Shown here: positions 1 through 64,000 of the stretch, one piece after another | Numbering within the stretch: position 1 is the first letter of the stretch | Layout: each line of letters opens with the position of its first letter | IMG/VR virus record: IMGVR_UViG_3300042346_000326 | Coordinates: 1-64,000 of that record | Length of the DNA stretch: 64,000 nt | From: a virus | Direction: 5' to 3' (one strand) | Translations under genes and position numbers: made by a program | Notes under the pieces: model-generated | The model's input: only the letters and a program-made list of their open reading frames with translations | Told to the model about the DNA's origin: nothing | The model's database searches: none

Positions 1-1
1 A

Positions 2-1285
2 GCCGTATCTACTGGTGCTCCTCTTATTGCTTTAGGGTTAAAAGATATGGCTAAATCATTAACCAGTCTTTTTCCAGGAATAGCAGGCGCAGGAATTGCT
101 ACTGGTCTTGCAACAGTTGCAGCAGGATTTGCTTCACTTACTGAAATTATGGATGACAAACCAAAAGGCGGAGGGTCATCAGGTTATGGTGCATCATTTA
201 ACGCACAAAGATTGGGTGGAAAAGGCGGCGGTCTATACGCAGCACCAAGTGGCATGGTTACTGCAATGTTTGGCGCCCAAGATAATTCATTATGGGCATC
301 TTCAGGAGGAAAACACACAGGCACAGATATTGCAATGCCAGTAGGAACTCCTGTAGAAGCAGCCATGGATGGCACAGTATCTAGCACAAATGCTGGAAAT
401 GAATACGGTACTTCCATAGTGCTTGACCATGGAAATGGTTATCAAACTGTTTATGGTCATTTAAGTGAACGCCTAGTAAACCTTGGAGATAAAGTTTCAA
501 AGGGACAGAAGATTGCAAAATCTGGAGATACAGGTAACTCAACAGGACCACACCTTCATTACGAAGTTAGATTTGGACAAAACAATCCAGTAGACCCATC
601 ATCTTTGAACACCGCATACACAGCCACTGGAGTTAGCCCAATAGTTATTGAAAAAATGGGAAACAAATTATCAGGTTACATGGGCGCGAGCGCGGGAGCA
701 TCTGGTAATTACACAGGAAAAATGGGAACAGGAAGTCAAACTAATTGGGCATCTAAACTTCTTGGAAGTCTTGGAGCACCTGTTACTGATGCAAACGTTG
801 CAGCGCTAACAACTTGGGCTAGATTTGAAGGTGGACATTGGAAAAATAGTGCAAGTTTTAACCCATTAAACACAACTTTAGATTTGGGTGGAAATAAATC
901 AATAAATAGCGTTGGAGTAAAGAAGTATGGGTCATGGGAAGAAGGTTTGACTGCAACAGTTAAAACACTTCTTGGAAATCGTTCCTCTGAAAGAGGATAC
1001 GCTGCAATTGTAGATGCGTTAAAAAATAACGCGGGAACTTCAGCCGTATTATCTGCTGTAAACCAATCTGCTTGGGTTCATGGAGAAGGTAAAGCAAGTA
1101 ACTACAACTTCCCACGTGGAGGTGGTGGTCCTGCAATGATGCAGGCTATGGATTCTGGAGCAAAAACGGTAAACATTACCGTTACATTTAATCAAGCAGA
1201 TGAAACCTCTGCAATGAAATTTGCTAAACAAGTGCAGTCATACCTTGATAGAGAAAATAATAACTCAATGATGGGGAGTAACTAA
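2..1285 (+). CDS. C-terminal part of tape-measure/tail lysin protein with M23 peptidase and a second putative muralytic domain
   Basis: Frame is open to the window edge; M23 motifs HTGTD...YGHLS...GPHLHYE; later WARFEGG...FNPLNTT transglycosylase-like segment; directly upstream of baseplate genes. Confidence 0.8.
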   Translation, partial: AVSTGAPLIALGLKDMAKSLTSLFPGIAGAGIATGLATVAAGFASLTEIMDDKPKGGGSSGYGASFNAQRLGGKGGGLYAAPSGMVTAMFGAQDNSLWASSGGKHTGTDIAMPVGTPVEAAMDGTVSSTNAGNEYGTSIVLDHGNGYQTVYGHLSERLVNLGDKVSKGQKIAKSGDTGNSTGPHLHYEVRFGQNNPVDPSSLNTAYTATGVSPIVIEKMGNKLSGYMGASAGASGNYTGKMGTGSQTNWASKLLGSLGAPVTDANVAALTTWARFEGGHWKNSASFNPLNTTLDLGGNKSINSVGVKKYGSWEEGLTATVKTLLGNRSSERGYAAIVDALKNNAGTSAVLSAVNQSAWVHGEGKASNYNFPRGGGGPAMMQAMDSGAKTVNITVTFNQADETSAMKFAKQVQSYLDRENNNSMMGSN

Positions 1286-2721
1286 TGCCAGGTCCTTCTT
1301 ATAATAATCCACAACTTGAATACACTCGAAATAAAAAGAATAATGAAACTGCTGCACAACGTTTAAAAACTGAACGTGAAAAGGCAAAAGTTGCCGCAGA
1401 CAATGCAAAAACTGCAGCGTCACTAAGAGACCAAATTTCTCAAAATAATAAAACTATTAATAATTTAAGTGCGATTATTAAAAGTGCTGAAATTACCAAA
1501 GCAGGGTATGTAACTCAGTACAATACTTTGACACGAGACTCTCTTAGTCCATCAAGTCCTGGGGGTGCAACCCAAACTTCAGGTGAGTTGGCAGCAATTG
1601 CATCTTATCAAACTCTGATAACTGGAAGAGAACAAGTAATTACCACATCAAAAAACAACATTAAAAATCTAAAGAACAAAAATGACGCTATTACAAAACA
1701 AATTAATTCAATTTATAATATTAAGGCTGTTGGTGATTATAATTTAAGCACTGGAAAAGTGACCACTACTTCAAGTAGTGGGGGCAACAAAAGCGGCGGC
1801 TCATCAGGTAACAAGAGAAAAGGAGAAGAACAAAAGCCAAAAGGACCATACAAATACAATCTTCCCTTAATTAAACCAGCCAGATTTTCTACGGGTTCTT
1901 CCGCACCTCTTACATCCTCATTAGGTGATGCATCTAATTTAATTAATACTCCAGGATTTAATACAACTGATGCTGAAAATTATTGGAAAGAAAGTCCAGG
2001 TAGGGGAGTTCTTAGAGTAAACCGCGAGTGGATGAAGGCTATTTTAAACAGTACAACTACTGAAAAAGGAAACGTTCAAAAAGGAAATCTTGATTTAGTT
2101 AACGGGGCATCCGTGCCTCAAAGAACTCCAGACAAACAACTTTATGGATTTAGGTTTTTATACAATCCAGAAAGAATACAGATGATTTATGACATAAACG
2201 CAGATTTACATCCTGGAATGATTGCTACTGGAAAAGACGTGTTTTTGCCTTTAACAAAATCAAGTAGTGCAGTTTCTTTAGATTTAGTTCTAAACCGCAT
2301 GGAAGACATGAAATACAGAACTAATCCTAGTTTAGCAATAAGAAGACAAGTTTATTTTGGTGGAGGAGAAACTGAAAGTCTTCTTCCAGATATAAAAGAA
2401 GTACATGAAAAGGGAACAATGTATGACATGGAGTATATGTTTAAAACAATGAATGCTCCACACGCTACTTTTAATTCTACGTATAATGGAAAAACTGCAG
2501 ATATGGGATTCATTCGTCCTACTATCCTTGAATTACATTTAGGAAATAGGCTGCGCTATCCAGTTCGAGTAATAAGCCTTGCAGTTGAACATAAGATATT
2601 TGACCCAAGAATGGTTCCCATCTTTTCAATTGTTAGAATTACATTTGGCAGATTTATTGAATTTGAAAATAAAAGAGAAACAGGTGGCAGCGGTGGCGGT
2701 GGAAGGCAGCAACTTAGATGA
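1285..2721 (+). CDS. Tail/baseplate-associated protein (tube initiator-like C-terminal domain)
   Basis: Position between tape measure and LysM/tail-X gene; FRFLYNPE motif; N-terminal coiled coil. Confidence 0.5.
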   Translation: MPGPSYNNPQLEYTRNKKNNETAAQRLKTEREKAKVAADNAKTAASLRDQISQNNKTINNLSAIIKSAEITKAGYVTQYNTLTRDSLSPSSPGGATQTSGELAAIASYQTLITGREQVITTSKNNIKNLKNKNDAITKQINSIYNIKAVGDYNLSTGKVTTTSSSGGNKSGGSSGNKRKGEEQKPKGPYKYNLPLIKPARFSTGSSAPLTSSLGDASNLINTPGFNTTDAENYWKESPGRGVLRVNREWMKAILNSTTTEKGNVQKGNLDLVNGASVPQRTPDKQLYGFRFLYNPERIQMIYDINADLHPGMIATGKDVFLPLTKSSSAVSLDLVLNRMEDMKYRTNPSLAIRRQVYFGGGETESLLPDIKEVHEKGTMYDMEYMFKTMNAPHATFNSTYNGKTADMGFIRPTILELHLGNRLRYPVRVISLAVEHKIFDPRMVPIFSIVRITFGRFIEFENKRETGGSGGGGRQQLR

Positions 2722-2993
2722 TTTATTTAGATAGTCGTTATGCAGACGCTAGGCTGTATCGTGCATACGATTCAAGAACTGGTCAATATCCTGTAACGGT
2801 ACTACGTCAGTATCCAACTTATACAGTGTCTTTTTCCTATCATGAATGGACAGAAACAGACAGATTAGACGTTTTAGCGTTGAGATATTTAGGAAGTCCT
2901 TCTTTATGGTGGCAAATTATGGATGTAAATCCAGAAATAATTGACCCATTCAATATTCCTTATGGGACACAACTAAGGATTCCAAATGACTAA
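2718..2993 (+). CDS. LysM/tail-X-like baseplate protein
   Basis: DRLDVLALRYLGSPSLWWQIMDVNPEI...GTQLRIP is the typical LysM/gpX pattern. Confidence 0.8.
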   Translation: MIYLDSRYADARLYRAYDSRTGQYPVTVLRQYPTYTVSFSYHEWTETDRLDVLALRYLGSPSLWWQIMDVNPEIIDPFNIPYGTQLRIPND

Positions 2994-4233
2994 TCAATAT
3001 GCATTTGATAACTCATTTAAAGTTACCTATCCTGATTTTCCTGGATTTGAAGAAATTCCAAGCACAATTAGATTAATTCAAAAATCAAGTCATCAGGATA
3101 TAGTAGAGATACAGTACTTTAATGTTTCGTCTTTTTATCAAAATGCATTAAAACCTGGTTCTTTATTAAAAATAAACTGGATGAGTTCCTCAGTAAGAGG
3201 ACAGTTTTTTGGACAAGTTGTAAGTGTACTTCCTACAAAAACTTTTGGACAAAATAACCCTACAATTATTAAGGCTATTGGAACTGGGTTATCTTTAAAA
3301 GAAAACACCCCTAAGATATGGTTAAACAAAACTGCTTCAGAAATTGTTCAAGAAATTGCTAAAAAATTTAAATTAAAACCAATAGTGTCTCCAACAAAAG
3401 TTAGGTTAACTCAAGAATCAATGGTTGGTCAAACCTATTGGCAAAAATTAAGAGAACTAGCAAACAAATCTGGGTACGTGTTTCATGTATTTGAAACAGA
3501 ACTCTATTTTGTTCCTTTTGATACTATGATAAATACTTTTATGGGAAGTATTCCTTTCCTATCTCTTGAAACAAACTATGGAGATGGGTATGACAATATT
3601 TATCAATCTAATCTTTTAGAATTTAAAACTGAAAGTTCTACAATCCCATCAGAGTCAAGGTATTCAAATAGAACAAAAAATATAATGGGAATCGACCCAT
3701 TTACTGGTAAAGTTTTTACTCATAAAACTTCTCCATCTGAGATTGGTAAAGCACTAAGAAAAAACACCACTACTCAAGTGTTTTCCGAACAGATGTTTGG
3801 AGTGACTGTGGGAAGCAAAGCGCTTGCAGAAAGTAGAGCAAAATCTGAGGCAATGGTCTCTTCGTTTAGTGAACACGCTAAAGGCACGGCTCAAGGTGAC
3901 CCAAGAATATCTCCATTTAAAACTATTCATATAGACGGAACAGGAACCTCTACAGATGGTTTTTGGATGGTAAAAGACGCTGAACATTTCATGACACATG
4001 ACGGCAGATACACGGTTGACTTTTCTTGTATGACTGATGGAACTGGTAATAACAAAACTTCATCATTTAGACAAACTCCAAGTAAAAGTGTCGCTGTAAG
4101 AAACGTTGCCTATGAACTAGCCTCTGGATTGCAGACAAAACCATCAGTAACTAAACTTAACTCAAATAGACTGTTAATAAAGCAGTCTGATAATGGTATA
4201 CAGTTAAAACAAAGAAAATGGATAGGTAAATAA
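2986..4233 (+). CDS. Baseplate hub (gpD/gp27-like)
   Basis: TASEIVQEIAKK, QTYWQKLRELA, GDPRI...DGFWMVKDAEH motifs; synteny. Confidence 0.7.
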   Translation: MTNQYAFDNSFKVTYPDFPGFEEIPSTIRLIQKSSHQDIVEIQYFNVSSFYQNALKPGSLLKINWMSSSVRGQFFGQVVSVLPTKTFGQNNPTIIKAIGTGLSLKENTPKIWLNKTASEIVQEIAKKFKLKPIVSPTKVRLTQESMVGQTYWQKLRELANKSGYVFHVFETELYFVPFDTMINTFMGSIPFLSLETNYGDGYDNIYQSNLLEFKTESSTIPSESRYSNRTKNIMGIDPFTGKVFTHKTSPSEIGKALRKNTTTQVFSEQMFGVTVGSKALAESRAKSEAMVSSFSEHAKGTAQGDPRISPFKTIHIDGTGTSTDGFWMVKDAEHFMTHDGRYTVDFSCMTDGTGNNKTSSFRQTPSKSVAVRNVAYELASGLQTKPSVTKLNSNRLLIKQSDNGIQLKQRKWIGK

Positions 4234-4649
4234 TGGCTACAAGAGAAACCGCTATATCTCTTCCATTTTCCATAAACCCATATGGAAGAGTTGGAACAAC
4301 GATTGAACAGCCTAAAATTTGGCAAGATAGAGTCAGGTCTGTAATAGGCACCTATTTAGGTGAAAGGGTGATGCGCCCAAACTTCGGGGCTGATGTAGTT
4401 GATGCCGTTTTTGAAAACTCAGGAGAAGCCGAATTGATTGTACAAAACGAGACTAGGAAGGCGTTTGAAAGGTATTTACCAACCCTAAATTTAGTAGAAG
4501 TTATACCTCATTATGACGAAGAGACAGGCATATTAGAGGCAGAGATAGTCTACTCATTACCAGACGCACGCATTGAAGACGTAACAAGCACTACAATAGG
4601 CTTAGTAAGAATTGCAGGAAACTTACCCCCAATTCAGGAGAAACTATGA
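4233..4649 (+). CDS. Baseplate wedge/sheath initiator gp25-like
   Basis: GTYLGERVMRPNFG motif. Confidence 0.9.
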   Translation: MATRETAISLPFSINPYGRVGTTIEQPKIWQDRVRSVIGTYLGERVMRPNFGADVVDAVFENSGEAELIVQNETRKAFERYLPTLNLVEVIPHYDEETGILEAEIVYSLPDARIEDVTSTTIGLVRIAGNLPPIQEKL

Positions 4650-6205
4650 CAATAACGCCAGCCTCTAATATCCCTGTATCGGTTGATTACACCAGTAAGG
4701 ACTATTACTCAATTCGTGAAGAGTTGATTGAAAGAATTCAAGACAGAATTCCAGATTGGAAAGCAAGTGACCCAGCAGACTTTGGTGTTGCTCTTGTAGA
4801 AGCCTTTGCTTATGTTTCTGACATACTTTCATACTACATTGACAGAAACGCCAATGAAGCCTTTATAACTACAGCAAGTCAAAGAGATAGCGTTCTTAAC
4901 ATTGCTCGTAACTACGGGTACACCCCTGCTGGTTACAGACAGGCTTTAGTTGAACTTACTTTTACTAATACATCTGCAACTGAAGTTACTCTGCCTGAAG
5001 GCACAGTTGTTTCTGGAGATGTTGTAATAGATGACACAGTTAATACCATTTATTTCACAACCGTAGCAGACGCCGTAGTTGCAGAACAGATAGGGGCATC
5101 TCCAGGAGAAACAACCGTAACTGCTGCGCAAGGACGCTCAGTAATTCTTGTTTCAGACGATGCAACCACTAATGGAGAGTTGATAGGTACTTCTACAGGC
5201 CTTCCTGCCATGTCTTTTGAGTTTGGAGAAACACCAGTAGTAGAAGACTCTATAGAGGTGTATGTACAAGACGGTGTTCTGTTTGTAAAATGGACAGAGG
5301 TTCAACATCTTTCAGATTACGGCCCAAATGACCAAGTTTATGTAACTTCGCTTGATGAAGACGATATTGTAACTGTTAAATTTGGAGACGGAGTTTCTGG
5401 AGCAATACCAACTCTTTATTCAGAGATTAGAGCAAAGTACACAGTTGGTGGTGGAAACGCTGGAAACGTTGACGCCGACACAATAGACACGCTTGTATAC
5501 GTTCCTGGGTTATCTGAAGCACAGATTACAGCACTTCAAGCAGATATCTCAGTTGCTAATGGTGATGTTGCATTTGCTGGTGCAGACCCAGAGTCAACTG
5601 AACAAATAAGAACTGCTGCTCCACTAACTTTGCGTGCTAACAATAGAGCAGTAACATTAAACGATTTTGCAAACCTCGCTCTTTCAGTAACTGGAATTGG
5701 AAAAGCAAATGCAACTGCAACAGTTTGGACTTCAGTAACTGTCTATATAGCGCCAACAAGAACTGCAACAGATGTTGACTCTGCTCCAGGTTTAGATGAA
5801 CTGGGAAACCCAACAGCAGAGTTTGACAGATTAAAAACAGACTTAGAGACCTTTTACGAAGGTAAAACTTTAATCGGAACTTCAGTAACTATATCTCCTC
5901 CAGTATACGTAGATGTAAATGTAACTATTCAATACACCAAGTTGAACCAATACACAACAACAGAGATTGAAACTTCAATTAAAGAGAAGATGGTTACAGC
6001 CTTTGGTTATTCCAATGTATTTTTTGAAGAAACAATCAACTCTGGAGACCTTGAGTTTGAATTGCTTCAAATTCCTGGAATTCAAGTTGCTCGTGTAACT
6101 CAACTTTATAGAACTGGAAGCGGAGCCGCTCTTACAACGTTGCAAGGCGACCCAGATGAAATCTTCCGCTTTACAGAAGATAACTTAAGTATTGGTGAAA
6201 TCTAA
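4646..6205 (+). CDS. Baseplate J-like wedge protein
   Basis: DYTSKDYYSIR, DFGVALVE, FGDGVSGAIP, GADPES, RAVTLNDF motifs. Confidence 0.9.
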   Translation: MTITPASNIPVSVDYTSKDYYSIREELIERIQDRIPDWKASDPADFGVALVEAFAYVSDILSYYIDRNANEAFITTASQRDSVLNIARNYGYTPAGYRQALVELTFTNTSATEVTLPEGTVVSGDVVIDDTVNTIYFTTVADAVVAEQIGASPGETTVTAAQGRSVILVSDDATTNGELIGTSTGLPAMSFEFGETPVVEDSIEVYVQDGVLFVKWTEVQHLSDYGPNDQVYVTSLDEDDIVTVKFGDGVSGAIPTLYSEIRAKYTVGGGNAGNVDADTIDTLVYVPGLSEAQITALQADISVANGDVAFAGADPESTEQIRTAAPLTLRANNRAVTLNDFANLALSVTGIGKANATATVWTSVTVYIAPTRTATDVDSAPGLDELGNPTAEFDRLKTDLETFYEGKTLIGTSVTISPPVYVDVNVTIQYTKLNQYTTTEIETSIKEKMVTAFGYSNVFFEETINSGDLEFELLQIPGIQVARVTQLYRTGSGAALTTLQGDPDEIFRFTEDNLSIGEI

Positions 6206-6207
6206 TA

Positions 6208-6900
6208 ATGGATTTTGAACGAACACTACCTGGAGTATATAGAGCAGTTGTTCACGATAACAGAGACCCTAAAAAATTACGTAGATTAAAAGTTAAGGTC
6301 ACTGCAACAGGTGAACAAATCACTAATTGGGTGTGGCCTGTAATCTCAACTAAACGTCCACCTGCTATTGGCACTGGCGTCTATGTCATGTATGTGGGAG
6401 GAGACCCCGAATATCCTGTATGGATAGGAGAGTTTGGAGAGGACCCTCAAGGTGTGTTTGCTTTTGGTTCTTGGTCTAGCACCAGTGATTTAACTGCCTC
6501 AATTAACACCCCAACAGCAGTAACCCTTAATACAACGTCTTTTGAAGAAGGAGTAAAACTACAAAGTTCTTCAAGATTAGTTGTTGAAGAAAGTGGAGTT
6601 TACAACATTCAGTTCTCTGCTCAATTTCACCACACAAGTGGCGGAGGCTCTGGAGAAACGGTGTTTGTGTGGTTTAGAAAGAACGGCACAAACATTCCAA
6701 ACTCAGCAACAACACTGCATATCTCTAGTAATACCTACGATGTAATGACCGTAAACTTATTTGAAAAGATGAAGCCAAATGACTATTTTCAGGTCTACTG
6801 GTCAACTACCAATGCCAATATTCGTCTAGAGCATCTTGCGGCAAACTCGGTTCACCCTGCAATACCCTCAATAATCGTAACGGTTAACCAGATAGCCTGA
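6208..6900 (+). CDS. Baseplate spike-like protein (gp5/gpV OB-fold) fused to C1q/BclA-like domain
   Basis: GVYRAVVHDNRDPKKLRRLKV...GGDPEYPVWIG; C-terminal ESGVYNIQFSAQ...VWFRKNG. Confidence 0.7.
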   Translation: MDFERTLPGVYRAVVHDNRDPKKLRRLKVKVTATGEQITNWVWPVISTKRPPAIGTGVYVMYVGGDPEYPVWIGEFGEDPQGVFAFGSWSSTSDLTASINTPTAVTLNTTSFEEGVKLQSSSRLVVEESGVYNIQFSAQFHHTSGGGSGETVFVWFRKNGTNIPNSATTLHISSNTYDVMTVNLFEKMKPNDYFQVYWSTTNANIRLEHLAANSVHPAIPSIIVTVNQIA

Positions 6901-6964
6901 GTTCAGCAGGTAATTAGAGGGCAAACCTAAGAAAATAGACCGATAGGTCTGAAAGGAAGTCAAC

Positions 6965-7501
6965 GTGACAGCAGCGTACCCCACATCGGTTAAGTCCTTT
7001 ACTACCAAAGTAGACTTTACCGACACCGTTCTTGCGGCACACGTAAATGACCTGCAAGAAGAAGTAAACTCCATTGAAGCCACTCTAGGCTCTAGTATTA
7101 AGACAGGCTCAGGATGGGTTGGGGCTGCAGACTTTATTACAACAAACTGGAACACAGTAAAAGACAGAATAACTAACCTAGAATACGTAACAAAGATTGC
7201 ATACGATGCTCGTAATCCTGTTGGAGGAACTACTGGTCAAGTTCTTGTAAAGAACTCTTCAACCAACTATGACTATTCATGGACAACGTTTACTGGACTT
7301 CCAACACAGACTGGTAACAACGGATACTTTTTAACTACAAATGGTTCATCAGCATCTTGGGCTGCTATCAGTCAGGTACCCTCTCAATCAACTCATGCAG
7401 GAAAGTTTTTGACAACAGACGGTTCTACTGCTTCATGGGCAACTGTCTCTACTCCAGAGACAGGTTCTGATAACTTTACGCTAATGTTAATGGGAGCATA
7501 A
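6965..7501 (+). CDS. Tail fibre/virion structural protein
   Basis: AAHVNDLQEE N-terminus; repeated GQVL/GYFLTTNG/GKFLTTDG...SW fibre motifs. Confidence 0.65.
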   Translation: MTAAYPTSVKSFTTKVDFTDTVLAAHVNDLQEEVNSIEATLGSSIKTGSGWVGAADFITTNWNTVKDRITNLEYVTKIAYDARNPVGGTTGQVLVKNSSTNYDYSWTTFTGLPTQTGNNGYFLTTNGSSASWAAISQVPSQSTHAGKFLTTDGSTASWATVSTPETGSDNFTLMLMGA

Positions 7502-7516
7502 AAAGGAGCCACATAA

Positions 7517-9490
7517 GTGGGAGTTTACGGTAATTTTGTTTACGGTGGCGGCAAGTACGGAGCAACTCCAAAACTTGCTTACTCAGTTGAACCTATGTCT
7601 ATTACGGTTCTTGATTATGACCGAACTTTAGTTGAGTGGCAATCACCTACTGGCGACTTTACTCGTTGGAGATTGGTACGCAGTCAAACAGGCTATCCAG
7701 AAAATGAAGAAGATGGCGTTATTGTTTATGAAGAGTTTGCTACTGAAGGTAATGTAACAAGAGTTTCGTTTGTAGATAGCGATGATGCAGAAGAGCCAAT
7801 AATTGGCATTGACCCAGGTCGTCAAATTTATTATCGGTTCTTTTTATACATCGATACAGAGTATTGGATTGTTGCTGGACAAGTCACCGATACAGTTCCT
7901 TCAGACCATGATGCTCAAAAAAAACTTATGGACATTATTCCAAAAGTTTACACTAGTGAAGTCCAAAGTCCTTTAGGAGTTACTGATACCGAATCAGATT
8001 TATATAAGTTTATGAACGGCGTTTCATTTACGGTAGACCAACTATTAACACAGATTGACGTACTAAAACCCAACCACTCGTCAGAAAATACTCCTGCATC
8101 CCTGTTACCCATTGAACTATTGAACTCAGGATTTACAACAGAAAGTAATATTCCAGTTAAGTATCAGAAAAAACTAGCAAGAGATGCGTTCTTTCTTTAT
8201 TCTAATCGAGGACTACAGTCGGGTCTTGAAGCATATATAGAGGACCTAACAGGGTTTGCCCCAACAATTACAGTATCTCCAAATTTGCTTTTGACAATAC
8301 AAGACTCAACATTTTTAGAAACCATAGGTAACTGGCAAACATCAACCACAACTCTTACATCTGTAACAGAACAAGTTCCAGATATTAATTCATACACAAT
8401 TGATGAGGACTATACAGGCAAGGCTATTGCTGCATCTAGTGCTTCCTTTATAACCCTGGGTGCAAATGACCCAATAGGAAAAGGAATCCCAGTAACTGCA
8501 GAAACAGACTTTACCTTTGGATATAAATACAAGTCACCTTCAAGCGCAGGAAGCGTAAGACTAATAGTTAAATTCTATGACAAAGATGGAACAGACTTAG
8601 CAGCAGACTTTACTGGTACTTTAAATGCCGCCAATAACACGTGGCAAACATCTTGGGAAACAACTGAAACACCAGCCGATGCTGTTTATGCTTCTCTAAA
8701 GATAACTTTTAGTGCAGCAGGAACATACTATCTAGACCAGTTCTATGCCGAAAACGGTGAAAACTTAGATGACACATCATTCCAAGAGGCTCGTGCCGTA
8801 AACATATTCTTACTTCCTAGTAAAACAAACTTTATTCAAAATCCTTCATTTGAAGAGAATTCAAATACTTGGACAATAACGGCTGCGGCTAACGTAATAG
8901 AGGCCGAGACTCCTGACAGTGTGGGTGCAGGTGATGACTCTCTTAAATTAACCTTAACTACAGGAGCAACATTAGAGACAGACACGGGCGCTACTCCATC
9001 AACAGGCTTAGACAAGTATTACACACTTTCGTTTTACGCTAAAGCAAGTTCTGCAGTAGATGTAGACGTTACGCTAACACCAAACGATGATGGAACTCCT
9101 ACAACTGGAGAAGAGACTGAAACATTTACCTTGTCAACTAGTTGGGAACGTTACACAGTAACGGCATTCGTAGATAATGCAGACGTGTCAGGAGAACTAA
9201 CTTACACAGTAACTTTAGATTTTGACACGGCTTCTGGAGTCTACGCATGGGTAGATGCGTTCCAGTTAGAACAAAGTTTTAAAGCAACAGACTATTTTGA
9301 CGGTAGCCTTTCAAGTCAATTTGGAGTTGTGTGGGAAAGCACAGCCCACGAGTCAACCTCTCACGCTTATGTAAATAAGGCCATCAAGTTACCTCGTCTA
9401 TCTCAGACGCTAGATTCTTGGGTTCCTGCAAACTGCTACTGGAGACTGTCCACCTACGACGGAGTTGAGTACACCCGACTATCGGTATAG
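7517..9490 (+). CDS. Tail protein (P2 gpI-like) with carbohydrate-binding-like domains
   Basis: NFIQNPSFEE, YYTLSFYAK, WVDAFQLEQ...DYFDG CBM-like motifs; tail locus. Confidence 0.6.
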   Translation: MGVYGNFVYGGGKYGATPKLAYSVEPMSITVLDYDRTLVEWQSPTGDFTRWRLVRSQTGYPENEEDGVIVYEEFATEGNVTRVSFVDSDDAEEPIIGIDPGRQIYYRFFLYIDTEYWIVAGQVTDTVPSDHDAQKKLMDIIPKVYTSEVQSPLGVTDTESDLYKFMNGVSFTVDQLLTQIDVLKPNHSSENTPASLLPIELLNSGFTTESNIPVKYQKKLARDAFFLYSNRGLQSGLEAYIEDLTGFAPTITVSPNLLLTIQDSTFLETIGNWQTSTTTLTSVTEQVPDINSYTIDEDYTGKAIAASSASFITLGANDPIGKGIPVTAETDFTFGYKYKSPSSAGSVRLIVKFYDKDGTDLAADFTGTLNAANNTWQTSWETTETPADAVYASLKITFSAAGTYYLDQFYAENGENLDDTSFQEARAVNIFLLPSKTNFIQNPSFEENSNTWTITAAANVIEAETPDSVGAGDDSLKLTLTTGATLETDTGATPSTGLDKYYTLSFYAKASSAVDVDVTLTPNDDGTPTTGEETETFTLSTSWERYTVTAFVDNADVSGELTYTVTLDFDTASGVYAWVDAFQLEQSFKATDYFDGSLSSQFGVVWESTAHESTSHAYVNKAIKLPRLSQTLDSWVPANCYWRLSTYDGVEYTRLSV

Positions 9491-9499
9491 AGTTAGGTC

Positions 9500-9769
9500 A
9501 TGACCGACCTTTTGATTGCTACTCTATTAACAGGATTTGCCGTCACATATCTTCTTGAATTACTTGATTTAAGCATTCTTGGAGCATGGATAGGCAAGTC
9601 ATATATAAATGTTTTCTTTACTCTGCCATTAAGTTTTGGCGGTATGTATGTATTTTATGAATTGGATAAATCGCTATTAGTAACTGTTCCAGCAGCAACC
9701 TTCTTGTCATTGATGTTGGGTAAATACTTAAATAAACCAGCCGTTGTGCAACGACTACCACGACTATAG
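9500..9769 (+). CDS. Small membrane protein (holin-like)
   Basis: About three hydrophobic segments in 89 aa. Confidence 0.4.
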   Translation: MTDLLIATLLTGFAVTYLLELLDLSILGAWIGKSYINVFFTLPLSFGGMYVFYELDKSLLVTVPAATFLSLMLGKYLNKPAVVQRLPRL

Positions 9770-9776
9770 GAGAAAA

Positions 9777-10361
9777 ATGAAGAGAATCATCGTATTACCG
9801 TTTAAAGATGCAGATGTAACTGATGGTCTAAGACGGTTGCTTCAACTAAACTCCAATGTAACGGTTGTTCTGCCTGTAGTACCTTCATTTTCTAAGTTCA
9901 CTGAAACCTCACATCAAGTATTGACAGACAGCAAAGCCAAGTATCACTTGTTCTTTACAGATGGCGATGAGGGAATCGACAACCTAATTCTCAATGCTAA
10001 CGACATAACGATGTGCAGTAATCCGACCAAAGAGATTCTTCGAGAGGTGACATCTGAGGATGTTCTTGCAATGGTTTGGGACGAGTGTATTGAGGCTCAT
10101 CTGACCCTCCATGCCGTTGAAGACCTTGCAGTTGAGACATGGAATATCGAAGATGGGTTGGACGTCATTGAAGTCGACTTCGACGACGAAGATGATACAG
10201 ATATCCTCTATGAAGAGATGCAGGAGGCTCTGAGTAACTTTATTGAGTCATTTGCCACGTACATCACTGCTGGAGTCCTGGATGTTATAACTAAGACTAT
10301 TGAGGCTAAAATAAAAGAAGACGAAGGAAAGAAAGATATAAACCCGTTCAACAAGGAGTAA
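9777..10361 (+). CDS. Hypothetical acidic protein
   Basis: ORF with AGGAG RBS before ATG 9777. Confidence 0.6.
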   Translation: MKRIIVLPFKDADVTDGLRRLLQLNSNVTVVLPVVPSFSKFTETSHQVLTDSKAKYHLFFTDGDEGIDNLILNANDITMCSNPTKEILREVTSEDVLAMVWDECIEAHLTLHAVEDLAVETWNIEDGLDVIEVDFDDEDDTDILYEEMQEALSNFIESFATYITAGVLDVITKTIEAKIKEDEGKKDINPFNKE

Positions 10362-10362
10362 C

Positions 10363-11340
10363 GTGCACATTCCAGAGGGGGCGTTTTCGGCGCCATTAAC
10401 AGATTATCAGTTCCGACTACTGGTGGTTCTATGCCATTTAGCGGGCTCTGAGGGGGTCGTGAAGGCCTCAGTAGAGCGCCTCTGTAGTGAGACGGGTAAG
10501 GTCCATAACAAGACCGTCAGAAGGGCTCTGAAGGCTTTAGAAGGTCAGGGCTTTGTTTCTAGAATTAGGACTAAGAGGGCTAATGGGTATCGTGGAGTTG
10601 ATATATACCGACTCAACTCCTATAGGACTCTAGAGTTCCCTAACCCTAAAAACTTAGGGGACTCTAATGTCCACGCCTCACATGACTATAGGTCACGTAG
10701 CCAATCTACTATTAAGCCATTAGTACCTAATAGCCAAGATAGTAATAAATTAAAAGACTTTGTGACGCATACTGCGCCACTGAAGGAGATAAAGGTGCTT
10801 ATGAAAGGATTTGATGATGGAGAGGATTTGGCAGGCTTTGGACTTATTGAGCCAAGGGATGTCCCCAAGCAAAAACTCTCAAAGCGTGACCCCAAGACTC
10901 GTGGTAAGAGGCCAGAGCATGAGTGGACCGCAATGGATGTCGCTGCAGAGTTTTCTTATCGCGTTGGGCGCAAGTACCCCCTACTCCCAGGGACCGTCAA
11001 TGTCAAAGCACTATCAGGAGCCCTTGCAAAGTTTAGAAAGCAATACGGAACAACACCACTGATTGAACTTGAACTGCTCAGATTGTTTATGGCAGATGAA
11101 AGTAATTTTAAACAGATTGGTGATGAGGCTCCGCATCTTTACAAACTTTATTTAGCATCATTTGGCAAAAAGATGAACCAAGCACGAGAGAACCTCGGAC
11201 TTGGCAAAGTTGCGCCAATAAAAGAACCTATGGTTAAGATTGGGACACTCGTTGCTAGTGATGGTAGTGAGTTTCAAAATTCATTGTCTGGAAGAGCGCA
11301 ACTAGAACGCTATGAAAAGAAATTGAGGGGAGCCCAATAG
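10363..11340 (+). CDS. Replication initiator with N-terminal wHTH
   Basis: FRLLVVLCH...SVERLCSETG...TVRRALKALEGQGFV; coupled to a DnaC-like ATPase. Confidence 0.7.
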   Translation: MHIPEGAFSAPLTDYQFRLLVVLCHLAGSEGVVKASVERLCSETGKVHNKTVRRALKALEGQGFVSRIRTKRANGYRGVDIYRLNSYRTLEFPNPKNLGDSNVHASHDYRSRSQSTIKPLVPNSQDSNKLKDFVTHTAPLKEIKVLMKGFDDGEDLAGFGLIEPRDVPKQKLSKRDPKTRGKRPEHEWTAMDVAAEFSYRVGRKYPLLPGTVNVKALSGALAKFRKQYGTTPLIELELLRLFMADESNFKQIGDEAPHLYKLYLASFGKKMNQARENLGLGKVAPIKEPMVKIGTLVASDGSEFQNSLSGRAQLERYEKKLRGAQ

Positions 11341-12062
11341 TGTACGACGTGAACCAATTGTCGTCATTGAAAAAGCATTGGCTTTTGCGAACTTCGAATA
11401 TTCCACGTCGCTTTCTAGGTTTAGGCATACCTGATTTAGAAGAGCGTAGTGGAACTGTTCCGCAGCAGTACCTGCAGTGGATTGATGACGTTATAAACGG
11501 CGAAGTAATCAAGCAGATTGGCAACATCGGAATCAATGGTGTAGGTATGCTCTTTGATGGAGGGCCTGGCATAGGCAAAACAACTCACGCTGTTGTTGCC
11601 GCTATGGAGGTGGTCCGACGTCTCCCAGATGACGACGAGACTGCTCGTAAGATTTTGGGTATGAATGCGAGCGACTATGGGCTCAATGCTCGCCCCATTT
11701 ATTACATGACCTATCCTGAATTTCTTTCAAAGAAAAAATCGACATTTGATGCGGACCCCGAAGACAAAAAGCAAATGGTTTATGAAATCGATGGGCTTCA
11801 TGGTCGCTCTAAGTTTGACTTTTTAAACGTTCGGATTCTTGTTATTGACGACCTAGGAAAAGAATACGGTTCAAAGTACGACGACACCTCGTTCGATGAG
11901 ATACTACGGGCACGGTATGACAAGGCGTTACCAACGATAGTAACGACCAATGTCATGCTGGAGAACTGGGAAGCGCAGTACCGAGAGGCTATGGCAAGTT
12001 TTGCTAACGAAGCCTTTGTTCGTGTTCCTATTCTTGGTTCTGACCTTAGAGGAGCGCAATGA
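11340..12062 (+). CDS. DnaC/IstB-like AAA+ helicase loader
   Basis: Walker A GGPGIGKT, Walker B LVIDDLGKE, PTIVTTN. Confidence 0.85.
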   Translation: MYDVNQLSSLKKHWLLRTSNIPRRFLGLGIPDLEERSGTVPQQYLQWIDDVINGEVIKQIGNIGINGVGMLFDGGPGIGKTTHAVVAAMEVVRRLPDDDETARKILGMNASDYGLNARPIYYMTYPEFLSKKKSTFDADPEDKKQMVYEIDGLHGRSKFDFLNVRILVIDDLGKEYGSKYDDTSFDEILRARYDKALPTIVTTNVMLENWEAQYREAMASFANEAFVRVPILGSDLRGAQ

Positions 12063-12367
12063 AAGAGAGCAGCATGAGGACTTCTTGGAGAACAGTTCAA
12101 CTGTTTATCTCTGCACAGGCTGCTGGAATTTTTGAAGTAGAAGTCGATACTGAAACAAAGAAACTACGTTGTAGTTGCCCTAAATGGAAAAAACAATTTA
12201 ATTGCAAACATACAAGATTTGTAGAAGACCGTATGTACATGAATGAAGGTCACTATTCCATTCTTGTTCCAGGAGAAGTCCCTGAAGAACTTGCGTTGGA
12301 GGCTAGTGATAACGCAGAGAAGTTTAGAGAGTTTGTTGTTAAATACGCTAAGATAGAAGTCTTATGA
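12059..12367 (+). CDS. SWIM zinc-finger protein
   Basis: CSCP...CKH. Confidence 0.75.
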   Translation: MKESSMRTSWRTVQLFISAQAAGIFEVEVDTETKKLRCSCPKWKKQFNCKHTRFVEDRMYMNEGHYSILVPGEVPEELALEASDNAEKFREFVVKYAKIEVL

Positions 12368-12780
12368 AAAACGGAGACATATCAAACGTCTCCTCTCCGC
12401 AGGTAATTGCTACAACCGATGTAGTTATTAAACTAGTTGAAGAAGAAAGTCGTAGACTTTTAGGAAAGAAGATTTCTTATAAAGTTGGAGATGTGGATTT
12501 GCTTTCAGCCAACAAATTGTGGATACTTGCCAATAACTACGGCATTTCTTTAGAACTTGCTGGTTTTGAATCAGAGGGTTGGTCAGAAGAACTTCTTGAC
12601 AAAGCCTTTGAGAAGTTGGAACGCCGTGTAGTTAATCCATTTAACTACTGGCAGTTATACGAAGACATAGAGGAGTTAGTTGCAGCGCTTCCGTATCGAC
12701 CAAACCTAAAGGGAGTCATTGACAAACCCGAACGAGTTGCACGATATGGGTCAGCAGGAGTAGAACTAGCCAATCTTTAA
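12364..12780 (+). CDS. Hypothetical protein
   Basis: Translationally coupled ORF in the replication cluster. Confidence 0.6.
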   Translation: MKNGDISNVSSPQVIATTDVVIKLVEEESRRLLGKKISYKVGDVDLLSANKLWILANNYGISLELAGFESEGWSEELLDKAFEKLERRVVNPFNYWQLYEDIEELVAALPYRPNLKGVIDKPERVARYGSAGVELANL

Positions 12781-12798
12781 GAGCCTAGAGGGGGCGAC

Positions 12799-14046
12799 AT
12801 GGCAGCAGACAATGAACACCGTCTGGTCAGTAAAGTAATACGTGACCGTGACATTGTTCCTGCACTTTCACGTGGCGTTCAAGACGCATGGTTCTTAGAT
12901 GACGACAATCGCAAAGTCTGGTCATTTGTTCGCAAGCACTACAGTGAATACCGCGAAGTACCTACAGCAACAACTGTAAAAGACCACTATCCAAATTATA
13001 AAGTTTTAGATGTTCAAGATAGCGTTGAGTATCTGCTTGACACGATGGTCGACTTCCGTCGTCGACTTCTCACTCGTCAAGGTCTTGAAAATGCTGTTGA
13101 ACTATTGCAAGACAACAATCACAATGCCGCGTTGCTTGCTATGGAGCAGGCAATTGCAAAAGTCAATGAGCAGGGTGTTCTCGGCACTCATGAAGTTGAC
13201 CTATCTAAGAACACAGAACAGCGCTATGAAGATTACAAAGCGTTACAGAGTAAGAAGTTTTTAGGGATTCCTACTGGTTTTGAAAAGATAGATGAAGCAA
13301 CTGCAGGACTACAGGGTGGTCAGTTGATAACCATCATTGCTCCACCAAAGACTGGTAAGTCACAAATTGCTCTACAGATAGCGATAAATGTTCACAAACT
13401 TGGTTATGTTCCAATGTTCCAGTCATTTGAGATGAACAACCATGAGCAACAACAGCGTCACGATGCTATGAGAGCAAATATATCCCATGGTCGTTTACGT
13501 CGCGGAAAGTTATTGCCAGCAGAAGAAAGCCGTTACATCGACATGCTCAACAATATGGAGAAGTTGCACCCATTTCACCTTGTTGATGCTGTAAATGGAA
13601 TTACCGTATCTGCCTTGTCAGCAAAAATTGAGCAGTGTAATCCTGATATCGTATTTGTAGATGGTGTTTATCTTATGCTTGATGAGATTACTGGCGAGAT
13701 GAACACTCCGCAAGCAATAACAAATATCACCCGTGCATTAAAGCGCCTTGCTCAAAAGATAAATAAACCAATTGTTATAACTACTCAGACTCTGTTATGG
13801 AAGATGCGTGCTGGAAAAGTAACCGCAGACTCTATTGGATACTCATCATCTTTCTTCCAAGATTCAGACGTCATCCTTGGTCTTGAGCCAGTTGAAGAAG
13901 ATGAAGAGATTCGCCTCTTAAAGATTGTTCAATCACGTAACTGCCCACCAAGTGAGACTGCTATTACATGGCGTTGGGAGACTGGTTGTTTCCACGATGA
14001 AGCAGTTATGACTAAGTGTTCTTACTGTATGAATTGGTCCAAGTAA
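12799..14046 (+). CDS. dnaB: Replicative DnaB-like helicase
   Basis: GIPTGF...GLQGGQLITIIAPPKTGKS, SFEM, VFVDGVY, QDSDVILGL. Confidence 0.92.
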   Translation: MAADNEHRLVSKVIRDRDIVPALSRGVQDAWFLDDDNRKVWSFVRKHYSEYREVPTATTVKDHYPNYKVLDVQDSVEYLLDTMVDFRRRLLTRQGLENAVELLQDNNHNAALLAMEQAIAKVNEQGVLGTHEVDLSKNTEQRYEDYKALQSKKFLGIPTGFEKIDEATAGLQGGQLITIIAPPKTGKSQIALQIAINVHKLGYVPMFQSFEMNNHEQQQRHDAMRANISHGRLRRGKLLPAEESRYIDMLNNMEKLHPFHLVDAVNGITVSALSAKIEQCNPDIVFVDGVYLMLDEITGEMNTPQAITNITRALKRLAQKINKPIVITTQTLLWKMRAGKVTADSIGYSSSFFQDSDVILGLEPVEEDEEIRLLKIVQSRNCPPSETAITWRWETGCFHDEAVMTKCSYCMNWSK

Positions 14047-14993
14047 TGGATGTAGAAAAAGTACTTCTTGCACTTGACTTACCACTTGCTGCACAACGTG
14101 GCAGTGAAGTTAATGGGTTGTGTCCAATGCACAAGAAGAGAACTGGAAAAGAAGACCATCATCCATCGTGGTGGATAAATATTGATACAGGTGCACATAT
14201 TTGTTTCTCTTGTGGTTACAAGGGAAACCTCTACACACTTGTTCGTGATTTAAAGTCAGTTGATTATCATGAAGCAAAAGAGTTCATTGATGGTCAAGCA
14301 GAACTTCCAATCGATGCTTTACTTAGTCGAATTAAAGACCTACCACAGTACATACAGCCCGAAGAAGAGCCAATAAGTATGTCTGAGGCTCGTCTTGCTG
14401 TGTACTCTGACCCTCCAGCATTTGAATTAAAAAAGCGATTCCTAACTGCAGAAGCAGCAAAGCACCACGGCGTACTTTGGGATGTAAATAACGTTGCATG
14501 GATTCTTCCTATCCGCCATTCCGAAACTTATGAACTTATGGGATGGCAAGAAAAGGGTGCTTCGGGTCGCTTTTTTCGCAATCAACCAGTGGGCGTTAAG
14601 AAATCAAAAACTATATTTGGCGTTGAAGTGATGGCTACCGATATTTTGGTTGTTGTTGAATCTCCTTTAGATGTCGTTCGTCTTCGTTGTGCAGGTGTTG
14701 AAGGAGCAGTGTCAACTTTTGGCGCCATTGTTAGTGAAGACCAAGCAAAGATTATGCGCAGAGCAGAAAAAGTTATTGCAGCGTTTGATAAAGACGAAGC
14801 AGGTCGCAAGGCTTGCGAATCTATGCGCCCATTTGCTCGCAAGTATGGGATTAACCTTTTCTTTTTTGATTACACGGATATCGATGTCAAAGACCCAGGA
14901 GATATGACCATCGATGAAATTCACAGGGGTATAGAGAACTCCAAAACATACATTCTTGGCAAGGAGGCATACAGTGTTTACGGGAACGCTTAA
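14046..14993 (+). CDS. dnaG: DNA primase (CHC2 zinc finger + TOPRIM)
   Basis: CPMH...CFSCG, VVESPLD, FDKDEAG, KDPGD. Confidence 0.9.
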   Translation: MDVEKVLLALDLPLAAQRGSEVNGLCPMHKKRTGKEDHHPSWWINIDTGAHICFSCGYKGNLYTLVRDLKSVDYHEAKEFIDGQAELPIDALLSRIKDLPQYIQPEEEPISMSEARLAVYSDPPAFELKKRFLTAEAAKHHGVLWDVNNVAWILPIRHSETYELMGWQEKGASGRFFRNQPVGVKKSKTIFGVEVMATDILVVVESPLDVVRLRCAGVEGAVSTFGAIVSEDQAKIMRRAEKVIAAFDKDEAGRKACESMRPFARKYGINLFFFDYTDIDVKDPGDMTIDEIHRGIENSKTYILGKEAYSVYGNA

Positions 14994-16542
14994 GCCATAT
15001 CAAGTCGAGGCTGTTAGCCGTATGGTTGGTGAAAAGAAAATGTTGGTTGCGTATGAGATGGGTCTAGGTAAAACCTGTATGACTATTGCGGCCTTAGAAA
15101 AATTGAACGATACAGGACAGATACAGAAAGGTCCTATTCTTGTAATAGCCCTCTCTAGCCTCAAGTATCAGTGGCAGAAAGAGATAGCCAAATTTACTAA
15201 AGGTGTAGAGACCACCGTTGTGGACGGTAACAAGCAACAGCGAACACAGCAGTACGAAGACGGACAAAAGAGCGATTACGTCATAACCAACTATGAGTCA
15301 ATAGTTAACGACTGGGAGACAGTTCGTAGATACTTTTGGGGAGCCGTCGTCTGCGATGAGGCTACTGCTATCAAAGGTTTTCGTTCCAAGCGTTCCAAAA
15401 AGGTAAAAGACTTGTCTAAAAATATATCCATCAGGTTTGCTCTTACTGGAACTCCTATTGAGAACGGTAAACCAGAAGAGTTATATAGCATTATGCAGTT
15501 CGTTAATCCCAATCTTTTAGGTCGTTTTGATTTGTTTGACCAAACCTTTATTGTGCGCAATCACTTTGGAGGTGTGCAGCGATATAGGAATCTACCTATA
15601 TTTCACGAGAAGATGAAAATTTCTTCTGTAAGAAAGATACAGACAGACCCAGATGTTGCTCCGTATCTTCCAAGCGTCATTTATCGTGAGCCAATACTTG
15701 TGCGGTTTGATTCTGCTGGTCAAAAGTTATACAACTTTATAGCCGAAGAATTACACAACGAATTAGTTGAAGCACAACAACTTCTTGGAGCAGGGTTTTC
15801 GTTAGCAGCACACTATGGAGAGGGGTATAAACCAGGAAGTCCTGCAGATATGATGCGTGGTTCAATCATGTCCAAGATAACCGCACTTCGTATGGTTTGT
15901 GATGACCCAATGATTCTTGCAAGCAGTGGTTCAAATTATGATGGTAAAACTGGAAGCGCTTATGCAAACTATTTGTGGACTAACGGTCATATAAAAGTTC
16001 GTGGAATGGGCAATCCAAAACTTGACACATTAAAACAATATGTAAACGACCATTTAGAGACTGACCCCGATGCAAAGGTTGTTGTGTTTACTTCTTACCT
16101 TGGAGCAGTGGCAGCCATTCACAGTGAACTTGGTGGAACTGTGTATACAGGAGAAATGAACTCTAAAGAAAAAGAAAAAAGCAAAGAAAAGTTTTTAAAT
16201 AACCCAGATTGCAGAATCTTTATTTCGTCCGATGCTGGTGGTTACGGAGTAGATTTACCTAATGCAAACCTTTTAATTAACTATGACTTGCCATGGAACG
16301 CTGGACTTGCGGTACAAAGAAACGGCCGAATTAAAAGAGCGTCCAGCCGTTGGCCTACCATTACTATTCAAGACATCCTAATGAAGGGTTCTATAGAAGA
16401 ACGCCAGTTCGACATGCTCCAACAGAAGAACGCCGTGGCTGACGCTGTAATGGACGGTCAGGGAATCAACTCTCGTGGTGGTGTAGACTTGACAGTAGGA
16501 AGTCTTTTGAACTTCATATCTCAGACCAAAGTAGGAGGGTAA
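14974..16542 (+). CDS. SNF2-family helicase
   Basis: EMGLGKT, CDEAT, LTGTPIEN, DLPWN...QRNGRIKR; GTG start after AGGAGG. Confidence 0.9.
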   Translation: MFTGTLKPYQVEAVSRMVGEKKMLVAYEMGLGKTCMTIAALEKLNDTGQIQKGPILVIALSSLKYQWQKEIAKFTKGVETTVVDGNKQQRTQQYEDGQKSDYVITNYESIVNDWETVRRYFWGAVVCDEATAIKGFRSKRSKKVKDLSKNISIRFALTGTPIENGKPEELYSIMQFVNPNLLGRFDLFDQTFIVRNHFGGVQRYRNLPIFHEKMKISSVRKIQTDPDVAPYLPSVIYREPILVRFDSAGQKLYNFIAEELHNELVEAQQLLGAGFSLAAHYGEGYKPGSPADMMRGSIMSKITALRMVCDDPMILASSGSNYDGKTGSAYANYLWTNGHIKVRGMGNPKLDTLKQYVNDHLETDPDAKVVVFTSYLGAVAAIHSELGGTVYTGEMNSKEKEKSKEKFLNNPDCRIFISSDAGGYGVDLPNANLLINYDLPWNAGLAVQRNGRIKRASSRWPTITIQDILMKGSIEERQFDMLQQKNAVADAVMDGQGINSRGGVDLTVGSLLNFISQTKVGG

Positions 16543-16544
16543 TA

Positions 16545-16985
16545 ATGGCTCGCATCACTAAGCAAGACACAAGAGTAATTGATAAGGACGATGTCCTATC
16601 TCAAGCACAGCAATATGCTTTTTTTAAAAAGCAGGTTGAATATTTTCAAGAACAGATGAAATCTATTCGTGAAGAGTTGTTCACTCACATAGAAGAAAAT
16701 GGTGAGACCGATGACAAAGGAAATATTATTTTTGAATTACCTCAAGAGATTGAGGGGTTTACTTCAATCACTAAACAACGCCGTGTTACTCGAAAGATTG
16801 ATGAAGACATCGCATTCGATATCATTGATGAAAAAGGTCTTCGTGACAAACTAATCAAGGTTGTAGAAGTTATCGACGAAGATGCTCTTATGGCTGCTCT
16901 GTATAGTGATGAACTCACTGAAGAAGAGATTGATGAAATGTATCCACAGAATGTGGTCTGGGCATTGGTTATGAACAAGAGATAA
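16545..16985 (+). CDS. Hypothetical protein (coiled coil, Gam/gp157-like)
   Basis: Strong RBS; helical acidic protein. Confidence 0.5.
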   Translation: MARITKQDTRVIDKDDVLSQAQQYAFFKKQVEYFQEQMKSIREELFTHIEENGETDDKGNIIFELPQEIEGFTSITKQRRVTRKIDEDIAFDIIDEKGLRDKLIKVVEVIDEDALMAALYSDELTEEEIDEMYPQNVVWALVMNKR

Positions 16986-16987
16986 CT

Positions 16988-17479
16988 ATGGCAGGATTAC
17001 GTGGAGAAGATGAAATCATTGAGGCATTTAAAGACCTCGAATACATTCCTGGTTCAAAAAAGAAAAGAAGAGAACCAGACCCAAAGGTTTCTCGCCGTAA
17101 AAGCGGTGAGACTAATGGTTGGGATGAAAACCCAATCATTAAAACATTAGGTGGAAAGGAAACTGAAGTCTTTACAATCGGTGCATTGGCACAAGCATTG
17201 GAAAAGACAATTGTCACAGTTCGTTTATGGGAACGAAAGGGATATATCCCACGTGCCCCGTATCGACTTCGGTCTAAGACTTTAAAAGGTCAGAAGACTG
17301 GAGGAAATCGGGTTTATACCCGTTCTCTCATAGAGGCTGCTGTTGACGAGTTTGCCAAACGAAACCTTCTAGGTTCTGCTCGTGTAGAGTGGAACCAATA
17401 CGAAGACCTTACAGAGGCTTTACTAAAGCGCTGGAAGGACATCACATCCGCAGAGAGCCAAAGTGACAAGAGTCTGTAA
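16988..17479 (+). CDS. MerR-like HTH DNA-binding protein
   Basis: FTIGALAQALEKTIVTVRLWERKGYIP...NRVYT. Confidence 0.75.
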   Translation: MAGLRGEDEIIEAFKDLEYIPGSKKKRREPDPKVSRRKSGETNGWDENPIIKTLGGKETEVFTIGALAQALEKTIVTVRLWERKGYIPRAPYRLRSKTLKGQKTGGNRVYTRSLIEAAVDEFAKRNLLGSARVEWNQYEDLTEALLKRWKDITSAESQSDKSL

Positions 17480-17519
17480 TACAGACGTCGCTAGGCCTCA
17501 CTACCAAAGAAAGAAACAA

Positions 17520-18167
17520 ATGCCAATTACAAAACCAGCAGTAAATGCTGACAACTATCTTGATGAAGATAGTGAAAACACCCAACCAAAGGTTGGAACA
17601 ACTGTGCAACAGGGCTGGGATGCCGTTGATGCACTTTTAAAGTCAGACTCAACTGAGTTTCCAACTGACTTTCGTTTCTCCGAAGAACCGCAACTTGTTA
17701 AGTTCCTCGAAAATTCCCCATTTGCAACATATGAACAGCATTGGATTGAACGCCCAAAGGGTAAGAAGTCCTTTGTATGTATTGGAGAAAATTGCCCACT
17801 ATGCGAAATCCTTGGAGATAAGCCTCGTGGCAAGTTTTCATTCAACGTGTTAGTTCTCAGTGGTGAACAGCAGGGCGTGCAAATTCTTACTGCTCCACCA
17901 TCATTGGCTCGTCAAATAAAGAAAGCGCATGATGACGAGCGCAAAGGACCTCTTTCAAAAGAGTTCTGGGAGATTTCTCGACTAGGAACAGGACCAACAA
18001 CGCAGTACACCCTCAACTTCGTTCGTGGTCGTGACCTTGCCGAGGAGTGGAAACTAAACGCTGATGCGGTAAATGAACTCGTAGCAGCCGCTGAACCTTA
18101 TACAGCCGAAGTAATTCGAGAGACCCCTCGCTCTGAACTACTGGAAGTTGCTCGTTCAATCGCTTAG
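17520..18167 (+). CDS. Single-stranded DNA-binding protein (gp32-like)
   Basis: QHW...FVCIGENCPLC, ISRLGTGPTTQY; next to PolA. Confidence 0.7.
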   Translation: MPITKPAVNADNYLDEDSENTQPKVGTTVQQGWDAVDALLKSDSTEFPTDFRFSEEPQLVKFLENSPFATYEQHWIERPKGKKSFVCIGENCPLCEILGDKPRGKFSFNVLVLSGEQQGVQILTAPPSLARQIKKAHDDERKGPLSKEFWEISRLGTGPTTQYTLNFVRGRDLAEEWKLNADAVNELVAAAEPYTAEVIRETPRSELLEVARSIA

Positions 18168-18181
18168 TTCGTTTCCACGTG

Positions 18182-18213
18182 GGAGAGCCTGTTACCTCCA
18201 TTTCAGGCTCTCC
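18182..18213 (+). terminator. Strong hairpin after ssb (terminator or processing site)
   Basis: GGAGAGCCTG...CAGGCTCTCC 10-bp stem; weak U tail. Confidence 0.45.
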
Positions 18214-18232
18214 TACTTAAAGAGAGGGTTTT

Positions 18233-20236
18233 ATGAATATCATTACAACACAAGAACAACTTAACGACTTAGTTAAGTACTACAGCAAACAGCCTGCATT
18301 TGCATTTGACATTGAGTCTGTTGGTGACGACCGTATACAGCCTGTAGTAAATGACGTGCTATGGATTTCTTTAGCGACAGATGGTCGCGTTGATGTTATA
18401 CCTATGGGACATCCTAATGGTGAGTTCTTAAACTGGGATAAAGAGTTGCTTCTTAGTGGTCAGCGCAAGTTAGCCGCTGGCAAAGACTTAAAAGACACGG
18501 ATTACTCAAAGAATCAAGCAAAGTGGAAACCAGTATTTGGTCCTGCTCCAGAACAACTTCTTCCTGGAGACGTATTCAAAGCATTACAGCCTCTGTTTTT
18601 TAGTGATAAGTTAAAGATTGGTCACAATATAAAGTTTGATTTAAAATCTATTGCAAAGTATTACCGTGGCAAAGTTCCTAACAAACCGTTCTTTGACACA
18701 ATGATGGCTTCATTTATTATTAACAACCGTCACCGTGGATTTCTTGGATTAGCAGACTGTGCAAAGAGAGAACTTGGTTTAGTAGTTGAAAAAGGTGTAG
18801 GAGCGCAAGTTGAGGTCCATTCGTTTAGCGATGTGGCTAAGTACTCAGGATTAGACGCAGATGCAACTTGGCAGTTATATAAGGTCTTAGAACCAAAACT
18901 GGAGGGCGACCTTAAGCGCGTTTGGATTTTAGAGATGGATGTTATTGCAGCGTTATGCGACATGGAATTAACAGGTGCAAACATAGACGTTGTAGAACTT
19001 ACAAGTTTGAAGAAGCGTCTTGAAAAAGACATTGATAATGCCAAAGCAAAGGCTTGGAAGTTAGTTGGAAAGCCCTTCGCCATGAACTCTGTTCAAGAGA
19101 AGCAGAAGTTGCTGTTCTCTCCTAAAAAAGATGGTGGACGAGGCATCAAACCAAACCTTCGTATCAAGGTTGCTCTTACAGCCAAAGGTCAAGAAATGGC
19201 GATGACTAACCCTATGAAGTTAGATATTCAGCACTACTCGGTATCTTCTGATGCTCTTGAGTTTTACAGAAGCAAAGATGAACTTGTAGATGCCATCCTT
19301 GAATATCAAGATTTGAATAAGTTAATGACAACTTATGTAATGCCATATCTTGGTGGCGAAGTTACCCACACGGTTATGGGCAAAACGAAGGTTACTGAAA
19401 AGAAATCTCTCTTAATAAATGGCAAAGTACACACTAACTTCAAACCACATGGAGCAGAGACAGGTCGTTTCTCTAGTAGCGACCCAAACCTACAGAATAT
19501 TCCTAGTGGTGGTGACTATGGAAAACTCATCCGTAATCTATTTATCGCTCCACCAGGTCATAAGTTAGTCGTAGCAGACTATTCTCAGATTGAGCCACGC
19601 ATCATTGCAGCCTTTTCTGGTGACCCAATTATGGTCAATAACTACCTTAAAGGTGGAGATATCTATACAACTATTGGTGACACGATGGGCGTAGACCGAA
19701 AGGCTGGAAAGGTTCTCGTGCTTTCTATCGCTTATGGTGTTGGTCCAGAAAAGATTGCTCAAAGCATTGGCTGTACGGTCAAAGATGCACGAGACTTACT
19801 AGACAGATTTGGAAAACAATTCAACGATATCTCCAAATATAGAGCACGAGTTATCCGTATGGCTGCTGCCCAGTCACCAACACCCTATGTGTCTACCTTG
19901 TTTGGACGACGTCGATATATACCTGACTTGAAAAGCCGTGACCAAGGTCTAAAGTCACGAGCAGAAAGACAAGCATTTAATACCGTAATTCAGGGCTCTG
20001 CTGCCGACATCATGAAATTGGCTATTGTCAGAGCACACTCCTGCTTTGTTGATGAGCCAGGCGCAAATGTCATTTTGACCGTGCACGACGAGTTAGTTAC
20101 AGTTGCTCGTGAAGATTTAGCGGACGATGTTGCGGAAGCAATCCGCGAGTCTATGGAGGGTATTCGCCTTCCTGAGATTACGTTTCCGCTTATTGCAGAT
20201 GTAAAAATAGTTGAGAAATGGGGTCAGGCCAAATGA
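18233..20236 (+). CDS. polA: Family A DNA polymerase (3'-5' exonuclease + polymerase)
   Basis: FDIES, GHNIKFD, TGRFSSSDPNLQNIP, ADYSQIEPR, IQGSAAD, VHDEL. Confidence 0.95.
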   Translation: MNIITTQEQLNDLVKYYSKQPAFAFDIESVGDDRIQPVVNDVLWISLATDGRVDVIPMGHPNGEFLNWDKELLLSGQRKLAAGKDLKDTDYSKNQAKWKPVFGPAPEQLLPGDVFKALQPLFFSDKLKIGHNIKFDLKSIAKYYRGKVPNKPFFDTMMASFIINNRHRGFLGLADCAKRELGLVVEKGVGAQVEVHSFSDVAKYSGLDADATWQLYKVLEPKLEGDLKRVWILEMDVIAALCDMELTGANIDVVELTSLKKRLEKDIDNAKAKAWKLVGKPFAMNSVQEKQKLLFSPKKDGGRGIKPNLRIKVALTAKGQEMAMTNPMKLDIQHYSVSSDALEFYRSKDELVDAILEYQDLNKLMTTYVMPYLGGEVTHTVMGKTKVTEKKSLLINGKVHTNFKPHGAETGRFSSSDPNLQNIPSGGDYGKLIRNLFIAPPGHKLVVADYSQIEPRIIAAFSGDPIMVNNYLKGGDIYTTIGDTMGVDRKAGKVLVLSIAYGVGPEKIAQSIGCTVKDARDLLDRFGKQFNDISKYRARVIRMAAAQSPTPYVSTLFGRRRYIPDLKSRDQGLKSRAERQAFNTVIQGSAADIMKLAIVRAHSCFVDEPGANVILTVHDELVTVAREDLADDVAEAIRESMEGIRLPEITFPLIADVKIVEKWGQAK

Positions 20237-20613
20237 GTAACGCAAACTGGTGGGCTAATAAATTAGGACAACAACCTGCGCAACAACAACGCCCAGCAAA
20301 TATGCCAACACCACCATCTCAACAACCAATGACTCCATATGTGCCCCCACAACCACAATCACACACCGCAGTATCTAAAGCACAGAGTGCTAATCAAACT
20401 CAACTATGTCCTGATTGCGGCTCTAATAATTACATGTCTGTTGCTAATGCAGCGCCTCGTTGTTACGACTGTGGCTATCCTCTTCAACAGGCTGGAAGCA
20501 AGTATGGTGCACTAACTGGTGCAAAAGTAGAAGGAAGTGCAAAGAATGCTCGCGGTAATGACACAGCAAATAATTTTAACCCACAACAAATTATTGGAAG
20601 GATTGATGGATGA
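20233..20613 (+). CDS. Zn-ribbon hypothetical protein
   Basis: CPDCGS...CYDCGYP; Pro/Gln-rich N-terminus. Confidence 0.6.
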   Translation: MSNANWWANKLGQQPAQQQRPANMPTPPSQQPMTPYVPPQPQSHTAVSKAQSANQTQLCPDCGSNNYMSVANAAPRCYDCGYPLQQAGSKYGALTGAKVEGSAKNARGNDTANNFNPQQIIGRIDG

Positions 20614-21656
20614 TAACTGATGAAGCCAAAAAAATCGTTGCCCAACTTAATAAAAAATTTGGTGATGGGGTTGTTGTATTTGCCAGTGATATTCGTGCTG
20701 ACCTTGTACCTAGGTTTACCAGTGGTTCTACAACTCTTGACTATGTTTTGGGTGGGGGTTTTCCTGGTAACCAGTGGAACGAATTAATTGGAGAACCATC
20801 TCACGGAAAAACAGCAGTTGCATTAAAAGCAATTGCTGCAAATCAATTAAAAGACCCTAACTTCACAACAGTCTGGGTTGCAGCAGAGGCTTGGGTTCCT
20901 GATTATGCAAAAATGTGTGGGGTAGATACCAGTAGAGTTATCGTTGTAGAAACCAGCGTTATGGAAGAGGCTTACGACGCCGTCATTGCATTTGCTGAGT
21001 CAAAGTCTGTTGACGCTATTGTTATAGACTCTCTTCCAGCCCTATCTCCTTCTCCTGAGTTAGAAAAAAATATGGATGAAATGACTGTTGGTAAGGGTGC
21101 TTTATTAACTAACAAATTTTTCCGTGTTGTTGGTACTGCAATGAAGCGCAGTCTTGTAGAAGCAGAACGTCCAGTTCTTGGAATCGTGATAAATCAATAC
21201 CGTATGAAGATTGGCGTGATGCACGGAGACCCACGCACAACTCCTGGTGGAGAGGGAAAGAATTATGCATTTTTCACTCGATGTGAAATCCGTAGAGATG
21301 AATGGATTGAACTTGGTTCGGGTAACAATAAAGTCAGAATTGGGCAAAGAATCAAGGTTAGGACTCTTAAAAATAAAACGGCGCCCCCACAGAGAGTCGC
21401 ATACTTTGACTTTTACTTCTCAGAAGGCGGCCCTTGCCTTCCTGGAGAATATGATTTCGCTAAAGAAATCGCGTCTCTCGCAGTAGTTAAGGGATTAATA
21501 GAACGAAAAGGTGGGTGGTATTACTATGGCGAAAGAAAGTGGCAGGGGATTGAACCCGTCATTGATAGCCTCCGTAGCGAGATTGACTTCAAGGAAGAAC
21601 TTGAAAAGGCTGTCCTTGAGTCAGCCGACTCCATTGTGGTAGGTGATGATGAGTAA
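20610..21656 (+). CDS. recA: RecA recombinase
   Basis: GEPSHGKT, IVIDSL, INQYRMKIG...PGG, KNKTAPP. Confidence 0.93.
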   Translation: MITDEAKKIVAQLNKKFGDGVVVFASDIRADLVPRFTSGSTTLDYVLGGGFPGNQWNELIGEPSHGKTAVALKAIAANQLKDPNFTTVWVAAEAWVPDYAKMCGVDTSRVIVVETSVMEEAYDAVIAFAESKSVDAIVIDSLPALSPSPELEKNMDEMTVGKGALLTNKFFRVVGTAMKRSLVEAERPVLGIVINQYRMKIGVMHGDPRTTPGGEGKNYAFFTRCEIRRDEWIELGSGNNKVRIGQRIKVRTLKNKTAPPQRVAYFDFYFSEGGPCLPGEYDFAKEIASLAVVKGLIERKGGWYYYGERKWQGIEPVIDSLRSEIDFKEELEKAVLESADSIVVGDDE

Positions 21657-21891
21657 CGGATTTGAAATTGTAGACCAACAATGGGCAGAAGATTTAGAGC
21701 GCGGTGTAGAGGCTTACACTGACATGCTTTTCGAAGCAATCTACGAAGGCACAGAAGAAGAGATTTCAGAAACAGTATCTGGTGAACCATTCTGTGGTTG
21801 CAACAGATGTTTCTGGAGAGAAACCTTGTTCTACATTGTTCCCAAGTTGCTAAAAGGATATGAGGAAGGCAAAATAGAACTTGAGGAGTAA
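21643..21891 (+). CDS. Hypothetical protein
   Basis: Coupled ORF with CGCNRC. Confidence 0.55.
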   Translation: MMMSNGFEIVDQQWAEDLERGVEAYTDMLFEAIYEGTEEEISETVSGEPFCGCNRCFWRETLFYIVPKLLKGYEEGKIELEE

Positions 21892-22198
21892 AGGGCAAAA
21901 GGAGTCTCAGAAGCACGAAAAGCGTTTAGCCAAGAAGATTGGTGGAAAACGCAATGCTGCATCTGGGGCTCTTTGGGCACGTAAAGGCGATGTTCGGTCA
22001 TCCGACCTGTTGATTGAACATAAGTGGACTGGTAAAAAACAGTTCACTATAAAGTCTGACGTGCTTAAGAAAAATGTTAGAGAGGCAATCCTAGAAGGAC
22101 GAATGCCAGTTCTTGGTGTTCATCTCGATGGGGAAGATTATGTCATTCTGCTTGAGGATGACTTCATTGAGATGAGGGATAAAACAAAGGATGCCTAA
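21881..22198 (+). CDS. PD-(D/E)XK Holliday-junction-resolvase-like nuclease
   Basis: HEKRLAK...ASGA...GDV...IEHK. Confidence 0.75.
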   Translation: MRSKGQKESQKHEKRLAKKIGGKRNAASGALWARKGDVRSSDLLIEHKWTGKKQFTIKSDVLKKNVREAILEGRMPVLGVHLDGEDYVILLEDDFIEMRDKTKDA

Positions 22199-22201
22199 CA
22201 A

Positions 22202-22519
22202 ATGGATGAACCAGAGTACGCTTGGCGATATCGAGCCCGATGCTCAGGAGAAGACACCGACATCTTCTACCCGCCAAGAGATAAGAATCAATACAAAATT
22301 ATCGCTAGTCAAGCGAAATCGTTTTGTTTTGGTGAAAGTGGAAAGAACCACTGTCCAGTTCGAGCAGAATGCTTATGGGACGCGGTATCACGAGACGAAC
22401 CACACGGAATTTGGGGAGGTCTCTCTCACAGAGAAAGAAACGCTTTGATGCGTAAGTGGCAAAAAAAGTACAAAAAGAAAATGACCCTAAAAGAATTTAT
22501 ATTCAGTAAGGAAATCTAA
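22202..22519 (+). CDS. whiB: WhiB-family transcription factor
   Basis: ARC...FYP...C...CPVRAEC...GIWGG. Confidence 0.9.
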   Translation: MDEPEYAWRYRARCSGEDTDIFYPPRDKNQYKIIASQAKSFCFGESGKNHCPVRAECLWDAVSRDEPHGIWGGLSHRERNALMRKWQKKYKKKMTLKEFIFSKEI

Positions 22520-23367
22520 TGCCAGTTCAAAACTCGTGGGAACTAAAGCGATTCCTTGATGCCAAAAAGACTGAGACACGTCTTATGGGTGATGTTGAAC
22601 GTCATCTTATGCGCAGACCAGAATCAGACCGTCGAACAGATGTTCTACACCCTTCTGAAATAATTAAATCAGATTGGTGCCACAGGTATGCCTTCTATCT
22701 TTTAAAGGGAGGAAAGAAACAGCAAGAAAAGCCATCTCTACGACTTCAGAACATCTTTGACGAAGGTCACGCTATTCATGCAAAGTGGCAGACTCGATTT
22801 TACGAGATGGGCAATCTTTATGGAAAATTTAACTGTATCTATTGTAAAAATGTAACTTTTGGATTGTCTCCACAGGAGTGCGAAACCTGCGGCTGCGATG
22901 TATTGGAGTATGGAGAAGTATCTCTAAGAGATGAGCCTCTCCGTATTGCTGGTCATACAGATGGCTGGATAAAGAACCTTGGAGAAGATTGCCTTATAGA
23001 AATCAAGTCTATTGGTGCTGGAACCTTGAGGTATGAGGCTCCAGAACTTCTTATGGATGCAAACCACGATGTGACCAAGGCGTGGAAGAATATACGTAGA
23101 CCTTTTCGTGGACACCTAATGCAAGGGCAGATGTATTTGGAACTTGCCAAGCGTATGTATGGAGATGAAGCGCCTAATGAAATAGTTTTTATTTACGAAC
23201 TTAAGGCAGACCAGGATTACAAAGAATTCACGGTAAAAGCAAACTTTGAAATAGTTGAAAGAGTTTTTAATGCAGCCCAAAAGGTAGTGAATGCTGTAGC
23301 GGCTGATAAGATGCCTGAGTGCAATGTTTCAGAGGACGGGTGTAAGCAATGCGACTTGATTCCATAG
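22519..23367 (+). CDS. Cas4-like PD-(D/E)XK exonuclease
   Basis: HPSE...WC, GHAIH, GHTDG, IEIKS, QGQMY, C-terminal CKQC. Confidence 0.8.
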   Translation: MPVQNSWELKRFLDAKKTETRLMGDVERHLMRRPESDRRTDVLHPSEIIKSDWCHRYAFYLLKGGKKQQEKPSLRLQNIFDEGHAIHAKWQTRFYEMGNLYGKFNCIYCKNVTFGLSPQECETCGCDVLEYGEVSLRDEPLRIAGHTDGWIKNLGEDCLIEIKSIGAGTLRYEAPELLMDANHDVTKAWKNIRRPFRGHLMQGQMYLELAKRMYGDEAPNEIVFIYELKADQDYKEFTVKANFEIVERVFNAAQKVVNAVAADKMPECNVSEDGCKQCDLIP

Positions 23368-23795
23368 ACCCATCAGCGTTAGTTACAAAACCAACTTACG
23401 CATTAACTCCACTGCCACCAGATATCACCTCATTGAGCAGTGAGCAACTGGCTGAGTTGTTTACGATTCTTACTGGATGGGCTGATTACACTGCATCACA
23501 ACTTGCAGAGGCTCAGTTAGATGAAAGAGCCGCTCAAAGAAAATTCGATTTAAAGGTTAATCGCCTTACGGTTGAGAAAATGGGCAATGCTACAAAAGGT
23601 GACAAAGTGACCCTTATCAAGGCTCAGATTGCCATTGATGACGAGGTTATACGATTGGAAGAAGAGTTTGAAGAGCGGTATGCTCGGAGAAAGATTCTAG
23701 AGATGATGCTCAATAATCAAGAACGAGACATCACGCTAGTTTCAAGAGAAATAACTCGTAGAACGGCTGGAGGGCCAAGGAGGGAATACGTATGA
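23349..23795 (+). CDS. Hypothetical helical protein (possible UvsY-like mediator)
   Basis: Coiled coil ending VSREITRR; recombination locus. Confidence 0.4.
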   Translation: MRLDSIDPSALVTKPTYALTPLPPDITSLSSEQLAELFTILTGWADYTASQLAEAQLDERAAQRKFDLKVNRLTVEKMGNATKGDKVTLIKAQIAIDDEVIRLEEEFEERYARRKILEMMLNNQERDITLVSREITRRTAGGPRREYV

Positions 23796-24676
23796 AAAAG
23801 TTATTAGTAATCGTTTTATTGCTGGCAGGATTGTCTGCACCAGCACAAGCAAGCACACCAACAGTTGCAATTATTGATGTCGGGTTTAATACCTCGTTAT
23901 TTGCAAACAACGTTGTCTATGAAGTTTGTATCGTATCTGTAGCGGCATGTCCAAATGGAACACGCTTTCAGGAAGGTGCGGGAGCAGCCACTGTTGCTGC
24001 TAATTCATTGCCAGCATTTGCTCATGGAACTAACATGCTTTCAATTCTGACATCAGTAAACCCAGATGCAAAAGTTGTGTTGGTTCGTGTTCTTGGATTA
24101 AGTGCAAACGGCAGAGCAGGAACATATTCAATTGATGATGTAACTGCTGCGTTGAAGTGGGTTGTAAATAATTACTCTAAACTCAATATCAAAGCAGTAA
24201 GTATCTCTCAAGGAAAAGTCAATGGTGCTTGCAGAGCAACTTTTGATTTAGTTAACAGCGTTAAAACTTTGACTGCTGCTAATGTGGCGGTAATTGCATC
24301 TACTGGTAATGAAAAGAATCGAACTAATATGGCTGTTCCTGCTTGTATTGACGAAGCCATTTCTGTAGGTGCTACTGACAATCCTGAAGTTAGCAATACT
24401 GGCAAGGGTTGGGATGTATCGGCTTCACCAACAGTTGCTTTGTACAGCAATGGGAATGCATCAACAGATTTTTACACTAATGGTCGTTTCTTTTACACCG
24501 CTATGAATGGGACACGTCAGTTCTCTGTTGGAACTTCAAACGCAACAGCAGCCTTTGCGGGTTGGTGGATGGATAATTTGCGCCCAACAATTGCTGAGAC
24601 TTATTCTTTATTCTCAGCAACTGCTACCACTACATCTAATCAATGGTTAACAGGAAGGTATGTATTTATTCCATGA
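23792..24676 (+). CDS. Secreted S8 subtilisin-like protease
   Basis: Signal peptide (SAPAQA); triad IIDVG / AHGTNM / GTSNAT; oxyanion STGN. Confidence 0.85.
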   Translation: MKKLLVIVLLLAGLSAPAQASTPTVAIIDVGFNTSLFANNVVYEVCIVSVAACPNGTRFQEGAGAATVAANSLPAFAHGTNMLSILTSVNPDAKVVLVRVLGLSANGRAGTYSIDDVTAALKWVVNNYSKLNIKAVSISQGKVNGACRATFDLVNSVKTLTAANVAVIASTGNEKNRTNMAVPACIDEAISVGATDNPEVSNTGKGWDVSASPTVALYSNGNASTDFYTNGRFFYTAMNGTRQFSVGTSNATAAFAGWWMDNLRPTIAETYSLFSATATTTSNQWLTGRYVFIP

Positions 24677-24957
24677 GTGACCCAATTTTGCCCGAAGCAC
24701 ATCAACTCATTAACAATGATAGGAATGAGTCCTATGACCATCCCTTAGATAACTTCAACAGAATAAAAAAAGGATGGGAAGTTATCTTTGGTTTTAAAGT
24801 TAGTGAAGAGCAAGTTGGCCTTGCTATGGCATGGGTAAAGATTGCACGGGAAGCCTACAGACATAAGAGGGATAATCTGGTAGACGGCGCTGGTTATCTT
24901 GGAACTGTAGACATGGTCATTACTGAAAGAGAACGCCGTGCCAACAAAAACGTTTGA
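24673..24957 (+). CDS. DUF6378-like protein
   Basis: DRNESYDHPLDNF...KIAR...DNLVDGAGY. Confidence 0.75.
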   Translation: MSDPILPEAHQLINNDRNESYDHPLDNFNRIKKGWEVIFGFKVSEEQVGLAMAWVKIAREAYRHKRDNLVDGAGYLGTVDMVITERERRANKNV

Positions 24958-25516
24958 TGGCAATTTAAATGAGGGCGAACCAGTATCAATAGGGATTGAC
25001 CAATCTCTTACTGGTTTCGCCTTCACTGCTCTTGCAACACCTAACCCAAATCAATATCACACATGGGTATACAAATCTCCATATTTTGGAATAGAGCGTC
25101 TTGTAGATATACGGCAATTTTTATTTGACCATTTTGACTACATATCTGAAAAGCACGAAATTCAAGACATTGCAATGGAAGGCACAGTTCTTGCCAGTCA
25201 TTCCGCTCTTGTACTGGGTGAGTTATCTGCCCTTGTAAAACTTACTGTCTACGATTATTTTGACAATAACACTAGATTTCCCTTGATGGTTCCTCCTATG
25301 ACCTTGAAGAAATACGCAGCAGGTAAAGGAAACGCCAAAAAACAAGAGATGCTCCTACAGATGTACAAGAGATGGGGCATAGAGTTTAATGATGATAACG
25401 CTGCAGATTCATATGCTTTGGCTAGATTGGCAGCAGGCATCTACAAAGACAAGGTAGAGCAGGCTGTAGTTGAGCAAATAAAAGACCCTAAATACAGAGA
25501 CCAAGCAAGACTTTAG
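24938..25516 (+). CDS. RuvC-like resolvase
   Basis: GIDQSLTG, AMEG, LKKYAAGKGNAKK, DNAADSY. Confidence 0.85.
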   Translation: MPTKTFDGNLNEGEPVSIGIDQSLTGFAFTALATPNPNQYHTWVYKSPYFGIERLVDIRQFLFDHFDYISEKHEIQDIAMEGTVLASHSALVLGELSALVKLTVYDYFDNNTRFPLMVPPMTLKKYAAGKGNAKKQEMLLQMYKRWGIEFNDDNAADSYALARLAAGIYKDKVEQAVVEQIKDPKYRDQARL

Positions 25517-25571
25517 TCTTACCATTTAGTCCTAGGAGTGGCACCACATCGGAACCAAAGGACTAAAAAAC

Positions 25572-25865
25572 GTGTCTACACAAGAACCAGTAATTACTGC
25601 TGAAGAACCATTTCTCCGCGTTAGTGCGGGCTCAAATCCTCAATCTGTTGCTTCAGCAATTGCCCATGCAATCTATGACAAACACGAGGTTAAACTTCGT
25701 GCCGTAGGTGCTGGTGCAGTAAATCAGGCAGTCAAGGCAATTGCAATCTCTCGTGGCTATGTCGCACCTCGTGGCATGGATTTAACCTGTAAACCAGGCT
25801 TTACCACGATTGAAAGCCGCGATGGAGAAATAAGCGCCATCGTATTCGCCATTACAGCGAACTAA
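25572..25865 (+). CDS. spoVS: SpoVS-family protein
   Basis: LRVSAGSNPQSVASAIA...AVGAGAVNQAVKAIAISRGY...CKPGF...ISAI. Confidence 0.9.
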   Translation: MSTQEPVITAEEPFLRVSAGSNPQSVASAIAHAIYDKHEVKLRAVGAGAVNQAVKAIAISRGYVAPRGMDLTCKPGFTTIESRDGEISAIVFAITAN

Positions 25866-25903
25866 AACAGGCTTATCCTTGGGGTAAGCAAGGGAGTTTT
25901 ACT

Positions 25904-26362
25904 ATGGCAAATTGGTCAGATATGGGATATGCAGTGCGTCGTCGCATGGGCATTCCTTCAAGCCACTCAGAATCGGCAGGTACTATGAAAAATCGCAATA
26001 TTGACACACCAGAAGAAGTTCTCGCATCTGCAGCACACTCTGCAAGTCCACGTCGTTATGTAGGCATGGATTATTCAGGTGTGACAAATGTTAGCGCAAA
26101 GCCTCTTAAAGGCACACTAATGCCTAAGAAAAATACACAGGCTGGCGACCCAATAACTGCAAACAAAGCAAACCGCAAGAATGTTCCTGCAGGTAATGCA
26201 GCACAGTCTGAGCGTATGGGTGCACGTTATACCATTGGTGCAAAGTTTCCAGCAGTTTATTCTGCGGAAGCATCTGCAACATTGGCTAACGCAAAAGTTG
26301 TGCCTTCAGTTGTTGGACGTCAATCTCCAGACTTTAACTACGGAGCAAAGAGCGGCTACTAA
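25904..26362 (+). CDS. Hypothetical protein
   Basis: ORF with RBS. Confidence 0.55.
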   Translation: MANWSDMGYAVRRRMGIPSSHSESAGTMKNRNIDTPEEVLASAAHSASPRRYVGMDYSGVTNVSAKPLKGTLMPKKNTQAGDPITANKANRKNVPAGNAAQSERMGARYTIGAKFPAVYSAEASATLANAKVVPSVVGRQSPDFNYGAKSGY

Positions 26363-26363
26363 A

Positions 26364-26630
26364 ATGCCAAATTCTGTTGCACAATTTGGTGACGACGATT
26401 CTGGCTTTAACGCTTATAAATCTCCAAGGTTAGACATCGACTCACCTGTATCGTATGGTTCTGCAACTCGTGGAACATACGAATCACGTACTGCGTGGAA
26501 AACACGAGACATGAGTCGTGGAGGTCCTCTTCCTTATTCGAAGAGGAGTGCAGGTTCTGTATACAAATTTGATGATGACTCTTCTCCTAATCTTCCACGC
26601 TCAGACAAGGGTGTAGGAAGAAATGAGTAG
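26364..26630 (+). CDS. Hypothetical protein (MPNSVAQF...)
   Basis: ATG directly after the upstream stop. Confidence 0.5.
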   Translation: MPNSVAQFGDDDSGFNAYKSPRLDIDSPVSYGSATRGTYESRTAWKTRDMSRGGPLPYSKRSAGSVYKFDDDSSPNLPRSDKGVGRNE

Positions 26631-27354
26631 AAATGAAGAATTTAGCGTTGGCAATAATGTCTCTGTTCCTTTAGCATCTGAAGGCGCTGCTCGTTATGCA
26701 AGAGAAGCAGGTCTTAACCGACCTAATCGTTTTGATAATGTAGTTGTTAATACACCTCAAGCAAGAAAAATTGCACAGGAATACCAAGAGGCTCCGTCTT
26801 TTGACCCTAAAGCCATTCCTCATTACAAAGCAATGGCAGAAGAAACAAAACGTCAATTTGATTTTATGACTCGTCCTAAAGCAAAAGGTGGACTTGGAGT
26901 TGATGTCCAAGTAACACAACATGACCCATATGCAAAAGCCGCTCATATGATGCAAGACGCTGGACAAGGAAGATTTAAAGTTTTTTCTTCAGCATCAACA
27001 GGTGGTCACCCATATTTTTCAAATGAAGAGAACGACATGTTTCGTGCAGTACATGACTTTTTTGGTCATGCTGCAACAGGAAGAGGATTTGACCCACATG
27101 GCGAAGAGGCTGCCTTTCGGAGTCACCACGCTATGTTTTCTCCTGTGGCTCGACCTGCCATGGCAACGGAAACTCGTGGACAAAACAGTCTTTTAAATTA
27201 TGGAGATAGAAAAGGCGAGTTCCCAGAGCAGAAGGTAGCCGTCCTAAAGTCGTCTGGACTAATAACTCCAATTGGTCGTCGTGCAGAGTTTCTTCGTTCT
27301 GCTGTTGAGGCTAAAGCAGCCCACGAAAAAATGTTACGAGGGTTCAAGTCATGA
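26623..27354 (+). CDS. Phage hypothetical protein with HxxxxH motif
   Basis: NDMFRAVHDFFGH...GEEAAF...ETRGQNS. Confidence 0.6.
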   Translation: MSRNEEFSVGNNVSVPLASEGAARYAREAGLNRPNRFDNVVVNTPQARKIAQEYQEAPSFDPKAIPHYKAMAEETKRQFDFMTRPKAKGGLGVDVQVTQHDPYAKAAHMMQDAGQGRFKVFSSASTGGHPYFSNEENDMFRAVHDFFGHAATGRGFDPHGEEAAFRSHHAMFSPVARPAMATETRGQNSLLNYGDRKGEFPEQKVAVLKSSGLITPIGRRAEFLRSAVEAKAAHEKMLRGFKS

Positions 27355-27566
27355 CCGTAAAAGCAAAAGTTGATATTAAAACACTAGAATTTATGCTTGA
27401 TTTACCGCAATCTTTTGTAATAAAAGACATCTCTTTAGATAAAGATACTGCTACTTTAACTATAGATACCTCAGATGAAACTCCTCCTGAGTTTTCCCTT
27501 GTGTATGGTTCAGATGAGTACGGAAATGTTGCTTTAACAGGATTTGATGAGGTAACAAGTGATTAG
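27351..27566 (+). CDS. Hypothetical protein
   Basis: ATGA-coupled ORF. Confidence 0.5.
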   Translation: MTVKAKVDIKTLEFMLDLPQSFVIKDISLDKDTATLTIDTSDETPPEFSLVYGSDEYGNVALTGFDEVTSD

Positions 27567-28170
27567 TCATGAAGAGTTTGCTAGAAGAGTAAATGAAGAC
27601 GAGGGTGCTTCTCGTACATTTCGTGGTAAAAAAGAAGTGAAAGGCCCTGGAGTTATGGTCTCTAAAGAGGGTGCAGAAGAAAAAAGCGCACCTCCTTTAA
27701 CCCCCTCTCAGGCTAGGTCATACTATAAGAAACATGCTCCTGGTGCAGACGCTGCAGAAGCCCATGGTGGTTGGAAACAAGGTGGAATTGTTTTTCAAGA
27801 TAGTAGTCGTAAATATGAGTCTTTAGAAGATGCACGAGATGCAGGCAGAGTAAACAGACAGATTGCTGGTTGGGATTTAGGAAAGGGCAACGAAGAGCAT
27901 GGTGTGGACATTCTTCATCCAGAAGGTGGAAATGTTTATTTTGCTAGAGAAATGCCTGGAATCAATTCTGATTGGAGATGGCGTCAGACTTCTAGAACAA
28001 CTAGCGAATATGAAAAGTTAGCGCCTAAACCAAAACGAGGAGACAGAGTAAATCTTGCACACGTAAATCGTGGTGCAACAAGAAAGACAAGGACAGGAAA
28101 GACTGTTCCTGTTACTTTAAATGAGGTAATGGCAACTATTTCTAAAAATAGAAGAAGGACAGGTATCTGA
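27559..28170 (+). CDS. Hypothetical protein
   Basis: Coupled ORF; HGGW...QDSS...QIAGWDL. Confidence 0.55.
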   Translation: MISHEEFARRVNEDEGASRTFRGKKEVKGPGVMVSKEGAEEKSAPPLTPSQARSYYKKHAPGADAAEAHGGWKQGGIVFQDSSRKYESLEDARDAGRVNRQIAGWDLGKGNEEHGVDILHPEGGNVYFAREMPGINSDWRWRQTSRTTSEYEKLAPKPKRGDRVNLAHVNRGATRKTRTGKTVPVTLNEVMATISKNRRRTGI

Positions 28171-28703
28171 TGCCAACAGGTGCTAATAATTTTTCTGCTA
28201 GTCAGAACTGGCAATCACTTGGTGCTGGTGGTTTTTATGGGTACAACAACCAGGGTGGTGCAGGAACTCCTGTAGCCCATGACACTATGGACGCTCTGCG
28301 TATTGGTGTCGGTCGTGTTCCTTCTGCAGAATATCCAGACGGATATCTAGGAACGATTCGTTCACGTCGTGATGACAGGTTACTTGATAGTGTAAAGTCT
28401 CGCGTTAATCAAAAGGCTTATCAACGCGGTGTTCACAAAGGTGAGCGTATCGAGCCATCGATGTACTTTTGGCCTCAAGAATTTACTTCTGACATGGGAA
28501 TTATGCGTCAGATGCGTGCAGTACCTGATGCAAGTTCAGGTGCAACTGTTTACCGTGCACCACGCTTTGCACCACAAACACAGTTAACACCTGCGCCACA
28601 TCTTGTAAACGATGGTAAATCAAATTTGGTTTCTGATGCTCCTGGTCAAATTGATGTTCGTCGCCAAAATATGTTGGCTTATCTGAAACCTGCGTGGCGA
28701 TAA
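28170..28703 (+). CDS. Hypothetical protein
   Basis: Coupled ORF; YPDGYLGTI...RGVHKGERI. Confidence 0.6.
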   Translation: MPTGANNFSASQNWQSLGAGGFYGYNNQGGAGTPVAHDTMDALRIGVGRVPSAEYPDGYLGTIRSRRDDRLLDSVKSRVNQKAYQRGVHKGERIEPSMYFWPQEFTSDMGIMRQMRAVPDASSGATVYRAPRFAPQTQLTPAPHLVNDGKSNLVSDAPGQIDVRRQNMLAYLKPAWR

Positions 28704-29356
28704 TGGCATATTTTGGAGTTAATGAACATGGTCGTTGGGACAAAAATTTAGCACAAGCACAGTTCCACACTCACGTGCAGAACATACTTGATAAGTATCA
28801 CACAGCCAGCCCTGAATTAATTAAGGGTGGCTCTGCATGGTATGAACGTGCACATGAGGAAGCAAAAAAGATTGGTGGTGGTGACGTTCGCAAAGGTGCA
28901 GGAATTATTGCTGCATTATCTCCTTTAAATGATTGGGATAGAAACGTTGCTGAAGCACATGAATTGCGCAAAACAGGGGGCGTATCAGGCGCTCTTCTTC
29001 CACAGAATGTAGAAAAAGCCAGACGCATTCACAGTGGAGAAGACCCTCACGATGTACTAGGTGGACATAAAGTTCGTAGTTTTTTTGAAAACATTCACGA
29101 CCCAAGCAACAAAGAGCCAGTGACTATTGACCGTCATGCTTATGACATTGCTATGGGACATCCGTTTGTAGGAACGGGAAGAAAGACAACACAACGTGGT
29201 GGTGGAGGAAAGATGTCTCCAGATGTTGGGCTCTCTGCTATGGGACGTTACCAGCATTTTGTTCACGCTTACAAGAAGGCCTCCGAAAATCTTGGTGTAG
29301 AAATTCCTAACAGAGCACAAGCAGTTTCTTGGGTTGCACATAGAGGTGCGCTATGA
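28703..29356 (+). CDS. Putative HhH-glycosylase-like phage protein
   Basis: GSAWY, IIAALSP...W, GHKVRSFFENI, VTIDRHA, QAVSW. Confidence 0.55.
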   Translation: MAYFGVNEHGRWDKNLAQAQFHTHVQNILDKYHTASPELIKGGSAWYERAHEEAKKIGGGDVRKGAGIIAALSPLNDWDRNVAEAHELRKTGGVSGALLPQNVEKARRIHSGEDPHDVLGGHKVRSFFENIHDPSNKEPVTIDRHAYDIAMGHPFVGTGRKTTQRGGGGKMSPDVGLSAMGRYQHFVHAYKKASENLGVEIPNRAQAVSWVAHRGAL

Positions 29357-29712
29357 CACAGAAATATGATGGAGTTTACGATTACACAAAACCATGGCGT
29401 GCACCTGTTCAACCTGACCAAGTAGCAAAGCGTTGGCAATACAACGGCCCATGGTCAAGCAATATGGAGCGTTTGACATCGCAGGCTCTTATGGTTGCAA
29501 CAATTCCTGCTGCTGAAATTTCACAGATGGTTCGTCCACCATTGCCACAGATTCGTCTATTTCCAGACCGTTATGGATATGACCGTCGTGCTGTAGGCAT
29601 AGATGACGTTGTTACTGTTGATAGAAATTATGTTGAGCCTCGCATTTCCTGGTACTCAGGAAGCCCTGCGGGATACACTGGTGCAAGTAGAAACACGTTA
29701 GGAAGCGAATAA
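29353..29712 (+). CDS. Hypothetical protein
   Basis: Coupled ORF. Confidence 0.55.
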   Translation: MTQKYDGVYDYTKPWRAPVQPDQVAKRWQYNGPWSSNMERLTSQALMVATIPAAEISQMVRPPLPQIRLFPDRYGYDRRAVGIDDVVTVDRNYVEPRISWYSGSPAGYTGASRNTLGSE

Positions 29713-30011
29713 TGCCAATCATAGGTCCAGTAATAGGTGTGTTAGCACGTGCTGCTGCTTCAAAAGTGGCACAACGTGGCGCAACCGCTGCTGCAGGTCG
29801 TGCTGCAAGTTCAGCACAGTTTGCACGTGGAGCATCTACTCTTGCTAGATTTGGAAAAACAGCAACAACAGTTGGACGAGGCGCACTGTTAATGTCTACG
29901 TTTATGGGAAGTGGGTCTTCAGGTTCTCAAGCAGCGCCTGCTCAAATGCCAACTGAATCAGGACCAACAAAGAAACAGGGTCTTGATACATACGGAGATG
30001 GAATTTACTAA
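29712..30011 (+). CDS. Ala/Gly-rich hypothetical protein
   Basis: TAATG coupling. Confidence 0.5.
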   Translation: MPIIGPVIGVLARAAASKVAQRGATAAAGRAASSAQFARGASTLARFGKTATTVGRGALLMSTFMGSGSSGSQAAPAQMPTESGPTKKQGLDTYGDGIY

Positions 30012-30217
30012 TGGATAAAGATTTCCTATCAGAAGGAGGAATGACTCCTGCAGAACAGCATGGAGCAGTGATGCGAGCATCTGCAGTTCCTGTTTCTGAA
30101 ATGGAAGGGTATTATCCTTACTACAAGACTTCTGGTAAAAGTGCAGACATGCTTTCTAAAGTCTTGTTTGAGTCTCGAATGAGACGAGAAATGCCAGAGA
30201 TGAAAGGAGATGCGTAA
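30011..30217 (+). CDS. Hypothetical protein
   Basis: TAATG coupling. Confidence 0.5.
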   Translation: MDKDFLSEGGMTPAEQHGAVMRASAVPVSEMEGYYPYYKTSGKSADMLSKVLFESRMRREMPEMKGDA

Positions 30218-30420
30218 TGGCTGATGACGGCGATGGCGCTTTAACAATGGAACTTCAGGCTCGAAAGATAGCCGAAAATGCCACCCTTTATAATGGTTCT
30301 TCCGCATGTCCGACCTGTGGAATGATAATCAACCCTGTAGAATTTCTAGCAAATCAAGGGCACTGCACTGGCTGTGTAACAGTCAAGCGTCAGAAGAGAG
30401 CAAAGGAACTAATGCAATGA
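30217..30420 (+). CDS. Small Zn-finger protein
   Basis: CPTC...CTGC. Confidence 0.55.
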   Translation: MADDGDGALTMELQARKIAENATLYNGSSACPTCGMIINPVEFLANQGHCTGCVTVKRQKRAKELMQ

Positions 30421-30719
30421 TGTTCAATGACCGTAGAAAGTCTAGTCTTCCCAGTACTGATTCTTTAGCAAACACATATGGCACAAACCTTCCTGGTGCT
30501 ACAGGAAAGAAGCGCACTGCAGCGCAGTGGGAAGCAAGAGCATCTGTTTTGGCTGCGGGTCGTTCAGGCGCCATTAAAGCCACACCAAAACCTAAAAAAG
30601 AACCATCAAAGTTAAGCAAAAAAATTGGTGGAATGATTATGGGCACTGGGTCTAGTAATAGAAAGACCGTAAAAGAAAACCGTGCTGCTATTAATGCAGA
30701 ACTAAAGAAAGGCAAATAA
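30417..30719 (+). CDS. Basic hypothetical protein
   Basis: ATGA coupling; Lys-rich. Confidence 0.5.
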   Translation: MMFNDRRKSSLPSTDSLANTYGTNLPGATGKKRTAAQWEARASVLAAGRSGAIKATPKPKKEPSKLSKKIGGMIMGTGSSNRKTVKENRAAINAELKKGK

Positions 30720-30923
30720 ATGGCAGTCAACTCATCTCGTTCAATGAACAAGTCTCTTAATGATGGAGCGACAGACGGTAAATACCGTAAAGTTCGCCCA
30801 GATACAGAAGAGAATGCAATGAATACCTCAGCAACTGAGGCTAATCGTCAATCTCTACATCCATTCTATGGATATGGGTTTACTACAACTGAATATCCAA
30901 ACAAGGTAAATCCAGGAAAGTAG
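30720..30923 (+). CDS. Hypothetical protein
   Basis: Adjacent ORF in a tight operon. Confidence 0.5.
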   Translation: MAVNSSRSMNKSLNDGATDGKYRKVRPDTEENAMNTSATEANRQSLHPFYGYGFTTTEYPNKVNPGK

Positions 30924-30925
30924 TC

Positions 30926-31108
30926 ATGGCAAAAATCTCTCCTAAACAATTTGGTGCTTCTCCTGAATGTGAAGTTTGTTACGCAAAATTGCATGAGACA
31001 CCTCTTTATCGTCATGGAGGAAGTGTTTACTGCGAACAAGACTTAGATAGGGCCATAAATGAAAAATGGCATCCTGGTTCTAAAAAAATTACAGAAATAA
31101 AAAGGTAA
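30926..31108 (+). CDS. Small Zn-binding protein
   Basis: CEVC...YCEQD. Confidence 0.5.
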   Translation: MAKISPKQFGASPECEVCYAKLHETPLYRHGGSVYCEQDLDRAINEKWHPGSKKITEIKR

Positions 31109-31112
31109 TACA

Positions 31113-31436
31113 ATGGCTAAAAAAGTTACTCATAAGAATCTTGGTGAAGCAGTTATTGCAAGAGAGTCTTTTGTAGGACCAAGCAGCCGTGGCGGTTCTA
31201 TTGCTGAAGTTGGTACCGAAACAGGAATGTTGCCATCTCATCTTGCCGAAGCAATGCGTTCACACAATCCAACTTATGTAGTTAAATCTTATAACACCCC
31301 TGTTGCATGGCATGGAGATAAGGGATGGGTAGTTCCTGATGTTAATTACAGTAAAACTACATCTCGTTTACAGGGCGGAATTCGTCGTTCAATCAATGCG
31401 CATTTTGCCGATGCGCATAACAGCGCAAGGAGTTAA
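31113..31436 (+). CDS. Phage hypothetical protein
   Basis: YVVKSYNTPVAW...YSKTTSRLQ. Confidence 0.55.
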   Translation: MAKKVTHKNLGEAVIARESFVGPSSRGGSIAEVGTETGMLPSHLAEAMRSHNPTYVVKSYNTPVAWHGDKGWVVPDVNYSKTTSRLQGGIRRSINAHFADAHNSARS

Positions 31437-31438
31437 CT

Positions 31439-31711
31439 GTGGGTAGCATGCACGCTGAAGAATACGCTTCAATGAAGGGCAAAAATAAAGACATTGGATT
31501 GCTTGCTCATCTCCGAAGCAATTTATACCCACCAGTTCCTTCTTCAATGCTTGGACCATCAAAGCGTGCAATCAATGCCGTTAATCGTGGAAAGCATGAT
31601 TCAAAGATTAAACTCCCAGATGGCATTACTTGGCGTGGACAGAAGCACGCTCCAGCACACGCTATTGTTGAAGGTCATCGTCTTGATGCCTGGATTAATC
31701 CTGTAGACTAA
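31439..31711 (+). CDS. Phage hypothetical protein
   Basis: HLRSNLYPPVP...AIVEGHRLDAW; AGGAG RBS. Confidence 0.55.
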   Translation: MGSMHAEEYASMKGKNKDIGLLAHLRSNLYPPVPSSMLGPSKRAINAVNRGKHDSKIKLPDGITWRGQKHAPAHAIVEGHRLDAWINPVD

Positions 31712-31715
31712 TTCC

Positions 31716-31904
31716 ATGGCTAAAGGAAGAGGCGGGAAACCTGCTGTATCAAAAGTTATGACCAATGATGGTCGTAAGAACGGCAAAGCACGTAAAAAAC
31801 ACCCAAAGACCAACCGTAAAACGGGTAAGTCTTGCTGTGGCTATTCCATTAAAAGAACTGATAGATTAGGACATGACCAAGGTCATACAAAAGTAGCAGC
31901 ATAA
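31716..31904 (+). CDS. Small basic protein
   Basis: Lys/Arg-rich ORF. Confidence 0.4.
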   Translation: MAKGRGGKPAVSKVMTNDGRKNGKARKKHPKTNRKTGKSCCGYSIKRTDRLGHDQGHTKVAA

Positions 31905-31912
31905 GGAGCATT

Positions 31913-32461
31913 ATGTCTAACGTACCACTCATCGGTTCTAAGAAGGTTGAAAAGAAAGAGACCTTTCGTCTTCTACATTGCTGGGTTTGTGACACTCTAG
32001 AAGAGTTGCCACCATTTGAAGGTCCAGCAGACCAAGACTATCTTCTTGCTGTTGCCTGTGAAAGACACGTATTTGATTCTGGAGAACCACATAAAGGAAA
32101 TTTATTTGTTGATATTCCTGTAAAGGCATGGCAAGACGCAGAGACACGCAAAGATACCATTCGTCAAATACGACAAGGTGGTTCAAAAGGCCTTGCTGAA
32201 ATTGATGACACCTTTTATGACACTCGCTCTACCTTTATGGAAGATGCGATGAAGTGTTATCAAGCACACAATAAACCAAAAGATGGCTGCAATGATTGGC
32301 ACCACTCTGACAAGATGTTGATTCCTAATACAATAAAAGAGCGTCGCAAAGAGGGTCTTGAAAGTTATGAAAACGCATCAGGAGTAAAGACCTATCTTTG
32401 TGATTTTTGTCCTGTAGCGATAGGTGTAGCACAACGTAAACAGAAATTGATGGGACTATAA
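31913..32461 (+). CDS. Cys/His-rich hypothetical protein
   Basis: CWVC, CYQAH...C, LCDFCP; AGGAG RBS. Confidence 0.6.
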   Translation: MSNVPLIGSKKVEKKETFRLLHCWVCDTLEELPPFEGPADQDYLLAVACERHVFDSGEPHKGNLFVDIPVKAWQDAETRKDTIRQIRQGGSKGLAEIDDTFYDTRSTFMEDAMKCYQAHNKPKDGCNDWHHSDKMLIPNTIKERRKEGLESYENASGVKTYLCDFCPVAIGVAQRKQKLMGL

Positions 32462-32463
32462 TA

Positions 32464-32829
32464 ATGGACGAAATAAAACAAGTAACTGACCCTGTAGAGA
32501 CTGAAAAGGCTTGGGAAGACTTAGGAAGACCAAATGAATCCACTCCTAATGCTGTGTTTAGATTTACGATAACTTCTTTAACCGATGGGTCTTTAACGAC
32601 TTCTGTAGAACCCGCAGATGAGATAAATAGGCTTGTTAGAACGGCTTCTACTTTTGATATATACCAATCATGCAAAGAGATTAGTCAAGATATAGAGAGC
32701 ATGATGCTGGCTGACCGTGTGGCAAAGGCTGTTGTGGCTAATATCCAACCAGCAGATAGCGCCAAAGAATTACGAGATAAACTCCTCTCTGCATTGAGCG
32801 ATAGAGGCATAGAGACACCGAAAGCCTAA
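32464..32829 (+). CDS. Hypothetical protein
   Basis: ORF in operon. Confidence 0.55.
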   Translation: MDEIKQVTDPVETEKAWEDLGRPNESTPNAVFRFTITSLTDGSLTTSVEPADEINRLVRTASTFDIYQSCKEISQDIESMMLADRVAKAVVANIQPADSAKELRDKLLSALSDRGIETPKA

Positions 32830-32848
32830 AGAGACATAGACTAGGCGT

Positions 32849-33778
32849 ATGGAACGCCAGTTAGGTCTAGATGAGCCTGTTGAGATTCAACGTGGCTCTA
32901 CTTCCTATTTCTCACAGCCTGAAGAAGAGTTAGACCCTCAACTCTTTACTGGCACAGTTCTCAAAGGCTGGGTGCGTAACGGCATTCTTCATCTTTTATT
33001 TGATTTTTTGAATGAAACTTACCGACACCCAGACCTTTGGGCTCACGCTTGGATTGCAGGTTCTGCAGTTTCTTTTCAGTGGGCAGCACATCGTGACCCA
33101 GGAGATTTAGACGTTCTTATTGGTGTTGACTATGTGCAATTCCGCAAAGCGCATCCTGAGTACATTGGCTTATCTGATACGGAAATTAGCAAGATGCTCA
33201 ACGAAGATTTTCGTGAGCAGTTGCAACCAGAGACAACTAACTGGCATGGCTTTGAAGTTACTTTTTATGTAAATCCTGGTGCTACGGATATTCGCACAAT
33301 CAATCCTTATGCTGCATACGATTTAAAGTACAACGAGTGGACAGTCTTTCCACGTCGTACTTCTGCACCCCGTAATGCTGCATGGGAGAAGGCTGCACAA
33401 CGTGACAAGACTATGGCTTCAGACATCGTTACTCGTTACTCTAGGGCGTTAACAGAAATGCAGTCTGCTCCTAACGATGCTGCACGTCGTAATGCTGAAT
33501 TTAAGTTAGAGCAGGCTCTTGAACATGGTTCGATGTTATTTGAAGACATTCATCGTTCTCGAAAACTTGCTTTTACAGAATTTGGTAGGGGATACGATGA
33601 CTTTTATAACTACCGTTGGCAAGCAGGAAAGAAATACGGAACTGTACCCGCATTACGCAAGATGCATGACTATCTCAAAGCACGTCAAGAAGAACAGGCC
33701 GTTGAAACTTATGGCGTAGAGTTACCAGATACACAGACGCTCATAAGGAGAGCAGCAACTTATAGAGTAAAGGAATAA
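32849..33778 (+). CDS. Pol-beta-superfamily nucleotidyltransferase
   Basis: IAGSAVS...GDLDVLI, then EVTFYV. Confidence 0.75.
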   Translation: MERQLGLDEPVEIQRGSTSYFSQPEEELDPQLFTGTVLKGWVRNGILHLLFDFLNETYRHPDLWAHAWIAGSAVSFQWAAHRDPGDLDVLIGVDYVQFRKAHPEYIGLSDTEISKMLNEDFREQLQPETTNWHGFEVTFYVNPGATDIRTINPYAAYDLKYNEWTVFPRRTSAPRNAAWEKAAQRDKTMASDIVTRYSRALTEMQSAPNDAARRNAEFKLEQALEHGSMLFEDIHRSRKLAFTEFGRGYDDFYNYRWQAGKKYGTVPALRKMHDYLKARQEEQAVETYGVELPDTQTLIRRAATYRVKE

Positions 33779-33779
33779 C

Positions 33780-34268
33780 TTGAACATACTTCTATCACTA
33801 AACGGGGTACTACGGGCGGAATCTGGAGAACCAAACAGAGCAGGGGTAATCCTGTACTACGCTCTTAATGCTGCACACCGTGTTGCCATCATTACAAAAG
33901 ATGATAAAGACAATGCAAAACATTGGTTACAGTCTCACGGCATAATCGGCTACGATGATTTGCTGGATAACTCTGTTGATTTAGCGGGCGAAGACTTAAA
34001 GAAGCGTCAGTTTCTTCTCAGCAGAGGAAAATCTCCTGTTGAAATGTACATTGACTCTGACCCAGAGATGTGTGCGTGGGTATTTGAGCACCAGAATGTT
34101 CCTACTCTCCTGGTCAGTCATCCAAGTTACTTGCCAGTAGAACATCGACCAGATGCTCCTCGCAAGGTTCGTGCATGGAATGAGATTGAAGAGGCTGTTA
34201 CAAGAGTTAACATTGCTAAATCAAAGTTTGCATCACAACCAAAAGATGTAACTCTGTGGGATGACTGA
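33780..34268 (+). CDS. HAD-fold protein (degenerate motif I)
   Basis: ILLSLNGVL (DxDG equivalent), WLQSHGI...YDDL, YIDSDP. Confidence 0.55.
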   Translation: MNILLSLNGVLRAESGEPNRAGVILYYALNAAHRVAIITKDDKDNAKHWLQSHGIIGYDDLLDNSVDLAGEDLKKRQFLLSRGKSPVEMYIDSDPEMCAWVFEHQNVPTLLVSHPSYLPVEHRPDAPRKVRAWNEIEEAVTRVNIAKSKFASQPKDVTLWDD

Positions 34269-35770
34269 TGATTATTTTCTCAGGTACAGAGGTTGGCAGT
34301 AATCGCACCCTTCTAGAGGGTATGAAGGTCGAGTCGATGGGGCTCAACTATTGGGGTTTGCGTAAACGGGGACTACCAAAAACAAAGACATGGTTGATAT
34401 CTGAACATTTTGATGACAATACAAAAGTTTACATTGAATCAGGTGCATCACAAGCGGACAAGTCTGGTCTGTCCAAAACAGAGTTAGAAGACCTTGCCGC
34501 TGACTACCAGGAGTTTCTGGTTAACAACGCTGACAGGGCCGCAGCCTTCTTAGAGTTTGACTCACAGACTCTGGGCAAAGAATGGGTCGCCCAACAACGT
34601 TCCTTTTTCAGTAATGACCCTAAGTTATGGGTAATCTGGCATCAAGAGTACGGGATACAGAACCTCAAAGAACTATCAGAGCAATTCCAAAATGTTGCAA
34701 TACCCAATGAAGAGATTGAATCGGTAACTAACCTTGCAGGTATTGTGAGGTCATACCAGAGACAGTATGGAACCCATTATCATGGCATTGGATGTGCCAA
34801 GCCAGACAACTTGAGACAGATACCATTTGCCACAGCCAGCACATTGTCATGGATATCGCCTATGAGACGAGGCGAAACAATCATCTGGGATGGAACAAAG
34901 TTAGTTAGATATCCCAAGAAGATGAAGGACCAAGCCAGACCTCGCTATAAGGCGATTGTAGAGAAAGCAGGACTGGACTATTTAGAGTTTGTCAACGATA
35001 GTACCCTTGAAGCCACTAAGGTAGCGGTGTGGTCATACCTACGATTGGAAGAGTCAATGGATAAGAAGAGACCCGATTTACACATCATTGATGGTGGAAA
35101 AAAAGAAGAAGTATCTGATAACAGCGATACGCCCCTTATGTCGGGTTTGATGGAATTAGGGGGGTACCTTTCTGATAACAGTGGAGCAGAAGGGAGGAAA
35201 GTGGAGCGAAGTGAAGTGGTTCCACGAGCCCCTGAAGAGATGCAGAATTTACCTGTCTTTGGCTTTAAAACAAAAACTGTAGTAGAAACAGATGAAGATG
35301 GAAAGGACATTCTTAAAGATGTACCCGTCATTCAAACGCAGAGTAGTTCAATTCGTCAGTGCAACACTTGCTTTGTCGCTGCTAATTGCCCTGCTTTCAA
35401 GCCTGATAATTCTTGTGCCTTCAATCTTCCAGTAGAAGTTAAGACCAAGGAACAACTAAAAGCCCTGCTCACAGCCATAATTGAGATGCAAGGACAGCGT
35501 GTAGCGTTCATGCGTTTTGCCGAAGAAGTGAACGGTGGGTATGCAGACCCTAACGTTTCACAAGAGATAGACCGACTATTTAAGTTAGTCAATCAGGTCA
35601 AGGAGATGGAATCTAACAAGGAGTTTATACAGATTACAGCCCAACGCCAGAGCGCTGGTGGCGTTCTTTCAGCCATCTTTGGAGACCGTGCTCAAGCATT
35701 ACGTGAGTTGCCAGAAACGCTAAAAGAAGATACGGTTACAAAAATAATCACAGAATCTATTGAAGAGTGA
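34268..35770 (+). CDS. Putative TGT/DpdA-like TIM-barrel fused to a Cys-rich C-terminal domain
   Basis: YIESGA, LEFD, HGIG, STLSW resemble DSGA/LD/HGLG/DSxSW; C-terminal CNTC...CP...C. Confidence 0.4.
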   Translation: MIIFSGTEVGSNRTLLEGMKVESMGLNYWGLRKRGLPKTKTWLISEHFDDNTKVYIESGASQADKSGLSKTELEDLAADYQEFLVNNADRAAAFLEFDSQTLGKEWVAQQRSFFSNDPKLWVIWHQEYGIQNLKELSEQFQNVAIPNEEIESVTNLAGIVRSYQRQYGTHYHGIGCAKPDNLRQIPFATASTLSWISPMRRGETIIWDGTKLVRYPKKMKDQARPRYKAIVEKAGLDYLEFVNDSTLEATKVAVWSYLRLEESMDKKRPDLHIIDGGKKEEVSDNSDTPLMSGLMELGGYLSDNSGAEGRKVERSEVVPRAPEEMQNLPVFGFKTKTVVETDEDGKDILKDVPVIQTQSSSIRQCNTCFVAANCPAFKPDNSCAFNLPVEVKTKEQLKALLTAIIEMQGQRVAFMRFAEEVNGGYADPNVSQEIDRLFKLVNQVKEMESNKEFIQITAQRQSAGGVLSAIFGDRAQALRELPETLKEDTVTKIITESIEE

Positions 35771-35788
35771 TATCTGATAACAGGTAAA

Positions 35789-36517
35789 ATGGGGAGTAAA
35801 ATCATTAAGATTTTAAAGTTTATACCAGATTTAAAAACTACTTCTATAGAAATCTCTTCTCCAGTCCCTGCCATCACGACCATACCAAATTGGTACAGGA
35901 CTATACCTCAGTTTATGAATGGTGAAAAGAAACTTAAAGTAATTCCTGGTGAAAGAAGCGTAAATACTACTGTAAAACGTTGCACCCCCTTTTTGGATGG
36001 AATGACCATAGGTTATATGCTGGTTTTGTCAGACGATATTCAAGTTGTAATAGATACTCAAACAGGTTTTCAAGGTCTTTGGTGGAGAACTTCTTCTACA
36101 TTAGTTACTGAACATGCTTCAGAACAACATCCAAATCTTTACATTTCAGAAGAATATTCAAATAAAGTTTTTAAATGGGCAAATGAATGGCAGTTACAAA
36201 CTCCTCCAGGTTACAGTCTCTATTGTTCTCATCCTTCTAACAGGCTAGACCTTCCCTTTCATACTTTTACAGGAGTTGTTGATTCAGACCTTTACCCGTT
36301 GTCTACTCAATTTCCTTTTGTGATTAAAAAAGACTTTGAAGGTATTATTGAACGAGGAACGCCTGTTGCTCAACTAATCCCAATAAAGAGAGATTTATGG
36401 AAGTCTCAAGTTGAACTTTACGATGAAACAAGTCACCCACGAAGAATGCGTCAATTTTTTGGAAAAATAGACAGGGCATACAAAAACAACTTTTGGTCTA
36501 AAAAGGTTTATCAATAG
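35789..36517 (+). CDS. Hypothetical protein (dUTPase-like beta fold)
   Basis: KRCTPFLDGM, TPPGYS...HP, GVVDSD, IERGTPVAQLIP. Confidence 0.5.
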   Translation: MGSKIIKILKFIPDLKTTSIEISSPVPAITTIPNWYRTIPQFMNGEKKLKVIPGERSVNTTVKRCTPFLDGMTIGYMLVLSDDIQVVIDTQTGFQGLWWRTSSTLVTEHASEQHPNLYISEEYSNKVFKWANEWQLQTPPGYSLYCSHPSNRLDLPFHTFTGVVDSDLYPLSTQFPFVIKKDFEGIIERGTPVAQLIPIKRDLWKSQVELYDETSHPRRMRQFFGKIDRAYKNNFWSKKVYQ

Positions 36518-36639
36518 TTTAACAACCTGCATTAACTTTTGAACTTTTTGCTATTGATAGGTGCATGATAGGATTTTGAACATAACAATGTTCCTCCCTT
36601 TTTAGGGGTATTTAACAATTATATGAAATGGTAGGGGAT

Positions 36640-38652
36640 ATGAATTATTTTTCTTTTAAGTTGGCTGAAGACTTTGTTACTCAATACAAAGGCAAGAAGT
36701 CACCTTTTGGTTATCAAGACGCTGGCGGGAATTCTGTAGGAGAGATTACCTTTCTTCGTACCTATTCTCGTCTAAAGGAAGATGGTCGCAAAGAGACGTG
36801 GGTTGATGTATGTGAGCGGGTTATCAATGGCATGTACTCTCTACAGAAGGACCACGCTAAGAGTCAACGTCTTCCATGGTCTGATGCCAAAGCAGCAGCC
36901 TCCGCTAAGGAAGCATTTGACCGCCTCTTCAATCTAAAGTGGACACCACCTGGACGTGGTCTGTGGGTCATGGGCACGCCTCTTGTGAATGTCCAACGAA
37001 ACTCCGCAGCATTACAAAACTGTGCATTCGTCTCGACTGGTTCCATGACAAAGACAGACCCAGCAAAACCATTTGCTTTCTTAATGGAAGCATCGATGCT
37101 GGGAGTTGGTGTTGGTTTTGATGACAAGGGCGCAGACAAAGACTTCACTATCTATGCACCACAAGGAGAACTCGATTATGAAATCCCTGATACAAGAGAA
37201 GGCTGGGTTGAATCAACTGCATCACTTATTAATGCCTACCTACGACCAGACTCTAAGGCTCCAAAGTTTGATTATTCAAAGGTTCGCCCAGCAGGAGAAC
37301 CAATTAAGATATTTGGTGGAACAGCAGCAGGACCAGACCCGTTAATTAAACTTCACGACTTGATTCGTGGAATGTTCGATAGTCGTGCAGGTCAGAAATT
37401 AACTCGCAGAGACATCGCAGACATCGGCAACATGATTGGTGTCTGTGTTGTATCTGGAAATGTTCGTCGTTCTGCTGAGTTGCTTATGGGCAGACTTGAT
37501 GATGAAGAGTTTCTAAACCTTAAGAACTACGACAAACACCCAGAGCGCCTTGCTCATGGCTGGATGTCAAACAACTCTGTTGAGGTATCTGTTGGTCAAG
37601 ACCTATCGCCAATCATTGATGGTATTGCTCGCAACGGTGAGCCAGGAGTTATCTGGATGGATGTCACTCGCAAGTATGGTCGCCTTGCTGACCCTGAGAA
37701 CAACAAGGATTGGCGTGCTGTTGGCTACAACCCATGCGCTGAACAGTCACTTGAATCCTACGAATGCTGCACACTAGTTGAGACCTACCTCAATCGCCAC
37801 GAGAACCTAGAAGACTTTTTGCGCACCCTAAAGTTTGCATATCTTTATGCAAAGACTGTAACGCTTCTTCCTACTCACTGGGAAGAGACCAACGCCATCA
37901 TGCAGCGCAATCGTCGTATTGGAACTTCTATATCTGGCGTTGCAAACTTTGCAGATAACAGGGGCTTGCCAACTCTTCGTGAGTGGATGGATAAAGGCTA
38001 TTCAGTAATTCAAAGTTATGACAAGAACTACTCTGAGTGGCTAGGTATCCGTGAGTCAATCAAGACTACAACTGTTAAGCCAAGCGGAACAGTCTCTATC
38101 CTTGCTGGTGAATCTCCTGGAGTTCACTGGTCTGTTGGTGGCAAATACTTTATGCGTGCTATTCGTTTTGCAAACAATGACCCAATGCTTCCATTGTTTA
38201 AGATGGCGAATTACAGAGTAGAACCCGCCAATGAATCTCCTGATACGACTTCTGTTGTCTTCTTCCCTGTAAAGTCAGATGCTATACGTTCTGAGAAGGA
38301 TGTAAGTATCTACGAGAAGATGGCACTTGCTGCTACTGCACAAAGATATTGGTCAGATAACTCTGTAAGTGTGACTATCTCATTTGACCCTGAAAAAGAG
38401 TCTTCGGCTATTGGAACTGTGCTTCACATGTATGACGGACAGTTAAAGACAGTCTCATTCTTACCAAGTGGTAACCATATCTATCCTCAAATGCCTTACA
38501 CACAGATAGGTGAAGAGTTCTACAACGATGCAACTATGGAAATCTTCCCGATTGATTTTAGTGGCGTTTATGCTGGAATGGCAGCCGATGCAATTGGTGA
38601 AGCGTATTGCACAACTGATGCGTGTGAGATAAAGTTAATCTCAAACACATAA
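36640..38652 (+). CDS. nrdJ: Class II (B12-dependent) ribonucleotide reductase, RTPR type
   Basis: PPGRGLW, LQNCAF, GNVRRSA, NPCAEQ, TVKPSGTVS, C-terminal CTTDAC; no beta subunit nearby. Confidence 0.92.
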   Translation: MNYFSFKLAEDFVTQYKGKKSPFGYQDAGGNSVGEITFLRTYSRLKEDGRKETWVDVCERVINGMYSLQKDHAKSQRLPWSDAKAAASAKEAFDRLFNLKWTPPGRGLWVMGTPLVNVQRNSAALQNCAFVSTGSMTKTDPAKPFAFLMEASMLGVGVGFDDKGADKDFTIYAPQGELDYEIPDTREGWVESTASLINAYLRPDSKAPKFDYSKVRPAGEPIKIFGGTAAGPDPLIKLHDLIRGMFDSRAGQKLTRRDIADIGNMIGVCVVSGNVRRSAELLMGRLDDEEFLNLKNYDKHPERLAHGWMSNNSVEVSVGQDLSPIIDGIARNGEPGVIWMDVTRKYGRLADPENNKDWRAVGYNPCAEQSLESYECCTLVETYLNRHENLEDFLRTLKFAYLYAKTVTLLPTHWEETNAIMQRNRRIGTSISGVANFADNRGLPTLREWMDKGYSVIQSYDKNYSEWLGIRESIKTTTVKPSGTVSILAGESPGVHWSVGGKYFMRAIRFANNDPMLPLFKMANYRVEPANESPDTTSVVFFPVKSDAIRSEKDVSIYEKMALAATAQRYWSDNSVSVTISFDPEKESSAIGTVLHMYDGQLKTVSFLPSGNHIYPQMPYTQIGEEFYNDATMEIFPIDFSGVYAGMAADAIGEAYCTTDACEIKLISNT

Positions 38653-38654
38653 GG

Positions 38655-38690
38655 AAAAAGCCCCTCGTAATTGAGGGGCTTTCTCTTTTG
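38655..38690. terminator. Bidirectional intrinsic terminator between convergent nrdJ and SLT
   Basis: AAAGCCCCTC-6nt-GAGGGGCTTT with A- and T-rich flanks. Confidence 0.85.
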
Positions 38691-38745
38691 GTATTGCTTT
38701 TGGTATGACTTTGCTTTTTAAGCCTTTACCTATTGCTTTACCTAT

Positions 38746-39321
38746 TTAGTTCTTGCCTTTGCCTTTTGCTATTGCTTTGGCTTTTGGCTTGGTATCAGGG
38801 AACTTTGCTATCCATTCTTGGGTTCTAGCGGTCATTCCCTTCCACGCACTCCAATTCTCGCCCCCATTGCTCATGTGATAAGCAATCTGAGCGTTTACCA
38901 CAGGGTTTAGCAGTTCGGCATTGGAATCCAATCCAAACTTCGCTCTTCTGTCTGCACCCAACTCTCCTAGCATGTTTATCTGAAACAAGCCGTATGAGTT
39001 GTCGCCTGTTGAGGCGTTCCCATTATGTGCGAGCGGTCTACCCGATGATTCTTTCTTCGCAACTGCCCATGCTTCTCGTAGGTCTTGCCCTTCGAACCCA
39101 ACTGCTTTCAGTAGGGCTACTAGTTCTAGGTCACTCAACTTGTGAGAGTTCTCGAACTTGGCAAGCAACTTGTCGCTGGACTCTTGCTCGACTTGGGCTT
39201 CCAACGCCTCTGCCTTTGTGGGGCTAAACGCTGGAGTGATTCTCCCTACTCCGAATGTTCCTGAAAGGAACGCGGTAGTTAGAATCAACACTACAAGCCG
39301 ATTTTGTGTTTCTAGTTTCAT
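38746..39321 (-). CDS. Membrane-anchored/secreted lytic transglycosylase (SLT)
   Basis: N-terminal hydrophobic helix; AKKESSG, SYGLFQIN, LLNPVVNA, WSAW. Confidence 0.85.
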   Translation of the reverse strand: MKLETQNRLVVLILTTAFLSGTFGVGRITPAFSPTKAEALEAQVEQESSDKLLAKFENSHKLSDLELVALLKAVGFEGQDLREAWAVAKKESSGRPLAHNGNASTGDNSYGLFQINMLGELGADRRAKFGLDSNAELLNPVVNAQIAYHMSNGGENWSAWKGMTARTQEWIAKFPDTKPKAKAIAKGKGKN

Positions 39322-39329
39322 CAGTTCTC

Positions 39330-40607
39330 CTAACCCAGAAAGTCATTGACAATTTCACTCGCCTTTGATTTCTGGTGTCGAACGCGGTGTAAGTAGCGTT
39401 CGGTAGTTTTTATGGATTGATGACCCAATCGCTCTTTTACTTCATGGACATCAACGCCGTTTTTAAGTAACTGCGTTGCGTTCGCATGTCGTAAGTCGTG
39501 AGTTCTTGGACTCCAACCCATGCCTGATTTGGCTATTGCTTTGTTCCAAATGGTTCTCCATGTATCTCGTGGCAGGTGACTCGGTTCGTCAAGTATGACT
39601 TCACCCTTTTGGTATGACTTTGCTCTTTGCGACCTTCGATACTCTCGAACTATCGCTTTACAATCGTCACACCTACAAGACCCACTTGCGTAAGCCCTGA
39701 GCGTGCCATGTTGGAACAGTTTTCCGTCTTTCACGAATGGTCGTAAAGACTTTGCTGTGCCACGAGAATCTTTAATTTTACCTTTTGGTATGACTTTGCT
39801 TCTCTCAAAGACTAACTCTTCTTTTGCTATTCGATTTGCCCTGACAAACGCCTTTATCTCTAGTAACAGGGCTTCGGGCAATACAACTGAACGCTTGTAA
39901 CCTGACTTAGTGGCATCTACGACTAAGAATCTACTTCCGTTATTGCGTGCTTTGCCTAACTCACTCACTCGCCTCTGTATAAAAACTTCTTTTGTATTGA
40001 AATTAAAATCTTTTAATCGAATCTCTGTGGCTTCTCCGAAGCGTGCGCCCGAAGCAACAAGGAACTTCGCAAACAACTTCGCACCCTCTGTCGGTAAGTG
40101 ACTAACAATCTTCTTGAACTCGTCAGGCTCGACCACATTGGAAATGTCCGATTTGCCTACTTTGACCTTTATGCCACGAGTCGGGTTGGTTTGGGCTATT
40201 TGCCCCTCTTGTAACCATTTGTAGAGAGAGCCTAGACACGCCTTGATTTGAGCCAGCGTTGCGCCACCGACCCCCTGAGCCTTCAATTCGCCCAAGAGTT
40301 CTCGGACTTCAAGCGTGGATACCTCAGAAACGCGTTTAGAGCCGATTTGAGGGGCTAGATACCTGCCCCAAAGGGATTCATACCCCTTCTTCGTGATAGG
40401 CAGTAATTCGGCGGTTCTAAGCCATTTTTCGGCATACTCAGAAAGGGTCAAATTAGCCCTTGAAGGGCTCTCTGAGCCCCCATTCTCCATGCGTAGGGCT
40501 TGATACCGAGCCTCACTCTCGGAAGCCCAAGTGCCAGCAGACAGGCGTTTAGAGCCCTGCCTGTAATAGCCTGTGAAGCGTGAGCCACGCCTGACCACAT
40601 ACGCCAC
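39330..40607 (-). CDS. int: Tyrosine integrase with zinc-finger-like insertion
   Basis: SGARFGE, TKSG, HDLRH, LGHQ, TERY catalytic set; SAM-like core-binding domain. Confidence 0.9.
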   Translation of the reverse strand: MAYVVRRGSRFTGYYRQGSKRLSAGTWASESEARYQALRMENGGSESPSRANLTLSEYAEKWLRTAELLPITKKGYESLWGRYLAPQIGSKRVSEVSTLEVRELLGELKAQGVGGATLAQIKACLGSLYKWLQEGQIAQTNPTRGIKVKVGKSDISNVVEPDEFKKIVSHLPTEGAKLFAKFLVASGARFGEATEIRLKDFNFNTKEVFIQRRVSELGKARNNGSRFLVVDATKSGYKRSVVLPEALLLEIKAFVRANRIAKEELVFERSKVIPKGKIKDSRGTAKSLRPFVKDGKLFQHGTLRAYASGSCRCDDCKAIVREYRRSQRAKSYQKGEVILDEPSHLPRDTWRTIWNKAIAKSGMGWSPRTHDLRHANATQLLKNGVDVHEVKERLGHQSIKTTERYLHRVRHQKSKASEIVNDFLG

Positions 40608-40618
40608 GAAAGCCCCCT

Positions 40619-40703
40619 CTACTCGTGAGTAACATTACTGATGAGTAAGTTACTGACGAGTAACATCTAGGTCAAATCCGAAGCCCCCTCTACTGATGAG
40701 TAA
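40619..40703 (-). promoter_or_regulatory. Integrase promoter overlapped by four palindromic operators
   Basis: TTGACC-17-TAACTT on minus strand; YTACT-N4-AGTAA at 40619, 40635, 40650, 40690. Confidence 0.7.
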
Positions 40704-40714
40704 CTTATGGGCAT

Positions 40715-40750
40715 AAAAAAGACCCCCATTCCTGATACGGAATGAGGGTC
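40715..40750 (-). terminator. Intrinsic terminator of the minus-strand operon
   Basis: GACCCTCATTCC...GGAATGGGGGTC followed by T6 on minus strand. Confidence 0.85.
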
Positions 40751-40793
40751 GGTCACATAATGACTAAGTGCTTAGACGAGTTGAGTTATTCGC

Positions 40794-41009
40794 TTATGTG
40801 TTTTCGGATTCAGAAACTACTTCAAGTTCTGATTCTTTTCGATTCTGATTCCATTCTTCGATTGTTTTCTTTTTCCATACAGGAGTTCTTCCTATGTATG
40901 TATCGGGTTCGGGAAGGGTGTTTCTTCTTCGATAAGTGTAAAGAGTTGAATACTTTAATCCTAACAACTCGCTTACTTGGTCGTTCGTTAGCCATTCGTT
41001 CTCACTCAC
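40794..41009 (-). CDS. Excisionase/AlpA-like HTH protein
   Basis: WLTNDQVSELLGLKYSTLYTY...LPEPD...GRTPVW...IEEW; next to int. Confidence 0.75.
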   Translation of the reverse strand: MSENEWLTNDQVSELLGLKYSTLYTYRRRNTLPEPDTYIGRTPVWKKKTIEEWNQNRKESELEVVSESENT

Positions 41010-41449
41010 TTTGTTTCCTTTACATAAAGTTGTTGTGATTCATTGTTGAACCACAAGTAAGGTAAATCATTTTCAATGTTGAAGTGATAGTAAGTTGAAT
41101 CTTTGCGATTCAGATTACTCTGATGTGAATTGTGAAAGTTTGGATTGCCAAACCACTTTGGTAATTCACAATCAGGATACATTGAATGAAGTGCTACAAA
41201 CTTTTCACGCATTGTGTCTTTGTAACCACGAACAATCCATTCATCACAGATTGCGATTCCGTATTCACAAAGTAACTTCTCGTGACCGCGCCACAGATTC
41301 GTAGCAGGGTGATTGCGCCAACCTTTTGTTTCGCCACGAAGCGCACGAAGTATCTGCCACGCTTCTACGCGTTGCTTACCTAGTCGCTTGTAATCGAGAG
41401 CCTGAGCCGACTTAACAAAGTCGGGATAAGGCAGGAATGTATTAACCAT
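41006..41449 (-). CDS. Pyrimidine-dimer DNA glycosylase-like (DenV/MSMEG_6728 family)
   Basis: TFLPY...LDYKRLGKQRVE...WRNHPA...SHQSNL.RKD. Confidence 0.85.
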   Translation of the reverse strand: MVNTFLPYPDFVKSAQALDYKRLGKQRVEAWQILRALRGETKGWRNHPATNLWRGHEKLLCEYGIAICDEWIVRGYKDTMREKFVALHSMYPDCELPKWFGNPNFHNSHQSNLNRKDSTYYHFNIENDLPYLWFNNESQQLYVKETK

Positions 41450-41616
41450 TAGAATCCGTCACTTTCTAAAGTAGAAACAGTTATAGAAGTTTTTATTGCG
41501 CTATCGTCTGAGTATTCAGCACTCTCTAACGCTTCATACGCTTCCTCTTCTGAGGTCGCATAAGCAACAACTGAATGTGTAGTTACAACTTCCACAATCG
41601 CTTTGTATCTAATCAT
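41449..41616 (-). CDS. Small hypothetical protein (55 aa)
   Basis: MIRYKAIVEVVTTHSVVAYATSEEEAYE..., coupled at both ends; not in ORF track. Confidence 0.55.
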   Translation of the reverse strand: MIRYKAIVEVVTTHSVVAYATSEEEAYEALESAEYSDDSAIKTSITVSTLESDGF

Positions 41617-41942
41617 TGGGATTTACTCCTTTCGGCTTTGCGGATTAGTTTGTGTCGTTCTGACTCAGTAGTGCCACCCCAAATCCCATAACGAATCCGA
41701 TTCGTTACCGCAAAGGAAAGACACTTAGTTGTTTCGTGGCATTGAGAACATAAAGATTTCGCCATTGAAATCTTTTCAATGTCTTCGGGGATTGTTTGGC
41801 CACTAGGAAACCAAATCTCAGGGTCGTTCTGTTGGCAGGGTGTCTTGTCATAGTCACGAGCCATTGGCACTTTGAGATTGAAAACAGGATTGTTAGTCGC
41901 TCTCTTTGGTTGTGCCGAAGGTAATCGTTTGATGTAAGTCAT
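41613..41942 (-). CDS. whiB: WhiB-family transcription factor
   Basis: PCQQNDPEIWFP...CSQC...C...YGIWGG. Confidence 0.9.
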   Translation of the reverse strand: MTYIKRLPSAQPKRATNNPVFNLKVPMARDYDKTPCQQNDPEIWFPSGQTIPEDIEKISMAKSLCSQCHETTKCLSFAVTNRIRYGIWGGTTESERHKLIRKAERSKSQ

Positions 41943-42595
41943 GCGTTTATCTCCTTTCGTTGCTCTTTGTTAGTGAATTGGGGAAGTTCATTATTGTTTT
42001 GGTGGTCGTTGTCGTTACAATCTGAACAGATTGTCTGTTGCGTAGTCTGCTCACAACCACATTCGCAATCACAACTTCCACAATCTTCACAACCTTCATA
42101 ACATTCTCCCCATTTCTGTATGCGCCATTCACAATTCATCTCGCCTTCTTCTCGTGAAACTAACTTTCCTTTTTCGTATTCAAGTTCTCCGTAATAACCC
42201 ATTCCCTCTTCTTGGTATTTAAGAGTTATAGAAGTGAATGGATACTTCTCCGCAATCGCTTCAACGATAGGAGTTGGCGGTGACCATGCGGTATTAAATG
42301 AGATTGAAACTTCTGTTGGAGATTCAATTCGCAATTCAACATCACAGGCGTTCCACTTAGTTCCCCACTTGGCGCAACGAAAGTTATACCAATCCTCGTA
42401 TCCGTATTTATCTTTCATCTCTTGTGGGTTAGTTCTATTTGGCGAACTTGAATCAAGAAGTTCTTGTGGAGTAGGAATAATCCGATTGAAGTCGAATGGT
42501 TGGTCTGAATCGTTTGTAATGCCCTGAATCAACTTTGTAAATTGTTTTGGGGTCTTTGTTGTAATAGTTAAATCGTTAGAACACCAATTTGGCAT
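41939..42595 (-). CDS. YubB/DUF1281-like ferredoxin-fold protein with Cys-rich tail
   Basis: MPNWCSN start after AAAGGAG; DWYNF...WGTKWN, FNTAWSPP. Confidence 0.8.
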   Translation of the reverse strand: MPNWCSNDLTITTKTPKQFTKLIQGITNDSDQPFDFNRIIPTPQELLDSSSPNRTNPQEMKDKYGYEDWYNFRCAKWGTKWNACDVELRIESPTEVSISFNTAWSPPTPIVEAIAEKYPFTSITLKYQEEGMGYYGELEYEKGKLVSREEGEMNCEWRIQKWGECYEGCEDCGSCDCECGCEQTTQQTICSDCNDNDHQNNNELPQFTNKEQRKEINA

Positions 42596-42621
42596 AACTA
42601 ACTCCTTTCTTTGTAATAGGA

Positions 42622-42765
42622 ATCGAATGAGGGCAGATACAACTCGCAACGCGTGGTCGAAAGGAGTTCTGTAAGCCCCACGAGTGGTCATGGTTGCTCT
42701 TAGCGTTGATAGGTCGTAGGGAATGAAAGAACCTACAAGGTCAATCGCTTTGACCCTCACTCGAT
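42622..42765 (-). ncRNA. Candidate structured cis-RNA (three-way junction)
   Basis: 13-bp closing stem with G-U pairs only on minus strand plus two internal arms. Confidence 0.45.
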
Positions 42766-42769
42766 ACAT

Positions 42770-43321
42770 TTATTTAGTTAATTGTTTGTGAGCGTGGTAT
42801 CTCCAATTACGAGAACGCTTCACAGTAATAATGTCGTGGCAATTATGACAACGCACTACACACTTTTGTATTTCTTTTTTAATCTTGTGTAATGGTTGTA
42901 TGTCACGAATCATGTCAGCGATTGTGTGTTCCTTTTCGCCCCTTGTATGTAGGTGGTCAAAGGTAAGTGAGCGAATGTCGGAATCTAAAGTCTTTATCAC
43001 TTGGTTAATTGTCGAAGTTGGAACTTTGCCAGCAAGTAACTTCTTAATGCGAAGTTTCTTTTTGGCGCAATCAACGCAGGTGTGTTTAGCAAAGTAATTC
43101 GCCAAGAACTTATGAATCTCTTTCTTACGGATTCTTCGGTTCTTATACATTCTTTGTAATTGAGCCTTAGTGTTCTTTCGATAGTAAGCCTTCTGTCGCT
43201 CGCTTTGGCAGGGTCGGCAATAGGGTTGTGTATTGCCGACAACGCCACGAGTCGAACGCTTACGATTGAAAGCGGTAAGTGATTTACGAGTTTTACAATG
43301 ACTACAAACTTTTGTTTTCAT
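42770..43321 (-). CDS. HNH endonuclease with N-terminal Zn finger
   Basis: CSHC...CRPC; CVDC...FDH...KCVVRCHNCH. Confidence 0.8.
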   Translation of the reverse strand: MKTKVCSHCKTRKSLTAFNRKRSTRGVVGNTQPYCRPCQSERQKAYYRKNTKAQLQRMYKNRRIRKKEIHKFLANYFAKHTCVDCAKKKLRIKKLLAGKVPTSTINQVIKTLDSDIRSLTFDHLHTRGEKEHTIADMIRDIQPLHKIKKEIQKCVVRCHNCHDIITVKRSRNWRYHAHKQLTK

Positions 43322-43708
43322 TTATTAACCTTTCTCAATCTAAAGTTCCACCTTTGTCTAGCCATTCAGCGAAACAAATTGGGCAACCTAAACTGATTGC
43401 TTTTTCTGCTGGATACTCGTGACCTCTAAAACATTTTTTATTAGTCATAACTCTCCTAACTAAGAACTTTCTGAACGCAGTTAAAGCAGAACCATAAAAC
43501 AGATTCGTTATACGAATCCTTTATGTCTTTGCCTGATGTAGTCAATCCTTCCTGATTACAAGAATCGCAAAGCGATAATTGGTCAGGTGTAACTCTGATT
43601 ATTTCTACATAACCCACAGTTATTCCCCCTCTCCTTCAATCATTGAGAATGAAGTTCCAATAGCGACCCCGATAAGAGTCGCTATTGTTACTAATACAAA
43701 GAATGTAA

Positions 43709-43888
43709 TCACTTTGTCACCTCATCTATCATCTTTTGGCATGAGCCATAGCCCAAGAAGTTTGCGTAGGGTTTATCGCCCACATAACAAACATCACGAG
43801 TTATGTATGACATAAAGATAAGTAGAAGAGTGGCAGGAATTATTACAAGAACAATCCAACCTCTTCTAGTTAGTTTTGTTCCACTCAT
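43709..43888 (-). CDS. Small membrane protein (59 aa)
   Basis: MSGTKLTRRGWIVLVIIP... one TM helix; ATGA coupling; not in ORF track. Confidence 0.55.
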   Translation of the reverse strand: MSGTKLTRRGWIVLVIIPATLLLIFMSYITRDVCYVGDKPYANFLGYGSCQKMIDEVTK

Positions 43889-44526
43889 GGCGTTACCTCT
43901 TTCGGATACAAGTTAGTCAATGGCAAAGTTTTGTAATGAACATCATTAGCGTTGCTAGGAGTCATGTAAGAAACAATGAATCTGCTTCCTGTCGTTGCGA
44001 CAATCTTGCCTAGTCGTGTTCTACCAAAGGCACGAATCGCAACAACATCACCAATACCAGCATTGAATACATGACTATCATCATGGCGAATACTTTGACG
44101 ATAAGTGATTGCCAACGCTCGCAATTCATCTTTGATTGAATACATAGAAGCAAGTAAGTCAATCTTCTTACGAACTTTCTTTAGAGCAATTTCAAGATTG
44201 TGTGAGCCCCAACCTGTTGTAACGCACCCCTGAGAAAGCCAAGCGAGATTGTATAAATGGTCAAAGAAACCGCCGACTTCCCAAACGAATGATTCGTATT
44301 TAGAAGTTGTGACTCCGTTTGTTGGAGTTGAGAAGTCACGCTTCCACACAACGATTGCGAATCCTTTATAGATTTCACAATGGTAATCAGAATCAACGAG
44401 CCGACCATGATTCAACCAATTTCCGTCAATTATCTTTCTCTTGAATCTCTCTAAATAAAAAGATTCATCATTTGGAATTGGCGTTGCGGTAACAACGCCA
44501 TTCTCTTCTGTAATTGTGTGTGCCAT
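43885..44526 (-). CDS. Hypothetical protein
   Basis: Coupled ORF; SH3/KOW-like C-terminus. Confidence 0.55.
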   Translation of the reverse strand: MAHTITEENGVVTATPIPNDESFYLERFKRKIIDGNWLNHGRLVDSDYHCEIYKGFAIVVWKRDFSTPTNGVTTSKYESFVWEVGGFFDHLYNLAWLSQGCVTTGWGSHNLEIALKKVRKKIDLLASMYSIKDELRALAITYRQSIRHDDSHVFNAGIGDVVAIRAFGRTRLGKIVATTGSRFIVSYMTPSNANDVHYKTLPLTNLYPKEVTP

Positions 44527-45134
44527 TACGCCACCAAGTCCTTTGCTTCGAGAACCTTCTCGATAAGAGTTTCCATTAGGGAGAGTTCAACTTGAACAAC
44601 CGCAAGAGTTTTGTATTCATTATTAACTCTTACATTATTTGTATCGAATTGAACTGATTGTGGAGTTACACGATTGCCAAGAATCCCTGTCAATGTGTCA
44701 CGCAAAGAAGTTTCCATACGCTCTTTGTTTGCCTGAGCAATTCGGCGTTCCTCTTCACGCTTTAATTGTTCCTGCTCTGCTTTCTTGCGTTCTTCTTCCT
44801 CTTGGCGTTTCTCTTCATTCCAGCGTGGTTCAAGAGTTGCCCACAACGCAACAATGTCTTGTGGTCGTGCGAGCCAATACATGTCTTGATTGTTTTCCTT
44901 AGCAACAACAAGATAGCCAACTGCTCGCTCTCCCTGTTTTGCTTTAACGAATCCTGAATCATCAGGTTGATGTGACCTAAAAACTTTGTATTCATACTTT
45001 GTTAATGACACAAGGTTTGCTTTTACAACATCATTCTTACGAACTCTGTCGGGGTCTTTCTTATCGCGTGATGAGTATTGCCATGACGGAATGATTGCGT
45101 AGTCATGTCCAGCAATTAAATCGGAGAACTTCAT
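44526..45134 (-). CDS. Hypothetical protein
   Basis: Likely start MKFSDL after purine-rich RBS. Confidence 0.55.
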   Translation of the reverse strand: MKFSDLIAGHDYAIIPSWQYSSRDKKDPDRVRKNDVVKANLVSLTKYEYKVFRSHQPDDSGFVKAKQGERAVGYLVVAKENNQDMYWLARPQDIVALWATLEPRWNEEKRQEEEERKKAEQEQLKREEERRIAQANKERMETSLRDTLTGILGNRVTPQSVQFDTNNVRVNNEYKTLAVVQVELSLMETLIEKVLEAKDLVA

Positions 45135-45241
45135 TTGTATTACTCTCTTTCTTATTTGTATTTGTTTATTTGTATTTGGAATGTGGGGCGTATAAATCTC
45201 GTAGATACGCCCCACACTTGTCACCTAGAGAGTGACATTTG

Positions 45242-47170
45242 TTAGTTGGATACAACTCTTCTGCCAATCGCATTACGAACGATTGTGCGAGCCATACCAA
45301 CAAGGTCGAATGGATTACGAATCACCGCACCAACTTCGCAGAAGTGAGCCTTCTCGTGAGTTAGTTCAACTGATTCGTGTTGGTCAGGAATGTATGCGAA
45401 CGCAGTTAATACGCCAGCATTATTCATCTTCTTGATTTCAGGGTCACACAAGTTTGTGTCACTCCATTCTCCGTCAGTAATTGCGAAGAAAAGTTTGACA
45501 GGCTTTTGTGACTCAGCAAGAAGTTTCGTTGAGTATTTGACCGCATACTCAGCAAGAGTGCCACCTGTTGTTCCACAATCTCTAACAGAATTGTTCGCCC
45601 TATCAGAAGCGCGATACAAAGTTGTTGTATGAGAATTGAAAACAATTACAGAGCAGTTAGCACCGATTCTGTCGAGTGCGAACTTAATCGCATACATGGC
45701 GCGATAAGCGTTGCTCGCTTTATCGCCACTCATAGAACCTGAATTGTCGAGAGCGATTACACATTCAATCTCTGTAACATCTTCTCTGCCCTCACTCCAT
45801 TGGTCGAATACTGTGTCTAAATCATCACCACGCATAAAGCGTGAAGCGTTTAATTTGCCACGAGATTCGTATTTATCCCAAGCAGGGTCGAACTTTGCTT
45901 TCAATCTCTCTAACTCACGAGCGAATGAAAGTGAAGCCGATTGTGTTTTGGAATCAGGAAGAACAGAACGATAGCGAGCGAGTTCAGGCTCTTCTAGTTT
46001 GTTAGTAGATAATGCTGATTGACCATTAACAATACGAATCGTGTTCTCAATCTCCTGACGAACAGAATCCTTATCAAGAATGTCTGTAATAGCAGTATTA
46101 AGAATTGCGATTGTTTTGGTTGTGTCATTACCAGCACTATTACTAGGTGAATCAGATTGCGATTGAGATTGCGATTGAGATTGTGAATCAGATTTAGATT
46201 GCGATTTAGTTTCGTCAATCGTGGTCTTATCTAATTGTTTAGCGCGTTCGCTATCGCGTGTCTGTTGCTTGGCAGGTTGTGGGCGCGAGTTGATAGAAGA
46301 CTCAATGCCTTCTGTTGGTCGCTCACCATGACCCATTGGGCAATTAAGAATGATGTCACCTTTGCCATTTGGATTATTGCTAGGTGTTGATTCACCTAAC
46401 AATTCTTTTTCCCAATCAGCAAGGTCAGAGTAATCACGAACATTCTGTTCGCCACTCTCACCTTGTTCGCCACCATTACCGCCTTCACCATGTCCTGACT
46501 TTGGAAGTAAGTTGTAGAAGCGTTCAATAAGTTTCTTACCGAGTTCTGTATCGCGTGGATAAATAAGTGTTCTGTATTCATCAACGATTTCAGTTATCTC
46601 AGCAACTAATTCCTGATAAGGAAATAGTCGTAGCGATTCTTCACGAATCTCTAGCGGTAAGTATTTGCGCCCACGAAGTAATGGATAAGAACTCTTAAAT
46701 GCGTTCTCATCATTAACAAAGTAAGTCGCAATAGTTACTACGAACCAATCAACAGTTGAAGGGAATCGTGAAGTAAATAAGGTTTCAATACGCTGGTCTT
46801 CTAACGCATTAAACGCCTTGAAGTAATCATTCTCTTTGACCCAAGTAACAATCTCTGAGCCTTGTCGTGGAGTATAAAGAATGTGTGACAACTCGTGGAA
46901 ATTAAGACCACGAAGATTCGCAACACTTACGCCATTGTTAAGGTCGTTGATTAAACGAGAGTTAAGAGTGATGTCACTCGCACCTGACCAAGCAGGTGCT
47001 TCAAGTGAAGCGTGTTCTACTTTGACAGTAATCGGTCTGAAAGTCAGAGCCGAATTAACGCGAGCAAAGTAACGAGTCAATCGCTCAACGCGTTGGCGAT
47101 TGCGCTCATCTTCTTCCTCTTGGATTTTGCGAGCCCGACTAGCGAACTCTTCAATGAATGGAAGTGTCAT
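45242..47170 (-). CDS. vWA-domain protein with N-terminal HExxH (CobT-like partner)
   Basis: FHELSH, NALEDQRIE, MIDAS DNSGSM...GGT...ITDG. Confidence 0.85.
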   Translation of the reverse strand: MTLPFIEEFASRARKIQEEEDERNRQRVERLTRYFARVNSALTFRPITVKVEHASLEAPAWSGASDITLNSRLINDLNNGVSVANLRGLNFHELSHILYTPRQGSEIVTWVKENDYFKAFNALEDQRIETLFTSRFPSTVDWFVVTIATYFVNDENAFKSSYPLLRGRKYLPLEIREESLRLFPYQELVAEITEIVDEYRTLIYPRDTELGKKLIERFYNLLPKSGHGEGGNGGEQGESGEQNVRDYSDLADWEKELLGESTPSNNPNGKGDIILNCPMGHGERPTEGIESSINSRPQPAKQQTRDSERAKQLDKTTIDETKSQSKSDSQSQSQSQSQSDSPSNSAGNDTTKTIAILNTAITDILDKDSVRQEIENTIRIVNGQSALSTNKLEEPELARYRSVLPDSKTQSASLSFARELERLKAKFDPAWDKYESRGKLNASRFMRGDDLDTVFDQWSEGREDVTEIECVIALDNSGSMSGDKASNAYRAMYAIKFALDRIGANCSVIVFNSHTTTLYRASDRANNSVRDCGTTGGTLAEYAVKYSTKLLAESQKPVKLFFAITDGEWSDTNLCDPEIKKMNNAGVLTAFAYIPDQHESVELTHEKAHFCEVGAVIRNPFDLVGMARTIVRNAIGRRVVSN

Positions 47171-47176
47171 GGTTTC

Positions 47177-48538
47177 CTAACCAATTAGTGATTCGTTATT
47201 AACAACATTTGTAATGCCTAAATCTTCTTTTAGATTGTAAGCATTTGCTTCTAACAACATACGAACCGCAGGGCGTTCGTTTTGGTCGAAGTTATTAACA
47301 AAGACTTCGCAAGCGAAATCAAAGTTAAGACCTGTCGCTAACTTCTCAAAGGTTTTGAGAATACGAGTTGAAACAGGTGTATCGAAGATTGTGTTGCTAT
47401 CAGTAATAGCAATTTCGTCAGCACCACGAGAGCGTGACCTCATGCCATAAGCAAGTTCGAGTAATGATTCTGATTTAAGAATCTTCTTCTCAATGCTCTT
47501 GTCGTAGTTGTAGTTCAACTTAATCTCGAAGCGGTCTTTCCATGCTTCGTTAAGTAATGAAGTGCCACGATAATTTGGATTCATGTCAGCGATAATCAAC
47601 AAGTTGTCATTTGCTTTTACAACTTCGTTGCCATTCTCCATGATTGTAATTGAACGCCGATAATCAAGTAGTGGCATTAGGAATTGCTGAACATTCTTAG
47701 CGAGTGTATTTACTTCACCGATAAGAAGAACACCACCATTACGAACCAATCGTGTAACCGCGCCATCAACCCACGATAAAGAACCATTAGCGTTTGGAAC
47801 ATAACCGCCAACAATTTGTGTGTAATCAAGAGCAGAGTTAGAAGGAATCGCAAAGTATTGAACGCCAAGTAATGAAGCAATCCACATTGAAGATGAAGTC
47901 TTACCTGTTCCAGCGTCACCATAAAGAAGAACATTTAGTTTGTTCTTCAATGCGAACTGATACATAGTGAGTTCATCAACATCACCAGCGAATGTGCGTT
48001 GAATGTAGTGCGAGAACTCTTCAATCTTTGGAATGAATAGCGAACGCTCTTCAATCGCAACCGATTGAGCAACCTGTGTAGTAACAGGTTGAATACGGAT
48101 AACTGAATCGTGAGATACAACAGAGCCTTTAGTAGCGCGTTGCCCACGATTGTCGGTGTAGAACTTTCCTAACTCAGAAGGATTGTTCTTTACAGTATCG
48201 AATAGTGAATCAGCGACAACGATTGCTTCATCACCGAGTGTTTGGTCTGAGAGTGAGTGCTTACGAATTAGTTTCTGTATTAGCACTCTTGGAAAACCAT
48301 TGTCATTGAAATCTTCAATGTCATTAGGTGAAACAGGAATTGCGACAGGCTCGCCAATTAGTTGCTCGCCACTATCGAATTGAAACGCGCCCTCTTGCCA
48401 CGCGTTCTGTTTGCCTTGCTTACCATTTGTGAATCTCCAACGAGTAACAACAGAGTCGTTGAAGTTTGCGATAAATACCTGACGAGTAACTGATACATCA
48501 GCAGGTTGTGACACGATAAGTGTTCCGTAGTTTGTCAT
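47177..48538 (-). CDS. MoxR/CbbQ/CobS-type AAA+ ATPase
   Basis: GDAGTGKT, WVDG, LLIGEVN, DMNPNYRG...LNEAWKDRF. Confidence 0.85.
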   Translation of the reverse strand: MTNYGTLIVSQPADVSVTRQVFIANFNDSVVTRWRFTNGKQGKQNAWQEGAFQFDSGEQLIGEPVAIPVSPNDIEDFNDNGFPRVLIQKLIRKHSLSDQTLGDEAIVVADSLFDTVKNNPSELGKFYTDNRGQRATKGSVVSHDSVIRIQPVTTQVAQSVAIEERSLFIPKIEEFSHYIQRTFAGDVDELTMYQFALKNKLNVLLYGDAGTGKTSSSMWIASLLGVQYFAIPSNSALDYTQIVGGYVPNANGSLSWVDGAVTRLVRNGGVLLIGEVNTLAKNVQQFLMPLLDYRRSITIMENGNEVVKANDNLLIIADMNPNYRGTSLLNEAWKDRFEIKLNYNYDKSIEKKILKSESLLELAYGMRSRSRGADEIAITDSNTIFDTPVSTRILKTFEKLATGLNFDFACEVFVNNFDQNERPAVRMLLEANAYNLKEDLGITNVVNNESLIG

Positions 48539-48567
48539 TTCTTTTCTTTCTCTAGGTGATTGGTTTG

Positions 48568-48852
48568 TTAGTTGTATTCGTTGATAGGTGTATCGGGATT
48601 GCTGATTACTGATTGAGATTTATTTTCTACATCAGTAAGTGTTTCAATGAGTGACTCGAATTGTTCTTCATTAACAATTCTTAGTCTGATTACTTCATTC
48701 ATCTTTTCGATAACAGATTCGAGAGTTTCAATAAAGCCGACAGGTGGCTCGCTTCCATTCTCTACTACTTCTTTTGTTGATTGTGCGATTCCCATTAGCC
48801 CCATTTGTAAGAAGCCAAGTTCATCTTTTGTGAAGTCGTATAACGGATTCAT
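48568..48852 (-). CDS. Hypothetical protein
   Basis: ORF with AAAGGA RBS. Confidence 0.55.
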   Translation of the reverse strand: MNPLYDFTKDELGFLQMGLMGIAQSTKEVVENGSEPPVGFIETLESVIEKMNEVIRLRIVNEEQFESLIETLTDVENKSQSVISNPDTPINEYN

Positions 48853-49117
48853 TTGTTTTCCTTTCGTGGTTCTAACTCATTGTGAATCAAGCAGAACCAT
48901 GACTCTTTGTCGTATGCGACAAGTGTGTGTTCAGTATTCATTTAACGAGCCTTTCTTTGTGGTCTTTACGGACATGATTGGTAAGAGTTTCAGAAGCGAA
49001 ACCGCTACGAACCTCTAGTTCTTTGTCGCATACAGGGCATTGAACAATTCTTTGCGCCATGTAAGTAACTCCTTTTCTCTGTAATGGGTATTCGGTATTA
49101 AGTTGTTTATTCAGTTG

Positions 49118-49291
49118 TTATTTAGTTGTATCTCGATAAGGAGTCCATGTAGTCCAGCGAGATTCGCCTTCTACATTTATCCGTAACTTAACTAGGTCGT
49201 TGCGAACAGGAACTATCTCTTCAATGATTCCTGTAATGCGTGACTTAGTAGAAGTGAATAAGTCACCGATTGCGTATTTATCTTTTTCCAT
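49118..49291 (-). CDS. Small SH3-like hypothetical protein (57 aa), first gene after the ncRNA candidate
   Basis: MEKDKYAIGDLFTSTKSRITGIIEEIVP...RWTTW; purine-rich RBS; not in ORF track. Confidence 0.6.
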   Translation of the reverse strand: MEKDKYAIGDLFTSTKSRITGIIEEIVPVRNDLVKLRINVEGESRWTTWTPYRDTTK

Positions 49292-49369
49292 TGTGTTGCC
49301 TCTTTCCTTATGTAACCACCGCGATTGTCACCGAATCTCATTCACAGAATCGGTATCGGTGACAATCAC

Positions 49370-49945
49370 AGAAAACACATAAGCGAAATTACTAAGTATG
49401 AATAACTCGTTTATTCAATTACTGTCATTGTTCTTGGAACAGATTGGTTACTGTCGGCACTAACTATTGTTAGCAATCCATAGGTAATGAATAACTGAGT
49501 TACACAACTTTCCGTAACTCGTCTAAGCCTTCTGCTATTCACAATAACTTTCGTTAATGTTGATTACGATTTATTAGGAGTGCGCTCTGCTCGCTTGTAA
49601 CTTTTGTCGCTCGTAATTCGATACGCGGTAAGTTTGAGTATCGAATTAGTTATCGCGGATACAAGGTCTTCGCATAGAAGTCACTTCGTGCGTTCCGTTA
49701 TTCGTAATTTAATTTAGTCGCGTAATGCGTAAATCATTTTGCCAATTTAATTTTGAGTATCACTCGCGGTCTTATGACCTATTAAGTAAATTGAATAACT
49801 GCCGATAGTAAATTGGGATAATCACAATTACTAAATCGTCATAACAGTTTTTGCGTAATGAATCTAAATCGCAGATTCTTAGTCACTATGTAATTTTCTA
49901 AGTTCGAGTGGGTTCTTTGGAGAGCCTCTCGGCTCTACCTCTGAC
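49370..49945 (-). ncRNA. Candidate large structured non-coding RNA (~530-580 nt)
   Basis: No credible ORF; 5'-3' closing stem, many hairpins, GAGA and GAAA tetraloops, long-range pairings. Confidence 0.6.
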
Positions 49946-49954
49946 CACGCCCCA

Positions 49955-49963
49955 AGTATGCCA
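49955..49963 (-). promoter_or_regulatory. Putative extended -10 promoter of the minus-strand transcript
   Basis: TGG-CATACT on minus strand just upstream of the GAGA hairpin; no clear -35. Confidence 0.45.
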
Positions 49964-50039
49964 TAGATTGACCGACTCAGTTTGCCACCCCTATTAAGAG
50001 CGTGTTTATGGGGCTTTTAGCCCCTAGAGCCCCTGCCCC

Positions 50040-50810
50040 CCAAGTAACCCACCTGCTATCACCACCGCTTCAGAAGAGTTAGTTAGTGAATGAGCGTGAG
50101 CCCCCACATAACTAATCGCGCCAAAGAGTTTTTCTTTTCAGTAATGACTAATACAAAGATAGTAATAGATAGATAGAAGTTAATAATAGAGATAGATAAA
50201 TACCCACATAAGTAACTCGGTAACTACACTCAATTAGTCAATAATCAAATAAACACATAACAAAGTTTGTAATAGCAAATAATTAAGTAACTTCTGACCT
50301 TCTGCTGTCGTATCTAAGCGTAGAAGAGTAAAAAGTAAGTAACTCCGCCGTTTAATTCTGGAAGTTACTTACTGACTAACTCAGATAGCCCGTAACTAAC
50401 TAGCCACCACCACCGCCATAACCGCCACCTGATACATCTTGTCGTTACAAGGAGAAGTGACTCATCTACCTACTAGGGAATAACTGAGTTAGTCATAGTG
50501 ATAGAAGATAATTGAAACAATTAGTAATAGATACATAACAACACATAACTAATAACGCGTTGCGTTACTAATGCGTGATTATGTGATAACAACTGACTAG
50601 GTGACTCGTTGGCTTGGTGGTATCCGCACAGACCATGTTGCTAAATAAACAGTAGCCGAAGTGTTGTCACCAAAGTTGTCACCAAGTTATTTGTTACACC
50701 TGATAACAACGCATGAGTTGAACAACAACCACCTGATTAGTAGTCAGGTGGTAGGTGTTCTCATGTGTAACTAACAACAACCCCCCCACCATTAAACGGA
50801 AAACGCCAAA
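50040..50810. repeat. TAAC-rich non-coding region (possible genome terminus/packaging region)
   Basis: Many TAAC(T/A) words, GTTGTCACCAA twice in tandem near 50663, C7 tract near 50780. Confidence 0.45.
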
Positions 50811-50871
50811 TGAACAGCCAGGTGAGACACATGGTTGAGGGGTTGGGGCCAGGGCAGTAGCCAAAAGACGG

Positions 50872-51141
50872 CTAGTGGCCCTCGTCAATGGTCCACGCCT
50901 TATGGGTAGGAGAGTCCTTTATCATCTTTACGGTCTTATAGCCTGTAAGCCATTTAAGGGCATCCTTTAACGCCTGGTCTGATGTCTTAGATTGCCCTTT
51001 CATATACGTATAAGGCTGCTGTATCTCTGGATTAGTGGGGTATTCATGCCAACAGTCAGTTCTGATTCCCCAATGCCACACAGATTTACGGTTTGTAACG
51101 AGGATTGTAAATTGGCCATTCACACATTTAGTGTAGTACAT
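50872..51141 (-). CDS. Hypothetical protein
   Basis: ORF from MYYTKC; start uncertain. Confidence 0.35.
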   Translation of the reverse strand: MYYTKCVNGQFTILVTNRKSVWHWGIRTDCWHEYPTNPEIQQPYTYMKGQSKTSDQALKDALKWLTGYKTVKMIKDSPTHKAWTIDEGH

Positions 51142-51192
51142 GCTAGTGCGGTTGACGATGTGGGGCCAAGGCAGTAGCCGTAAACTAGCCAC

Positions 51193-51498
51193 ATGGCAGA
51201 CTTTCTTAGCAGAGTGCAGTTCAAAAATCACTCTACTCCCTATGAGGACAAGATTGGGGCCCATTTAGGCAAGCAGCAGGTTGGATGGCTAGACCTTGAT
51301 AAAGATACGGGTGTAGTTAATGAGGTATATGTTAAGGAGCAGCACCAGGGTAAGGGTATCGCCACAGGCATGTGGAAGCACGCCCAGGAGTCTGGCTTAA
51401 ATCCAAGACATTCTGATACTCGTTCCGAGTCTGGAGATGCTTGGGCGCAATCTCTTTATCAAAAGGGACTGGCTCCAGAACCAGAGAGTATGGAATAA
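51193..51498 (+). CDS. GNAT-family acetyltransferase-like
   Basis: VYVKEQHQGKGIATGMW (motif A); HSDTRSESGDAWA. Confidence 0.8.
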   Translation: MADFLSRVQFKNHSTPYEDKIGAHLGKQQVGWLDLDKDTGVVNEVYVKEQHQGKGIATGMWKHAQESGLNPRHSDTRSESGDAWAQSLYQKGLAPEPESME

Positions 51499-51824
51499 TG
51501 AGCAATCTAGGCCCTCAATTCGACCCCTTACAAGAGGCTAGGAGTATCAAGAACAATAAGAGCCGCCTAACTAGGACCCTAAAGGCCGTAGGACTAGAGC
51601 CACGGAGACGATTTAAGTCAAGAAGCGGAAAGGTATCGATGCAATCTGCAGGATTGGTATACACCGCTACAGATAGCAACAGTACAACGGTCCACTACGC
51701 CACTGGTAGTCCTGGAGATAACAACGTGGAACCATATCATCAGCGGATACTAAAGGCCCTTATCGATGCCGACTACAACGCTTCAATGAAGGATGGCAAA
51801 ATTCACGTACAGCACTCTATGTGA
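51498..51824 (+). CDS. Hypothetical protein (MSNLGPQF...)
   Basis: TAATG coupling. Confidence 0.55.
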   Translation: MSNLGPQFDPLQEARSIKNNKSRLTRTLKAVGLEPRRRFKSRSGKVSMQSAGLVYTATDSNSTTVHYATGSPGDNNVEPYHQRILKALIDADYNASMKDGKIHVQHSM

Positions 51825-51836
51825 TAGGCTCTGTCT

Positions 51837-51998
51837 ATGAGCATCGAGAAGCGAATCGGCAAGGTATGGATATATTTTGGTTGGAACTTTAGAAGAGTTG
51901 CATTTGGAATCTCAGTAGACCGCTTTGAGATAGCGTTTGATTTTCTATTCTGGTACTTCACAATTGAATTTTGGCCAATATTTTCCAGTAACGACTAG
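51837..51998 (+). CDS. Small aromatic-rich protein (53 aa)
   Basis: Leaderless-type start after TAGGCT; not in ORF track. Confidence 0.45.
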   Translation: MSIEKRIGKVWIYFGWNFRRVAFGISVDRFEIAFDFLFWYFTIEFWPIFSSND

Positions 51999-52062
51999 TA
52001 CCTCCCCTAGCAGATAAGATTTCACGCTATCTTTTTTAGGCAGTAGCCTCATAATACTCTTT

Positions 52063-52179
52063 ATGAGTAGCCTGTCTGCAAACCAATTCGTAATGCCTAA
52101 AGAGCAGTATGTAAATGTCGCCATGCAGATGATGCCTCCATCAGGGGCCACTAACACAGCAAGTAGCACCAAGGCATGA
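52063..52179 (+). CDS. 38-aa peptide (MSSLSANQF...)
   Basis: CATAAT 7 nt upstream; ATGA-coupled to next gene; carries the shared tag. Confidence 0.45.
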   Translation: MSSLSANQFVMPKEQYVNVAMQMMPPSGATNTASSTKA

Positions 52180-52709
52180 GCAGATACGCAGAGTTCAGTG
52201 ATTCAGCAGGTCGCCACTATGTAGAAGGCGAGATGCCCGAACAAGTCAAATATCGTCACAAGTTATCTAACTTTGGAGAACCTAGGCGCATCTCGGTCTA
52301 TGACCCTAGTGACTCAACGCCACGTCGTGCTAGTGAACAGGGCCATATAGAAGAACATCCAAAAGGTGAACCTGGTCTTGTGGGATATGCAGATATCTAT
52401 CGTGAAAAAGGCGGCGAACAATTCGGCACTCTAACAAATGCAGAGGGAAAGAAAGAGCCACTCATTAGTAAGGCCCATACCAATATCGGCTTTGTAACAG
52501 TAGAACCCAAACATCGTGGTGGCGGCATATCAAAACAACTAATTAACTATGTAGATAAGACCACACCAAAAGATGCCCAAGTAAATTTTGGTGAGATTGC
52601 ACACATCGGCATGGCCAAGATTGCTTCAAAGATGCAGGCAGAAAACCCAAGTCGTATTCATGCAAAAGACTTGTGGTACTACAAAGACAAACTTAAGGAA
52701 GGCCAATGA
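52176..52709 (+). CDS. GNAT-family acetyltransferase-like
   Basis: IGFVTVEPKHRGGGISKQLI. Confidence 0.75.
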   Translation: MSRYAEFSDSAGRHYVEGEMPEQVKYRHKLSNFGEPRRISVYDPSDSTPRRASEQGHIEEHPKGEPGLVGYADIYREKGGEQFGTLTNAEGKKEPLISKAHTNIGFVTVEPKHRGGGISKQLINYVDKTTPKDAQVNFGEIAHIGMAKIASKMQAENPSRIHAKDLWYYKDKLKEGQ

Positions 52710-53101
52710 AGAAGACGCCTCCTCCTAAAAATCCTAATGACAGAAGAAACCTGTCGGGGGTTCAGTTTAGATACTTTCCACCTGAAGATAAGTACTCATT
52801 TCATGAACTACATGCCATCTCTCCAGATGCTTATAACAAGAACAGCAGAACAGGAAAAGGATTAGTCGTCGGGCGGTTGCAGTGGCATCCAAAGTCTGGT
52901 GAGGTCAATTGGGTGCGCACACACGAGAACTATCGAGGCCTAGGTGTCGCATCTACGTTATGGGAAAAGGCTAATAAGTTATCTGCCGATACTGGAATAA
53001 GAGCACCCAAACATTCTAAGCACCGCACTGACCAGGGCGATGCGTGGGCAAAATCTGTCGGGGGCGTTACGCCATCACGAGCCAACTATGAGGAGTGGTG
53101 A
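52706..53101 (+). CDS. GNAT-family acetyltransferase-like (paralog of 51193)
   Basis: VRTHENYRGLGVASTLW; HSKHRTDQGDAWA. Confidence 0.8.
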   Translation: MKKTPPPKNPNDRRNLSGVQFRYFPPEDKYSFHELHAISPDAYNKNSRTGKGLVVGRLQWHPKSGEVNWVRTHENYRGLGVASTLWEKANKLSADTGIRAPKHSKHRTDQGDAWAKSVGGVTPSRANYEEW

Positions 53102-53604
53102 TGAGTAACCTAGGTCGCCAGTGGAAACAGGACCCACTCATCATGACGCCAAAAGAATTAGAAGGCCATGTTCAAGATACTCTAAAGTCAAATCCATTTA
53201 AAACAACTACAGAGAGAATTACAGATAACCCACATGGCGCTTGCTATGACGCTTCCTGTTTAATTCATGGCTATCTGCCACATGGCTCACACGTCGCTGT
53301 CTATGGTGGAAAGCACCACGACCCAAAGTCTACAAATCCAGGAGACTGGTACAGCAATCACTTTGTACATCACGTACCTACTACAGAGGGTATGCACGCT
53401 GTTGATTTGACGCATCGTCAATTTGATTCATCAGAGAAGACTCCCCTAGTAGAGCCACTACAGAAGTTTCAAGATAGAAACGTAATGAAGGGCTTTAGAA
53501 CTCTGCGCACTGATGCAGAGCACGCAAAGTTATACACAGAGGGTAGAAAGACCAAGCCTCTAGGTAAGAAGATGGCTAGAGAATTGCGCAGGGATGTCAC
53601 ATGA
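53101..53604 (+). CDS. Papain/transglutaminase-like protein (Cys-His-Asp)
   Basis: GACYDAS...NHFVH...AVDLTHRQF. Confidence 0.55.
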   Translation: MSNLGRQWKQDPLIMTPKELEGHVQDTLKSNPFKTTTERITDNPHGACYDASCLIHGYLPHGSHVAVYGGKHHDPKSTNPGDWYSNHFVHHVPTTEGMHAVDLTHRQFDSSEKTPLVEPLQKFQDRNVMKGFRTLRTDAEHAKLYTEGRKTKPLGKKMARELRRDVT

Positions 53605-53882
53605 GTGCATCAGATAACCTATCAAGCCAATTGTTTCATGGAACAAGGGCAAAGATAAAGGGACAGATAATTAACCCAGGTCCATCTGGATTTGCGTATG
53701 CAACAACTGACAGAGGTTCTGCAGAATTATTCGGCAAAACAAAGATGCCAGAAGGTGAACTAGGAGATAACAAGGTCTATCGCGTTATGTCATTAGGAGA
53801 AACGACTACCAAGCCAGGTAACTTTAAGGGTGAGACTCACCACATCTCCGACACTGGCTTCTTGATATTAGGTGAAGCATGA
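53601..53882 (+). CDS. ADP-ribosyltransferase-like (Arr/H-Y type)
   Basis: LFHGT...FAYATTD...A...VYRV. Confidence 0.65.
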   Translation: MSASDNLSSQLFHGTRAKIKGQIINPGPSGFAYATTDRGSAELFGKTKMPEGELGDNKVYRVMSLGETTTKPGNFKGETHHISDTGFLILGEA

Positions 53883-54307
53883 GCGCCCTATCTAACGAGT
53901 TATTTTTTGAAGCACATCGCGGACTTCGTCTAAAGGGCAAAGAAAAAGTTAATAAAGACGAATTAGGTATGCACTGGTCTGCAGATAGAGATAAAGCAGA
54001 TGAGTTTGCAACAAAGCACATAAATTGGCCTGAGTGGGAACATGGCAAGACTTATCATGCCCAGATACCTGTATCTGCTGTAGAGACTGGATTCACTCGT
54101 CTACGTGACAGTGGCTTCGCTAACTTTGCTGGTAAAGACCCATTAGGTGAAAAGGAAGTGCCAGTAAAAGAGGGCGCTACAGTAAAGGTCACAGGCGTTA
54201 CTAGCCATCGTAGAACATACCTAGGACCTAACAAGACCGTTAATCAGGGAACGGCATTGAAGTCACGTACCCGTCGTTACAACCCACCAAGAGAGATGAA
54301 GGCATGA
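53879..54307 (+). CDS. ADP-ribosyltransferase-like (R-S-E type)
   Basis: AHRGL...GMHWS...A..FA...EKEV. Confidence 0.6.
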   Translation: MSALSNELFFEAHRGLRLKGKEKVNKDELGMHWSADRDKADEFATKHINWPEWEHGKTYHAQIPVSAVETGFTRLRDSGFANFAGKDPLGEKEVPVKEGATVKVTGVTSHRRTYLGPNKTVNQGTALKSRTRRYNPPREMKA

Positions 54308-54489
54308 CTTGTCGTCATGTCTATGAATATGTTGGGGCGGCAATATGTCCCGCGTGCGGGCGCGATACGCACGAACCAGACACCGAACTTCATAACAAGT
54401 TGTTCAAAGAGCATTACGAGCAGGGCCGTCATCTGGTATACAAGTGTCCTGTAGAGGGCGGCACTATACGAGGTTGGTGGAGCATATGA
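54304..54489 (+). CDS. Small Zn-ribbon protein
   Basis: CRH...CPACG. Confidence 0.5.
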   Translation: MTCRHVYEYVGAAICPACGRDTHEPDTELHNKLFKEHYEQGRHLVYKCPVEGGTIRGWWSI

Positions 54490-54917
54490 GTGCACCTTTA
54501 TCTGAACCGTTGTTTCATGGTTCAAGCCATCCCTTTAACAAGGGCGACATTATTAAGCCTATGGAGATGGACCACGCACATGCCACAACAGATAAGGCAT
54601 ATGCCAATAACTACTCGACATTAGATGCAGAACGAGATTACAGTAGAGACCCAAAGTCTTTATTTACATATACCTACAAAGTCAGTCCTGTAGATGAAAA
54701 AGAGATGCACTCAGAGACAGAACCGTGGAGAACTGACCCAGTTAAAAAGAACCTACGTCTTGCTAAAGACATTCCTAATATCTATGTGTCCAAAAAAGGA
54801 TTTAAAGTAGAGGGCATCGAGTCAATGAGGGCGCACCCACAGATAGTTACAGATAACAAGGTTCTAGAGAACGCTCTGAGCGCTTGGAGACGAAAACGTG
54901 ACAGAGAAGAGTCCTAA
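54486..54917 (+). CDS. ADP-ribosyltransferase-like (Arr type)
   Basis: LFHGS...GDIIKP...AHATTD..YA..Y...YTYKVSP. Confidence 0.65.
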   Translation: MSAPLSEPLFHGSSHPFNKGDIIKPMEMDHAHATTDKAYANNYSTLDAERDYSRDPKSLFTYTYKVSPVDEKEMHSETEPWRTDPVKKNLRLAKDIPNIYVSKKGFKVEGIESMRAHPQIVTDNKVLENALSAWRRKRDREES

Positions 54918-55099
54918 TCCTGCTAGGGTCAAGAAGGTCCAGGAATTAAGGCGCTCTAACGCTGCTACCCCTGTCCCCTCTAAAAAGGTCTATACAAGGA
55001 AGAAAAAGCATTCAAAGGGCGCAAATCGGGCATCTCTTTAGGCTCAAACCCAAGTTGACCCCTTTGGTATCCTTGGGTACTGGAGGCGAAGGGGAGACC

Positions 55100-55651
55100 A
55101 TGACAACAATCATTGGAGTTCAGTACGAAGACCACTGCCTATTTATGGCAGATAATCAAGTTACATTAGATGGTGGTCGTCGTTACAAACACCCCGATAT
55201 GAAAAAGATTAGCAAGGTAGGCGAATACCTTGTTGCAGGTTCTGGCGAAGTTGCACCATGCGATATTGCGCAACATCTATGGACGCCACCTGCTATGTCT
55301 GCCAAAGACAGAAAAGATACTTATCACTTTGTTATTGCTAAGTTGATGCCATCGCTACGCAAATGTCTTGAAGACAATGGCTACGATTTCGATGAAGGCA
55401 AATCTGACGGCAAGTCAGGTGAATCACGATTCAATCTGCTTGTTGCCGCTAATGGTCAGATATTCGACATTGCCGATGATATGTCGGTCTGTATGTCAGA
55501 TGCTGGCTTCTATGGCGTTGGCTCTGGCTCTCCATATGCATTAGGTGCTCTCTATGGTGGTGTTAAGCCAGAAAAGGCTATGGCTGTTGCTGAGAAGATA
55601 GATGTCAATACTTCTGGGCCGTTTCAGAAAGAAGTTCAGTACAAGAAGTAA
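55100..55651 (+). CDS. Proteasome-beta/HslV-like Ntn hydrolase
   Basis: M-TTIIG (N-terminal Thr), ADNQ, KKI, AGSG, GVGSGSPYALG, DVNTSG. Confidence 0.85.
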   Translation: MTTIIGVQYEDHCLFMADNQVTLDGGRRYKHPDMKKISKVGEYLVAGSGEVAPCDIAQHLWTPPAMSAKDRKDTYHFVIAKLMPSLRKCLEDNGYDFDEGKSDGKSGESRFNLLVAANGQIFDIADDMSVCMSDAGFYGVGSGSPYALGALYGGVKPEKAMAVAEKIDVNTSGPFQKEVQYKK

Positions 55652-55741
55652 CTTTTGTGAAATAAATCACACTCTGATATAGTTACATATACGGCTTGCC
55701 ATTCGGGAGCCATTAAACCTAGTCTCGTCTAAGGAGAGATT

Positions 55742-56227
55742 ATGACACCCTATGAAGTTATGAAAAAGAAATCTACGTATCCTGATTACGCACATAAAAT
55801 GGAAACCCCAAAGGACCCCTTTACAACACTTGAACCCTTTTTAAATTCATGGACTATCGGTTTTGACCGACACTTCCAACTACTTGAGGAGTTGCGCAAT
55901 GCATCAAAGTCAACCTATCCCCCATACAACATCGTACAAGTTGATGACGGAGAGACCTACATCATCGAGATTGCAGCGGCTGGCTTCACCAAAGAGGATA
56001 TCGAAGTCTCTTTTAGAGAGAACCAACTTATCGTCACTGGAAAGATGGAAGATGATTCAGCCCAGTATCTCCACAAAGGCATAGCATCACGGGACTTCGA
56101 ACAGTCCTTTGCCCTTGCCGATGATGTAAGGGTAGTAGACGCATCTATGCAGGATGGAATTCTGTCCATTCGTCTAGAGCGAGAAATTCCTGAACATAAG
56201 AAACCACGAACAATTACTATCAAGTAA
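55742..56227 (+). CDS. Small heat-shock protein Hsp20 (IbpA-like)
   Basis: IGFDR, YPPYNI, IAAAGF, YLHKGIA.RDF...DGILSIRLER. Confidence 0.92.
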   Translation: MTPYEVMKKKSTYPDYAHKMETPKDPFTTLEPFLNSWTIGFDRHFQLLEELRNASKSTYPPYNIVQVDDGETYIIEIAAAGFTKEDIEVSFRENQLIVTGKMEDDSAQYLHKGIASRDFEQSFALADDVRVVDASMQDGILSIRLEREIPEHKKPRTITIK

Positions 56228-56252
56228 TATACGTCACACAATTTAATACGAG

Positions 56253-56283
56253 GCTCCTGGGCATGAGCACGCAAAAACTGCCC
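56253..56283 (+). other. Compact H-type pseudoknot 3' of hsp20
   Basis: GCTC/GAGC stem with loop GGGCA pairing to downstream TGCCC. Confidence 0.45.
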
Positions 56284-56306
56284 ATTCAATCTGCTAGGCT
56301 TTTCGT

Positions 56307-56813
56307 ATGATTGTTAGCCTTAGTAAAGAAGAAGTCCGTGCATGTGCGGACATTGCGTTAAATCGTTGGATGATGAAGTGGGGCTCTATTGACCGCCCTA
56401 ATTATGCTGGCGATAATAAAGCAAAACTAGAACCAGAAATTGCAGCCAACGTTAGAACTATCGTTGCAGAATACGCTGTGGCAAAACTTTATAAAATGCC
56501 ACTAACATTTCCGTTCTATCCAAATGAAGAACATCCATTTAGACAGCACATTCCTGATGTTGGCTCTAATGTTGAGGTTAAGAGTGTTAGAACACGAGAT
56601 GAGATTCCAGTCTTTCCTAAAGACATTAAACCTGGTCGCCTTCTCGTGGGCGCACGCGTACTCGACCGCGACTACTACTCAGAGGTAGAGGTATACGGTT
56701 GGCTACGAATGGAAGATGTGCAACGAGATGAATGGAAATACGTACCAGAGGGTTCATGGCGTATTCCATTGACTGAGTTCAACGACTCAATACCAGAGGT
56801 CGTGTATGTCTAA
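56307..56813 (+). CDS. Hypothetical PD-(D/E)XK-like protein
   Basis: AEYAVAK...PDVG...VEVKS...VYGW. Confidence 0.55.
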   Translation: MIVSLSKEEVRACADIALNRWMMKWGSIDRPNYAGDNKAKLEPEIAANVRTIVAEYAVAKLYKMPLTFPFYPNEEHPFRQHIPDVGSNVEVKSVRTRDEIPVFPKDIKPGRLLVGARVLDRDYYSEVEVYGWLRMEDVQRDEWKYVPEGSWRIPLTEFNDSIPEVVYV

Positions 56814-57069
56814 GACACAGGATAAGAGAAAGCAGAAAAAAATAGAACACGCAGAATTTATATGGAGGCAAGCGCAACTAAAGGCTGCCCTTGCCAAAAC
56901 AGAGTTAGACCTAGCCATAGAGACGTTTAAGGAATTTACAGGAGAAATGACAGAAGAACAGATAAAACAGACCGAAGAGAAGACCCAAGAGCAGTACAAG
57001 CGCATCGAGGAGTACCTCATGAGCGAAAAAGAATTGTATTTAGAACGTATGGGTATCCAACACGACTGA
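56806..57069 (+). CDS. Hypothetical coiled-coil protein
   Basis: Overlapping ORF. Confidence 0.5.
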   Translation: MSKTQDKRKQKKIEHAEFIWRQAQLKAALAKTELDLAIETFKEFTGEMTEEQIKQTEEKTQEQYKRIEEYLMSEKELYLERMGIQHD

Positions 57070-57079
57070 TAATTGTCCT

Positions 57080-57280
57080 GTGCTAAAACTTACTCTTGCT
57101 CTAGTGACCTCTGCAGCACTTTTGACTGGCTGCGGGTATGACGGTCACTTTAGATACCCTTGCCAAGACCCTACAAATTGGGAAACAGCAGAATGCAAGC
57201 CACCTATCTGTACTGCTTCAGGAACCTGTCCTGTAGACTTAGTAAAGACCCCTCAACCAAAAGGCCCACCAAATGAGTAA
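57080..57280 (+). CDS. Small Cys-rich lipoprotein
   Basis: Lipobox LLTG-C; RYPCQDP.NW...C.PP.C. Confidence 0.75.
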   Translation: MLKLTLALVTSAALLTGCGYDGHFRYPCQDPTNWETAECKPPICTASGTCPVDLVKTPQPKGPPNE

Positions 57281-57683
57281 AGAACGCTTATCACCACAAG
57301 ACCTAGACGCTAGATTAAAGTTTATTTTAGGAATCACACTAGGAACAATTCTTCTATGCACATCATTAGGCATTCTTTACGGCCTCCTATTTGTGACACA
57401 GCCAATAGGTGCTCAGTCTGAGAACGACAAGATGTTCTTTAACGTTCTAGGAAGCGTAGCAACGTTTATCACAGGTACCCTGGCTGGTCTTCTTATTGGT
57501 CAGAGCGGTGCCAAAGATGTCATGAAAGCAGTTCAAGACAATAAAGAAATTGATGCCAAGAATACAAGAGAAGACAAGAAATTAGAAGCAGAGATTGATG
57601 CTACAGCAGCACGTCTAGCAGCAAAGCCAGATGGCGCAATGCCAGAGGAACAGCCTGTTGATACAGATTGGGACAAAGACTAA
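57273..57683 (+). CDS. Two-TM membrane protein (possible holin)
   Basis: Two hydrophobic helices; coupled to endolysin. Confidence 0.55.
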   Translation: MSKERLSPQDLDARLKFILGITLGTILLCTSLGILYGLLFVTQPIGAQSENDKMFFNVLGSVATFITGTLAGLLIGQSGAKDVMKAVQDNKEIDAKNTREDKKLEAEIDATAARLAAKPDGAMPEEQPVDTDWDKD

Positions 57684-58234
57684 TGGCAGACCAAGGAACA
57701 GCAGCACGCCTTATTGAAGTTGCTAAAGCAGAAATTGGCGTTATCGAAGGACCAAAAGATAATGAGACTAAGTACGGTGCTTATACTAAAGCCAACTTCC
57801 AACCATGGTGTGGTTCTTTTGTTATGTGGTGTGGCAACGAGGCTGGAGTAAAGATTCCTAACACTGTATACACACCAAGTGGAGCAGCGGCATTTAAGAA
57901 GGCTGGTGCATGGATTGACGGAGATGTTGCAGACCCAGAACCAGGAGATATAGCCTATTTTGATTTCCCATCAGATGGCGTCGATAGGATTTCTCACGTA
58001 GGTATTGTTATTAAAGACAATGAAGATGGCACTGTTTGGTGTATCGAAGGCAACACATCTTCTAAGAAGTCTGGAAGTCAAAGAAATGGTGGAGAGGTCT
58101 GCAAACAACTTCGGGCCTATAAGAAGAACAAGGCTAACGTAATGATTTCAATTGTTGGTTTTGGTCGTCCAAAGTTTAAAAAGACAGCAGAAAAAACTGA
58201 ATCTTCTACCAAGTGTCCTACTTGCGGTAAGTAA
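57683..58234 (+). CDS. CHAP-domain endolysin
   Basis: PWCGSFV, PGDIAYF, SHVGIV, IEGNT, GFGRP. Confidence 0.88.
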   Translation: MADQGTAARLIEVAKAEIGVIEGPKDNETKYGAYTKANFQPWCGSFVMWCGNEAGVKIPNTVYTPSGAAAFKKAGAWIDGDVADPEPGDIAYFDFPSDGVDRISHVGIVIKDNEDGTVWCIEGNTSSKKSGSQRNGGEVCKQLRAYKKNKANVMISIVGFGRPKFKKTAEKTESSTKCPTCGK

Positions 58235-58277
58235 CAATGACTCTTCCTACCAAGAAGAAAAAAATAATAGCCCGTAT

Positions 58278-58409
58278 TTAAGGTTTAGTTGCCGCTAACC
58301 GTTTTCCACACGAAGCACACATTGTGTAGGTATATCCTGTAAATGGACAGGCTATGGCTTCTTTAACTCTGTGTCTACAAAAAGTCTGTTTTATAAGTTG
58401 TTTGAACAT
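58278..58409 (-). CDS. Small Zn-binding protein (43 aa)
   Basis: FCRH...CPFTG...CASC; not in ORF track. Confidence 0.45.
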   Translation of the reverse strand: MFKQLIKQTFCRHRVKEAIACPFTGYTYTMCASCGKRLAATKP

Positions 58410-58453
58410 GGGTTGACCATAACATACTCGTTTTTATAGGGCAAACTAGTAGG

Positions 58454-58657
58454 GTGACTGTTACAAGTGCTAAGGTAAGCCTAAAAGTAAACGACCGTTG
58501 TGACAAATGCGGTGCTCAGGCAATGATTCGTGCTACTTTACTTACTGGAGAGTTGTACTTCTGTGGGCACCACGCTCGTCAGATTGCAACTCCTCTTGTA
58601 CTTAAATCAATTGAAGTCTATGACCCACAAGGTGTGTTTAATTATGGAAAACAATAG
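58454..58657 (+). CDS. Small actinobacterial-type Zn-finger protein
   Basis: DRCDKCGAQA...LYFCGHH. Confidence 0.7.
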   Translation: MTVTSAKVSLKVNDRCDKCGAQAMIRATLLTGELYFCGHHARQIATPLVLKSIEVYDPQGVFNYGKQ

Positions 58658-59000
58658 ATATGTGCTTGGTCAGGGGATTTTTGGAGGAATTAAGGGAAGT
58701 TATGGTAGATATAGCGTGGGACCTCGTGTGAACAGTCTTTCAACACAGTTTAATGATTACATGGATACTGTAGAAGAAAGTAAACGTCGTCGTTTCAAGA
58801 GAAAAAAAGAATCAGGTTATTCAGGCGCAGGTTTCTGGTTTGGTCTTTACCCAAACATGGTTGCAGGTATGGGCTCAGGAACAGGTGTGATGAATCCTGA
58901 CCAAGTCCCTGCAGATGCTGGTTCTGGACAAACTGCTGCAACAACAGATGGTATGGGAATGGGTGGAACATCTTTTAATGGCGCTGGTGGTGTTAGTTAA
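58644..59000 (+). CDS. Gly-rich hypothetical protein
   Basis: Overlapping ORF. Confidence 0.45.
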   Translation: MENNRYVLGQGIFGGIKGSYGRYSVGPRVNSLSTQFNDYMDTVEESKRRRFKRKKESGYSGAGFWFGLYPNMVAGMGSGTGVMNPDQVPADAGSGQTAATTDGMGMGGTSFNGAGGVS

Positions 59001-59233
59001 TGGATGAAGTATTTGGTTCTCCTAAAATGCAACGACAAACATTACGTGTTAATCAACGTCGTGGAATTAAACAACACTTTGGGTACAACACTAATTTAGG
59101 TTACAAATCAAAAGCAGAACCAAGTGTTGTTTCTTGGAACAATCGTGGTCGTGGTGTACAGGGTGAATCTGTTAACTCACACAATCCTGCTGCGTCTAAA
59201 TTTATAGTGCGAAGAAATTGGAAACCAGTATAA
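59000..59233 (+). CDS. Hypothetical protein
   Basis: TAATG coupling. Confidence 0.5.
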   Translation: MDEVFGSPKMQRQTLRVNQRRGIKQHFGYNTNLGYKSKAEPSVVSWNNRGRGVQGESVNSHNPAASKFIVRRNWKPV

Positions 59234-59277
59234 TTTAAGTCTTGAGGGGTACAAGATAAAAGATTCCGAGGGGTTTC

Positions 59278-61947
59278 TTGAAATTGCTGCGTGCATCCGC
59301 AGAACAATATGGTTTCTTTAGTCGTTTAAACTTTTTACTAGGAGCAGGATTTATTTATCTGCTTCTTTCGATTCTTCCTGCTTATGCAGAGGAAACAACT
59401 TCTGCACCACCTGCGCCACAAGAAACAACAGCGCCAACCCCAGAGCCCACACAAAGTCCAACGTCATCTACTTCTTCTCCTGAACCTTCTCCAACGCCAA
59501 CAGCCGAACCTTCACCGAGCGAAGCATCACCTTCACCAACACAAAGTCCAGAGCCAAGCCCAACCCCAACCCCAACAGAAACCACAGCGCCTGAGACATC
59601 TCCTACTCCTTCCACATCCACTTCGACTGAGCCCGCTCCAAGTCCAACTCCAACGCCAGAATCTTCGCCTGCTTCCACTTCAACTCCGACTCCAACTCCT
59701 GAACCTTCTCCAACTCCAACCGCGACCTCGACTCCAGCGCCAACACCCGCTCCATCTTCTGAGCCGAGTCCAACTCAATCACCGACTCCAGAGCCTTCAC
59801 CTTCCGCTTCAGTGGCTCCGACGCCCATATCCAGCCCAGAACAATCCCCGTCCCCAAGCAATACAACACAAACGCCGACTGCCACCACACCTGAAACACC
59901 TACAGTCACCTCCGTACAAGCAAAAATTGAGACGGCAACTGTAACGCTAAATGCTGCAATTGAATCGTCAACTGTCACACAACAAGCGGCTGCTGCTACT
60001 CAAATAACTGAGGCTCAAACTGCTATCACTGTGGCAGAGAGCGCCACGGTCACTGCTGTTGCTGCGCAGGCTACTGTTAATGCTCTTTTAGATGCGCCAG
60101 AAAACACAAAAGTGTACACAACTGATGGTTATGTGGCTCCCGTTGCTCCGCAAACACCCACAGTTACAACAACAACTTTGCCTGTGATGTACGACGCATC
60201 AACTAAAATTCAAACTCCTTTTGATATAAAAATGGGTGATGTGGTATACAACGGTCAGGGTGCAGATAGCCAAATTTATGTAACTTCAAAGGCAACTATT
60301 ACCTTTGGCACTGGAAACCATATCTGGTGGGATTTCCCTGCTGGACCAAGCATTTCAGTATTTGCCAGCGACTATATGAATGCTGGTCAAGGCACATCTA
60401 CTGTAGTAACTACCACAGATACAACTTTAGAAGTTGATTGGAACCTTAAAAAGTTTGGTGACAACAACAGCCCTATAACTAACATTAATTGGAAAATGAC
60501 TGTCAACCCTACAACTGGGGAATGGACTGGTATAGGAACTGTTGCTGGCAATACTACTAATCTTTGGTATCCGCAACGCACTGGTGTTAGAGAAACTGCA
60601 GGCGAGCCTATAAAACCAATGACAAATGTAACTAATGAGACCATTGCTGCGGCTCAAGAAACAGCGGCAACAAAACTTGCTACCGCAAATGCTTTAGCAA
60701 ATACTGCAGTAGAAAAAGTAGAAACCGCTGTTACAGTTCTTCAAACTCCGATTCCTCAAACTCCGCCGACTCCAACACCTGAGCCAACTCCCGCACCGCA
60801 GCCAGAGCCAACACCACAACCACAGCCAGAGACGCAACCACAGCCAACACCACAACCCGAACCTTCACCTGAACCTCCTACAAATCCGTCAACCGACCCT
60901 GCGCCAACCAATCCAACTCCTGAGCCCACGGTTCCAGGACCTCAACCTGAGCCTCAACCTCAACCAGAGCCTGTTGTACCGCAACCCGAACCAGAGCCTG
61001 AGCCTCCTGTGACGGAAGAGGATGACCCTGAAGAACCTGAAGTTGCTCCAGAGAATCCTGAAGAGTCTTCTGAAGAGGAAACAGAAAGTCAGGAAGAGGC
61101 TCCAGAGGATTCTCCTGAAGATGACACTCCCGAAGACACTCAAGACGATTCAGAGAGTCCTCAAGACACTCCTGAATCTTCCGATAATCAACAGCCAGAC
61201 TCATCAGAAGACCCTACAGACTCAGAAACAGAACCGACCCCAACAGAAGAAGAGACACAGCCCATATCGCCTGAAGAAGGCGACGAAACTGACGAGTCTT
61301 CTGTCGAACCCCAACCTGAAGAATCAGAAGAGCCAGAAACAGACAACCAAGAGCAATATAATCAGTCGGAAGAAACACAAGATACTCCTATCGTTGAACC
61401 AAGTAACCCAGAGCCTACACCAGAAACAGTTATCTCCGACGCACTTTCTGACGGTCAATTAACAACCGAAGAAAAAGAAGTCATAGTTACTGCTTTGGTC
61501 GCTAGTCTAGCACCAGGTGAGGCTATCTCTAGCGAAACTTTAATAGAGGCTGGAATTACTTATGAAGACTTACCTCCACAAACACCTGTTGACGTTAGAA
61601 CCGATGAGAACGGTAATGCAGTTATTATTACTGCAGAAGTTGCAGCCGCCCTTGAACTAATCGAAAATCCATCTGAATTAATTGGCGAATTATTTACTGA
61701 CCCAGGTCAAGTTCTTCTTGCACTGGGAAGTATCGGTGCAGATATGTCAGAAGAAGAACGAGAAGAAGCAACAAAGATGGTCGTAGCAACTGTAGTCGCT
61801 GCAGGTGCTGCTATTAATGCTGCAACAACCGCAGCAGCCGCAGCAGCCGCTGCTGCAACAACAACGGGAGGGTCAACTGGAGGCAGTAGTTCAGGTGGCG
61901 GAGCGCCAACTGGAGATAGCAAGGCAGTTAGGAGACGCCGCAAATGA
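59278..61947 (+). CDS. Large Pro/Thr/Glu-rich exported membrane-anchored protein
   Basis: Signal peptide (LPAYA), PT/PS repeats, beta-rich domain, PEPQ and acidic repeats, C-terminal hydrophobic helix then RRRK. Confidence 0.75.
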   Translation: MKLLRASAEQYGFFSRLNFLLGAGFIYLLLSILPAYAEETTSAPPAPQETTAPTPEPTQSPTSSTSSPEPSPTPTAEPSPSEASPSPTQSPEPSPTPTPTETTAPETSPTPSTSTSTEPAPSPTPTPESSPASTSTPTPTPEPSPTPTATSTPAPTPAPSSEPSPTQSPTPEPSPSASVAPTPISSPEQSPSPSNTTQTPTATTPETPTVTSVQAKIETATVTLNAAIESSTVTQQAAAATQITEAQTAITVAESATVTAVAAQATVNALLDAPENTKVYTTDGYVAPVAPQTPTVTTTTLPVMYDASTKIQTPFDIKMGDVVYNGQGADSQIYVTSKATITFGTGNHIWWDFPAGPSISVFASDYMNAGQGTSTVVTTTDTTLEVDWNLKKFGDNNSPITNINWKMTVNPTTGEWTGIGTVAGNTTNLWYPQRTGVRETAGEPIKPMTNVTNETIAAAQETAATKLATANALANTAVEKVETAVTVLQTPIPQTPPTPTPEPTPAPQPEPTPQPQPETQPQPTPQPEPSPEPPTNPSTDPAPTNPTPEPTVPGPQPEPQPQPEPVVPQPEPEPEPPVTEEDDPEEPEVAPENPEESSEEETESQEEAPEDSPEDDTPEDTQDDSESPQDTPESSDNQQPDSSEDPTDSETEPTPTEEETQPISPEEGDETDESSVEPQPEESEEPETDNQEQYNQSEETQDTPIVEPSNPEPTPETVISDALSDGQLTTEEKEVIVTALVASLAPGEAISSETLIEAGITYEDLPPQTPVDVRTDENGNAVIITAEVAAALELIENPSELIGELFTDPGQVLLALGSIGADMSEEEREEATKMVVATVVAAGAAINAATTAAAAAAAAATTTGGSTGGSSSGGGAPTGDSKAVRRRRK

Positions 61948-62111
61948 TAAAGTTCCTTAAAGATATGCTAGACCAACTTTGGACACTTTTGGGTATGTTT
62001 ATTGCTTGGATTGTGCTCGATGGAAGTGCAAAAGACGTGGTTGGTTGGGCAACAATCGGAACTCTCGTTGCATGGATTGCAACGTATCCCCTGCGCAACC
62101 GCGAAGATTAA
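61944..62111 (+). CDS. Small two-TM membrane protein (55 aa)
   Basis: ATGA-coupled to the large surface protein; DQLWTLLGMFIAWIVLDGSAK; not in ORF track. Confidence 0.6.
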   Translation: MIKFLKDMLDQLWTLLGMFIAWIVLDGSAKDVVGWATIGTLVAWIATYPLRNRED

Positions 62112-62153
62112 GAGATTATTTACCTTGAGAAGGGCATCTCATTTAGGAGATAT

Positions 62154-62348
62154 ATGGATAAGAAAGCACTAGAAGCAGCAGCAGCCACGTACTTACGTGC
62201 CGCTGCAGCAGCAGTTGCCGCTCTGTACATGAGCGGTATCACAGACCCAAAGACTTTGCTCAATGCATTTATTGCAGGTCTTCTCGGCCCATTGGCTAAA
62301 GCACTAAATCCAAAAGACCCGTCATACGGGTTCGGCAAGAAGAAATAA
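62154..62348 (+). CDS. Holin-like small membrane protein
   Basis: TYLRAAAAAVAALYM...ALNPKDPSYG. Confidence 0.6.
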   Translation: MDKKALEAAAATYLRAAAAAVAALYMSGITDPKTLLNAFIAGLLGPLAKALNPKDPSYGFGKKK

Positions 62349-62363
62349 CACTGAGGTAGATAG

Positions 62364-62747
62364 ATGGCGCTTGAGGCAATTGCTGGTGTAGTAATTCTTT
62401 TTGCATCAGTCTTTACAGCCTTGGGCGTCATCTTTCGCCCAGGCTACATAAGGATTAAAGAATTAGGAGAATGGTTCGACCATTTTAAGAGAGATTGGAT
62501 GGGCGAAGAAGAGGCTCCTGGTAGAGACGCTGTTCCTGGGGTTATGGAGAGGCTAAATAAACTCGATGGCGAATTAAGCCAGAATAGTGGGAAGTCTACA
62601 AAAGACGTAGTCAACAAAATGCTCTATAAACAAGAAAAGATGGAAGAGAAGGTCGACATAATGCTTGAGGCCTTCGTAGAGATGGGCGAGCGTCTTATCA
62701 AGATTGAAGACCACGTAGCCAAAAGCCATCCTGAAGATACCAAATAA
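62364..62747 (+). CDS. Membrane protein with coiled coil
   Basis: N-terminal TM; DWMGEEEAPG...PGVMERL...NSGKS. Confidence 0.6.
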   Translation: MALEAIAGVVILFASVFTALGVIFRPGYIRIKELGEWFDHFKRDWMGEEEAPGRDAVPGVMERLNKLDGELSQNSGKSTKDVVNKMLYKQEKMEEKVDIMLEAFVEMGERLIKIEDHVAKSHPEDTK

Positions 62748-62776
62748 ACTATCTAACTTTACGAGAAGATTAGGTC

Positions 62777-63187
62777 ATGGTAGATATTCCTTCACGTGAT
62801 TGGAATCCCTTTCTTTGGGCTGGAAGTAAGTTAAGAACACCAACAAAGCCTGTAAAGAAGACTAACGAAACTGCAGGATTGCGCTCTCAACAAAGTTCAG
62901 AGACTCAATCAACTGCAAGTAAGGCTGGTGGAGTTCTTGATGTTCATTTTCAAGGAACATTAACTGCTCCATCTCAAAAGGGTGCGGGACACAAGGCATG
63001 GCTTGGACCTGTTGTTCCTCCAAAACCAAAAAGTTTAGAAGGAGTTCCATCTGTACGCAGAGGAAAGAGTGGACTTGAGGCAAACCCTGAATATCGAGAA
63101 GTTAAACGTAAGATTCAGCACTTCGAAGAAGCAGTAAACGCTGCAAAGGGTAACCCTCATCGTATTGAATTTACGGGTGGAATATAA
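62777..63187 (+). CDS. Hypothetical protein
   Basis: ORF. Confidence 0.5.
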   Translation: MVDIPSRDWNPFLWAGSKLRTPTKPVKKTNETAGLRSQQSSETQSTASKAGGVLDVHFQGTLTAPSQKGAGHKAWLGPVVPPKPKSLEGVPSVRRGKSGLEANPEYREVKRKIQHFEEAVNAAKGNPHRIEFTGGI

Positions 63188-63522
63188 TGCCAGCCTTCTT
63201 AAATAAAGACGATATGTCATACGAACACTTTAATATTGGTTCTGACTCTCAAGTTTCTCCTTTAACAGAAAAGGACAGAGATATCATTCGGTTTTCTGCT
63301 CGTAAATTTAAGAGCGTAATCGACAGAGACACCGCTATTAATACAAAGTTTGGATTAAGTTCTGTAGACTACTTTAGAAAGTTAGAGGCGGTTAAAGACC
63401 ATCCACATTTGAGTAAACGAGTACGTGGAAGAGTCGGAGAACTATTCTCTACTCCTGGTCCCATGACTGGAGGCACTCCTATCATGGACAGCAAACAATT
63501 CTCACATGGAGTGAACTGGTAA
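63187..63522 (+). CDS. DUF3263-like protein
   Basis: LTEKDRDIIRF...AINTKFGLSSVDYFRKL. Confidence 0.55.
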   Translation: MPAFLNKDDMSYEHFNIGSDSQVSPLTEKDRDIIRFSARKFKSVIDRDTAINTKFGLSSVDYFRKLEAVKDHPHLSKRVRGRVGELFSTPGPMTGGTPIMDSKQFSHGVNW

Positions 63523-63800
63523 TGGCAAAAAAAGTGGAAGCATGGCAACGTAAAGAAGGTAAGAACCCTAAAGGTGGCCTCAATGAAAAGGGCCGTAAGT
63601 CATACGAACGAGCAAACCCTGGTTCTGACCTCAAACCTCCTGTAAAGCGTGAACAGGCAAAGAAGTCCAAGAAGTCTGCTGCGCGACGTAAATCATTCTG
63701 CGCTAGGATGGAAGGCATGAAGAGAAAGAACACCTCTTCAAAGACTGCTAGAGACCCTAACAGTCGGATTAATAAATCACTACGAGCATGGGACTGTTAA
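63522..63800 (+). CDS. Basic phage protein
   Basis: AWQRKEGKNPKGGLNEKGR...RRKSFCARM...SLRAWDC. Confidence 0.65.
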   Translation: MAKKVEAWQRKEGKNPKGGLNEKGRKSYERANPGSDLKPPVKREQAKKSKKSAARRKSFCARMEGMKRKNTSSKTARDPNSRINKSLRAWDC

Positions 63801-63977
63801 ATGTTTACAAAACTACTTATTAAACTTGGCTTAAAGAAAGACCCAAAAGCAATTGTTGCAAATCTATTGAAAGAACTTGATGCAATAGAATCTGTAAAGG
63901 TAATTCCAGCAAAAAAGAAGGCTACAGCAAAGAAGACGGCTCCTGCCAAAAAGAAGACGGCAAAGAAGGCTAAATAA
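63801..63977 (+). CDS. Small protein with histone-H1-like AKK tail
   Basis: PAKKKATAKKTAPAKKKTAKKAK; not in ORF track. Confidence 0.5.
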   Translation: MFTKLLIKLGLKKDPKAIVANLLKELDAIESVKVIPAKKKATAKKTAPAKKKTAKKAK

Positions 63978-64000
63978 TGAAATGCGCTAACTGCGATTCT

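Follow-up and report, generated by a model that had tools for sequence, protein, structure and literature searches.

A structured leader RNA at the head of a phage early operon, with co-varying complementarity to a trailer at the operon's end

What is encoded by a 1.58-kb stretch free of open reading frames (ORFs; positions 49292-50871) that lies directly 5′ of a minus-strand gene run in a freshwater virus? The stretch is part of a window of 64,000 nucleotides (nt), the whole DNA analysed here, which forms the opening 64 kb of a viral genome, 97,380 bp long and carrying direct terminal repeats, and is contained in lake and freshwater metagenome runs. The original prediction placed a large structured non-coding RNA at the head of this minus-strand operon. 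Our analysis upholds the structured and non-coding character of the RNA, which is almost certainly a genuine structured leader; the notion of a discrete RNA gave way to that of a leader fused to its operon. The explanation that best accounts for the data as a whole, with a probability of about 0.6, is that a structured 5′ leader of approximately 650 nt heads the early operon and is linked to a trailer at the operon's far end.

The genes that follow the leader on the minus strand encode a 57-amino-acid (aa) protein, a 94-aa protein, an AAA_5 (CobS-like) ATPase and a VWA (CobT-like) protein, with HNH nucleases, a WhiB-like regulator and an Xis-like HTH protein (41009-40794) further along, and then the integrase (40607-39330), which lies 3′ of the operon-end terminator. 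They are contiguous on one strand, and no strong terminator is predicted inside the operon. The WhiB-like gene leads us to read the host as actinobacterial, and the integrase and Xis-like genes lead us to read the phage as temperate; the RNA family described below is probably carried by temperate freshwater phages of actinobacteria. Blastn found no match for the 1.6-kb spacer DNA among 50,697 phage records, and no cultured phage in that set matched at the DNA level. A strict pattern for the conserved core of the RNA gave 0 matches in 185,579 species genomes, and hence neither a prophage copy nor a host assignment. A scan for tRNA and tmRNA genes found none.

In agreement with the predicted lack of a credible ORF, the ORF list for 49292-50660 holds only a 43-aa frame with a GTG start and a 37-aa frame on the opposite strand. 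Relatives were collected by a search with the CobS-like protein, which gave 23 related viral loci, and by pattern searches of viral and metagenome collections, which added more. A covariance model, R1, was built from a five-sequence RNAalifold alignment of the conserved 3′ domain of the leader (D3). R1 matches at full length at every related locus, with 105-316 bits (63 bits in one distant group), always on the operon strand and 5′ of the CobS-like gene; reverse-strand scores do not exceed 38 bits. Beyond the window itself, the matches comprise 20 non-redundant viral loci (63-316 bits), 2 more viral loci, 14 full-length metagenome loci and one metagenome locus truncated at its 3′ end. Higher-GC phage contigs retain the core alone, within a compact version of the leader. 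We recognise members of the family by two traits, both present in the window: an R1 match over the full length of the model, in the orientation of the RNA and preceding the operon with the CobS-like ATPase gene, and an S1 motif with S2 and S4 segments complementary to an operon-end trailer before int. The model scores 298.7 bits on the minus strand of the window and 38 bits on the opposite strand, and this bias, together with the many G-U pairs, identifies the minus strand as the RNA strand, as had been proposed.

Comparison with known families gave no home for this RNA. Scanning the whole window with cmscan against Rfam 15 at gathering thresholds produced 0 matches, ROOL and GOLLD included, and at E ≤ 10 the region 48800-51000 yielded only chance matches to miRNA and snoRNA families, at 15-20 bits. 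Membership of ROOL or GOLLD, which the original prediction had offered as one possibility, was rejected because neither covariance model matched even at this permissive threshold. On the evidence of the covariance models, the leader belongs to a family of RNAs that Rfam 15 does not contain. The cobalamin riboswitch (RF00174) was also unmatched at E ≤ 10, despite the CobS/CobT-like AAA_5 and VWA genes 3′ of the leader, and the Rfam scan reported no match to the put model. The boxA word TGYTCTTTRAYAA, with up to two mismatches, occurs 21 times in the window, which is chance level, and nowhere within 49292-49970; the suggested resemblance to a boxA or processing stem of rRNA leaders was accordingly dropped.

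The leader (49292-49963, minus strand) is headed by an extended −10 element, TGGCATACT (49955-49963), already singled out in the original prediction. Its pattern, TGnYWTAMT, is kept in all relatives, where it lies approximately 230-250 nt 5′ of the invariant motif, and in the window it predicts a transcription start near 49948. The short 5′ domain D1 (49894-49947) contains the AGAGCC-GAGA-GGCTCT hairpin that had been noticed at the outset, located at 49936-49921. D1 spans about 55 nt here against about 230 nt in relatives, and is largely deleted in the window phage. In the relatives it carries conserved motifs and a covarying helix, CGGUGUA...GUGACG, which indicates that the RNA begins at the promoter and not at the invariant motif. 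The next segment, S1 (UUACAUAGUGACUAAG, 49878-49893), is nearly invariant and is the complement of trailer positions 40768-40753; a 23-nt motif, AUAGUGACUAAGAAnCUGCGAUU, is nearly invariant across relatives and present in a single copy per genome. The CUAAG of S1 can alternatively pair with CUUAG in S2, a segment of D3, and this S1:S2 pairing covaries across phages as CUAAG/CUUAG, ACUAG/CUAGU and CUAAAA/UUUUAG.

Blastn shows patchy conservation of the spacer. The middle domain D2 (49574-49877) is variable: it spans about 304 nt in the window phage, its length in relatives lies at about 90-290 nt, and its sequence is unconserved even among relatives at approximately 80% identity. Two closer metagenome relatives, L101 and L093 (approximately 79% identity), nevertheless show 10 D2 pairs changed on both sides, among them pairs of a long hairpin (approximately 49830-49795) and two compensatory pairs in the predicted 11-bp hairpin (49648-49638/49624-49614), which is thereby supported. 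A riverine metatranscriptome contains a single 258-nt contig identical to 49611-49868, inside D2. It is the sole cover within 47000-52500, and it is a low-depth contig that lies outside D3 and could reflect DNA carry-over, so that it is a weak hint of leader expression; the lack of cover elsewhere is uninformative.

D3 (49303-49573, approximately 270 nt) is present at full length in every related phage contig examined, at the same place and in the same orientation. Near its 5′ end is the predicted GNRA hairpin TAAC-GAAA-GTTA (49557-49545), whose stem covaries around a fixed GAAA loop, followed by S2 (49528-49516), a complement of the trailer. The RNAalifold structure, drawn from covariation among relatives, also includes a long interrupted helix, designated helices 3 and 4. 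The core (49481-49425) is closed by the helix AUUG/CAAU and comprises P2 (49473-49460), the junction GUGCCG and P3 (49455-49438), which is capped by the conserved loop GUAACCAAUC. Two further trailer complements come next, S3 (49408-49400; 9 nt) and S4 (49387-49371; 17 nt), and then a terminal hairpin of 19 bp (49371-49319). The hairpin is closed by helix 8, a 6-bp UUAUGUG/UACAUAA pairing whose 3′ strand (49314-49308) ends just before the Shine-Dalgarno sequence GGAAAGAGG (49307-49299) of the first operon gene, the 57-aa gene with its ATG at 49291-49289. Across the family the core measures 75-100 nt, its junction strands are invariant (GG, GUGCMG, ...RMACA and GA), as is its P3 loop (GUAAYCAAUC), and it possibly holds a kink-turn-like GG/GA step.

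The fold of D3 rests on compensatory change. RNAalifold proposes 86 pairs from five sequences, 15 of them with compensatory changes. In 21 distinct sequences, 90.7% of the cells hold standard pairs, a value inflated by the fitting of the alignment to the model's structure, compared with 32-39% after displacement of the 3′ partners by 1-3 columns. Changes on both sides affect 52 of 85 pairs, although the sequences represent only about five lineages and the independent compensatory events number at most in the low tens. None of 500 shuffles reached any of the observed covariation measures. The 4-bp core helix AUUG/CAAU, added to the model, is paired in 100% of the sequences, with one position read as UA in 8, AU in 12 and CG in 1, and it makes the core a three-way junction. 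An all-against-all covariation scan for extra pairs was noisy owing to phylogenetic structure, and AUUG/CAAU was the only pairing kept from it. Helix 8 and much of S1 are invariant and hence carry no covariation information. Against shuffles, the 576-nt candidate has a folding z-score of −3.65 for the minus strand and −2.71 for the plus, in line with the prediction and by itself weak evidence of a structured RNA.

The relatives also changed the fold at longer range. The original prediction closed the RNA with a helix between 49878-49899 and 49370-49396; the 3′ arm of that helix is taken by the covarying helix 3 and the invariant helix 8, and its two arms turn out instead to be segments that match the trailer, S1 and S4. 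The proposed nested hairpins, GAGTTAC/GTAACTC and TGAATAGC/GTTATTCA, are broken in L006 and L003, one strand is deleted in distant members, and relatives favour one long extended helix in their place. Two crossing long-range pairings are indeed present in the window (11 of 12 and about 13 of 15 positions) but find no support among relatives, in which their 5′ partners sit in a hairpin with compensatory changes of its own and pairing between D2 and the junction is not family-wide.

The 3′ end of the RNA lies 9-12 nt from the start codon in the window's group and 37-48 nt from it in other groups; a start codon follows at all loci except two, which have no clear ORF after the RNA. As no intrinsic terminator-like site is predicted ahead of the first gene, we read the RNA as an operon leader and not as a discrete non-coding RNA. 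Phage groups that share the RNA differ in which gene comes first after it. With both gene and spacing variable, the leader does not appear to regulate one particular gene.

A partner for the leader is found at the other end of the operon. The trailer (40753-40805, minus strand; 53 nt) lies on the same strand 8.6 kb 3′ of the leader, where it overlaps the Xis-like gene at its stop codon, and is followed after 2 nt by a strong intrinsic terminator (40715-40750; a 12-bp stem and U6) and then by the integrase gene. From 5′ to 3′ it reads S4′-S3′-S2′-S1′, with complements of 17 nt to S4, 9 nt to S3, 13 nt to S2 and 16 nt to S1, the last including 2 G-U pairs. The 17- and 13-nt matches are adjacent to each other and are the two longest same-strand complements of the leader in the 97-kb genome, where the background maximum is 12 nt.

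This arrangement recurs in nine more phages, each of which has contiguous S4′-S2′-S1′ blocks (9-21 nt) complementary to its own leader. Across the ten phages the trailer is 8.5-10.3 kb from the leader, the integrase gene follows the terminator, and the antiparallel collinear order of the blocks is kept in 10 of 10, contiguous in the trailer and spread over 500 nt in the leader. The gap between trailer and terminator is 0-4 nt in most of them; for L017 and L018 it comes to 12 nt if a bulged extension of S1′ is left out. Complementarity of the three segments S1, S2 and S4 co-varies in these ten phages, which fall into about five sequence groups. S2 alone appears in different groups as GCUUAGACGAGUU, GCUUAGAAGAGAGUU, GGCUAGUGAAGAUUGCG, GGGCUUAGGGAA and UAGGCAACU, and the co-variation extends to one-base and multi-base indels, as in CGCUUAUGUG with CACAUAAGCG versus CGC-UAUGUG with CACAUA-GCG. 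The fold, the family and the co-varying tripartite complementarity are thus established by comparison of sequences. Complementarity is weak in the L010 trailer. The compact high-GC clade has a 12+9-nt complement to the S1 region between the last early gene and int, and no obvious terminator was found after this match, which indicates that a link to termination is not universal.

Energy calculations pick out the same segments. The minimum-energy RNAcofold structure uses exactly S1, S2 and S4 in five of six phages, with a ΔΔG of −24 to −44 kcal/mol relative to leader and trailer folded apart. In a 9 × 9 matrix of ΔΔG values the pattern is block-diagonal, with −22 to −44 kcal/mol for cognate or same-group combinations and −0.3 to −20 across groups; shuffled trailers of three phages average −3 to −7 kcal/mol, with a single extreme of −18. 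Internal positions that are not Watson-Crick pairs, read by eye from the duplex listing, comprise 5 G-U, 0 A-C, 2 A-A and 1 A-G. An earlier scheme, RNAduplex with iterative masking and a block-chaining score, discriminated poorly and was replaced by tables of homologous segments and cofold ΔΔG. Together these data make RNA-RNA pairing between leader and trailer probable. Blocking S1, S2 and S4 in silico produced no consistent change in the accessibility of the ribosome-binding site, and the modelling thus lends no support to translational control of the first gene.

How might such pairing act? Transcription from the extended −10 promoter would place the leader at the head of the operon RNA, and leader and trailer would pair in cis on transcripts from this promoter. 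Because S2 and S4, on either side of the core, supply strands to helices 3 and 8, and S2 can also take S1 as a partner, the trailer would open the base of the leader, displacing S1:S2, helix 3 and helix 8 and leaving the core and hairpins intact. The leader would in this way mark early-promoter transcripts, and the trailer would read the mark at the xis/int junction. The original prediction had also suggested an antitermination RNA, and as the trailer with its conserved complementarity abuts the operon-end terminator, some link to termination or read-through is plausible: pairing might alter termination or read-through there, or create a double-stranded processing site, and the altered junction would set Xis-to-Int expression or the fate of the operon mRNA. 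We propose this control of the junction tentatively, as somewhat doubtful. The transcript ends are predicted from the sequence, as are the pairing in the cell and its effect on termination or processing.

A bolder form of the proposal, by analogy with ribozymes and guide RNAs, makes the leader a tag of transcript origin whose core would be catalytic or would recruit protein, and whose S2 and S4 would serve as guide arms that clamp the trailer. The leader might then recognise the operon's 3′ end 8-10 kb further on and cleave it, block the abutting terminator or release an antitermination complex. We regard this form as rather unlikely. If true, it would amount to a programmed start-to-end handshake by which a temperate phage sets Xis against Int, and we know of no described precedent for such a mechanism.

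Among the alternatives to a trailer-linked leader, the least improbable is a processive antiterminator of the put or EAR type, in which the folded leader would ride its own RNA polymerase through the 8-10 kb operon and confer resistance to Rho and weak terminators, and the trailer would strip or refold the leader, restoring termination before int. The leader is the first part of a long operon to be transcribed from the early promoter and is kept whichever gene comes first, both of which suit this idea; the invariant unpaired bases of its large conserved core would lend themselves to protein binding, and a long untranslated leader would otherwise attract Rho. The placement of the trailer almost against the terminator stem fits as well, and the ending of operons under processive antitermination is acknowledged as a problem in the available part of one source (PMC10325885). 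Against this, the operon lacks the strong predicted internal terminators that an antiterminator would have to overcome, the leader shares with put-like elements only its position at the head of a long early operon, having neither put similarity nor boxA, no clear terminator follows the trailer of the high-GC clade, and binding of polymerase by the leader would be assumed by analogy. On balance we think this alternative unlikely.

The leader, or D3, might instead be excised as an abundant stand-alone RNA that binds a host or phage protein, with the trailer as a target or sponge in trans and not in cis. Size, modularity and the conserved core agree with this, the only contig from an RNA library in 5.5 kb falls inside the leader, and the energetics of pairing would work equally well in trans. 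Yet the 3′ end has neither a terminator nor a conserved processing signal, the RNA extends to 9-12 nt from a start codon in the window's group, and the single contig is weak evidence that lies outside D3; we hold such a role to be quite unlikely.

It is more improbable still that the core is the aptamer of a ligand or protein sensor, with helix 8 and the terminal hairpin as the expression platform of the first gene and the trailer secondary. A riboswitch would accord with the nucleotides that are invariant in the junction and loop, with the GG/GA step in the core that possibly resembles a kink-turn and, in the window's group, with a terminal hairpin adjoining the ribosome-binding site. However, first gene and spacing vary between groups, neither a terminator nor an attenuator is predicted before the gene, and accessibility of the ribosome-binding site changes inconsistently in the models, which speaks against riboswitch or attenuator leaders in general; in addition, no riboswitch family (cobalamin included) matches at E ≤ 10, and the co-evolving trailer would be left unexplained.

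Equally improbable is a constraint on the DNA or the opposite strand, under which S1, S2, S4 and their inverted copies would be phage-protein sites or promoter copies that co-vary through shared protein recognition or gene conversion and not through RNA pairing. In its favour, the trailer read on the plus strand looks like a small-scale S1-S2-S3-S4 leader complete with a CATAAT box and overlaps a promoter-like site of that strand (40732-40761), S1 is similar to a −10 box, and the trailer adjoins GTTACT...AGTAAC repeats and int in a likely attP or regulatory region, but the antiparallel collinear order is kept in 10 of 10 phages (contiguous in one place and spread over 500 nt in the other), S2 and S4 vary because they form part of covarying RNA helices, with matching changes in the trailer, the terminator belongs to the minus strand alone, and the internal mismatches include G-U and never A-C, which favours two pairing minus-strand RNAs.

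The trailer-linked leader has counterparts among RNAs whose ends pair. The 5′ and 3′ untranslated regions pair within one transcript in icaR mRNA of Staphylococcus aureus and in hbs of Bacillus subtilis, and flavivirus genomes cyclise through 5′-3′ UAR, DAR and CS segments that co-evolve and remodel local 5′ structures. As in these systems, several separate complementary segments would bring the two ends of one RNA together. Here, however, the RNA is an 8-10 kb polycistronic operon transcript of a DNA phage, the 5′ partner is an ornate leader of 400-750 nt, the 3′ partner abuts an intrinsic terminator before int, and the pairing is predicted from sequence. The put element of HK022 measures approximately 70 nt and has two stem-loops; put, EAR and the lambda nut/boxA elements resemble the leader in lying right after an early promoter at the head of a long operon, but the leader has no similarity to put in sequence or model and no boxA. 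We know of no antiterminator RNA with a complementary release site at the operon's end. The sib element of lambda offers a likeness of another kind, an RNA duplex near int that forms only on the transcripts of one promoter and decides int expression; sib is a local hairpin 3′ of int, cleaved by RNase III, whereas the leader-trailer duplex would join ends 8.6 kb apart, 5′ of int.

In its several hundred nucleotides, many helices, variable peripheral domains and phage association the leader recalls ROOL, GOLLD, OLE and HEARO, which differ from it as stand-alone RNAs and whose Rfam models do not match; the window RNA is an operon leader. A catalogue of approximately 8,500 candidate structured RNAs of 29-151 nt was drawn from IMG/VR (PMC10690425), the same data source and with the same kind of evidence as used for our family. 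Pieces of the leader, such as the core and the terminal hairpin, could be among its candidates. In the available part of that source the catalogue reports no elements longer than 151 nt, and no link between a leader and a trailer is found there. Our analysis adds evidence of co-evolution between the leader and a trailer located where the operon ends.

If the two do pair in the cell, this would be, to our knowledge of DNA phages and bacterial operons, the first large structured leader to base-pair through multiple segments with a polycistronic 3′ end kilobases away. A long-standing question would then become directly testable, namely what tells long operons or antiterminated transcription to end, and how Int is balanced against Xis in temperate phages that depart from the lambda paradigm. 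Whatever the mechanism, the leader represents a well-supported new family of large structured RNAs from abundant uncultured lake phages, and its compact three-way-junction core with invariant nucleotides lends itself well to structural and biochemical study.

The ORF-free stretch contains another conserved block upstream of the leader, at 50866-50584, which was considered as a second RNA and rejected. Compensatory changes occur in 3 of its 33 predicted pairs, and conserved DNA sites are the likelier explanation of the block.

Within the ORF-free spacer that contains the leader (49292–50871), conservation is widest at 50456–50866, where blastn matches to the minus-strand reading, at 70–83% identity, reach distant phages. 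On that strand the block is marked by the fixed words GGCTACTGCC, CACCTGGC, TTAATGGTGGGGGG and TTGTTATCA, by two direct-repeat copies of TTGGTGACAAC, and by a terminator-like hairpin, CACCTGACTACTAATCAGGTG, that runs into a T-rich tail. Of its 33 predicted pairs only 3 are compensatory, and the block therefore has the look of DNA bound by proteins, either operators or an origin, rather than of an RNA.

The first of these words, which reads (A/G)GGCAGTAGCC on the opposite strand, occurs in four copies in the window (50650–50660, 50852–50862, 51169–51179 and 52038–52048) and may act as a promoter or terminator element specific to the phage. Two of the copies are enclosed by a 30-nt repeat with 83% identity (50833–50862 and 51150–51179). 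The spacer also holds, at 50478–50491 on the plus strand, GAATAACTGAGTTA, a 14-nt stretch that repeats the leader word TAACTCAGTTATTC (49502–49489) exactly in inverted orientation, approximately 1 kb upstream of it; nowhere in the genome does the opposite strand match the leader over a greater length. A GGT-rich 42-nt piece at 50388–50429 also matches short contigs with different flanks from two DNA runs, and a similar word is thus present elsewhere in these lake communities.

The leader itself has a compact, higher-GC version, seen at 9480–9840 of the 100,324-bp contig L039 and also in L034, L037, L087, L089, L092, L104 and L105. It matches only positions 72–171 of R1, the covariance model of the conserved 3′ domain D3; a motif resembling leader segment S1 stands approximately 10 nt before the three-way-junction core, and both the GNRA hairpin of D3 and the middle domain D2 are absent.

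At the far end of the operon, an unlisted minus-strand gene (40794–41009) encodes a 71-residue Xis/HTH-like protein containing …LTNDQVSELLGLKYSTLYTYRRRNTLPEPD…. It is kept within the same operon in every relative, and its stop codon falls within the trailer, the stretch complementary to leader segments (40805–40753). The gap that separates the operon-end terminator from the start of the integrase gene contains repeated inverted elements of the form GTTACTC(A/G)NCAGTA(A/G) (40640–40712), which probably serve as attP sites (arm or core) or as operators; such elements also follow the terminators of the related phages L066 and L076–L082. The window carries 13 copies of the word AAGTTACT, where 3.6 would be expected. 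Beyond the integrase, a bidirectional terminator (38654–38685) closes the integrase-side genes and is directly followed by CUUAUGUGUUU (38643–38653), the same word that forms the core of leader segment S4; at 11 nt, this copy may be due to chance. Inside the operon, 560 nt at 43322–43884 are free of any ORF of at least 80 aa and include a weak terminator-like hairpin (43519–43501).

Follow-up and report, generated by a model that had tools for sequence, protein, structure and literature searches.

Why should a run of small genes encoding unrelated folds begin with the same peptide? The question arises at positions 51193 to 54917 of the window, by which we mean the whole 64,000-nt stretch of DNA analyzed here, itself part of a complete 97-kb myovirus genome of lake-water origin whose closest cultured relative is Streptomyces phage BRock and whose host is probably an actinobacterium. 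Eight of the ten genes in this cassette start with a version of one peptide, hereafter the tag, and all of the reading frames and N-termini quoted in the first-pass annotation are present where it had placed them. The genes are listed with the basis of each assignment.

51193..51498, + strand: GNAT acetyltransferase, 101 aa, with the degenerate tag MADFLSRVQF (Pfam Acetyltransf_7/10/1 above cut-offs)
51498..51824, + strand: tagged protein (MSNLGPQF), 108 aa, basic (a singleton family in our census)
52063..52179, + strand: tagged 38-aa protein, MSSLSANQF followed by a conserved VMPKEQYVNVAMQMMPPS body (family kept in relatives)
52176..52709, + strand: GNAT-like protein, 177 aa, with the variant N-terminal motif MSRYAEFSDSAG, or "tag B" (weak Pfam GNAT matches)
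52706..53101, + strand: GNAT, 131 aa, tag RRNLSGVQF (Pfam Acetyltransf_1 above cut-off)
53101..53604, + strand: predicted papain-like Cys-His-Asp enzyme, 167 aa, tag MSNLGRQW (family alignment, AlphaFold2/Foldseek)
53601..53882, + strand: putative minimal ADP-ribosyltransferase of Arr-like type, 93 aa, with the full tag MSASDNLSSQLF running into HGT (family alignment)
53879..54307, + strand: predicted R-S-E class ADP-ribosyltransferase, 142 aa, tag MSALSNELF (alignment, AlphaFold2/Foldseek)
54304..54489, + strand: four-Cys zinc-ribbon-like protein, 61 aa, untagged (conserved within the cassettes examined)
54486..54917, + strand: putative ADP-ribosyltransferase of Arr-like type, 143 aa, with the tag MSAPLSEPLF running into HGS (family alignment)

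The annotation's tally of three GNATs, three ADP-ribosyltransferases (ARTs) and one papain-like enzyme holds, with the ARTs comprising two Arr-like proteins and one of the R-S-E class. The GNATs at 51193 and 52706 are paralogues and both reach the Pfam gathering score, which the protein at 52176 does not, its GNAT scores of 18-19 bits lying below the cut-offs. At 52706 the tag is preceded by a 14-residue Lys/Pro-rich extension, in place of which one relative in this family (n = 21) has a plain MSASENLSKAQF tag. The gene at 51193 had been counted among the tag bearers and does carry a tag, albeit only a degenerate one, while the description of the 52063 product as little more than the tag does not stand, as its body of 29 residues (VMPKxQYVNVAMQMMPPS...) defines a conserved family. 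No family match was found for the protein at 51498, and the zinc-ribbon-like protein at 54304 has no Pfam or PHROG family.

The product of 53101 is a predicted papain-like or transglutaminase-like thiol enzyme. Residues C48, H87, H90 and D102 are invariant in its family, and the best Foldseek match of its AlphaFold2 model (pLDDT 72) is the SseI catalytic domain (probability 0.99, E 7e-3), at a TM-score of just 0.39-0.41 and followed by other thiol-triad folds. The protein at 53879 is a predicted ART of the R-S-E clade: R14-G15 and G30/W33 are invariant in its family, with S or T beside W33 and nearly invariant E91 and E93, and its model (pLDDT 82) best matches pertussis toxin S1, the TreX Rhs toxin and cholera toxin A1, with probabilities of about 0.9 and E-values of only about 0.03. 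For the Arr-like family, the best PDB match of the profile is rifampin ADP-ribosyltransferase (Arr; E 0.36), and 5 of 12 members match Pfam Arr-ms (best E 2.8e-4) and 2 of 12 match ART-PolyVal, the window proteins at 53601 and 54486 themselves having no Arr-ms match; in the alignment, H11-G12 is invariant and Y64, S102 and F106 are nearly so. The annotation had cautioned that in two ARTs the final LF of the tag is also part of the catalytic LFHG strand. This is right for some ARTs, in which the last tag residue (Phe) lies in strand beta-1 and adjoins the catalytic His or Arg, but in homologues a complete tag (..NLSxxQF) precedes a separate [FY]HGT strand, and the tag is therefore not simply the catalytic strand. 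A close homologue of the 54486 protein, in L005, carries the full tag MSASDNLSQPLF.

Compiled from relatives, the full consensus is M-S-A-S-[D/E/R]-N-L-S-x-x-Q-F, 12 residues in which Ser8 is nearly invariant (65 of 67 tags) and the final position is F, W, L or M. Enrichment of a shared N-terminal motif, as the annotation had supposed, is borne out, as is its conservation in relatives' homologues. In the 97-kb genome, the cassette is the only place where plausible genes have LS...F in their first 22 residues, and a stricter motif set was found in 6 of 147 greedily called ORFs, all six in the cassette, against an expectation of 0.19 (2000 shuffles, shuffled maximum 3); the tagged genes at 51193 and 52063 are missing from that gene call, displaced by antisense ORFs. 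Among relatives, 180 of 1511 unique ORF products contain a relaxed core motif that begins at residue 20 or earlier, about a 19-fold N-terminal enrichment over the 0.006 per protein predicted by its internal rate. Our census, covering the 97-kb genome, two complete relatives and about 60 related contigs, found tag copies nearly all at N-termini, and with the tag stripped off, the approximately 172 clean tagged proteins sort into some 30-35 BLAST families. The idea of a modular, swappable tag on different folds is upheld across about 30 unrelated body families, four folds being verified, with ARTs making up more than a third of the tagged proteins. The tag is a separable, swappable, position-specific N-terminal module.

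Its sequence is maintained as peptide. All six Leu codons are used at the conserved L, and both TCN and AGY codons at the conserved S, so that selection acts on the peptide and not on the DNA; the tag is under peptide-level purifying selection. Within the stand-alone R-S-E ART family, in which 80 of 113 representatives bear a tag, the tag L ranks among the 20 best-conserved columns (83%) and the tag S, A, S and F reach 73-75%, with catalytic residues at 97-100% (106 representatives after clustering at 50% identity). In both AlphaFold2 models the tag residues (1-4 in 53879, 1-8 in 53101) fall below a pLDDT of 50, and the tag alignment of relatives contains no conserved residue or cleavage motif behind the tag. 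A Tat or Sec h-region is likewise absent, the tag being hydrophilic, with soluble enzyme domains directly behind it. The reading that suits the tag best is that of a portable address or docking signal.

In each of three complete genomes the tagged genes occur in a single hypervariable island and nowhere else. Between flanks kept at 75-85% nucleotide identity in the relatives compared, this island is a gene-by-gene mosaic, and homology blocks between relatives often start directly behind the tag. Most cassette genes are linked through ATGA stop/start overlaps, which account for the frequent Met-Ser start and leave the remainder of the motif without such an explanation, and many have no Shine-Dalgarno sequence. 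Judged by its predicted contents, the locus is an effector cassette with fast turnover, and its best explanation may be a polymorphic library of small putative host-modifying effectors made as separate polypeptides. Polymorphic toxins, such as MuF-fused phage toxins and LXG/T7SS toxins, similarly combine a constant N-terminal address with swappable payloads in fast-turnover tandem cassettes; however, their address is a folded trafficking domain, whereas here it is a 12-residue linear motif, and immunity genes are not evident. Nor did a secretion system or a MuF domain come to notice in the gene content as annotated.

A further clue to function comes from much larger proteins. Family HMMs showed that five tagged families recur, untagged, as modules of giant (700-3700 aa) polyvalent-like proteins; the R-S-E ART domain is present in 2-6 copies in each of 37 giant proteins, alongside Arr-like, GNAT, PSEYG and YHRTD modules and NUDIX. 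The tag motif occurs in the giant proteins at chance level only. This link is new here. Polyvalent proteins combine ART and GNAT domains, and packaging of the phage-encoded ones has been put forward, mostly as the authors' proposal rather than as a measurement (PMC5512222). The likeness extends to the whole ART/GNAT/peptidase repertoire and the proposed co-delivery with invading DNA, but polyvalent proteins fuse two to fifteen effector domains (PMC5512222), whereas the cassette consists of individual ORFs encoding 38-177 aa, each tagged module carrying its own 12-residue tag that the giant-protein modules lack. By analogy, the link would lend indirect support to co-delivery of the tagged effectors.

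The destination that we place first, tentatively and at somewhat under an even chance, is the virion. The tag would bind the scaffold, the portal or the inner capsid surface of the assembling head, and the tagged effectors would then be co-injected alongside the DNA, functioning like the internal proteins and Alt of phage T4. If a common receptor reads the tag, any gene recombining behind a tag would be routed alike, and the system would be an unlinked equivalent of a polyvalent protein in which the tag stays on and is not removed by proteolysis. The more specific proposal, that an uncleaved 12-residue tag serves a large freshwater clade of actinophage-like viruses as a portable signal for virion loading or another delivery route, replacing covalent fusion, is possible but on balance rather doubtful. 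If true, domains fused elsewhere in giant polyvalent proteins are delivered here as individually addressed small proteins, the injected effector repertoire of uncultured phages becomes legible from sequence, and adding the tag would load any cargo. Virion loading is favored by two distant relatives in which solo Arr-like or GNAT genes lie between terminase and portal. Against it stand the distance of the island from the head genes (more than 10 kb), a layout no less suited to early than to late genes and the tagged proteins not being systematically basic.

The T-even phages offer the closest precedent. Their internal proteins share an N-terminal packaging signal through which ip genes are recognized (PMC12373910), and the ADP-ribosyltransferase Alt of T4 is a head-packaged protein that enters the host by injection (PMC5512222). 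As in our cassette, a short N-terminal peptide is found on small unrelated proteins (about 5-20 kDa) encoded at a hypervariable locus. The T4 capsid-targeting signal is MKTYQEFIAE, and Alt carries the same signal as the internal proteins; compared by eye with this sequence, the tag has no likeness to it beyond an aromatic residue. The T4 system also relies on a gp21-type head protease and a phi-x-E cleavage site, neither of which was found in the tag phage. Head genes there run portal, a 254-aa protein without a family match and major capsid protein (MCP); PHROGs and Pfam detected no prohead protease among them, though a divergent one may have been missed, and the MCP N-terminus does not suggest a long propeptide. 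Moreover, unlike in T4, the tag is sometimes fused to a catalytic strand, the phage is a BRock-like myovirus with a probable actinobacterial host, and the virion is a putative location. With Phe of the tag inside ART strand beta-1, cleavage there looks harmful. With protease and cleavage motif not found, the mechanism of the tag appears to differ from that of the T4 signal. Encapsulin cargo peptides, short, disordered, uncleaved anchors for unrelated cargo inside an HK97-fold shell, are similar in these respects, and anchoring of this kind would fit best if the tag stays on; encapsulin cargo-loading peptides are usually C-terminal and have another consensus than the tag.

Alternatively, the tag may be no packaging signal but a short linear motif by which different enzymes and inhibitors, expressed early, are tethered to a single host hub such as RNA polymerase, the ribosome, the sliding clamp or the nucleoid. 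We regard this as unlikely, if the strongest of the competing accounts. It draws on the arrangement of the cassette edge, where the island adjoins a divergent ORF-poor region and opens a rightward gene block, and on two motifs.

51170..51186, + strand: promoter- or operator-like motif, GGCAGTAGCC plus 1 base plus TAAACT, 6 nt 5' of the ATG at 51193
52039..52048, + strand: second copy of GGCAGTAGCC, then CATAAT-like bases, upstream of 52063

The exact 10-mer GGCAGTAGCC occurs only at 50853, 51170 and 52039 in the 97-kb genome and only at the same cassette edge in the two complete relatives, where TAnnnT and an ATG follow each time. Its spacing from the 51193 ATG suggests a leaderless transcript, although no RNA run was found to contain the locus, and the island's position together with its own promoter-like motif fits an early gene block no less well than a late one. 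Immediate-early, leaderless expression would agree with a TAnnnT box placed 6-7 nt ahead of the start codon, and T4 ModA and ModB are early ARTs that are unpackaged. The short disordered tag is also nearly identical across lineages in which the HslV-like protein retains only 64% identity, a constancy amid diverged proteins that would be natural for a receptor belonging to some slowly evolving host machine. Yet MCP is also 92-98% conserved in these lineages, so that a phage receptor could be as constant; by eye and unscored, the tag misfits the clamp-binding consensus QL[SD]LF and the PIP box; and payloads of such diverse chemistry, with 38-60-aa peptides besides, would more typically share a route of delivery than a target.

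A neighboring gene brings in a distinctly less probable reading, in which the tag is a degron or pro-peptide for an HslV/proteasome-like peptidase, or for host Clp or proteasome, and limits the lifetime of toxic early effectors.

55100..55651, + strand: HslV/proteasome-beta-like peptidase (phrog_1040, Pfam Proteasome), a conserved cassette neighbor given as context and a candidate tag reader

In 25 of 34 sources such a gene is found no more than a few kb from the cassette, some of these loci having been fetched via an unrelated gene, but the count is biased because many of the 34 loci were fetched through HslV itself, and the synteny may reflect mere common descent. The F, W, L or M at the last tag position is of a type that chymotrypsin-like sites favor at P1, as the bacterial N-end rule would were the residue exposed. 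However, an HslU-like unfoldase was not noticed, and many tagless phages also encode HslV-like genes, among them DSL-LC01, G004/G005 (8 kb examined on each side for the tag) and phAPEC8-like coliphages.

It is less probable still that the tag is a recognition or modification site for an island enzyme or adaptor, such as a GNAT performing N-terminal acetylation or the zinc-ribbon, in the manner of a RiPP leader. GNATs are always present, tag Ser8 hardly varies, and the untagged zinc-ribbon of 54304 recurs in the cassettes of 19 of the 34 sources that have one. No untagged family is common to all cassettes, however: the 52176-type GNAT is limited to 8 of the 34, and the zinc-ribbon gene directly precedes the Arr-like gene in the cassettes inspected, suggesting a partner of that gene only.

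A functionless tag, left over from repeated 5'-end duplication or recombination (perhaps arising in the abundant ARTs, and in keeping with the homology blocks that start right behind it) or acting as an RNA-level translation signal in ATGA-coupled genes that often lack a Shine-Dalgarno sequence, is very improbable and already largely refuted by the codon evidence, as fully scrambled synonymous codons and TCN/AGY Ser switches exclude a DNA or RNA constraint, the tag columns of the ART family are well conserved (L 83%, others 73-75%) and the bodies are of unrelated folds.

The tag may not be the only such peptide in these phages. The gene at 52176 had been taken to start with a variant of it, and the start is indeed variant, but it belongs to a distinct second motif, MSRxxEFSxG, that is common to unrelated families: in the form MS[RK]xxEFS.G, tag B is found on the 52176 protein and in three unrelated families.

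All ten genes at 51193-54917 (+ strand) were confirmed as the first-pass annotation had given them, eight of them opening with the shared N-terminal peptide that we call the tag. ATGA overlaps link most of these genes and account for the frequent Met-Ser start, leaving the rest of the motif unexplained. In a crude census, many of the genes lacked a Shine-Dalgarno sequence. The proposed enrichment at N-termini also held: across the full genome, plausible genes with LS...F close to their start are confined to this cassette, and a stricter motif set is found in 6 of 147 ORFs, all six in the cassette, against 0.19 expected by shuffling (maximum of 3 in 2000 shuffles). Loci of relatives were retrieved with the neighboring HslV-like gene (55100-55651), with the papain-like gene, and with the tag pattern back-translated to DNA, and genes were called by simple ORF rules; the strict form of the pattern proved too strict, returning only 11 loci in IMG/VR. 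The motif is conserved in homologs with the consensus M-S-A-S-[D/E/R]-N-L-S-x-x-Q-F, of which the tags in the window are worn or shortened copies, and shorter forms (MSNL[SG]xQF, MNNLNQKQF) also occur. A relaxed core motif begins within the first 20 residues in 180 of 1511 unique ORF products from three complete genomes and approximately 60 contigs, compared with 0.006 per protein expected from the internal motif rate. Without their tags, the approximately 172 clean tagged proteins form about 30-35 BLAST families. Each of the three complete genomes holds its tagged genes in a single island, a gene-by-gene mosaic between relatives with flanks at 75-85% nucleotide identity.

We also observed a second N-terminal motif, MS[RK]xxEFS[HDV]G, common to four unrelated families (window 52176-52709 and 26623-27354; relative loci L008:1430-1651 and L056:5555-6016), one of which lies outside the cassette and belongs to phrog_3170, annotated as unknown function. 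In the papain-like family, the alignment places this motif on the main tag, from which it may therefore have diverged.

Within the tag, all six codons are in use for the invariant Leu, both TCN and AGY for the invariant Ser, and both codons for each of Asn, Gln, and Phe. Clustering the R-S-E ART family, to which 53879 belongs, at 50% identity gave 106 representatives; in these, the tag Leu is 83% conserved and ranks among the 20 best-conserved columns, while the tag S, A, S, and F reach 73-75%, versus 97-100% for the catalytic Arg and Glu-x-Glu. Together, the scrambled codons and column conservation exclude a neutral leftover as well as a signal in the RNA or DNA; the six Leu codons and two Ser codon families rule out nucleic acid-level functions such as translation coupling or a recombination site. 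Simple paralogy is ruled out by the approximately 30 BLAST families, by four verified folds, and by the tag-less occurrence of the same ART domain inside giant proteins.

The tag is also separable from the body that follows. The first-pass annotation had cautioned that in two ARTs the final LF is also part of the catalytic LFHG strand; this is true of both Arr-like genes in the window (53601 and 54486), where the tag Phe doubles as a strand residue, but in homologs a complete NLSxxQF stands ahead of a distinct [FY]HGT or HRG, and the tag is thus not the strand itself. Some Arr-like members read MSASDNLSKRQF-PPMYHGT or MSAEDNLSGNQF-KLYHGS, and others, including the two window genes, read ...NLSSQLF-HGT, with the tag Phe also serving as the first strand residue. 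The R-S-E family behaves likewise (MSASDNLSKNQF-ELHRG versus MSNLSNELF-FEAHRG). In two families, a Lys/Pro-rich extension of 14-20 residues precedes the tag, and both AlphaFold2 models have pLDDT <50 at the tag start (residues 1-4 of 53879 and 1-8 of 53101). A Tat or Sec signal is ruled out by the absence of a hydrophobic region, a clamp-binding or PIP-box likeness was rejected by eye on spacing and the key Gln, and tagged proteins have no useful charge bias.

The bodies are of several kinds. Of three proposed GNATs, 51193 and 52706 are supported by Pfam, whereas 52176 is GNAT-like but below cut-offs. Genes 53601 and 54486, called ART-like, belong to a family with members that match Pfam Arr-ms and ART-PolyVal, and the best PDB match of the family profile is a rifampin ADP-ribosyltransferase. 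The ART assignment of 53879 stands, with R-G and G-x-x-W invariant (S or T beside W) and E-x-E nearly invariant; its model (pLDDT 82) has as top matches, at weak E-values, pertussis toxin S1, the TreX Rhs toxin, and cholera toxin A1. For 53101, called papain-like, Cys, His, and Asp are invariant, and its model best matches the SseI catalytic domain (probability 0.99), followed by other thiol-triad enzymes. Both fold calls combine fold searches of weak E-value with the invariant catalytic residues and are not drawn from the searches alone. The remaining tagged families have no recognizable fold. A conserved C-terminal tail, R.RTRxYNPPREMKA, was seen in the R-S-E family (window 54250-54307 and homologs, alignment A1), and its coding sequence also supplies the purine-rich stretch before the ATG of the next gene. 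In the window, that gene is an untagged member of the cassette:

54304-54489, + strand, four-Cys zinc-ribbon-like protein, 61 aa, untagged

It is conserved inside cassettes from 19 of 34 sources, co-occurrence counts of this kind being inflated because many loci were fetched through cassette-adjoining genes. Where cassettes were inspected, an Arr-like ART gene follows it directly, and this position suggests that it may be a partner, regulator, or antidote of that enzyme.

Searched against 1.84 billion representatives, a profile of the R-S-E family matched 490 proteins at E up to 0.001. Small stand-alone proteins make up 113 of the best 150 of these matches, 80 of the 113 bearing the tag motif and most of the others close variants. 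The remaining 37 of the best 150 are giants of approximately 700-3700 aa with 2-6 R-S-E domain copies each (e.g., P0026, P0034, and P0037). HMMs of tag-less bodies find, in these 37, the Arr-like domain in 11, the 52706-type GNAT in 16, and modules of the PSEYG and YHRTD families in 11 and 6, respectively; Pfam adds NUDIX. That tagged families recur as modules in giants is a new finding of this analysis. No tag precedes the modules there, the motif occurring at chance level only. About a dozen giants begin with M(x)DL[LV]xHF, which bears a faint likeness to the tag. Polyvalent-type proteins are described as joining ART and GNAT domains and as co-delivered with invading DNA, and packaging has been proposed for those encoded by phages (PMC5512222). 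The sharing of modules that are tag-less in the giants indicates that the cassette is the unlinked counterpart of a polyvalent-type protein.

The island opens a block of rightward genes. Beside it lies a divergent, ORF-poor region, approximately 2 kb without credible ORFs (window 49100-51190), that separates this block from a leftward one and has 70-89% nucleotide identity in relatives. The exact 10-mer GGCAGTAGCC lies within window 50853-50862, 51170-51186, and 52039-52054. The arrangement of GGCAGTAGCC, 1-2 nt, TAnnnT, 6-7 nt, and ATG was confined to the left edge of the cassette, and is the same in two complete relatives (three genomes in all). The motif could be a private promoter or operator, transcripts from these sites may be leaderless, and the motif would suit early, leaderless expression. 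When 48.5-64 kb was scanned for consensus promoters and terminators, matches came out at or below shuffle expectation and were thus uninformative.

We propose that a single receptor reads the tag as an address or docking peptide, in which case any gene recombined into the island behind it would be routed alike. The leading destination would be the assembling head, although we favor virion loading only tentatively. T-even internal proteins, which are small and polymorphic with a common N-terminal packaging signal (PMC12373910), provide a precedent, and Alt is a packaged ART (PMC5512222). We also count toward the head that these payloads match those of delivered polyvalent proteins, and that two distant relatives (MCP identity 57-62%) carry lone genes in the interval from terminase to portal, one Arr-like and the other a 52706-type GNAT (L078:5007-5789 and L094:6074-6481). 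The N-termini of these solo genes are weakly tag-like (MNPNVNAAQF.., MELQGLQF..). Unlike in T4, no head protease was detected among the head genes with PHROGs or Pfam, and no conserved residues follow the tag; a putative scaffold gene (genome 70719-71483), which separates the portal gene (68861-70597) from that of the MCP (71517-72644), is without a family match. A cut at the tag Phe would, moreover, damage the merged ARTs. The failure to detect a protease, the lack of conservation after the tag, the merged ARTs, and the early-type layout of the island are what keep our estimate for virion loading modest.

Alternatively, the tag might dock effectors onto a host hub, which we consider unlikely. 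A handle for proteolysis, perhaps by the syntenic HslV-like peptidase, is more doubtful still; HslV-like genes also occur in tag-less phages, which weakens this peptidase as an obligatory partner. We give even less weight to recognition of the tag by a modifier or adaptor encoded in the island, for which the conserved, untagged zinc-ribbon protein 54304 would be an example, and a tag without function of its own is very improbable. As an address label, the tag would offer a sequence-only listing of host-takeover or anti-defense effectors in an abundant group of uncultured lake phages, with approximately 30 families already flagged, most without known function. The same weapons would then be delivered through two architectures, a single giant fusion or numerous small tagged proteins. 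As a packaging signal, the tag would represent another, second type among phage cargo signals, independent of a head protease and possibly usable for capsid loading. Should the destination not be the virion, the tag would still be an unusually clear short linear motif under strong selection in dozens of unrelated phage proteins. Whether a host hub, a protease, or the capsid, its receptor makes a clearly delimited target for experiments.

The record, whose first 64 kb form the window, is a complete IMG/VR virus of 97,380 bp with terminal repeats. It encodes a contractile-tail virion (baseplate wedge, sheath, portal, large terminase, and HK97-type major capsid protein, MCP), PolA, helicases, ribonucleotide reductase, a DpdA-like transglycosylase, the HslV-like peptidase, Hsp20, and a CobS-like AAA+ ATPase adjoined by a possible CobT-like gene. 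An 889-aa ORF downstream of the lysis genes (window 59278-61947) has no Pfam or PHROG match. No cultured relative with the tag was found: a nucleotide search of the phage collection with the cassette and a tblastn search with 54486 gave no match, positions 1-90 kb of Streptomyces phage BRock hold neither tag nor cassette modules, and DSL-LC01 has an HslV-like gene with zero tags in the surrounding 24.6 kb. Actinobacterial genome regions surrounding MCP homologs also lack the cassette. BRock and its kin are the closest cultured relatives (MCP 61% identity, PolA 36%), MCP homologs at 50-69% identity lie mainly in Actinomycetota genomes, with a few MAGs labeled as other phyla, and near-identical DNA is present in lake-water metagenomes of many studies, with no RNA run listed for the locus; on these grounds, a freshwater actinobacterium is the probable host. 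In relatives that are Streptomyces prophages (L078-L107), TNALSASQF occurs inside the MCP (locus position ~10253), and the MCP of this phage reads TNALTAEQI at the same place (residues 88-96, genome 71778-71804). This stretch just precedes a long helix, taken as the spine helix from position alone, and its likeness to the tag may be chance.
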